Virus record (IMG/VR): IMGVR_UViG_2526164688_000015 | Coordinates: 1 to 10,214 of that record | Direction: 5' to 3' (one strand) | DNA length: 10,214 bases | From: a virus | Taxonomy: Duplodnaviria; Heunggongvirae; Uroviricota; Caudoviricetes | Shown: positions 1 through 10,214 of the stretch, piece after piece | How positions within the stretch are numbered: the first letter of the stretch is position 1 | How the letters are laid out: each line of letters opens with the position of its first letter | Notes under the pieces: model-generated | Databases searched by the model: none | The model's input: the letters and a program-made list of their open reading frames with translations, nothing else | What the model was told of the DNA's origin: nothing | Made by a program: the position numbers and the translations under genes

Positions 1-322
1 CCCCGGCAAAAGCCTGAAAGAAATCGTGGTCAGCGCGCCGGACGGCGCGGTGTTCCGCTACGACGCGGACGCAGGCGCGCTGAGCGCCAGCGGCATGAAA
101 ACAGCCAGCCTGCAGGCATCCGTCAGCGTGACACTGGACGCGCCCGTCGTGGAATGCACAGACCTTCTGAGAACAGCGACGCTTGACGTCACAAAAGGGG
201 GAAAGATGAGCGGCAATATCACGCACAGCGGCGGCGATTTCACCTCAAACGGCATCACAGTGCATACGCATAAACACGGTGGCGTGAAAGGCGGCAGTGA
301 TTCGACAGGAGGCCCGCAGTGA
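1..322 (+). CDS. V: Baseplate spike/assembly protein V, C-terminal part (5' end lies outside the window)
   Basis: Frame is open from the window edge to TGA at 320-322. The C-terminus (GNITHSGGDFTSNGITVHTHKHGGVKGGSDSTGGP) matches the conserved end of P2 gpV-type spike proteins as I recall them. Stop overlaps the next gene start (GTGA). Position immediately upstream of W-J-I fits the family. Confidence 0.8.
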   Translation, partial: PGKSLKEIVVSAPDGAVFRYDADAGALSASGMKTASLQASVSVTLDAPVVECTDLLRTATLDVTKGGKMSGNITHSGGDFTSNGITVHTHKHGGVKGGSDSTGGPQ

Positions 323-669
323 CAACCCGCTACACAGGAATGAATCCGGACGGGACGGGAAACCTGAACGATACGGAGCACCTGAAACAGTCAGTCAGGG
401 ACATCCTGACCACCCCGCTGGCAAGCCGGGTTATGCGACGGGAATATGGCAGCCTTGTGCCTGATTTGATTGACGAACCCATGAATAACACCACGCGTCT
501 GCAATGCATGAGTGCTGCCGTGATTGCACTGACGCGATGGGAACCCCGCATTGCCCTGGACGCTATCGACGTTGTCTGGAAAGCGGGAGGCCGCGCCGGG
601 GTGACGCTGTCGGGTACAGTCATGCAGACCATGCAGAATGTTGAATTAACCATCACACTGAGGGAGTAA
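319..669 (+). CDS. W: Baseplate wedge protein W (GPW/gp25 family)
   Basis: 116-aa ORF starting at GTG 319 with AGGAGG at 307-312. The N-terminus MTTRYTGMNPDG...SVRDILTTPLASRVMRREYGS closely resembles recalled P2 gpW. Translationally coupled to V. Confidence 0.9.
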   Translation: MTTRYTGMNPDGTGNLNDTEHLKQSVRDILTTPLASRVMRREYGSLVPDLIDEPMNNTTRLQCMSAAVIALTRWEPRIALDAIDVVWKAGGRAGVTLSGTVMQTMQNVELTITLRE

Positions 670-672
670 ATC

Positions 673-1569
673 ATGCCTGCCGTTGACCTTTCCCAGTTAC
701 CAGAACCCGCCATCATCGCGGAGCCTGATTTTGAGGCAATTCTGGCTGACACAAAGGCCATGATGATTGCAGCTTATCCCGCCGAACAGCGTGAAGTCGT
801 TTCCGCCGCGCTGGAGCTGGAATCGGAACCCCTGAACGTTATCGCCCAGACAACAGCGTTTCGTGAAATGCTGTTACGCCAGCGGGTCAATGAGGGTGCA
901 CGCGCCTGCATGTTAAGCCACAGCGCCGGAACAGACCTGGACAACCTCGCGGGCAATATGAACACAAAGCGCCTGGTTATCACTCCGGCAACGGATACCA
1001 CCGACGCGGTGATGGAGAGCGACACCTCGCTGAGACTGCGGGCGCAGCGGGCGTACGACGGCCTGAGTGTTGCTGGCCCGTCAGGTGCATACGAGTATTT
1101 TGCCCGCAGCGCCAGCGGTCTGGTGCGTGATGCGCGGGCTATCAGTCCGTCTCCGGCAAATGTGACGGTTTCCATCCTGTCTACTGAAGGCGACGGCACA
1201 GCAACGGAGGCGTTGCTTAATACCGTTCGCGCCGTTCTGAATGCAGAGGATACCCGCCCGGTGGCCGACCGCCTGACCGTACAGAGTGCCAGAATCGTGA
1301 CATGGCGGCTGAATGCAAAACTGTACTTTTACCCCGGCCCGGAATCCGAACCTATTCTGGCCGCGGCGGAATCGTCGTTCAGGAAGTGGCTGGCTGAGCA
1401 GGGGCTTATCGGTCAGGACGTGGCGTTGTCCGCCATTGCTGCCGCACTGCATGTACACGGTGTGCAACGCGTGGAGATAATCGAACCCACACAGAATATG
1501 GCCATCAGCGACATACAGGCGGCGCGCTGTGAGTCATTTACCATCAGCGAAGGTGGGCGCAATGAGTAA
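673..1569 (+). CDS. J: Baseplate assembly protein J
   Basis: 298-aa ORF with ATG 673 and a GAGGGAG RBS at 659-665. Near-collinear similarity to recalled P2 gpJ (MPxxDLxQLPxP...ESEPL...RQRVNE...GLSVAG..GAY.Y..RSA...SPSPA.VT.S.LS...RPVADR.TVQSA...PGPESEPI...LHVEGVQRVE). Confidence 0.93.
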   Translation: MPAVDLSQLPEPAIIAEPDFEAILADTKAMMIAAYPAEQREVVSAALELESEPLNVIAQTTAFREMLLRQRVNEGARACMLSHSAGTDLDNLAGNMNTKRLVITPATDTTDAVMESDTSLRLRAQRAYDGLSVAGPSGAYEYFARSASGLVRDARAISPSPANVTVSILSTEGDGTATEALLNTVRAVLNAEDTRPVADRLTVQSARIVTWRLNAKLYFYPGPESEPILAAAESSFRKWLAEQGLIGQDVALSAIAAALHVHGVQRVEIIEPTQNMAISDIQAARCESFTISEGGRNE

Positions 1570-2170
1570 TTCACTGTTACCGCCATCAGCCAGCAGTTTC
1601 ATGCGTTGTGCCGAAGCCGTCGGAACGCGCATTACAGACATTCCGGTAGACCTCAACACGCTGTGGTCGCCGGACACATGCCCGGTGCATCTGCTGCCTT
1701 ATCTCGCCTGGGCATTTTCCGTTGACCGCTGGGACCGCAACTGGCCGGAGGAAACAAAGCGCCAGGTGATTCGCGATGCGTGGCTGATACACCGACACAA
1801 GGGGACCATCAGCGCACTGCGAAGAGCCGTGGAGCCTCTCGGCTACCTGATTGAAGTAAAGGAGTGGTGGCAACTCAACGAGGAGCCGGGAACATTTCGC
1901 ATTGTTGTCGGAGTACTTGATCAGGGCATCACCGATGAAATGTATCAGGAACTTGAGCGCCTTATTGCGGATGCAAAACCAGTAAGTCGCCATCTGACGG
2001 GGCTGGCGATCAGCCTGAGTGTGAACGGAAAGATTTTCGTTAGTACGGGATGCTATCACGGCGATGCCCTGACGGTTTATCCCTACACCCCGGAGTCCAT
2101 TATTGTCGAAGGGGATTATTTCCCGGCCCCGGCCATTCATTTAATTGATAATCTGAGAGTAAACGCATGA
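1562..2170 (+). CDS. I: Tail protein I (baseplate)
   Basis: ATG 1562 overlaps the J stop (ATGAGTAA) and is preceded by GAAGGTGGG. The product MSNSLLPP...IRELWSPDTCP..LLPYLAWAFSVDRWD..WPE..KR.VIRDA...HKGTI.A.RR.VEPLGYLI.V.EWW resembles recalled P2 gpI. The ORF track's start at 1529 is an in-frame upstream ATG and less likely. Confidence 0.88.
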   Translation: MSNSLLPPSASSFMRCAEAVGTRITDIPVDLNTLWSPDTCPVHLLPYLAWAFSVDRWDRNWPEETKRQVIRDAWLIHRHKGTISALRRAVEPLGYLIEVKEWWQLNEEPGTFRIVVGVLDQGITDEMYQELERLIADAKPVSRHLTGLAISLSVNGKIFVSTGCYHGDALTVYPYTPESIIVEGDYFPAPAIHLIDNLRVNA

Positions 2171-3558
2171 CAGTGAAATACTACGCCATTCTGACTAATC
2201 AGGGCGCAGCACGGCTGGCTAACGCGACGATGCTCGGCAGTAAGCTGAATCTGACGCAAATGGCCGTTGGTGATGCGAATGGTGTCTTGCCGACACCAGA
2301 CCCGGCACAGACAAAACTGATTAATCAGAAACGCATTGCACCGCTGAATCTTCTGAGTGTTGACCCGAACAACCAGAGCCAGATTATTGCGGAGCAAATC
2401 ATCCCTGAAAACGAGGGAGGATTCTGGATCCGTGAGATTGGTCTTTATGATGATGAAGGTGTACTCATTGCGGTGGCAAACTGCCCGGAAACGTACAAAC
2501 CGCAGTTGCAGGAAGGCAGTGGACGCACCCAGACTATCCGCATGATTCTGGTTGTCACGAACACCGAAGCCATCACGTTGAAAATCGACCCATCTGTGGT
2601 TCTGGCAACCCGTAAATACGTGGATGATAAAGTCCTGGAATTAAAGCTGTATGTGGATGACCAGATGAGAAACCACATTGCCGCACAGGATCCCCATACC
2701 CAGTATGCACCGAAACATAATCCGACACTCACCGGAGAGCCAAAAGCGCCGACACCGCCCGCAGGAAGTAACACCACACGGATTGCGACCACTGCGTTTA
2801 TACAGGCCGCAATTACAGCGCTGATTGGCGGTGCACCTGCCACGCTGGACACGCTGAAAGAAATTGCCGCGGCCATTAACAATGACCCGAAATTCAGTAC
2901 CACCATTAACAATGCGCTGGCACTCAAAGCGCCTCTGTCGAGCCCGGCACTTACCGGAACGCCAACAGCACCTACAGCGGCACAGTCGGCCAACAATACA
3001 CAGATTGCCACCACGGCTTTTGTGAAATCAGCAATTGCGGCAATGGTGGGTTCTGCCCCTGCGGCATTGGATACACTGAATGAACTGGCGGCGGCACTGG
3101 GGAATGATCCGAACTTTGCCACGACAATGCTTAATGCGCTGGCAGGTAAACAACCGCTGGACAATACGCTGACTAATTTGAGTGGAAAGGATGTAGCTGG
3201 TCTTCTCGCATACCTTGGTTTGGGAGAAGCCAGATATGTCATTCAGCGAGGAGCTAATGCCAATGGTGCGTGGATACGCTGGTCAGATGGTGCAATAGAA
3301 GTCTTTGGAACGGGGGGTTCTAATGATAATGGACTGGCTAAAGTCGTTTATCCAATTGCGCTACCTAAGCTTTCACGTTTTATCAGCATAGCGGAAAGAA
3401 TAGGAACGGATTATGGGGGCACATCTAATAACGTTCACGTTTCAATGATCGTGGATGACCAGGTCACTAATACCGGTTTTTATGTCCGCTGCCAGATGTA
3501 CGACGGAACACCATCAACAAGTGCTTTTTCCTGGAGGGTTTATTGTGCGCCTGTTTAA
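2167..3558 (+). CDS. H: Tail fibre protein H (conserved N-terminal/shaft part fused to the currently expressed variable tip)
   Basis: 463-aa ORF with ATG 2167 overlapping the I stop (ATGA). The N-terminus (AVGDANGVLPTPDPAQT...GGFWIREIGLYDDEGVLIAVAN.PETYKP...GSGRTQT.RM) and the shaft repeats (NSPALTGTPTAPTA...NTQIATTAF...LDTLNELAAALGNDPNFATTMLNALAGKQP) match recalled P2 gpH/Mu S-type fibres. The last roughly 110 aa lie downstream of the crossover site at 3203-3228. Confidence 0.9.
   Translation: MTVKYYAILTNQGAARLANATMLGSKLNLTQMAVGDANGVLPTPDPAQTKLINQKRIAPLNLLSVDPNNQSQIIAEQIIPENEGGFWIREIGLYDDEGVLIAVANCPETYKPQLQEGSGRTQTIRMILVVTNTEAITLKIDPSVVLATRKYVDDKVLELKLYVDDQMRNHIAAQDPHTQYAPKHNPTLTGEPKAPTPPAGSNTTRIATTAFIQAAITALIGGAPATLDTLKEIAAAINNDPKFSTTINNALALKAPLSSPALTGTPTAPTAAQSANNTQIATTAFVKSAIAAMVGSAPAALDTLNELAAALGNDPNFATTMLNALAGKQPLDNTLTNLSGKDVAGLLAYLGLGEARYVIQRGANANGAWIRWSDGAIEVFGTGGSNDNGLAKVVYPIALPKLSRFISIAERIGTDYGGTSNNVHVSMIVDDQVTNTGFYVRCQMYDGTPSTSAFSWRVYCAPV
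2728..3159 (+). repeat. Two tandem 70-aa fibre-shaft repeats (about 2728-2937 and 2950-3159, period about 222 nt) inside H
   Basis: Repeat 1 LTGEPKAPTPPAGSNTTRIATTAFIQAAITALIGGAPATLDTLKEIAAAINNDPKFSTTINNALALKAPL aligns with repeat 2 LTGTPTAPTAAQSANNTQIATTAFVKSAIAAMVGSAPAALDTLNELAAALGNDPNFATTMLNALAGKQPL. The pattern is typical of phage tail-fibre repeat units. Confidence 0.7.
3203..3228. repeat. Left recombination (crossover) site for the DNA invertase, hix/gix/pix-like, inside the H coding sequence
   Basis: 26-bp imperfect palindrome TTCTCGCATACC-TT-GGTTTGGGAGAA with the AAACC/GGTTT core typical of Hin/Gin/Pin sites. The 14 bp at 3215-3228 are a perfect inverted repeat of 4814-4827. In the H frame the site encodes ..AYLGLGE... 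Confidence 0.7.
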
Positions 3559-3742
3559 TCCTGTTACTTTGACTGAAGTAATCCCCGGTCTTCATGACGT
3601 GACCGGGGCTGTTGAATTACCAGAAGATAACTGGTTTTTTACTGCATCTGAAATCCCTGAAGGAATGGAAATATCTGTTAACGAGAAGGGAGAACCCATT
3701 CTGATTGAGATTAAACCGTCTCAGGAGGAACTGGCCAGATGA
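3545..3742 (+). CDS. Small 65-aa protein downstream of the fibre tip; possible truncated or minimal tail-fibre assembly chaperone
   Basis: GTG 3545 with a strong GGAGG RBS at 3533-3537 (7-nt spacer), overlapping the H stop. The position is exactly where a tfa gene is expected. It is too short for a canonical Tfa of about 175-200 aa, and its 3' end overlaps the convergent antisense tfa by about 30 bp. Function is inferred from position only. Confidence 0.45.
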   Translation: MRLFNPVTLTEVIPGLHDVTGAVELPEDNWFFTASEIPEGMEISVNEKGEPILIEIKPSQEELAR

Positions 3743-4316
3743 CATCTGGCGCGGTGCTGGTATCTGTTGCCATCACCGCGTCAGTGTAATCCAGCACGGC
3801 GTTAAGTCGGGTGTTTTCTGCCTGCGTCAGCTTCCGCCCGGCCTGCAATTTCAGTTGAATCAGACTAATGGAAACCATTGCAGCATCAATCAGCGACTGC
3901 CGCTGTGTTTCTGCCATGTCTACTGCTGCTCTATGCTGTGCCTCGGTATCCGTCACCCATTTCTCACCATCCCATTTATCGTATGGCGTTAACGGGGCGA
4001 TAGTGGTTGTCTTTTCAGGGTAATCACCCGGAGCTGTGATTTCTTTTGATTCTCCTGTTTCGGTGCTATAGACGATTTCACCGCGATGGTCTGGCACATA
4101 TTCCCATGAGTTAAAATCTGCAGAACGGCAAATTGCATAACCAGCTTTATATGAGCCAGGAGCATCTAAACAGGAACATGCCGGGATACCGACACCCACA
4201 GCAAGATATTCGGTTGATGTGGAAATATATTCTCGTGTTTCACCATCATAATTATAAACGGTAATATCTCCCGCCTTTGTGGCGATGAGTTCCTTATTTA
4301 ATATAGCTTTATCCAT
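3711..4316 (-). CDS. Tail-fibre assembly protein (chaperone for the alternative, currently silent fibre tip)
   Basis: 201-aa ORF. ATG at 4316-4314 overlaps the stop of the upstream tip cassette (TGATG), with a GAGGG RBS. The size and the C-terminal region (...AETQRQSLIDAA...LQAGRKLTQAENTRLNAVLDYTDAV...STAPDVIWPVPP) are typical of Tfa/gpG/U-family chaperones. Confidence 0.8.
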   Translation of the reverse strand: MDKAILNKELIATKAGDITVYNYDGETREYISTSTEYLAVGVGIPACSCLDAPGSYKAGYAICRSADFNSWEYVPDHRGEIVYSTETGESKEITAPGDYPEKTTTIAPLTPYDKWDGEKWVTDTEAQHRAAVDMAETQRQSLIDAAMVSISLIQLKLQAGRKLTQAENTRLNAVLDYTDAVMATDTSTAPDVIWPVPPETV

Positions 4317-4867
4317 CAGGCAGCCCTCACGATATAATTAAAGGCAATGTTACGGGGTCGATTTTCGTTTGCAGTTGGAACAATTCTTGAAGCATCAAGG
4401 CCAATCACTTTTGGGTAAACACCGCCCTCGGACCTTTCTGTCACCATACTTCTGACTAAGGAGAAATAACTATTGTTCGTTGAGGGGTTCAAAGGCACCA
4501 CTGCCCCCTTAAACGAGCCTACTGATTCCCATATTGAATAATTTTCGGTGTTTACAGTCTTGAACTCACCATAGATATTACGTATGGCATCGCCCTGAGC
4601 GGATAATATTGTTCTCCCCGCATCCGCACTACGCCCATCATCCCAGCCACGAATAAATTCACCGCGTAAATCAGGCAATTTATTTGTCGGGTAAGCCTTT
4701 GCCAGTTCCGGGTATTCTTCAGCAGAAAAAGCCGCACCATTGCATTTCAGCCAGCCTGTCGGCGGAGTGGCGGAAGGCCACGGAACAGGCACACCGACAG
4801 GTAATGCAGAGCCTTCTCCCAAACCAACGTTTGTGAAAATGCAGAGATAACGGGTAACTGGCATCAT
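4316..4867 (-). CDS. Alternative tail-fibre C-terminal (receptor-binding tip) cassette, silent in this orientation
   Basis: 183-aa ORF on the minus strand. After the crossover site it encodes ..NVGLGEGSALPVGVPVPWPSATPPTGWLKCNGAAFSAEEYPELAKAYP.NKLPDLRGEFIRGWDDGR..DAGR, the widespread phage tail-fibre tip/collar motif. Inversion would fuse it in frame to the H shaft at the shared GLGE junction. Only the first 9-18 codons, including the ATG-ATG start, lie outside the invertible segment. Confidence 0.75.
   Translation of the reverse strand: MMPVTRYLCIFTNVGLGEGSALPVGVPVPWPSATPPTGWLKCNGAAFSAEEYPELAKAYPTNKLPDLRGEFIRGWDDGRSADAGRTILSAQGDAIRNIYGEFKTVNTENYSIWESVGSFKGAVVPLNPSTNNSYFSLVRSMVTERSEGGVYPKVIGLDASRIVPTANENRPRNIAFNYIVRAA
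4814..4839. repeat. Right recombination (crossover) site for the DNA invertase
   Basis: TTCTCCCAAACC-AA-CGTTTGTGAAAA. The first 14 bp are a perfect inverted repeat of 3215-3228, and the central dinucleotide (AA versus TT) is consistent with inverted orientation. The site lies 56 bp upstream of the invertase start, as in Mu gin, P1 cin and e14 pin. Confidence 0.7.
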
Positions 4868-4894
4868 CTCCGGTTTTTATTCAGGGGGATGCTC

Positions 4895-5485
4895 ATGCTT
4901 ATTGGTTATGTTCGCGTATCAACAAATGACCAGAACACGGAATTGCAGCGTAACGCGCTGGAGTGCGCAGGATGTGAACTGATTTTTGAAGATAAAATCA
5001 GCGGAACGAAATCAGCCAGACCGGGATTGAAAAAACTGCTCAGAACGCTATCAGAAGGAGATACGCTGGTTGTCTGGAAGCTGGACAGGCTGGGCAGGAG
5101 TATGAAACACCTGATCACGCTTATTGAGGAATTGCGGGAAAAAGGTGTTAATTTCCGTAGCCTGACGGACAGCATTGACACATCAACACCCATGGGGCGT
5201 TTCTTTTTTCACGTCATGGGAGCTTTAGCAGAAATGGAACGTGAATTAATTGTAGAGCGTACACTGGCCGGGCTGGCAGCAGCACGAGCACAGGGACGCA
5301 TTGGCGGACGTCGCCCGAAGTTGACAAAAGAACAACATGAGCAAATAGAAAGGCTGATTAAAAACGGCCATGACAGGAAACAACTGGCGATCATTTACGA
5401 CATCGGTATATCGACGATTTATCGTTATCACCCTGTAGGCGATATACAGGCTGAAGAAACAACCGGGCAGACTCAGGGAAAATAA
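4895..5485 (+). CDS. pin: Serine recombinase, DNA invertase of the Pin/Gin/Hin/Cin family
   Basis: Start at the second ATG (4895), which has an AGGGGG RBS at 4883-4888; the track's 4889 ATG has no spacer. The product MLIGYVRVSTNDQNTELQRNAL...LVVWKLDRLGRSMKHLI...FRSLTDSIDTSTPMGRFFFHVMGALAEMERELIVERT...GRIGGRRPKLT is almost diagnostic of this family, with the catalytic Ser in the YVRVSTNDQ motif and a C-terminal HTH. Confidence 0.95.
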   Translation: MLIGYVRVSTNDQNTELQRNALECAGCELIFEDKISGTKSARPGLKKLLRTLSEGDTLVVWKLDRLGRSMKHLITLIEELREKGVNFRSLTDSIDTSTPMGRFFFHVMGALAEMERELIVERTLAGLAAARAQGRIGGRRPKLTKEQHEQIERLIKNGHDRKQLAIIYDIGISTIYRYHPVGDIQAEETTGQTQGK

Positions 5486-5515
5486 AAAACCGCTAATCTG
5501 ACCATTAGCGGTTTT
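5486..5515. terminator. Bidirectional rho-independent terminator between the convergent invertase and tail-shaft operons
   Basis: Hairpin ACCGCTAAT-CTGACC-ATTAGCGGT (5489-5512) flanked by an A run on the 5' side and a T run on the 3' side. Sits in the 37-bp gap between the pin stop (5485) and the U stop (5523). Confidence 0.65.
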
Positions 5516-5522
5516 GCGTTAA

Positions 5523-6017
5523 TCAAAACAGCCCTTTAACGGAGCTGGCCGCGCTGTTAAGGGATGATGTGACCTTATCTTTGAAGCCGGACAGCATATC
5601 ACTGAACGATGAGGATTGCAGGCGCTCCCGCAAATCCTCATCACAGCGTTCAAGAGTCAGTGAAAATTCTATCTTTTTCGCCTTACCGTAGCGATCAAAC
5701 TCGGAACGGGTCGTATTCGTTTCAGTCAGCACATACATGCCGTAAATCTGCCCGACGCCATCAATCAAAGGCCAGGGTCGTCCTGTATACGCCTGCGTGG
5801 TCAGCAGCGACAGCGACACTTCGCCACCTGTAATTTCAGGATAAAGCACACCAGAAAGAACGATGCGATCATCACCTGCACCGATATACTGCCAGCTTGC
5901 TGAACGGTTAACGCGTTCATTTTTCACATGCCGCCAGCTTTTGTTTTGCTGTAACTGCTGATGCGGCAGCGTGCGCAGCTCAAAAACAAACATGCCGTAG
6001 ATCATCATCATGGCCAT
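5523..6017 (-). CDS. U: Tail protein U (P2 gpU family)
   Basis: 164-aa ORF directly downstream of the tape measure gene with a GAGGAG RBS. The motifs FELRTLP.Q.LQ....WRH...R.....Q..G.G.D.I.LSGVLYPE.TGG and GKA.KI.F.L.L resemble recalled P2 gpU. Confidence 0.85.
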   Translation of the reverse strand: MAMMMIYGMFVFELRTLPHQQLQQNKSWRHVKNERVNRSASWQYIGAGDDRIVLSGVLYPEITGGEVSLSLLTTQAYTGRPWPLIDGVGQIYGMYVLTETNTTRSEFDRYGKAKKIEFSLTLERCDEDLRERLQSSSFSDMLSGFKDKVTSSLNSAASSVKGLF

Positions 6018-6023
6018 GACTCC

Positions 6024-8867
6024 TCAATCTTTATCGTAAAAACTGCCACGCCCGGCACGGGCGCGCCGTTCCATTTCTGCCCTGACCATTTCACCGACCA
6101 GTTTCGCCAGTTCGCGGGGATTCTGCGTAACAACGTTATGCAGATGAACATGAATTTCACCACCAAATCCGGAGGCAACAGGCTCCCGGTTACGGGAAGT
6201 TACAGGAACTGATGCCACTGGAGATCGTATAGCCTCCGCCACCGGGCGGGAGCTGGCCGCAACAACAGGGACCAGCGCCGGAGGCAGCGGAGCCGGGACC
6301 ACGGGTGTGATATTAATTGCGGGGGCAGGCTTACTGACCTGCGCAATCTTCCGCTCCTGCCACTCCCCACGAACAGCAAGTGCTCGGGGCAGGTTTTTAA
6401 AGACAATATCGCCGGGGCCAATGCGTTTTTTCGTCTCCTCAACCAGCTTACCTGTGTTATCAGCAATTTTGCTGAGTCTGCGCAGCGTACCGGTATTGCT
6501 GTCTGTGAGCGGTTTATTGTCTTTGGGGTTATCACCTCCGGTGCCATTGCCATTTTCCACAGGCTTCGGCGGATTGATTTTCGCCAGGTCCCCCTGAAGC
6601 AAGGCAACCTTGTCCTGAAGAATGGCCGCACGCTGTGCGTCTTCGATTTTCTTGCGCGCCCTTTCCGCTTCATCCGGAAGCACACCAAGCTTTTCAAGTA
6701 TCCACGCCAGCGTATCCAGCAACATTTTTGCAGGTGTCAGAACAAGTTGTAACGCACCGCCAAGAACGTTACCGAATATCTCGCCAGCACTGGTACATTT
6801 ATCCAGAGTTTCCTTGCTGGACTCCATCGGTGACAGCAGCGATTTAAACCAGTTAAACACCTGGCTGATCCCACTCCCGATTGCGTCAAAAACAGGACCA
6901 AACCGTTCAAAGGTTTCGCGCAACGGGGTCAGCCTTTCCATAATCCCGCTGAACACCCCGGCAAAAAATGCCCTGATGGGATCCCAGTATTTCCAGATAA
7001 GAACGGCAGCTCCGGCAAGCGCAGCCACGATAAGACCAACCGGACTGAACAACGCCCCGATAGCGCCTCCCAGTAAAGAAACGGAACCCGTCACCATTCC
7101 CCATAGTGCTGGCAGAACCCTGACAGCATTCATTGATCCGGTCAGGAGGGAAAAACCAAGACGCAGTTTTGCCAGCGGGCCAGCAAGCACACCAATAGCC
7201 AGCGACAACGAGCCAACCGTTGCAGTCATTGCCAGCAGTGCACCGCCTGCAATCAGTAGCTGGCGCGTCAGTGCGGGATGGGCCTGCGCCAGCGCCGTCA
7301 CCTTTGATACCACACGCGTGAGCCACTGCGTGACAGAACGCAGCGGACCGTCAATCAGATCTGCAATGCGGATGCGCAACCCTTCCCATGCACTGCTGAG
7401 TGATTTCAGATCGCCGTCAAGGTTGTTGGCCATAACCTTTGCCGTGCGTTCAGCCTCACCGCGCGCGCCTTCAAGTTCTTTTCTCAGTTTGGGTAAGGAG
7501 CCGTCACCTGCCGCATCAACGAGGGCCATAAATGATGTGAAAGCCTCTTCTCCGGCAATGTCCTTAAAGAACGATACCCGGTCAACTTCCCCGTATTTGC
7601 GGGTAGCTTTATAAAGGTCAGCCAGCACATCCTCCATCGGGCGCATTTTGCCCCCGGCATCCGAGACAGACACGCCAAGCTCTTTCAGCGCCTCTGCTGC
7701 CGCCTTTGGCGGTGATGCCAGACGAGCCAGGCTGGCACGCATTGCCGTACCAGCATCACTCCCCCTGATCCCCATATTCGCTAGCACGCCCGCCATCGCT
7801 GCGGCCTGCTCCAGCGATATTCCCAGCTTACCCGCCACCGGACCTGCATATTTCATGGTTTCACCCAGTGCGCGAAGGTCAGTGTTGGTACGGGTAAACG
7901 CTGCGGTGAGTGTGTCGCCGACCCGGTCCATCTGGTCAGCAGAAAGACCGAACTGCGTCAGAATATTTGAGCCAATATCCGCCGTCTCACCGAGGTCCAT
8001 ACCGCCAGCCGTTGCCATGCTCAGTACGCCAGGGAGCGCAGCCTGAATGGCCTGCGGTGTGAAGCCAGCCATTGCAAGAAATGCCTGCCCACTGGCGGCA
8101 TCGCCTGCGGTGAACTGCGTTTCAGAGCCCAGTTTTAACGCCTGCTCACGCAGCGCCTTAAACTGCGGGCTGTTTTTGTCGATTCGCGTCAGTGCCTGAA
8201 CGCGGGACATCTCTTTCCCGAACCCGATCGCAGGCTGCAAAAAACGCCCGGCAGCATAGCCGCCCGCCGCTGCCGCACCAATTGCCAGCGCACCACCTGT
8301 TTTCAGTTTTCCCGCTGTTTCCTGCGCGCGCGAATACCGCTCACGCGCCCGCGTTACACGCGCAAGCGCCTGCCGTTCGCGTTCAAGCTGGTTGTTGTAC
8401 TGTTCGGTGCGTCTGATGGCCTGCTGGATGGTGTTATCGCTGCCTGTCAGGGAAATGCCGTGGCGTTTCAGCTCTCCGCCAAGCTCCCGCATTTTCTGAA
8501 TTTCCCGTGTGCGCGATTCATTCAGGCGTTCAAGCCGGGTGCTTAACTGCTGCATCAGCTTTTGTTGTTTTTCGCTGAGCACTGTACCCGTGCGTTGTAA
8601 CTGATTAAGGGCGTTAAGCTGGCGTCGTGCTTTCACGATACCCGCATCCGCTTTACTGACAGCGTCCCGGGCGCGCTCAAATGAACGCGCCTGACGCTCG
8701 AGATTTTTGATCGCCCCCTGCGTTCGCTGGATGGAGTCACCAAACTGCCCCATCAGGCGGCGGGCGTTTTCGGCAGGCCGGGTCAGCCTGTCAACGGCGC
8801 TGAAAGCGCCCCGGATGTCAAGAGTCTTCATTATCTGCATTCCCGCTGCGAAGTGCCGCCCGCTCAC
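6024..8867 (-). CDS. T: Tail tape measure protein T
   Basis: 947-aa ORF immediately downstream of E/E'. It has a coiled-coil-like N-terminal region, a long central hydrophobic Ala/Gly/Leu-rich region and a Pro-rich C-terminal segment. The start is uncertain: GTG 8867, or ATG 8840 or 8831. It overlaps the end of the E' frame, as in P2. Confidence 0.9.
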   Translation of the reverse strand: MSGRHFAAGMQIMKTLDIRGAFSAVDRLTRPAENARRLMGQFGDSIQRTQGAIKNLERQARSFERARDAVSKADAGIVKARRQLNALNQLQRTGTVLSEKQQKLMQQLSTRLERLNESRTREIQKMRELGGELKRHGISLTGSDNTIQQAIRRTEQYNNQLERERQALARVTRARERYSRAQETAGKLKTGGALAIGAAAAGGYAAGRFLQPAIGFGKEMSRVQALTRIDKNSPQFKALREQALKLGSETQFTAGDAASGQAFLAMAGFTPQAIQAALPGVLSMATAGGMDLGETADIGSNILTQFGLSADQMDRVGDTLTAAFTRTNTDLRALGETMKYAGPVAGKLGISLEQAAAMAGVLANMGIRGSDAGTAMRASLARLASPPKAAAEALKELGVSVSDAGGKMRPMEDVLADLYKATRKYGEVDRVSFFKDIAGEEAFTSFMALVDAAGDGSLPKLRKELEGARGEAERTAKVMANNLDGDLKSLSSAWEGLRIRIADLIDGPLRSVTQWLTRVVSKVTALAQAHPALTRQLLIAGGALLAMTATVGSLSLAIGVLAGPLAKLRLGFSLLTGSMNAVRVLPALWGMVTGSVSLLGGAIGALFSPVGLIVAALAGAAVLIWKYWDPIRAFFAGVFSGIMERLTPLRETFERFGPVFDAIGSGISQVFNWFKSLLSPMESSKETLDKCTSAGEIFGNVLGGALQLVLTPAKMLLDTLAWILEKLGVLPDEAERARKKIEDAQRAAILQDKVALLQGDLAKINPPKPVENGNGTGGDNPKDNKPLTDSNTGTLRRLSKIADNTGKLVEETKKRIGPGDIVFKNLPRALAVRGEWQERKIAQVSKPAPAINITPVVPAPLPPALVPVVAASSRPVAEAIRSPVASVPVTSRNREPVASGFGGEIHVHLHNVVTQNPRELAKLVGEMVRAEMERRARAGRGSFYDKD

Positions 8868-9356
8868 GCCAGCTAACCACTTCGCCGGGCGTCATCATGA
8901 AGATTTCGGCGGGCGACCAGTTAAAAATGGCGGCAATATCCGCCACCAGATCTTCGATGTGCTCAAAGCACACCAGGGTGATTACGCTGCCGTCTCCTGC
9001 ACGCTCTTCGCGCCAGAGTCTGGCTCGCTCATAAAATTTACAGCCACAGCGCACAACTGAATAAAATCGCGTGACGACATTTTTTTAATCATCACTTCAT
9101 CCAGTCGTGGCGAAGTCACGCGAGGCAACAGCGTGAACATGGTATCCGCTTTCAGATTCAGCACATCAGACAGCGACAGACCACGCAGGGATCCCGCCTG
9201 CTCAATAGCCCCGGTGATTTCCACATATGTGATTTTTTCGGCACCACGCTCAATTGGCCGGGAAAGTTTTACACCACGTTCGACAGCCATATCCTCACCT
9301 GCCGTCACATCATCCGCTACGGTGTTATTCCGGGTTTCAGTATCGATGTCTTTCAT
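8818..9356 (-). CDS. Tail assembly chaperone E+E' (predicted programmed -1 frameshift product)
   Basis: The ORF at 8818-9054 is in the -1 frame relative to E by coordinate arithmetic. That frame opens just after a TAA at 9087-9085 and runs to a stop at 8818, overlapping the T start. An A7 tract at 9080-9086 lies in the overlap. The architecture matches the P2 E/E' and lambda G/GT paradigm. Confidence 0.6.
8982..9356 (-). CDS. E: Tail assembly chaperone E (zero-frame product)
   Basis: 124-aa ORF with ATG 9356 and an AAGGAGA RBS. It lies between the tube and tape measure genes, which is the conserved position of the frameshifting chaperone pair. Confidence 0.8.
   Translation of the reverse strand: MKDIDTETRNNTVADDVTAGEDMAVERGVKLSRPIERGAEKITYVEITGAIEQAGSLRGLSLSDVLNLKADTMFTLLPRVTSPRLDEVMIKKMSSRDFIQLCAVAVNFMSEPDSGAKSVQETAA
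9080..9086 (-). other. Candidate slippery site (A7 on the mRNA) for the E to E' -1 frameshift
   Basis: The E frame reads ATT-AAA-AAA-ATG (I-K-K-M). The homopolymeric A7 run sits exactly where the -1 frame becomes open. Confidence 0.5.
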
Positions 9357-9379
9357 CAGTTGTCTCCTTTTCAGTCAGA

Positions 9380-9398
9380 GGCGACGCACTGCGCCGCC
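9380..9398 (-). other. GC-rich stem-loop in the FII-E intergenic region (possible attenuator or mRNA stability element)
   Basis: The mRNA sequence GGCGGCGCA-GU-GCGUCGCC can form an 8-bp stem including one G-U pair. There is no downstream U tract, so it is not a canonical terminator. It lies in the 55-nt gap between the tube gene stop and the E RBS. Confidence 0.35.
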
Positions 9399-9411
9399 TG
9401 CATATTACTTA

Positions 9412-9924
9412 TCAGCCAAGCCCAAGCGCGGAGCGAATGCGGTCAGGCACAATGTCCTTGCCGTCCTTCCGGTAGATGTGGTTCAACAGGTCGATTTCCC
9501 ACAGCGGGCGATCGTTAACACTCAGCTTGTAGTAGGTGTTTTTGACAGCGTATGTGTGTGATGTGGCTTCGCCCTGTTTGGCCTCCCCCATATCAATTTC
9601 CGTCACACGCCCGCGCATCTCGATTTCATACAGATCGCTTTCTGCATCGGTGTAATATTCACCCGCAAAACGCAGCAGCGTGCCGTCAATCGTGCCGCCA
9701 TACTTAAGGAACAGTGCACGAACAGCTCCACCCATGACAAAGCTCGCATCAAGCGCGGAGTCGTCCAGACCGAGATCAATACTTACCGCCCCCATCATGC
9801 CACCACCACGATAACTGTCGGTTTTGCGCGTCAGTTTGGGCGGCGTGACGGATGTCACTTTACCCACTTCGTTTTCACCATCCACAAACAACGTAAAAAA
9901 GCGAAGATGTTTTGGTACAGCCAT
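9412..9924 (-). CDS. FII: Major tail tube protein FII
   Basis: 170-aa ORF with ATG at 9924-9922 overlapping the sheath stop (TGATG) and a GGGAGG RBS. The size and position immediately after the sheath gene fit P2 FII-family tube proteins. Confidence 0.88.
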   Translation of the reverse strand: MAVPKHLRFFTLFVDGENEVGKVTSVTPPKLTRKTDSYRGGGMMGAVSIDLGLDDSALDASFVMGGAVRALFLKYGGTIDGTLLRFAGEYYTDAESDLYEIEMRGRVTEIDMGEAKQGEATSHTYAVKNTYYKLSVNDRPLWEIDLLNHIYRKDGKDIVPDRIRSALGLG

Positions 9925-10214
9925 CAGGCACCTCCCAGCACCGCAAATGCGGGACCAAAGAATTCATCAGTAAACGTCTGGTAAAGCTCCATGTCTTCCA
10001 GCGGGGGAACGGGCGTATATTTGTAGCGAATACGCACACGCCCCTGACGTAAATCCGTGGTGCCGTTATCCACCACGTCATACCAGCACTCCGCGCCAAT
10101 CAGTTTCCCGGCAGTAACCAGTGAATCCAGTTTTGCCCTGATGGCACTGATAACATCCTTCACGTTCGCAGGCGTCAGTGGACTGTCGATGGTTTCAAAC
10201 TGCGCTTCCGCAAT
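9924..10214 (-). CDS. FI: Tail sheath protein FI, C-terminal part (5' end lies outside the window)
   Basis: The reading frame is open from the window edge (10214) down to TGA at 9926-9924. The C-terminus ..WYDVVDNGTTDLRQGRVRIRYKYTPVPPLEDMELYQTFTDEFF.. and its position upstream of the tube gene fit contractile sheath proteins. Confidence 0.85.
   Translation of the reverse strand: MAEAQFETIDSPLTPANVKDVISAIRAKLDSLVTAGKLIGAECWYDVVDNGTTDLRQGRVRIRYKYTPVPPLEDMELYQTFTDEFFGPAFAVLGGA

Follow-up and report, generated by a model that had tools for sequence, protein, structure and literature searches.

In phage Mu, the invertase Gin is encoded just outside the invertible G segment, which holds two cassettes, Sv-U and U'-Sv', that serve as alternatives behind the constant fibre part Sc, and the C segment of phage P1 with its invertase Cin follows the same switch logic. 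In the P segment of e14, a cryptic prophage of E. coli K-12 with the layout stfP-tfaP / tfaE-stfE / pinE, inversion was detected with sequencing and PCR (PMC4272514). P2-like prophages, such as those of EPEC E2348/69 and Fels-2, likewise have an invertible segment and an invertase downstream of a P2-type H gene; for the EPEC prophages, two-state as well as four-state inversions were demonstrated by sequencing and PCR (PMC4272514), and the Fels-2 invertase Fin is cited in the same work (Kutsukake 2006). The same kind of module is carried by phages pro483, S164 and P88.

The locus described here lies in a window of 10,214 nucleotides, by which we mean the whole stretch of DNA that was analysed, and we consider it very likely that the region is a Pin-type invertible tail-fibre segment with two alternative tips in a P88-like (Xuanwuvirus) prophage. 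The window ORFs and their Pfam matches place the module in a P2-family baseplate-fibre operon, the setting that a sequence-only reading of this DNA had proposed and that can now be refined. The pin-gpU-T stretch has 92.7-94.4% nucleotide identity to P88, P884B11, 520873, 503458, 500465-2 and Shae_phiSM, with 100% query coverage in each case, and, judged by this similarity, the host phage is P88-like (Xuanwuvirus, P2 family, Peduoviridae), a prophage of E. coli. The block from sheath through tube, E and tape measure to gpU starts right after the invertase and lies on the strand opposite to V-W-J-I-H, an arrangement in which it differs from P2. In pro483, a Peduovirus, the tail block is on the plus strand, and it was from this phage that the idea arose of a second, larger Pin inversion comprising the minus-strand tail block (gpU to sheath, 5523-10214). 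We rejected this idea because the arrangement is fixed in P88 and in all Xuanwuvirus records; at another locus (L001), gpD comes with an upstream region and a start of its own, which also argues against a larger inversion.

The segment is bounded by two inverted 26-bp sites of the hix/gix/pix type, of which one lies within H and the other next to the invertase gene, as the sequence-only reading had claimed and as both a repeat finder and the site comparison confirm. Each site consists of two 12-bp half-sites that form an imperfect dyad, with a 2-bp core in the middle. The left crossover site (3203..3228, plus strand) reads TTCTCGCATACC TT GGTTTGGGAGAA, with the central dinucleotide at 3215-3216 and agreement between the half-sites at 10 of 12 positions, and the right crossover site (4814..4839, plus strand) reads TTCTCCCAAACC AA CGTTTGTGAAAA, with the central dinucleotide at 4826-4827 and agreement at 9 of 12; after aligning the inverted sites, the two core dinucleotides are identical. 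The repeat finder returned arms of 27 nt at 3203-3229 and 4813-4839 that are 85% complementary, and the 1583 nt between them match the earlier estimate of about 1.6 kb. Compared as 26-mers in inverted orientation, the sites are identical at 22 of 26 positions. They do share a perfect core, as previously noted, but its length is 15 bp (TTGGTTTGGGAGAAG / CTTCTCCCAAACCAA) and not 14. The 14-mer core occurs in exactly two copies in the window, one on each strand, and no match to it was found in any of 200 dinucleotide-preserving shuffles of the window. By chance, the window also contains further inverted pairs that are about as long and as complementary. Since 27 nt at 85% is by itself not above background, it is the perfect core and the dyad structure that set this pair of sites apart. 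A degenerate site pattern matched these two sites only, with no third site in the window, and two sites imply two states; a third site as in a shufflon-like multi-state switch, known from EPEC, was looked for in this way and not found. When species-representative genomes were scanned with the right site, only three matches were obtained, in Shigella flexneri and E. coli.

Both sites are translated in fibre frames in the way that had been read from the DNA: the left site encodes LGLGE in the H frame (codons 350-354, with the central TT within codon 350), and in the antisense cassette frame, the minus-strand ORF 4316-4867, the right site is translated as ...NVGLGEGS.... That both arms lie in fibre frames and encode the same peptide would also be expected if the repeat were a mere conserved GLGE coding motif of homologous fibre fragments and the inversions arose through RecA recombination instead of through Pin. 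We regard this as extremely improbable, as RecA-dependent exchange would have to start from an identity of just 15 bp, a very short stretch for this pathway, and as both sites are in themselves built as dyads of 12-bp half-sites, the outer one of the right site fitting the half-site pattern even though it is not part of the fibre tip. Moreover, in an alignment to known serine-invertase sites that had been set beforehand as a test, the left site was identical to the e14 site inside stfP at 24 of 26 positions and the right site to the e14 site beside pinE at 25 of 26, i.e. both are nearly identical to characterised sites, and their architecture is the same as that of Mu gixL and gixR. Unrelated cassette pairs beside the same Pin also keep this site architecture and are found in both orientations.

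In the Pin-dependent switch that we favour, the alternative products can be read directly from the window. The tail-fibre gene H (2167..3558, plus strand), present in state A, encodes 463 aa, of which residues 1-150 match PF12571 Phage_tail_fib (E 9e-63). Codons 1-350 form the constant part outside the invertible segment, and the variable C-terminal 109 aa, tip A (3229..3558, plus strand), are encoded inside it; tip A matches phrog_2557 (E 1e-15) and, weakly, PF21882 Gp53-like_C (E 4e-4, 21.2 bits, below the cut-off of 24.9). The silent alternative, the 165-aa C-terminal tip B (4316..4813, minus strand), matches PF07484 Collar (E 1e-15) and the tail collar fibre family phrog_523 (E 1e-73), and its open frame crosses the segment border and reaches up to an ATG at 4865-4867. 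Inversion of the segment in silico joined the 350 constant H codons in frame to tip B, giving a 519-aa protein, H', followed directly by the Tfa gene in an overlapping TGATG. The proposal that inversion swaps the C-terminal tip of H in frame is therefore upheld: with codon 350 as the junction, the fibre has 463 aa in state A and becomes 519 aa long in state B. The exact 463-aa state-A protein is present on 24 public contigs, natural 519-aa proteins identical to the predicted H' are on record on 21, and the predicted 126-aa 'off' ORF of state B has an exact match on 16; the exact H' and the exact 126-aa 'off' ORF have accession numbers three apart. Homologues of 519 aa with 84-97% identity occur in E. 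coli, Salmonella, E. albertii and Shigella.

The gene for the 196-aa serine DNA invertase, pin (4895..5485, plus strand), has its homology-supported start at the ATG at 4895, two codons downstream of the ATG at 4889 given by the ORF finder, and this start is 56 bp beyond the end of the right site at 4839, exactly as stated in the sequence-only reading. Pin has the layout of a small serine recombinase, an N-terminal catalytic domain with its serine and a C-terminal helix-turn-helix; both domains are intact (PF00239 Resolvase, E 5e-52; PF02796 HTH_7, E 3e-12), and the catalytic Ser9 is kept in MLIGYVRVSTNDQ. Its identity to PinE is 83%, and over its full length it aligns with the Gin structures 4m6f and 3uj3 (E about 1e-91). 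The anatomy of the module, the in-frame fusion and an intact invertase are all shown by the sequence analysis. Invertases that depend on Fis and an enhancer have uniquely conserved residues, in Hin the basic helix-B residues K47, K/R48 and K/R51 and the Fis-contact residues Q151, R154 and L155 (PMC3798978). Pin carries K46, K47, R50, Q150, R153 and L154, the Hin numbering being one higher, and the Mu, P1 and e14 paradigm suggests that Fis and an enhancer inside pin would be needed here as well.

Such an enhancer is about 65 bp long, with a Fis site at each end, and lies about 100 bp from one of the crossover sites, inside the 5' end of the invertase gene. By analogy, we propose a candidate Fis-dependent enhancer in the 5' end of pin (4916..4979, plus strand), where two Fis-like 15-mers with G/C ends, GTATCAACAAATGAC and GCGCAGGATGTGAAC, are found at 4916-4930 and 4965-4979. 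Measured between centres, they lie about 97 and about 146 bp from the right site and 49 bp from each other, with the same spacing and positions as in Mu gin; as the region is coding, conservation there is confounded by coding constraint and is no independent evidence. The Fis sites of Hin are spaced by 48 bp, and a Fis-site scan gave no clean pair at this spacing. Downstream, a hairpin terminator (5486..5515) with a 12-pair stem and a subsequent T run separates the convergent pin and gpU genes.

The sequence-only reading had also called for a search for both orientations, and in public assemblies the same element indeed differs only by an exact inversion. One locus (L020), in state A, differs from the window at 1 nt in 7,791. 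At another (L021), Pin is identical, the flanks show 0 mismatches in 1935 and 1 in 4273 positions relative to L020, and between them the 1,583 bp of the L020 interior are present in exactly reverse-complemented form. The same element thus occurs naturally in both orientations. Likewise, a related element in E. coli DG341-1 and DG343-1 has a 6,019-bp locus that differs between the two only by an exact 1,583-bp inversion with the same cores; the two chromosome records are equal in length. Judged from public assemblies, the switch is evidently working. One could still imagine a fossil switch in which the sites and pin look intact and inversion has ceased in this strain, with pin silent or the prophage defective, leaving the fibre frozen in state A. 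Indeed, the window shows one orientation only, a consensus scan of 4840-4894 found no sigma-70-like promoter, and relatives decay, as in CP074756, in which IS26 has inserted in the tip B cassette. However, the ORFs of the module are all intact in the window, identical Pin and identical sites are found with both orientations in other assemblies, and the exact state-A and state-B products are present on similar numbers of contigs (24 versus 21), and we consider a frozen element very unlikely.

Returning to the working two-state switch, each tip has its own partner gene. That of tip B is Tfa (3711..4316, minus strand), a tail-fibre assembly protein of 201 aa that belongs to the silent cassette and is homologous to TfaE (PF02413 Caudo_TAP, E 7e-30; phrog_105, E 1e-95). 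The partner of tip A is ORF65 (3545..3742, plus strand; 65 aa), which starts before the end of H, at a GTG lying 6 nt downstream of GGAGGG, and matches phrog_188 and positions 1-66 of the 145 of phrog_5400. The idea that inversion would swap the cognate chaperone together with the tip therefore stands for tip B and its Caudo_TAP Tfa and needs refining for tip A, the partner of which is a 65-aa protein and not a normal Tfa. A search for a Pfam family gave no match for ORF65, NCBIfam gave no informative names, and none of the libraries searched offers a functional name for its family. The protein is 35% identical to residues 22-64 of a 139-aa Caudo_TAP protein and resembles the N-terminal half only of Caudo_TAP assembly proteins, without the C-terminal half.

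Given a partner of half size, it could be argued that state A leads to a non-functional or fibre-less virion and that the segment is an ON/OFF switch in which only state B is infectious; besides the missing Pfam family and the coverage of only the N-terminal half of Caudo_TAP, the last 10 codons of ORF65 run across the end of the convergent Tfa gene on the opposite strand, as antisense read-through. We nevertheless find this unlikely, since the ORF65 family is conserved, with 141 homologues in at least eight enterobacterial genera (lengths of 47-90 aa among the 120 of 141 listed), and since dN/dS is 0.08 relative to the homologue in phage S164, which is 68% identical, equally short, has the same end and lies beside a different convergent neighbour gene. 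A dN/dS estimate relative to DG341-1 is uninformative, as the segment is 99.7-100% identical there. In addition, tip A matches known fibre-tip families, and the pair of tip A and ORF65 recurs on several phage backbones. That ORF65 is a recent deletion remnant of a Tfa of about 140 aa was likewise rejected, based on the uniformly short listed homologues, the end shared with S164 and the dN/dS of 0.08. By these comparisons, ORF65 is conserved and under purifying selection, from which we infer that state A would yield a fully functional fibre. More tentatively, and with somewhat less than even confidence, we suggest that ORF65 and its relatives of about 60 aa may represent an undescribed class of minimal fibre partners, corresponding to the N-terminal half only of Caudo_TAP and dedicated to divergent Gp53-like tips. 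If this were true, the switch would toggle between modes of assembly, full chaperone versus mini-partner, in addition to receptors.

We propose that Pin, encoded just outside the segment and probably the enzyme responsible if the Mu, P1 and e14 paradigm applies, would bind both 26-bp sites, cut at the central TT/AA (3215-3216 and 4826-4827) and invert the intervening 1.6 kb. In state A, the one present in the window, the 350 H codons would lead into tip A, with its divergent Gp53-like C-terminal domain, and then ORF65, and in state B they would continue in frame into the Collar domain of tip B, directly followed by the 201-aa Tfa. A lysogen population would then release virions with either of two receptor-binding tips, and the same paradigm suggests that these may confer different host ranges.

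The module is a clean and fully intact example of a classic bet-hedging device. On a practical level, gene callers split the silent cassette into a 'phage tail protein' and a 'hypothetical protein', and assemblies may differ only in the orientation of the segment, so that recognising the switch will help to avoid miscalled strain differences, truncated fibres and misassemblies.

Neither the type of switch nor the element itself is new, and the same is true of the mechanism; the likeness to the Mu G, P1 C and e14 P segments that had been suggested earlier is supported by our comparison of gene layout, sites and invertase with e14 and Mu. P88 itself carries Mu-like gix sites and a cassette pair different from that of the window; inversion is not discussed in the P88 paper, and a C. 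rodentium paper on a P88-related phage has only a predicted DNA invertase. The sites of Mu likewise have 26 bp, with 12-bp half-sites and a 2-bp core, and Pin matches the Gin structures, whereas the central dinucleotide is TC/GA in Mu and TT/AA here, the segment is about 3 kb long in Mu and 1.6 kb here, and both the fibre families and the phage backbone differ. The P segment of e14 has the same layout as this locus, a constant fibre followed by a tip and its partner, a convergent Tfa and tip, and the invertase outside; sites (25/26 and 24/26) and invertase (83%) are closely alike, and Tfa and tip B are of the TfaE/StfE type, NCBI naming a related gene tfaE. The left cassette of e14, in contrast, encodes the 137-aa TfaP where this locus has a Gp53-like tip and the 65-aa ORF65, and e14 itself is the defective remnant of a lambdoid phage, while the switch described here belongs to the tail operon of a P2-family myovirus with genes intact across the window.

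The same element occurs in both states in public genomes. When complete E. coli genomes were searched with window-orientation (state A) and in-silico inverted (state B) queries, 20 and 36 records, respectively, were found at a coverage of at least 80%. The equal-length chromosome records of DG341-1 and DG343-1 carry a segment 99.7-100% identical to the window's, and their 6,019-bp locus differs only by an exact 1,583-bp inversion between the cores of the crossover sites. A second opposite pair was recovered using the exact Pin protein as query handle: CP056936.1, in state A, differs from the window by 1 nt in 7,791, and JAHCFI010000071.1 shows 0/1935 and 1/4273 flank mismatches to it, its 1,583-bp interior being the exact reverse complement. 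Beside the same Pin, other cassette pairs are also found in both orientations (L024/L027 versus L028, and L023 versus L025, all comparison loci from public assemblies). In a public protein collection, the exact H fibre of state A is present on 24 contigs, the exact 519-aa fibre predicted for state B (H') on 21 and the exact 126-aa state-B 'off' ORF on 16, the accession numbers of the last two lying three apart. These observations confirm that the invertible segment is real, and they support its interpretation as a fibre switch, as the sequence-only reading had proposed for 3203-4839.

Many homologues of ORF65, the 65-aa partner gene of tip A, lie on contigs of only ~1.55-1.69 kb, one of which, at 1,583 bp, has exactly the length of the invertible segment. 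As short-read assemblies break at such short repeats, this suggests that both orientations were present in the cultures behind these contigs. Among complete E. coli genomes, the closest one, CP074756.1, has an IS26-family transposase in the tip B cassette (10150-11260, equivalent to window ~4316-4890), an insertion that would disable one switch state.

The repeat finder placed both sites where they had been claimed, as 27-nt inverted arms at 3203-3229 and 4813-4839 that are 85% complementary and 1,583 nt apart. The window also holds chance inverted pairs of comparable length and percentage, so this pair stands out by its perfect core and internal structure. The two 26-mers agree at 22 of 26 positions and share a perfect 15-bp core, TTGGTTTGGGAGAAG; each strand of the window carries a single copy of the 14-mer core, which was matched in none of 200 dinucleotide-preserving shuffles. 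Both sites are internal dyads, the left around TT (TTCTCGCATACC-TT-GGTTTGGGAGAA) and the right around AA (TTCTCCCAAACC-AA-CGTTTGTGAAAA). In window scans, the 12-bp half-site TTCTCCCAAACC was present at these sites only, even with two mismatches permitted. A degenerate 26-bp pattern matched these two alone, making this a two-state switch.

Upstream, gpW (319-669), gpJ (673-1569) and gpI (1529-2170) precede H (2167-3558, 463 aa, PF12571 at its N-terminus), all on the plus strand. The left site lies inside H, whose codons 350-354 read LGLGE, and the final 109 aa of H, tip A (phrog_2557, with a weak, sub-threshold Gp53-like_C match), fall within the segment, together with ORF65 (3545-3742, GTG start) and, on the minus strand, a 201-aa Caudo_TAP assembly protein, Tfa (3711-4316), and tip B (4316-4813), a fibre end with a Collar domain. 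Inverting the segment in silico (reverse complement of 3216-4826) joins H codon 350 in frame to tip B (...LGLGEGSALPVG...) and gives the 519-aa H', its stop overlapping the ATG of Tfa (TGATG), as expected from the in-frame tip swap that had been proposed.

The frame of tip B is open to an ATG at 4867; because it runs past the right site, gene callers report a free-standing 'tail protein' ORF. In the window, phage S164 and e14, the silent tip frame always extends beyond the right site and reaches a start codon shortly ahead of pin, the extension being MPVTRYLCIFTNV (4840-4867, minus strand), MMPVTRYLCIFINV and MMPFACYFFIFINV, respectively; the loci compared with the window were L004 (~4633-4656) and L009 (~2560-2600).

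ORF65 had been taken for a cognate chaperone. It is a real gene, as indicated by 141 homologues and a dN/dS of 0.08 against the equally short S164 homologue, which adjoins a different convergent gene, but it is not a normal Tfa: the Pfam search found no family for it, and it corresponds to an N-terminal half only, matching positions 1-66 of 145 in phrog_5400 and aligning to a 139-aa protein at residues 22-64, inside that protein's Caudo_TAP domain (residues 11-134). The 120 homologues listed are 47-90 aa long and come from Escherichia, Enterobacter, Salmonella, Kosakonia, Cronobacter, Hafnia, Yersinia and Citrobacter. The final ten ORF65 codons are antisense to the last part of the convergent Tfa gene, with a 32-nt 3'-end overlap (3711-3742); in e14 and in comparison locus L001, the two convergent tfa genes overlap in a similar way, by 29 nt.

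Homology backs the proposed start of pin at ATG 4895, outside the segment and 56 bp past the right site. The protein has Resolvase and HTH_7 domains (Pfam search), aligns end to end with Gin crystal structures (E about 1e-91) and retains Ser9. Residues uniquely conserved in Fis/enhancer-dependent invertases (Hin K47, K/R48, K/R51, Q151, R154 and L155; McLean et al., PMC3798978) are all present, as K46, K47, R50, Q150, R153 and L154. Two Fis-like 15-mers at the Mu-gin-homologous position are a tentative enhancer candidate, but they are spaced 49 bp apart and the region is coding.

After pin, a hairpin terminator (5486-5515) is directly followed by gpU, the tape-measure gene, gpE, tube and sheath on the minus strand (5523-10214). 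In the P2-type phage pro483 this tail block is on the same strand as V-W-J-I-H, whereas here it is on the opposite one. A second inversion was considered and rejected, since the order is fixed in P88 and other Xuanwuvirus phages, where the opposite strand is normal; given this order and 92.7-94.4% identity over pin-gpU-T, the window is a P88-like prophage. From window 2960, where the comparison began, to 4832, the Peduovirus-type prophage of DG341-1 is 99-100% identical over the segment and over at least ~250 bp of H on the left side, a lower bound; on the right, the outer half of the right site is precisely where identity falls. Outside this stretch, identity is just 79% for the constant part of H and ~70% for the invertase. 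The near-identical segment beside more divergent sequence shows that the cassette moves between phage backbones. Among loci with an identical 196-aa Pin (L019-L028), the same backbone is combined with four or more distinct cassette pairs; at L026, a SopE-type gene (PF05364/PF07487, 240 aa) occupies the silent cassette's usual place, an arrangement reminiscent of SopE-phi.

The mechanism is the classic Gin/Cin/Pin fibre switch, with switching in the source culture, Pin/Fis dependence and a host-range difference as predictions. Inversions of this type have been shown by sequencing and PCR in e14 and EPEC P2-like prophages (PMC4272514). The gene layout of e14 is the same as that of the window's segment, Pin is 83% identical to PinE, and the sites align with known invertase sites, as the sequence-only reading implied: in E. 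coli K-12, the e14 site adjoining pinE (TTCTCCCAAACCAACGTTTATGAAAA) matches the right site at 25/26 positions and the one within stfP ((T)TCTCGAAAACCTTGGTTTGGGAGAA) matches the left at 24/26. The 12-2-12 architecture is shared by Mu gixL and gixR, whose core dinucleotide is different.

Follow-up and report, generated by a model that had tools for sequence, protein, structure and literature searches.

The invertible segment and its two unequal cassettes

The window analysed here, a stretch of 10,214 nucleotides, is the tail module of a P2-like prophage of E. coli. Its tail-fibre gene (2167-3558, plus strand) encodes a P2 H-like protein of 463 aa, in which a constant shaft (2167 to about 3215) is fused to a short tip and which matches the Phage_tail_fib N-terminal domain (Pfam, 9e-63). 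Two 27-nt crossover sites frame the DNA that follows the shaft. The left one (3203-3229) lies inside the fibre reading frame, where it supplies the codons for ...LLAYLGLGEA, and the right one (4813-4839) is 85% complementary to it. A serine DNA invertase of the Gin/Hin/Cin/Pin type (198 aa; 4889-5485, plus strand; Pfam Resolvase 5e-52, HTH_7 3e-12) is encoded just beyond the right site, and a terminator-like hairpin (5486-5515) separates it from the convergent tail operon. The invertase would flip the 1.6-kb segment between the two sites, acting as a host-range switch of the Gin/Pin type in which the end of the fibre and its partner gene are exchanged as a pair.

The segment inverts in nature, giving two in-frame fibre variants. 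Both orientations occur among E. coli genomes: in one (L001) the fibre is 463 aa long, carries the short tip and is named ‘phage tail protein’ in RefSeq, and in another (L002) it is 519 aa long and carries a long tip. The two segments are 99% identical and mutually inverted, and the difference of 56 aa between the fibres equals the difference between the tip lengths (165 - 109). Where the segment is inverted in other genomes, the alignment spans about 3212-3215 to about 4836-4839, and the orientation varies even among apparently clonal isolates from chicken.

The two cassettes between the crossover sites are asymmetric, as the first-pass annotation had proposed when it set a short sense tip with a 65-aa ORF against a full antisense tip with a 201-aa chaperone; all of these features were recovered at, or very near, the positions it gave. 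The silent tip belongs to an ORF of 183 aa (4316-4867, minus strand) that matches Collar (Pfam, 1e-15) and phrog_523, ‘tail collar fiber protein’ (9e-79). About 165 aa of it (4316-4812; expected as about 166 aa) lie inside the repeats and are joined to the shaft upon inversion. It is accompanied by a full-length tail-fibre assembly protein, Tfa' (201 aa; 3711-4316, minus strand; Caudo_TAP 6.7e-30 in Pfam; phrog_105, ‘tail fiber assembly’, 1e-95), so described in the earlier annotation as well. The silent cassette is of the classical kind, with a collar-type tip and a two-part Tfa chaperone of 201 aa.

The tip in the expressed orientation is much shorter, at 109 aa (predicted as about 110 aa), and occupies 3230-3558 on the plus strand, with coding sequence to 3555 and a TAA stop at 3556-3558. 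It is followed by the ORF of 65 aa (3545-3742, plus strand), which converges on the Tfa' gene and overlaps it by 32 bp (3711-3742), in agreement with the overlap of about 30 bp noted before.

The overall plan is that of well-studied invertible segments. As in Mu (G segment, S/U and S'/U'), P1 (C segment) and e14 (P segment, Pin), a serine invertase lies beside the segment, crossover takes place at repeats of about 26-27 bp located in the fibre frame with the constant N-terminus of the fibre outside, two opposed cassettes of tip and partner gene converge in mid-segment, and both orientations are found in nature. The switch as such is textbook material. In Mu and P1, however, both cassettes carry a full-length Tfa, whereas in the window one cassette has only a 65-aa protein, related to an N-terminal Tfa domain, and a knob that probably belongs to another fold class.

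A conserved small gene linked to the knob tip

The expressed tip is probably a knob of the gp53-like type, that is, a lectin-like head. This assignment leans on a Pfam match to Gp53-like_C (PF21882) that is sub-threshold for the window tip itself (21.2 bits, E 4.4e-4, under the gathering cut-off of 24.9), and on the relatives of the tip, of which 9/9 aligned sequences match the same model (best 9e-8). The tip had no match among PDB sequences, and the AF2 monomer model (pLDDT 52.7) was not of a quality that allows a search by fold. Counterparts of the tip are conserved in Kosakonia, Cronobacter, Yersinia, Erwinia, Xenorhabdus and Pantoea. In a scan of species-representative genomes, a single tip sequence returned no match, and the loci were recovered with the tip alignment as query.

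The small ORF is strictly linked to this tip. In 7/7 of the species-representative genomes, at loci found by the tip alone, it lies directly downstream, and among 64 IMG/VR loci it lies immediately 3' of almost every full-length tip, the exceptions being one IS insertion and one tip of only 35% identity. The tip and the small ORF also move as a unit between different genomic settings, namely invertible segments, P2-like elements without an invertase, and a lambdoid prophage. In at least 12 P2-like elements that lack an invertase (L004, L010, L046, L048, L049, L052, L054, L065, L067, L071 and others), the small ORF is the sole gene between fibre and sheath, in the position of P2 gene G. In a lambdoid Yersinia prophage the two-gene module follows a side fibre of 285 aa, and in two other loci (L057 and L060) both invertible cassettes are of the short kind.

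The ORF starts with GTG and overlaps the fibre stop codon by 14 nt. A Shine-Dalgarno sequence, GGAGGG (3533-3538, plus strand), stands 6-7 nt before the start, inside the conserved tip codons F-S-W-R-V, and TGGAG(G/A) is found at the same spacing in 15/15 loci examined, which bears out the strong ribosome-binding site that the first reading of the DNA had reported. With its ribosome-binding site within the last tip codons and its start overlapping the fibre stop, the small protein would be translated by coupling to the fibre. An upstream ATG at 3455 was considered as a longer start and rejected, as homologs in all genera begin with MRLFNP and have their own Shine-Dalgarno sequence.

The protein, deposited in RefSeq as WP_001236015.1 (‘hypothetical protein’) and identical across many genomes, belongs to a family of 141 homolog clusters. 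Lengths among the 120 listed range from 47 to 90 aa, with 57-65 aa in the close family. Homologs occur in Escherichia, Enterobacter, Salmonella, Kosakonia, Cronobacter, Hafnia, Citrobacter and Yersinia, and the tip-seeded search added Erwinia, Kalamiella, Pantoea and Xenorhabdus, which brings the count to at least 12 genera within Enterobacterales. The homologs share as little as about 60% amino-acid identity, so they do not represent one recent clone, and 13 columns of their alignment are invariant, NWFF / EIPEG marking an invariant surface. The core comprises residues 1 to about 57 (AF2 pLDDT 86.9 for the whole protein); residues 58-65 are variable, have low pLDDT and overlap the antisense Tfa gene.

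The ORF is under strong purifying selection. Non-synonymous differences (pN) are 0.18-0.35 against saturated synonymous ones (pS) of 0.63-0.97, and dN/dS is 0.03-0.23 where it can be computed. A spurious ORF or a recent pseudogene was rejected. When the window is compared with Yersinia, the small ORF has a pN of 0.19 and the tip one of 0.49; evolution slower than that of the tip fits contact with a surface that is conserved better than a role in receptor binding.

These data bear directly on the suggestion that the 65-aa ORF is a decayed chaperone, that is, a functionless remnant of a full tfa cut by a deletion between two convergent chaperone genes. Such a history could account for the point at which the ORF stops, a domain boundary where its long homologs enter a helical region, and for a variable, low-pLDDT end of eight residues lying within the antisense overlap. 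Against it stand the low dN/dS across genera at saturated synonymous sites, a constant length of 57-65 aa in a family of more than 140 clusters, and a conserved Shine-Dalgarno sequence and start. The ORF is, moreover, conserved at loci without a convergent gene, including those where it is alone at the G position. The conservation data exclude decay, and we regard a remnant as extremely improbable. No frameshift would yield a longer tfa at the 65-aa ORF, the DNA downstream being wholly taken up by the antisense Tfa gene, and no long version of the close family was present among the homologs found in 5.8 billion proteins.

The conserved overlap with the fibre gene also allows the speculation that a programmed frameshift joins the small ORF to the fibre, as a C-terminal extension resembling an intramolecular chaperone. 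P2-like phages do use a -1 frameshift, at E/E'. All loci nevertheless have an ATG or GTG with a well-spaced Shine-Dalgarno sequence, the overlap is absent from two of them (L058 and L060, where the small ORF begins about 20 nt past the tip stop), and 3545-3558 holds no canonical slippery heptamer; we consider this speculation very unlikely to be correct.

Relationship to tail-fibre assembly proteins

The 65-aa protein is a homolog of the N-terminal domain of Caudo_TAP proteins of about 130 aa and lacks their C-terminal helical half; we refer to it below as mini-Tfa. An exhaustive HMM search returned longer proteins in which the mini-Tfa domain occupies residues 1 to about 58 (P0133 at 1e-12, P0138 at 6e-8, P0150, P0141 and P0156) and is followed by a C-terminus of the Caudo_TAP, Phage_tail_APC or DUF4376 type. 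Three of them (P0133, P0138 and P0150) match Caudo_TAP at 1e-20 to 1e-28. By hhalign, the small protein aligns over residues 1-59 with the 128-aa Tfa of Cronobacter phage JK004 (gene_1) at a probability of 98% (E 8e-14), and it matches phrog_188, ‘tail fiber assembly protein’, at E 3.6e-4. Its match to phrog_5400 (PHROGs, no assigned function; E 2.6e-23) covers only positions 1-66 of the 145 in the profile. The long homologs run about 70 residues further, with the motif W..YR..L..VD....WP..P (alignment A2), and the 65-aa ORF ends before that motif.

The similarity does not extend to every Tfa. An hhalign comparison with the window's own 201-aa Tfa showed no similarity, and the link to classical Tfa therefore runs via the proteins of about 130 aa and phrog_188. 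The Pfam model Caudo_TAP (PF02413) was not matched by the 65-aa protein in a search with E values up to 1, which returned only noise (DUF5979, YPDG), and NCBIfam gave no match for it either. Searches of PDB sequences with the small protein, its extended profile and the 201-aa Tfa produced nothing meaningful, weak Rieske matches being due to chance, and the predicted fold of the small protein had no detectable similarity to 5YVQ or other PDB entries.

In position, mini-Tfa resembles the Caudo_TAP proteins (lambda Tfa, P2 G, Mu U; PDB 5YVQ for the N-domain of Mu Tfa) and Pam3 gp25, all of which are encoded directly after a fibre gene. The Caudo_TAP family is modular: in the published model, a variable N-terminal domain, the part to which mini-Tfa is homologous in the short members of the family, binds the fibre and conserved C-terminal helices trimerise (PMC9608196). 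Mini-Tfa differs from these proteins in missing the whole C-terminal helical trimerisation domain and in leaving the Pfam model unmatched. It should be noted that the missing domain is, in the same model, the conserved and functionally key part of Tfa, a point that speaks against reading the 65-aa protein as a minimal Tfa.

The first-pass annotation had expected a chaperone of 175-200 aa behind the tip. Such a length is not a general rule: in related elements, the Tfa proteins at this position have 128-145 aa. A shorter potential relative is ORF47 of Pantoea phage LIMEzero, a 60-aa protein annotated as ‘tail fiber assembly protein’ and likewise encoded directly after a fibre with a knob-like tip. 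Among BFVD structures it ranks second as a match of mini-Tfa (probability 0.75, query-normalised TM-score 0.49), but the similarity in sequence is weak (hhalign probability 21%) and LIMEzero is an autographivirus, not a myovirus. Our literature search found no paper on Tfa proteins consisting of the N-domain only.

Possible roles of the small protein

Based on its homology and its place in the genome, we think it reasonably likely that mini-Tfa attaches to the knob of the fibre it is encoded with and acts as a minimal chaperone or a tip cap. The expressed cassette would then be a compact two-gene module, made up of a gp53-like knob of 109 aa and a 65-aa protein that either aids the folding or alignment of the knob or stays bound to the tip as a cap; we infer that so small a knob is able to form trimers when the helical domain is lacking. 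Of the options left by the first-pass annotation, a novel minimal chaperone is the best supported, through the homology to the N-domain of Caudo_TAP proteins of about 130 aa.

That annotation had also allowed that the sense tip may not need a chaperone, and comparison with lectin-like heads suggests that this may be so. The window tip resembles, at the sub-threshold level given above, the distal head of AP22 gp53 (PDB 4MTM), which, like those of the Alteromonas phage A5 and V22 fibres, is of the lectin-like kind. AP22 gp53, the archetype of the family, was purified as a trimer, with a chaperone nowhere mentioned in its paper, and the A5 fibre, whose head is AP22-like, is functional even when its chaperone is missing. 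The possibility that gp53-like heads fold unaided is a further point against the reading as a minimal Tfa. The A5 and V22 fibres do have a dedicated downstream partner gene, as in the window, encoding ‘chaperone caps’, but these Alteromonas chaperones are much larger than mini-Tfa and unrelated to it in sequence.

The knob might accordingly fold alone, with the 65-aa protein as an accessory: a temporary cap over the receptor-binding site, kept until release, or a small component of the virion that modulates adsorption. The match of the tip family to Gp53-like_C, the AP22 and A5 precedents (the A5 chaperone having itself been proposed as a cap) and the absence from the 65-aa ORF of the C-terminal domain to which assembly is attributed all favour this account. 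On the other hand, the homology of the small protein is to the N-domain of bona fide Tfa proteins that occupy the same gene position, and in JK004 a similar knob tip comes with a full short Tfa downstream. We consider a purely accessory role unlikely, though clearly more credible than a remnant or a frameshift product. It too implies binding to the tip, and differs from the reading preferred above only in the outcome of that binding.

A more general proposal can be made, to which we give somewhat less than even credence: a self-contained domain of some 55 residues, lacking the helical trimerisation part that present models take as the conserved core of Tfa proteins, might suffice as a dedicated assembly factor for a whole class of gp53-like knobs, the C-terminal half having been lost, or its absence accepted, more than once (in the MRLFNP and the MWYWNP subfamily and perhaps in LIMEzero). 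Should this be true, mini-Tfa would be the smallest known tail-fibre chaperone, and tip and partner together would form a compact cassette of about 500 bp, functional in the tails of myoviruses and siphoviruses and perhaps in those of podoviruses. Mini-Tfa in any case provides a natural experiment as to whether one half of Tfa or the other is really needed.

Tips and their chaperones set the targets of phages, tailocins and phage-derived delivery vehicles, and tip swaps usually fail unless the matching chaperone moves along. The partner family described here, of about 60 aa, is widespread in prophages of Enterobacterales, where it is labelled ‘hypothetical protein’ and has neither a Pfam nor an NCBIfam model, and is easily lost by gene callers or engineers. 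As it is an obligate neighbour of one class of knob tip, a practical rule follows, namely that the tip and the small ORF should be transferred jointly.

The invertible fibre segment and its two cassettes

The window carries the tail module of a P2-like prophage, with the baseplate genes W, J and I and a fibre gene at 2167-3558. The invertible segment is bounded by 27-nt inverted repeats at 3203-3229 and 4813-4839, which are 85% complementary, and a serine invertase is encoded at 4889-5485. With the left repeat located within its reading frame, the fibre divides into a constant portion and a variable tip of 109 aa (3230-3555). It is followed by a 65-aa ORF (3545-3742; GTG start at 3545), which has a GGAGGG sequence ahead of its start (3533-3538) and overlaps the fibre stop codon by 14 nt. 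The first-pass annotation had described this short expressed tip and small ORF with its ribosome-binding site (RBS), set against a silent cassette with a longer tip and a full-length tail-fibre assembly protein (Tfa), and our analysis bears it out: on the opposite strand, a 183-aa ORF (4316-4867; Collar domain, 1e-15) carries a tip of about 165 aa, and a 201-aa Tfa (3711-4316; Caudo_TAP, 6.7e-30) is encoded convergently with the small ORF, the overlap, put earlier at about 30 bp, measuring 32 bp.

The segment really does invert in nature. The same 1.6-kb segment (at least 99% identity) is found both ways round in E. coli chromosomes, and the fibre is 463 aa long with the short tip (locus L001) and 519 aa with the long one (L002), a gap of 56 aa that equals 165 minus 109. 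Orientation also varies among the chicken isolates DG341-1, DG342-2, DG343-1 and DG351-2 (E. coli hits H4 and H12-H17), whose chromosomes are of equal length (5,067,659 bp), which suggests ongoing inversion within one clone.

Beyond the invertase, and convergent with it, lies a minus-strand P2-type operon (5523-10214) comprising U (5523-6017), the tape measure (6024-8867), E/E' (8818-9356), the tube (9412-9924) and the sheath C-terminus (9924-10163). The sheath comes next on the same strand in classical P2, as it does in L001 and L016. In 630 E. coli genomes the junction at 5200-6100 is covered to 80% or more; the convergent operon is therefore a natural, common architecture and misassembly is ruled out. 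Between the stop codons of the invertase and the U-like gene, a hairpin with a 12-bp stem and T-runs (5486-5515) is probably a bidirectional terminator.

Conservation of the small ORF and its pairing with the tip

The 65-aa ORF is a gene. RefSeq lists its product as a ‘hypothetical protein’ (WP_001236015.1) and PHROGs places it in phrog_5400, of unknown function; no family was matched in Pfam or NCBIfam, and no structural neighbour was found in the PDB. A search of 5.8 billion proteins recovered 141 homologous clusters, and among the matches listed (120 of the 141) homologs are always 47-90 aa long, the longer ones arising from upstream start-codon choice or stop read-through. They extend through Escherichia, Enterobacter, Salmonella, Kosakonia, Cronobacter, Hafnia, Citrobacter and Yersinia, with identity down to about 60%, and within a 55-residue core of their alignment 13 columns are invariant and 17 nearly so; the C-terminal tail that follows is short and variable. 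Across ten loci pS is 0.63-0.97 (saturated) and pN 0.18-0.35, with dN/dS of 0.03-0.23 where dS could be computed. AlphaFold2 confidently models a small, mostly beta-strand protein (pLDDT 86.9) in which only the last 8 or so residues, the stretch overlapping the antisense gene, are poorly defined. The ORF is thus conserved and coding in its relatives, with pN well below pS, and the earlier suggestion that it might be a decayed chaperone is refuted by this constraint and by its conservation across genera.

Fibres upstream of even distant homologs all share one C-terminal tip of about 110 aa with the motifs NANG.W..WSDG, YPI.LP, GF..RC and FSWRV.YAPV. When the tip alone was searched for, independently of the small ORF, the latter was found directly downstream in 7/7 loci from species-representative genomes (Kalamiella, Erwinia, Pantoea and four Xenorhabdus) and behind nearly every full-length tip in 64 IMG/VR viral contigs. 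The exceptions are L072, whose tip is only 35% identical and whose fibre arrangement differs, and L041, where an IS3-family element separates the two. This element (orfA, 115 aa; orfB, 248 aa; region 2830-4096 of L041) sits in a silent cassette exactly after the tip stop codon, and its insertion has cost the small ORF its first codons.

The junction is also preserved: the RBS, TGGAG(G/A), lies inside the F-S-W-R-V codons, and the start, ATG or GTG, is 14 nt ahead of the end of the fibre gene, an arrangement indicative of coupled translation, with fibre and small protein made in matched amounts. The GTG start is used in the E. coli lineage, Erwinia and Kalamiella, where the overlapping tip codon is TGT (..YCAPV; 3543-3547 in the window); elsewhere the start is ATG and the codon TAT (..YYAPV), so that a single nucleotide alters both proteins. 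Between the window and Yersinia, pN is 0.19 for the small protein and 0.49 for the tip; this slower evolution argues against an adhesin role.

The module of tip and small ORF is portable. It occurs in invertible segments (most E. coli, Cronobacter and some Xenorhabdus loci), in P2-like elements without an invertase, and, in Yersinia enterocolitica, in a lambdoid prophage, where it lies behind gpJ and a 285-aa side fibre and adjoins the integrase. In the second setting (including Kosakonia L004, Erwinia L010 and IMG/VR L046, L048, L049, L052, L054, L065, L067 and L071) the sheath gene follows directly, so the small ORF holds the place of P2 gene G. These settings rule out that it is kept merely as a by-product of an antisense Tfa gene. 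In L057 (2450-4528) and L060 (127-964) each of the two cassettes in the invertible segment is short, with a knob tip and a mini ORF; a 61-aa ORF of the MRLFNP type converges with a 71-aa ORF of the MWYWNP sister subfamily over an overlap of about 20 nt.

Relation to tail-fibre assembly proteins

Scored against 1.84 billion representative proteins, the family profile gave 44 matches, the distant ones being longer proteins that open with this domain (residues 1 to about 58) and continue into a recognised chaperone C-terminus: Caudo_TAP in P0133, P0138 and P0150 (129-132 aa; 1e-20 to 1e-28), Phage_tail_APC in P0141, P0142 and P0137 (125-147 aa; 1.3e-9 for P0141, weaker and below cut-off for the others) and DUF4376 in P0156 (180 aa; 1.5e-22). 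By hhalign the family aligns over residues 1-59 with the 128-aa Tfa of Cronobacter phage JK004 (98% probability, E 8e-14), which is preceded by a tip sharing the knob-tip motifs, and an independent, weak link comes from PHROGs, where phrog_188 (‘tail fiber assembly protein’) is matched with E 3.6e-4 at positions 71-116 of its 207. P0138 aligns with P2-type Tfa proteins from about residue 18, and hhalign found no direct similarity between the family and the window's own 201-aa Tfa. Structural matches in BFVD are weak even at their best: one of them is a 133-aa protein (probability 0.95), and another, at 0.75, is the 60-aa ‘tail fiber assembly protein’ encoded by Pantoea phage LIMEzero. The profile, hhalign and PHROGs links indicate that the 65-aa protein is a free-standing N-terminal domain of a short Tfa. 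Since the MWYWNP subfamily has both short (about 70 aa) and long (about 130 aa) forms, the C-terminal half has been lost or gained more than once.

In JK004 (1987-4387), gene_3 (417 aa) and gene_2 (119 aa) each carry an ‘LGE’ junction motif, typical of invertase crossover sites, and then a knob tip; only gene_2 has a Tfa behind it (gene_1, 128 aa), and the two may be alternative tips in this 94-kb phage. The autographivirus LIMEzero (4836-6459) has a fibre, ORF46, with a knob-like C-terminal tip (..ITYPSAF..TGFSVHC..INWIAIGI), followed by the 60-aa ORF47. Like our small ORF, ORF47 follows a knob-like tip, but the sequence relation is weak; it may represent an independent pairing of knob and mini-partner in a podovirus.

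According to the summary in PMC9608196, structural studies of Mu Tfa and Pam3 gp25 portray the chaperone as modular: its variable N-terminal domain binds the distal fibre, and its conserved helical C-terminal domain forms trimers and is believed to drive assembly. The 65-aa protein retains the fibre-recognising half without the half thought to assemble. Most economically, it would bind the knob of its own fibre, either aiding folding or capping the tip. A rival account of its function survives, in which the knob would need no chaperone and the protein would be a cap or accessory. Two observations speak for a cap or accessory role. First, 9/9 members of the tip family match Pfam Gp53-like_C (best 9e-8); the window tip itself scores 21.2 bits, below the threshold of 24.9. 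Second, AP22 gp53 formed trimers in a paper that never mentions a chaperone, and a similarly headed fibre from Alteromonas functions in the absence of its chaperone, itself proposed to be a cap. The model of the tip monomer (pLDDT 52.7) is too poor to use.

The first-pass suggestion of a minimal chaperone is supported and can be sharpened to a putative N-domain-only Tfa that is specific for a gp53-like knob. The invertible switch itself is already known biology; the mini-Tfa family, unannotated at present, is a variant of known proteins, of moderate relevance to the study and engineering of phage host range.

Follow-up and report, generated by a model that had tools for sequence, protein, structure and literature searches.

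The window considered here, i.e. the whole analysed stretch of 10,214 nucleotides from the caudoviricete record IMGVR_UViG_2526164688_000015, raises the question of how an almost complete set of P2-type tail genes comes to be divided between two operons that run against each other, with a DNA invertase at their junction and no D gene next to U. The sequence-only reading of the window saw in this a non-P2 architecture, proposed that a gpD-like hub gene must be elsewhere or absent, and left prophage, tailocin and remnant as options for the nature of the element.

Concerning the gene content, all members of the P2-type tail gene set but D were found in the window by the Pfam scan, and no GPD-domain ORF came up in any part of it, either in that scan or in the list of open reading frames. 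The rightward genes, with several details taken from the near-identical locus L013 described below, are the following:

1–322, + strand: 3′ part of gpV, the baseplate spike, cut by the left end of the window (its counterpart in L013, at 7590–8156, carries PF04717/PF18715)
319–669, + strand: gpW, gp25-like baseplate wedge (ORF; PF04965 in L013)
673–1569, + strand: gpJ, baseplate protein (PF04865, E 3e-19)
1562–2170, + strand: gpI, tail protein (PF09684, E 3.5e-53; start taken from the gene call in L013)
2167–3558, + strand: gpH, tail fibre, 463 aa in the present orientation (PF12571, E 9e-63)
3545–3742, + strand: 65-aa ORF 3′ of H in the present orientation (gene call in L013–L018)

The tail fibre gpH is composed of a constant part reaching up to a crossover site and of a variable C-terminus lying within an invertible segment. 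The 65-aa ORF occupies the place expected for a fibre chaperone; no family match was found for it in Pfam or NCBIfam. The genes of the opposite strand, given here from U towards FI, are as follows:

5523–6017, − strand: gpU, the final gene of the leftward sheath/tube/tape-measure operon (PF06995, E 5.5e-39)
6024–8831, − strand: gpT, tape measure protein, 935 aa according to the call in L013 (PF10145, E 3.7e-58)
8818–9356, − strand: E/E′ tail assembly chaperone pair in overlapping frames (PF06528, E 1e-12; weak PF10109 match)
8982–9356, − strand: gpE, overlapping the GpE-family frame 8818–8973/9054
9412–9924, − strand: gpFII, tail tube (PF04985, E 2e-45)
9924–10214, − strand: 3′ portion of the gene for gpFI, tail sheath, truncated where the window ends on the right (its homologue in P88 has sheath domains)

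The open frame of gpT reaches 8867, beyond the called end at 8831. The ORFs and the Pfam matches thus confirm the gene identities and strands of the sequence-only reading, i.e. convergent tail operons with the invertase at the junction and with U as the last gene before a hairpin. V-W-J-I-H (+) and FI-FII-E-E′-T-U (−) converge on the invertase gene (4895–5485) and on the following element:

5486–5515, no strand: perfect 12-bp-stem hairpin AAAACCGCTAAT-N6-ATTAGCGGTTTT, with A-run and T-run flanks

The hairpin occupies the 37-bp gap between the stop codon of the invertase and that of U, and its folding energy lies near −15 to −16 kcal/mol for both strands (z-scores versus shuffles, −3.5 and −2.9). 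The tail on the − strand, TTTTTTATTTT, is that of a strong terminator and this strand was flagged by the terminator scan, the + strand tail, TTTTGCGTT, being weaker. Since it is flanked by both an A-run and a T-run, the hairpin could halt transcripts arriving from both sides, and it is predicted to be a bidirectional intrinsic terminator. Hairpins right 3′ of the U stop codon are present in most members of the clade delimited below, their sequences being unrelated to each other.

The invertase belongs to a cassette made up of the following features:

3203–3229, no strand: left crossover site TTCTCGCATACCTTGGTTTGGGAGAAG (inverted repeat I1, 85% complementary)
3711–4316, − strand: alternative Tfa (tail-fibre assembly protein), silent in the present orientation (PF02413, E 6.7e-30)
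4316–4867, − strand: cassette for an alternative C-terminus of the fibre, containing a collar domain and silent at present (PF07484, E 1e-15)
4813–4839, no strand: right crossover site of the invertible segment (inverted repeat; crossover-site search)
4895–5485, + strand: serine DNA invertase of the Gin/Cin/Pin/Hin family, 196 aa (PF00239, E 5e-52; PF02796 (HTH_7), E 3e-12)

In the whole locus there are only two crossover sites, both bounding the fibre segment (none expected by chance), so that the invertible segment covers 3203–4839, i.e. 1.6 kb. The N-terminus of the invertase, MLIGYVRVSTNDQ, contains the active-site serine Ser9, and the protein matches the Gin structures 3UJ3 and 4M6F with E about 1e-90 (phmmer). 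When the inversion of the segment was simulated, H became joined in frame to the silent cassette, yielding a 519-aa fibre. The inversion would therefore exchange the C-terminus of the fibre together with its chaperone, and the invertase with its 1.6-kb segment is, by all its predicted parts, a conventional host-range switch. It resembles the Mu G/Gin, P1 C/Cin and e14 P/Pin systems, in which a serine invertase likewise lies beside a segment with inverted crossover sites of ~26 bp and the inversion likewise exchanges the fibre C-terminus and an assembly protein; unlike those, the switch of the window is situated within a P2-type genome at the place where two late operons converge.

As far as the missing D is concerned, an exact-protein look-up with the U and H proteins of the window retrieved the locus L013 (GCA_013799825.1, CP056936.1) and its sister loci. 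L013 equals the window at 10,213 of 10,214 bases (99.99%), two further loci, L018 and L017, have 2 and 9 mismatches, respectively, and the best match among the RefSeq complete E. coli genomes is 97.4% identical to the window. It should be pointed out that the window itself stops within FI, the position of D being taken from this 99.99%-identical public locus and from its relatives rather than from the window's own flanks. In L013, the start codon of FI is found 894 bp outside the window on its right side (window-equivalent about 11108) and 157 bp past that codon, on the opposite strand, there is a gpD homologue of 369 aa (+ strand; window-equivalent about 11266–12375, i.e. ~1.05 kb from the right-hand border of the window; PF05954, E 3e-17), exhibiting 49% identity over 376 aa to D of phage pro483 and followed by ogr (PF04606) and then hok. 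The gene is thus elsewhere and not absent, an intact D lying beyond FI. Although it adjoins the window, it does not restore the canonical synteny: an FI-to-U-D series co-directional with V-W-J-I-H is found neither in the window nor in L013. The P2-type order places D after U on the same strand, as in pro483, and tblastn with an artificial fusion of U and D as the query revealed the two genes adjacent and on one strand in 388 of the 521 phage records; the earlier view of the architecture as not being that of P2 therefore stands.

Upstream, L013 carries the large terminase, scaffold, capsid, small terminase, head completion and X genes, as well as those for a holin, an M15 endolysin, LysB/LysC, R and S. 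Its close relative L003 additionally possesses an integrase, repressor/cox-type regulators, a replication endonuclease and a portal protein. Because of the terminase, capsid, lysis and tail-completion genes in L013, the element is, to judge from its gene content, a complete P88-type prophage rather than a tailocin or remnant.

The closest described relatives are Escherichia phage P88 (Xuanwuvirus P88, NC_026014) and P884B11, both Xuanwuvirus, the Gemsvirus 500465-2, and 503458, 520873 and Citrobacter phage PhiSM, which exhibit 92–96% identity to the window over 71–85% of its length, these values referring to the 10-kb window. The genus criterion of the ICTV is ~70% identity across the whole genome. 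The maps of these phages are identical to that of the window, including the segment and the invertase and then D, ogr and hok, and the P88 gene adjoining FI carries PF05954. The variable fibre C-termini and the chaperones within the invertible segment differ between them and the window, which explains the coverage below 100%; the active fibre of the window is short, followed by the above-mentioned 65-aa ORF. A more distant pair, Salmonella phage SEN4 (Senquatrovirus) and Klebsiella phage Kp4871-3 (Reginaelenavirus), shares the flipped block; in both, FI points away from D and ogr and the FI-D spacer contains a T(G/C)T-N12-ACA box, but the pair has neither the invertase nor the invertible segment, their D being 63–70% identical to the D of the window type. 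In SEN4, a macro-domain gene lies between the fibre and its chaperone.

The same architecture is widely distributed. At least 80% of the window was found in one piece in 131 complete E. coli genomes, and FI on the − strand faces away from D on the + strand in all eight loci with an identical U protein as well as in five of six with an identical H protein, the sixth, L016, being truncated by IS26. When a set with a single genome for each bacterial species was scanned with the D protein, 47 loci were obtained, distributed over about 20 genera of Enterobacterales, and the arrangement (V W J I H)+ (U T E FII FI)− D+ ogr+ was seen in every one of the 43 with enough flank. Among the matches listed in the tblastn search, every record with a D at least 63% identical to that of the window type matched through D only, its U being located in another part of the record. 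The flip is common to four classified genera—Xuanwuvirus, Gemsvirus, Senquatrovirus and Reginaelenavirus—and the flipped architecture is a fixed, clade-wide character.

The canonical counterpart is represented by the Peduovirus pro483 (NC_028943), which has the same tail genes and a fibre switch whose invertase gene comes straight after the fibre segment; next come FI, FII, E, E′, T, U, D and ogr, all rightward, whereas the window reverses FI to U. Invertase carriers of the pro483 kind with the canonical order also include S164 and the P2 from the O157:H43 strain T22. As read from these maps, the layout of the window type is the P2 order with the FI-to-U block alone reversed in place, D and ogr being untouched. 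The FI-to-U block would thus have been reversed relative to P2 while D and ogr kept their ancestral orientation, so that FI and D became divergent neighbours and U came to run head-on into the fibre operon. The identities of the window-type proteins to those of pro483 are given below; the remaining structural proteins of the two types are 35–54% identical.

Block proteins: FI 46%, FII 42%, E 35%, T 35%, U 47%
Flanking proteins: D 49%, V 46%, W 44%, N 43%
Fibre and invertase region: I 75%, N-terminal 257 aa of H 95%, invertase 82%

Based on the above results, the locus is very probably best explained as the tail module of an intact P88-type prophage (Peduoviridae, the Xuanwuvirus/Gemsvirus group), in which the six-gene block FI-FII-E-E′-T-U has been flipped in place, the two operons presumably sharing one terminator and the cassette being optional. 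Of the other explanations, two question the nature of the element or the reality of its layout. A tailocin, or a degraded prophage remnant without the hub gene D, would agree with the lack of a GPD-domain ORF in the window, with the annotation of just an 801-nt VgrG/Pvc8-family gene by RefSeq at the D position of L003 (the call of the same stretch in L015 is 369 aa long), and with the degraded state of some relatives, L005, L009 and L016 being truncated by IS26. The flanks of L013, with the intact 369-aa D, ogr, the terminase, scaffold and capsid genes, the lysis genes, R and S, led to this reading being dropped as extremely improbable; an R-type tailocin has the genes for tail and lysis but lacks those for capsid, terminase, portal and replication, and genes of the latter kinds are carried by L013 and L003. 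The phages P88 and PhiSM, sharing the same map, are moreover viable, P88 being inducible and lysing a range of E. coli strains (PMC5285337) and PhiSM, given as 76.8% identical to P88, being spontaneously active (PMC6456863). That the convergent layout could be an assembly artefact, e.g. a mis-join at the invertible segment, was a reservation attached to the sequence-only reading, and such segments, one of which adjoins the junction, can indeed mislead assemblers; since, however, the junction recurs in independent assemblies—closed chromosomes, phage genomes sequenced by several laboratories, the 131 E. coli genomes and the 43 loci, most of which have no invertible segment at all—the probability of an artefact is practically negligible.

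The remaining two explanations accept the flip and concern its origin. According to one of them, the serine invertase turns over the entire block from FI to U, or did so in the past, by means of a secondary site, its gene being located exactly at one boundary of the block. Yet 36 of the 43 loci of the clade, SEN4 and Kp4871-3 included, are flipped without possessing an invertase, both crossover sites belong to the fibre segment, and a search at the locus found no inverted repeats bracketing the block; in addition, the cassette is a recent import (82–95% identity to Peduovirus), in contrast to the block with its 35–47%. With no further crossover sites and with the invertase-free members of the clade settling the matter, this very improbable course of events was set aside: the invertase, present in only seven of 43 loci, is independent of the flip and did not cause it. 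The other explanation holds that FI to U came from a different contractile-tail phage, as a foreign module inserted in the reversed direction, in favour of which it can be said that phage genomes are mosaic and that the junctions of an old rearrangement do not reveal exactly how it arose. Against it, the block has diverged from the P2 type (35–47%) to the same extent as D, V, W, N and O on its flanks (35–49%), the profile showing no step at either boundary of the block; within the clade, the divergence of FI, FII and U goes along with that of D (62–70% in Kp4871-3, 48–63% in SEN4); and the P2-specific gene content and internal order, including the E/E′ overlap, are fully kept. The flat profile points to vertical inheritance of the block and fits an old in-place inversion better than the import of a foreign module, which is thus not favoured and is considered improbable. 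Flipping in place should be understood here as the most parsimonious reading of an old event, at the junctions of which there are no scars.

The fibre and invertase region has had a different history. The far higher identity of I, of the N-terminus of H and of the invertase to their pro483 counterparts indicates that the fibre/invertase cassette has been exchanged recently and horizontally between the canonical and the flipped lineages. The cassette is optional cargo parked at the point of convergence: an invertase is situated between H and U in seven of 43 informative loci of the clade, and IS26 or a glycosyltransferase-like gene occupies the same spot in others, in agreement with the earlier suggestion that the junction is a position for accessory cargo.

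With regard to late transcription, a model comprising the promoters, read-through into the invertase gene and termination in both directions can be outlined from sequence motifs. Rightward transcription would pass through V-W-J-I-H and probably extend across the silent fibre cassette and the gene of the invertase as well, leftward transcription would start from an Ogr-type promoter in the FI-D spacer and proceed from FI to U, and both would stop at the one shared hairpin (5486–5515). As a consequence of the flip, the FI operon no longer carries D and ogr, which would form a separate rightward unit. The sequence T(G/C)T-N12-ACA has the form of the activator site of P2 Ogr/delta. A box of this form was found in the FI-D spacers of 42 of 46 clade loci, as a single copy in 41 of them and as two overlapping matches in L039, the chance expectation being estimated at about 0.17 boxes per spacer and the N12 part differing widely between genera. 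Its distance to the start codon of FI is always 78–88 bp, that to D ranging from 48 to 112 bp; the constancy of the former argues for the box being the activator site of PF. SEN4 and the Klebsiella phage Kp4871-3 have the exact TGT-N12-ACA form, which was not found in the 21.4 kb of L013, where the P88-type spacer reads TCT-N12-ACA. The P88-type box, GTTCT-N12-ACAAC, recurs in the divergent spacer between the terminase and scaffold genes (P-O).

It is conceivable, albeit rather doubtful, that a single dyad-symmetric box of the Ogr type serves two divergent late promoters, the old PF leftward and a new one for D and ogr rightward, with the P88-type variant having the half-site TCT in place of TGT. 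Birkeland, Lindqvist and Christie reportedly described in 1991 that late ogr transcripts of P2 arise by read-through from PF. With FI to U flipped, such read-through into ogr is impossible. If one box did serve both directions, ogr would be under the control of its own product only via this shared box, and late transcription would have been rewired by the flip.

The architecture is already known in so far as the P88-type genomes are public, annotated and classified, and it is plain on their maps. Wording on inversion, orientation or rearrangement was not found in the papers on P88, PhiSM and SEN4 or in the 2026 survey of P2-like phages in Communications Biology, an earlier description elsewhere being possible, and no mention of inversion, invertase, gpD, gpFI or tail fiber was found in the 2026 hotspot study in NAR.

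For annotation, the results mean that the window should be described as a tail module belonging to a Peduoviridae prophage of the P88 type rather than as a tailocin devoid of D, and that rules of P2-like synteny expecting D after U will mis-score a large clade found across many genera of Enterobacterales. Beyond correct annotation, the finding is of little consequence, its modest interest consisting in the effect that splitting the FETUD operon may have on the regulation of Ogr-dependent late transcription.

The spacer between FI and D, which diverge from each other in the flipped tail module, contains a T(G/C)T-N12-ACA box in 42 of the 46 clade loci, located 78-88 bp from the FI ATG and occurring singly in 41. 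Its half-site reads TCT in the P88-type phages versus TGT in SEN4 and the Klebsiella phages. In L013, the public locus matching the window at 10,213 of 10,214 bases and carrying its flanks, the extended motif GTTCT-N12-ACAACAAAA is common to this spacer and the terminase-scaffold (P-O) spacer, and a third copy is found inside a tail gene:

L013 19020-19041 (approximately window-equivalent 11186-11207, outside the window): extended motif, FI-D spacer
L013 1579-1600: second copy, terminase-scaffold (P-O) spacer
Window 6746-6767, - strand: third copy, GTTCTTGGCGGTGCGTTACAAC, within the tape-measure gene T

The box of the FI-D spacer is probably an Ogr-type late activator site, and possibly one such box is common to the divergent FI and D promoters. 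As for the copy in T, it points the way the gene is transcribed and precedes U by about 730 nt; the chance expectation for extended-motif matches is, by our own estimate, about 0.08 in the 21-kb locus. It is unchanged in all 12 of the closest P88-type loci checked, but the site is coding sequence, and a one-base difference is seen in both L021 and L022. This copy may act as an internal late promoter, or its presence may be coincidental.

On the same strand, the E gene overlaps a GpE-family frame, the usual layout of the programmed-frameshift E/E' tail chaperone pair:

Window 8818-9356, - strand: E gene (124 aa) with the overlapping GpE-family frame

D genes 98-99% identical to enterobacterial D also occur in two Firmicutes-labelled assemblies, L022 (a contig of Vagococcus sp. 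WN89Y, with the full flipped tail module) and L063 (a contig of a Planococcaceae MAG), these being most likely contaminating enterobacterial contigs.

The D-ogr gap is a variable cargo slot in the L003/L015, L005, L006 and L014 prophages, and in three further P88-type prophages a SASA/DUF6645 gene replaces the lysis cassette found there in others:

L003 32003-33918 (= L015 20837 onward), one E. coli prophage: ThsB-TIR and SIR2/STALD pair (Thoeris-like), D-ogr gap
L005 2510-3532, L006 2793-3458, L014 20420 onward: unannotated genes of 340, 221 and 930 aa, respectively, D-ogr gap
L004, L007, L010, 18685-20495: 625-aa SASA/DUF6645 (sialate O-acetylesterase-like) gene, directly upstream of R

The two orientations of the invertible fibre segment (window 3203-4839) are unequal: the active one yields a fibre of 463 aa and, behind it, a 65-aa ORF (3545-3742) without a family match, whereas the silent one yields a collar-domain fibre of 519 aa together with a Tfa chaperone of standard type (201 aa). 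IS26 has repeatedly inserted within or next to the silent cassette that adjoins the invertase, and in L005, L009 and L016 it marks a truncation of the prophage:

L003 23642-24346, L005 11831-12535, L009 13216-13920, L016 12476-13180: IS26 copies at the silent fibre cassette
L006 10592-11770, one relative: gene of 392 aa immediately past the U stop, matching glycosyltransferase-9 weakly

Since the latter gene occupies the invertase position, it supports the convergence point of the rightward and leftward tail genes as a cargo slot.

Follow-up and report, generated by a model that had tools for sequence, protein, structure and literature searches.

Tail chaperone E and its putative -1 frameshift extension E' in a P88-like prophage of Escherichia coli

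The E and E+E' proteins of phage P2 reportedly result from a programmed -1 frameshift at a TTTTTTG heptamer, experimentally established by Christie and co-workers in 2002 (J Bacteriol 184:6522, cited through PMC3091744 and PMC3931495). The heptamer of lambda is G_GGA_AAG. The G/GT pair of lambda (Levin 1993; Xu, Hendrix and Duda 2004, 2013, 2014; reviewed in PMC5009743) and the locus described here share a common N-terminus of the two products, a ratio plausibly dictated by infrequent -1 shifting, and a location between tube and tape-measure genes. In contrast, they have no sequence similarity, and lambda is a siphovirus, whereas the DNA analysed here belongs to a contractile-tail phage. Canonical X_XXY_YYZ tandem-slippage heptamers also occur in E. 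coli dnaX and the IS911/IS3 elements, but these are accompanied by defined stimulators (an upstream Shine-Dalgarno sequence, a downstream hairpin or pseudoknot), and none that is conserved is evident in our case.

The window under analysis (10,214 nucleotides; positions 1 to 10,214 of the IMG/VR record IMGVR_UViG_2526164688_000015) is a P88-like (Xuanwuvirus, Peduoviridae) E. coli prophage of a common type. Judged by comparison with relatives, a programmed -1 shift giving E+E' is by far the best reading of the locus, and it is quite probable that E+E' is made, in this P88-like prophage of the P2 family, by a minority of ribosomes slipping at A_AAU_UUU. The locus is an ordinary member of the known P2-family frameshift kind, with a variant heptamer.

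Gene order and the E and E' reading frames

Pfam matches order the minus-strand genes as tube (PF04985), E, a -1 ORF carrying PF06528, tape measure (PF10145) and U (Table 1). The E/-1 ORF pair sits, as in P2, between tube (FII) and tape measure (T), and the second ORF lacks a ribosome-binding site of its own. The sequence-only reading had described this ORF (9054-8818, minus strand) as offset by -1 from E, and re-reading of the frames found the offset correct. No stop interrupts the -1 frame between the TAA at 9087-9085 and the TGA at 8820-8818, and it shares 100 nt with E. It ends 14 nt inside T (translated from 8831 as MKTLDIRGAF), in agreement with the earlier remark that an extended product would terminate in the tape-measure start region.

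Table 1. Positions of the features discussed, in window coordinates
Feature	Position	Strand	Basis and remarks
PF04985 Phage_tube	9924-9412	-	Pfam match
Shine-Dalgarno of E, AAGGAG	9364..9369	-	Read from sequence; 7 nt upstream of ATG
Gene E, tail assembly chaperone, 124 aa	8982..9356	-	ORF list and translation; ATG at 9356, TAA at 8984-8982
A7 run	9080..9086	-	Lys91-Lys92 and A of Met93; earlier candidate, probably not the programmed site
Proposed slippery heptamer A_AAT_TTT	9033..9039	-	E codons Asn107-Phe108; base 9033 would be read twice
E' part after the putative shift, 71 aa, YERARLW...NADNEDS	8818..9033	-	-1 frame; stop TGA 8820-8818
Possible interrupted hairpin	8986..9028 (core 9018-8994)	-	Begins 4-8 nt past heptamer
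ATG of tape-measure gene T	8829..8831	-	Transferred from the RefSeq annotation of a prophage with 99.8% identity
Tape-measure ORF with PF10145	8840/8831 to 6024	-	Pfam; PhageMin_Tail, E=3.6e-58

E matches phrog_103 (tail protein; E=3.3e-36) and, weakly, Pfam Phage_TAC_7 (PF10109; 18 bits against a cut-off of 25). The latter match covers E residues 29-109, running past the A7 run up to the heptamer. Neither E nor the fused protein had a match in NCBIfam. The -1 ORF is recognized by Pfam PF06528 (Phage_P2_GpE; E=2.9e-12) and by phrog_1756 (E=1.8e-38), the latter aligned to fused residues 104-177, and on this comparative ground is a real coding sequence, beyond chance. In tblastn searches the fused protein detected P2, 186 and L-413C at 37-39% identity, each in two pieces (E about 1e-15), both the E and the E' parts being homologous to their P2 counterparts. 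A profile search of the PDB based on the E+E' alignment returned nothing meaningful, the best match being an unrelated transferase (E=0.97). Gene order, homology to P2 and the purifying selection on the -1 frame discussed below all bear out the earlier proposal of a conserved tail-chaperone frameshift between tube and tape measure.

The window shares with P2 homologous proteins (38% identity to P2, PF06528), an E' in the -1 frame that overlaps the start of T, and a putative slip site in the same alignment column, at a Phe codon close to where the E domain ends. The two systems differ in size, as E and E+E' are 91 and 142 aa in P2, and 124 and a predicted 179 aa in the window, which has a longer N-terminus and a linker longer by about 14 aa, including a GDG motif. 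The zero-frame tail past the site also varies, being 6 codons in P2 and 16 in the window, where it reads MSEPDSGAKSVQETAA and is counted within the 124 aa.

Frame constraint and position of the probable slip site

The comparison of the window with P88 is informative on where the coding frame changes. From A7 to 9039 the E frame has 7 synonymous and 2 non-synonymous substitutions, the -1 frame 0 and 10, and 9 of the 11 differences between A7 and heptamer fall at E-frame third positions. After 9033 the ratios are inverted, being 6:3 in the -1 frame and 1:8 in the E frame; for the E' part, 6:3 and 5:3 were counted in the -1 frame against P88. From the heptamer onward the -1 frame is, by its substitution pattern, under purifying selection; the selection signature switches frame at A_AAT_TTT, where the comparative data place the slip. 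When 23 more divergent sequences are considered, variable columns in the A7-to-heptamer segment are distributed by codon position as 9, 8 and 11, a pattern less clean because amino-acid divergence saturates in this segment; the pairwise comparison is the clearer test.

A_AAT_TTT is the sole in-frame X_XXY_YYZ heptamer within the E/-1 overlap of the window, and permits re-pairing of both tRNAs. Pattern scans found no TTTTTTG anywhere in the region, and at the conserved Phe-Leu the window reads AAT TTT ATG. The segment at 9036-9030 is TTTTATG, aligns with the P2 TTTTTTG, and is overlapped by A_AAT_TTT, located one codon upstream of the column of the P2, L-413C and 186 T_TTT_TTG. The sequence-only reading had correctly attributed a T-rich heptamer to P2 and contrasted it with an A run in the window, overlooking that the homologous T-run is present, with one T now an A. 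The heptamer differs from that of P2; position and proposed mechanism do not.

Most ribosomes would translate E and terminate at 8984-8982. A minority would move back one base on A_AAU_UUU. In the P site tRNA-Asn would exchange AAU for AAA, and in the A site tRNA-Phe would pair with UUU both before and after the slip. Reading would then go on in the -1 frame, across the GpE domain, until the TGA at 8820-8818 is reached. The resulting 179-aa E+E' would carry the junction ...LCAVAVNF|YERARLW..., in place of the ..IKK/NVVTRFY.. junction predicted earlier; DFIQLCAVAVNFYER is the tryptic peptide expected from it. The peptide DFIQLCAVAVNFMSEPDSGAK would mark plain E. If the pair works like those of P2 and lambda (G/GT), binding of the tape-measure protein would fall to the shared E part and recruitment of the tube protein to the E' part, with slip frequency determining the E to E+E' ratio. 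Tandem slippage on the heptamer and single-tRNA slippage on U_UUU would yield the same protein, and the comparative data fit either. A second U_UUU tetramer, in GAT TTT (about 9069-9066), was discarded, being located upstream of the -1 stop of P88-type phages, which have GAC TTT there.

In E. coli reporters, frameshifting at A_AAU_UUU was 0.070% with no stimulator, 0.355% with that of IS911 and 11.4% with the IS3 pseudoknot, the corresponding values for the P2 U_UUU_UUG being 0.118, 0.247 and 0.765% (PMC4066793). H_HH.U_UU.Y motifs rank among the most efficient in this host (PMC4066793), but unstimulated A_AAU_UUU is barely above the background of about 0.055% (PMC4066793). Also counting against the site, a single record, the prophage of E. 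coli 2015C-3108, has lost the heptamer through AAC in place of AAT at 9036; this prophage may be decaying. The sole candidate stimulator is the interrupted hairpin at 9028-8986, and its role is uncertain. Its stability is marginal (MFE -18.9 kcal/mol, z -1.85; 11 of 200 shuffles fold equally well), and it is not conserved, being absent from the P88 type and from the other relatives compared. P2 has been reported to lack such a stimulatory structure (PMC3091744). A terminator-like hairpin at 8948-8928 is lineage-specific and probably incidental.

The A7 run and other conceivable origins of E'

The sequence-only reading had located the slip at the A7 run, 47 bases upstream of the heptamer. It rightly observed that the run (9086-9080) coincides with the TAA at 9087-9085 from which the -1 frame is open in the window type, and that the mRNA reads AUU AAA AAA AUG in the E frame. 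E. coli genes are depleted in A7 runs, and the authors who report this suggest slippage during transcription or frequent indel mutation as possible reasons; the run is found in all 24 Xuanwuvirus-like loci surveyed. Slippage of tRNA-Lys, or the addition of one A by RNA polymerase, would give E(1-92) followed by NVVTRFYSVVRCGCKF and the E' domain. Yet the run consists simply of two Lys codons (AAA AAA) and the first base of ATG, an open frame of 16 codons is expected by chance in roughly 46% of cases, (61/64)^16, and that the -1 frame opens at this run carries no meaning. A7 is retained in P88, Chuche and E. coli C8, but their -1 frame meets a TGA four codons further on, and a stop follows A7 in 12 of 23 distinct Xuanwuvirus-like sequences. 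Conversely, A7 is missing in 56 more distant loci which nonetheless have E'. The conservation of the -1 ORF in homologues, invoked with the A7 site, holds from the heptamer onward and fails upstream of it, where the stretch is unconstrained, with 0 synonymous against 10 non-synonymous changes, and is interrupted in the P88 type. The Pfam TAC_7 match to E extends beyond A7, to residue 109. The phasing AAA_AAA_A provides only an A_AAA tetramer, at which E. coli reporters shifted at 0.125%, or 0.256% when a pseudoknot was present, and no structure is predicted downstream of the run (z +1.0 and +0.1). Known bacterial sites of programmed transcriptional slippage are runs of about 9 or more; here the run is seven long, and the -1 frame that follows it is closed in P88-type phages and shows the 0:10 ratio. 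A shift at A7 as the source of E+E' is on these grounds highly improbable, and the ribosome most likely slips, as far as the comparisons tell, at A_AAU_UUU (9039-9033).

The -1 frame, open in the window type from A7 onward, and the low but measurable slippage on A_AAA would also fit the activity of both sites in this lineage, the heptamer giving the functional E+E' and A7 a minor, aberrant by-product isoform. No sign of selection for an A7 product is seen, its expected level is near background, and we consider such a double origin unlikely. We give very little credence to E' being an independent protein of 51 aa, made from the GTG at 8973 with no frameshift, even if PGAP and several phage records place a stand-alone CDS there ('GpE family phage tail protein') and the ORF translates cleanly from this codon. 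The GTG has no Shine-Dalgarno-like sequence upstream, and the phrog_1756 alignment begins well before it in the fused protein, at residue 104. The -1 frame is conserved from the heptamer on, over some 20 codons that precede the GTG, and these include the GDG motif, common to relatives at 46-51% identity; E' therefore cannot start at 8973. In P2, moreover, E' has no ribosome-binding site, and is described as an extension of E via a -1 frameshift (PMC3931495, PMC3091744).

Heptamer variation among relatives and annotation

The heptamer favoured here, A_AAT_TTT, is one of several found at this position. In an alignment of 16 phages T_TTT_TTG is found in 12 at the column equivalent to 9036-9030, in 11 of them at the exact column. 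In 79 of 80 related IMG/VR contigs the only in-frame canonical heptamers of the overlap are at the T-run by the conserved Phe codon; 12 of these 79 are of the window type. A_AAT_TTT itself is found in 24 of the 80 contigs, and the heptamers found across the family are T_TTT_TTG, A_AAT_TTT, C_CCT_TTC, T_TTT_TTA and G_GGA_AAG. The predicted slip position is fixed at one Phe codon across the family while the heptamer varies, a turnover that redundant overlapping heptamers would permit.

E. coli prophages of the P88/Xuanwuvirus type share with the window about 86% nucleotide identity, gene order and A_AAT_TTT. They differ by the TGA that shuts the -1 frame just after A7, and for having kept the overlapping T_TTT_TTG (AAATTTTTTG); in the heptamer region one substitution, T to A at 9032, sets the window type apart. 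Similarly, T6G is disrupted (TTT CTT G) in Klebsiella Reipivirus-like phages (Kp4846-1 type), which keep an upstream-shifted C_CCT_TTC at the same Phe codon, but the heptamer is another one, protein identity is about 51%, and A7 is lacking. As a rather doubtful possibility, turnover may have been accompanied by compensation: one T to A change would have destroyed U_UUU_UUG, the shift would have moved to A_AAU_UUU one codon upstream, and the hairpin downstream (9028-8986) may have arisen as a stimulator. The lineage concerned is that of E. coli/Citrobacter, and the change to C_CCU_UUC in Klebsiella phages would be a parallel one. A_AAU_UUU is strongly responsive to stimulators in reporters, rising from 0.07% to 11%.

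In the records of close relatives that were inspected E' is either a free-standing 51-aa gene or unannotated. The frameshift is marked only in two distant ones, L-413C, where the join is annotated as a -1 frameshift, and 186, where a probable frameshift is noted. A join at 9033 would give the correct 179-aa product. The locus is chiefly of value to annotation and, on a small scale, as an example of recoding; the understanding of tail assembly and frameshifting is unchanged.

The prophage family is present in 1,374 of 5,426 complete E. coli genomes (about one quarter), and the exact 81-nt site region is found in 514 E. coli records. In E. coli A0 34/86 identity to the window is 99.8% across the 801 nt searched. 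The overlap region is identical to that of the window also in PhiSM of Citrobacter rodentium (GenBank record Shae_phiSM, if this is the same phage), which has been described as plaque-forming (PMC6456863).

The tail operon and its overlapping frames

The minus strand of the window carries a P2-type tail operon. E, the tail assembly chaperone ORF, is accompanied by an ORF in the -1 frame, which ends 14 nt within the tape-measure gene T (start ATG at 8831) and is a genuine coding sequence, matching PF06528 (Phage_P2_GpE, E=2.9e-12) and phrog_1756 (E=1.8e-38). The description in the sequence-only reading of the -1 offset, the upstream TAA, the A run known as A7 and the end within the T start is therefore right in every detail.

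Coordinates of the tail operon and of the adjoining tail-fibre region
Feature	Position	Strand	Remarks
Tube protein FII	9924-9412	minus	PF04985, E=2e-45
Shine-Dalgarno of E	9369-9364	minus	AAGGAG
E	9356-8982	minus	124-aa ORF
A7 run	9086-9080	minus	AUU AAA AAA AUG in E frame
ORF in -1 frame relative to E	open from TAA 9087-9085 to TGA 8820-8818	minus	
Tape-measure gene T	~8831 to 6024	minus	PF10145
gpU	6017-5523	minus	
Serine invertase, Hin/Gin type	4889-5485	plus	PF00239, E=5e-52
Tail-fibre C-terminal and tail-fibre-assembly cassettes	4316-4867 and 3711-4316	minus	
Main tail-fibre gene	2167-3558	plus	

The fused product E+E', where E' is the part read in the -1 frame, matches by tblastn P2, 186, L-413C and about 400 other Peduoviridae, and each match is split in two pieces, the pattern expected of a frameshift. 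E+E' is annotated as a -1 frameshift join in L-413C, and a probable frameshift is noted in the record of phage 186. P2 is reported to slip at TTTTTTG, without a downstream hairpin, to yield E (91 aa) and E+E' (142 aa) (PMC3091744), and P2 E' is described as devoid of a ribosome-binding site and overlapping T (PMC3931495). On sequence grounds, the feature is predicted to be the programmed -1 frameshift of the P2-family E/E+E' pair, carried here by a P88-like prophage. That ribosomes slip here, how often they do so and what each of the two domains does are inferred.

A GC-rich hairpin lacking a U-tract is found between FII and E (AGGCGGCGC-AGU-GCGUCGCCU; 9379-9400, minus; dG about -15.9, z -2.1). 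It occupies the place of the annotated partial terminator tI of phage 186, and is unchanged among aligned Xuanwuvirus sequences.

Probable position of the slip site

Four lines of evidence, independent of one another, place the probable slip site at the heptamer A_AAT_TTT (9039-9033) and not at A7. T_TTT_TTG is present in 12 of 16 aligned phages, in 11 of these exactly at the aligned column. The window reads TTTTATG at the equivalent position (9036-9030) and keeps A_AAT_TTT, an overlapping canonical heptamer one codon upstream, which is the sole in-frame X_XXY_YYZ in the 100-nt overlap. P88-type relatives have both heptamers (AAATTTTTTG), so a single T to A substitution, at 9032, separates the window type from them. 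The open stretch of the -1 frame begins three codons ahead of the heptamer in L-413C, and immediately at it in a Shewanella phage. In the comparison of window and P88, synonymous to non-synonymous changes from A7 to the heptamer are 7:2 in the E frame and 0:10 in the -1 frame, and E-frame third positions hold 9 of the 11 differences; the two ratios become 1:8 and 6:3 from the heptamer to the E stop, and 0:8 and 5:3 from there to the E' stop. The predicted product is the minus-strand join 9356..9033 + 9033..8818 (108 + 71 = 179 aa), with the predicted junction ...AVAVNF/YERARLW...

The sequence-only reading had placed a frameshift between tube and tape measure genes, and this general idea holds; slippage at A7, with the junction IKK/NVVTRFY, is not supported. 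P88, Chuche and E. coli C8 all retain A7, yet their -1 frame is closed by a TGA four codons past it, and stops interrupt the A7-heptamer interval in 12 of 23 distinct Xuanwuvirus-like sequences. The lack of synonymous -1-frame changes in this interval similarly disfavours A7. Its phasing, AAA_AAA_A, gives only the poor tetramer A_AAA (0.125% in E. coli reporters, or 0.256% when a pseudoknot is present; PMC4066793), and no fold was found downstream of it (z-scores +1.0 and +0.1). The inspected records of close relatives either lack E' or show it as a separate 51-aa CDS from GTG at 8973. Synthesis of E' from this GTG is unlikely, as no SD-like sequence precedes it, -1-frame conservation, GDG motif included, reaches about 20 codons upstream in relatives of 46-51% identity, and the alignment to the phrog_1756 profile begins at fused residue 104.

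For the heptamers themselves, -1 frameshifting in the E. coli reporters of Sharma et al. 2014 with no stimulator, IS911 stimulators and the IS3 pseudoknot was, respectively, 0.070%, 0.355% and 11.4% at A_AAU_UUU, 0.118%, 0.247% and 0.765% at U_UUU_UUG, and 0.193%, 1.39% and 23.2% at C_CCU_UUC; H_HH.U_UU.Y is among the most efficient motifs in E. coli (PMC4066793). RNA folding predicted a possible interrupted hairpin past the window heptamer (9028-8986; dG -18.9 kcal/mol, z -1.85, matched by 11 of 200 shuffles), absent from P88-type and other relatives compared. A terminator-like hairpin within E' (GGUGGCGG-AUAUU-CCGCCA then U5; 8928-8948, minus; dG -13.1, z -3.6) falls in the stretch from the E stop to the T start. 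P88, Kp4846 and P2-type relatives show it weakly or not at all, so it probably arises incidentally from the partly palindromic ADIA codons.

Turnover of the heptamer among relatives

The frameshift predicted in the window is an ordinary case of a known system, of mild interest in one respect: slippery heptamers have replaced one another while the position stayed the same. Among 80 IMG/VR relatives, 79 have all in-frame canonical slippery heptamers of the overlap at a T-run next to the conserved Phe codon. T_TTT_TTG occurs alone in 24 loci, with an overlapping A_AAT_TTT in 12, and with an overlapping C_CCT_TTT in 8; C_CCT_TTC only is found in 17, A_AAT_TTT only (window type) in 12, T_TTT_TTA in 4, and T_TTT_TTT, alone or with an overlapping C_CCT_TTT, in 2. 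Upstream runs of at least 6 A's are restricted to the 24 Xuanwuvirus-like loci among the 80 surveyed. The searchable literature yielded no report of a tail-chaperone slip site at A_AAU_UUU.

In IMGVR_UViG_2565956773_000017 the T-run is T7, not T6 (around 872-878), which places E and E' in one uninterrupted frame whose product is that predicted for the frameshift; in another surveyed locus, L046, the T-run is T8 (around 839). Either the homopolymers were misread in sequencing, or the slippery run truly varies in length.

Distribution, variants and annotation

Over the 801-nt region searched, identity is 97.8% with Xuanwuvirus P884B11 and Citrobacter phage Shae_phiSM, and 86% with phage P88. Among complete E. 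coli genomes, 1,374 of 5,426 have this region (best match 99.8%); the exact 81-nt site region occurs in 514 E. coli records. None of the inspected records of close relatives annotates a frameshift. The overlap region of Shae_phiSM is identical to that of the window. Its GenBank record may be that of the published PhiSM of C. rodentium, which is reported to be a temperate phage, fully functional and able to form plaques (PMC6456863); this would be evidence for a working site of the window type. Of about 596 matching records, a single one had a heptamer-breaking change at 9036. In this strain, 2015C-3108 (NZ_CP027307.1), T to C turns AAT into AAC, synonymous in E; the variant could serve as a naturally occurring slip-site knock-out, or else it may be the sign of a prophage in decay.

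E of E. coli C8 (NZ_CP192626.1), compared with window 8982-9356, is a mosaic, window-type in its 5' part and P88-type from about codon 70 onward, TGA after A7 and TTTTTTG included, which indicates recombination inside E between two prophage types. A 34-nt stretch coding for E' (8863-8896) has a 100% match within a CRISPR array annotated in E. coli strain GmM066 (NZ_CM183652.1), and a natural E. coli spacer therefore appears to target the E' region of this prophage.

Public records of relatives, NC_026014.1, NC_049341.1 and OR565851.1 among them, contain annotation oddities: several RefSeq phage records name the tube protein 'head closure', and OR565851.1 gives the sheath gene as 'late control gene D protein'. 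PhiSM is described as a siphovirus with non-contractile tails (PMC6456863), yet the PhiSM genome includes a P2-type tube gene, as well as a homologue of the gene labelled tail sheath in the P88 record. In the tail-fibre region, the invertase adjoins the oppositely oriented cassettes, and 3711-5485 resembles a Mu/P1-type invertible switch of host range.
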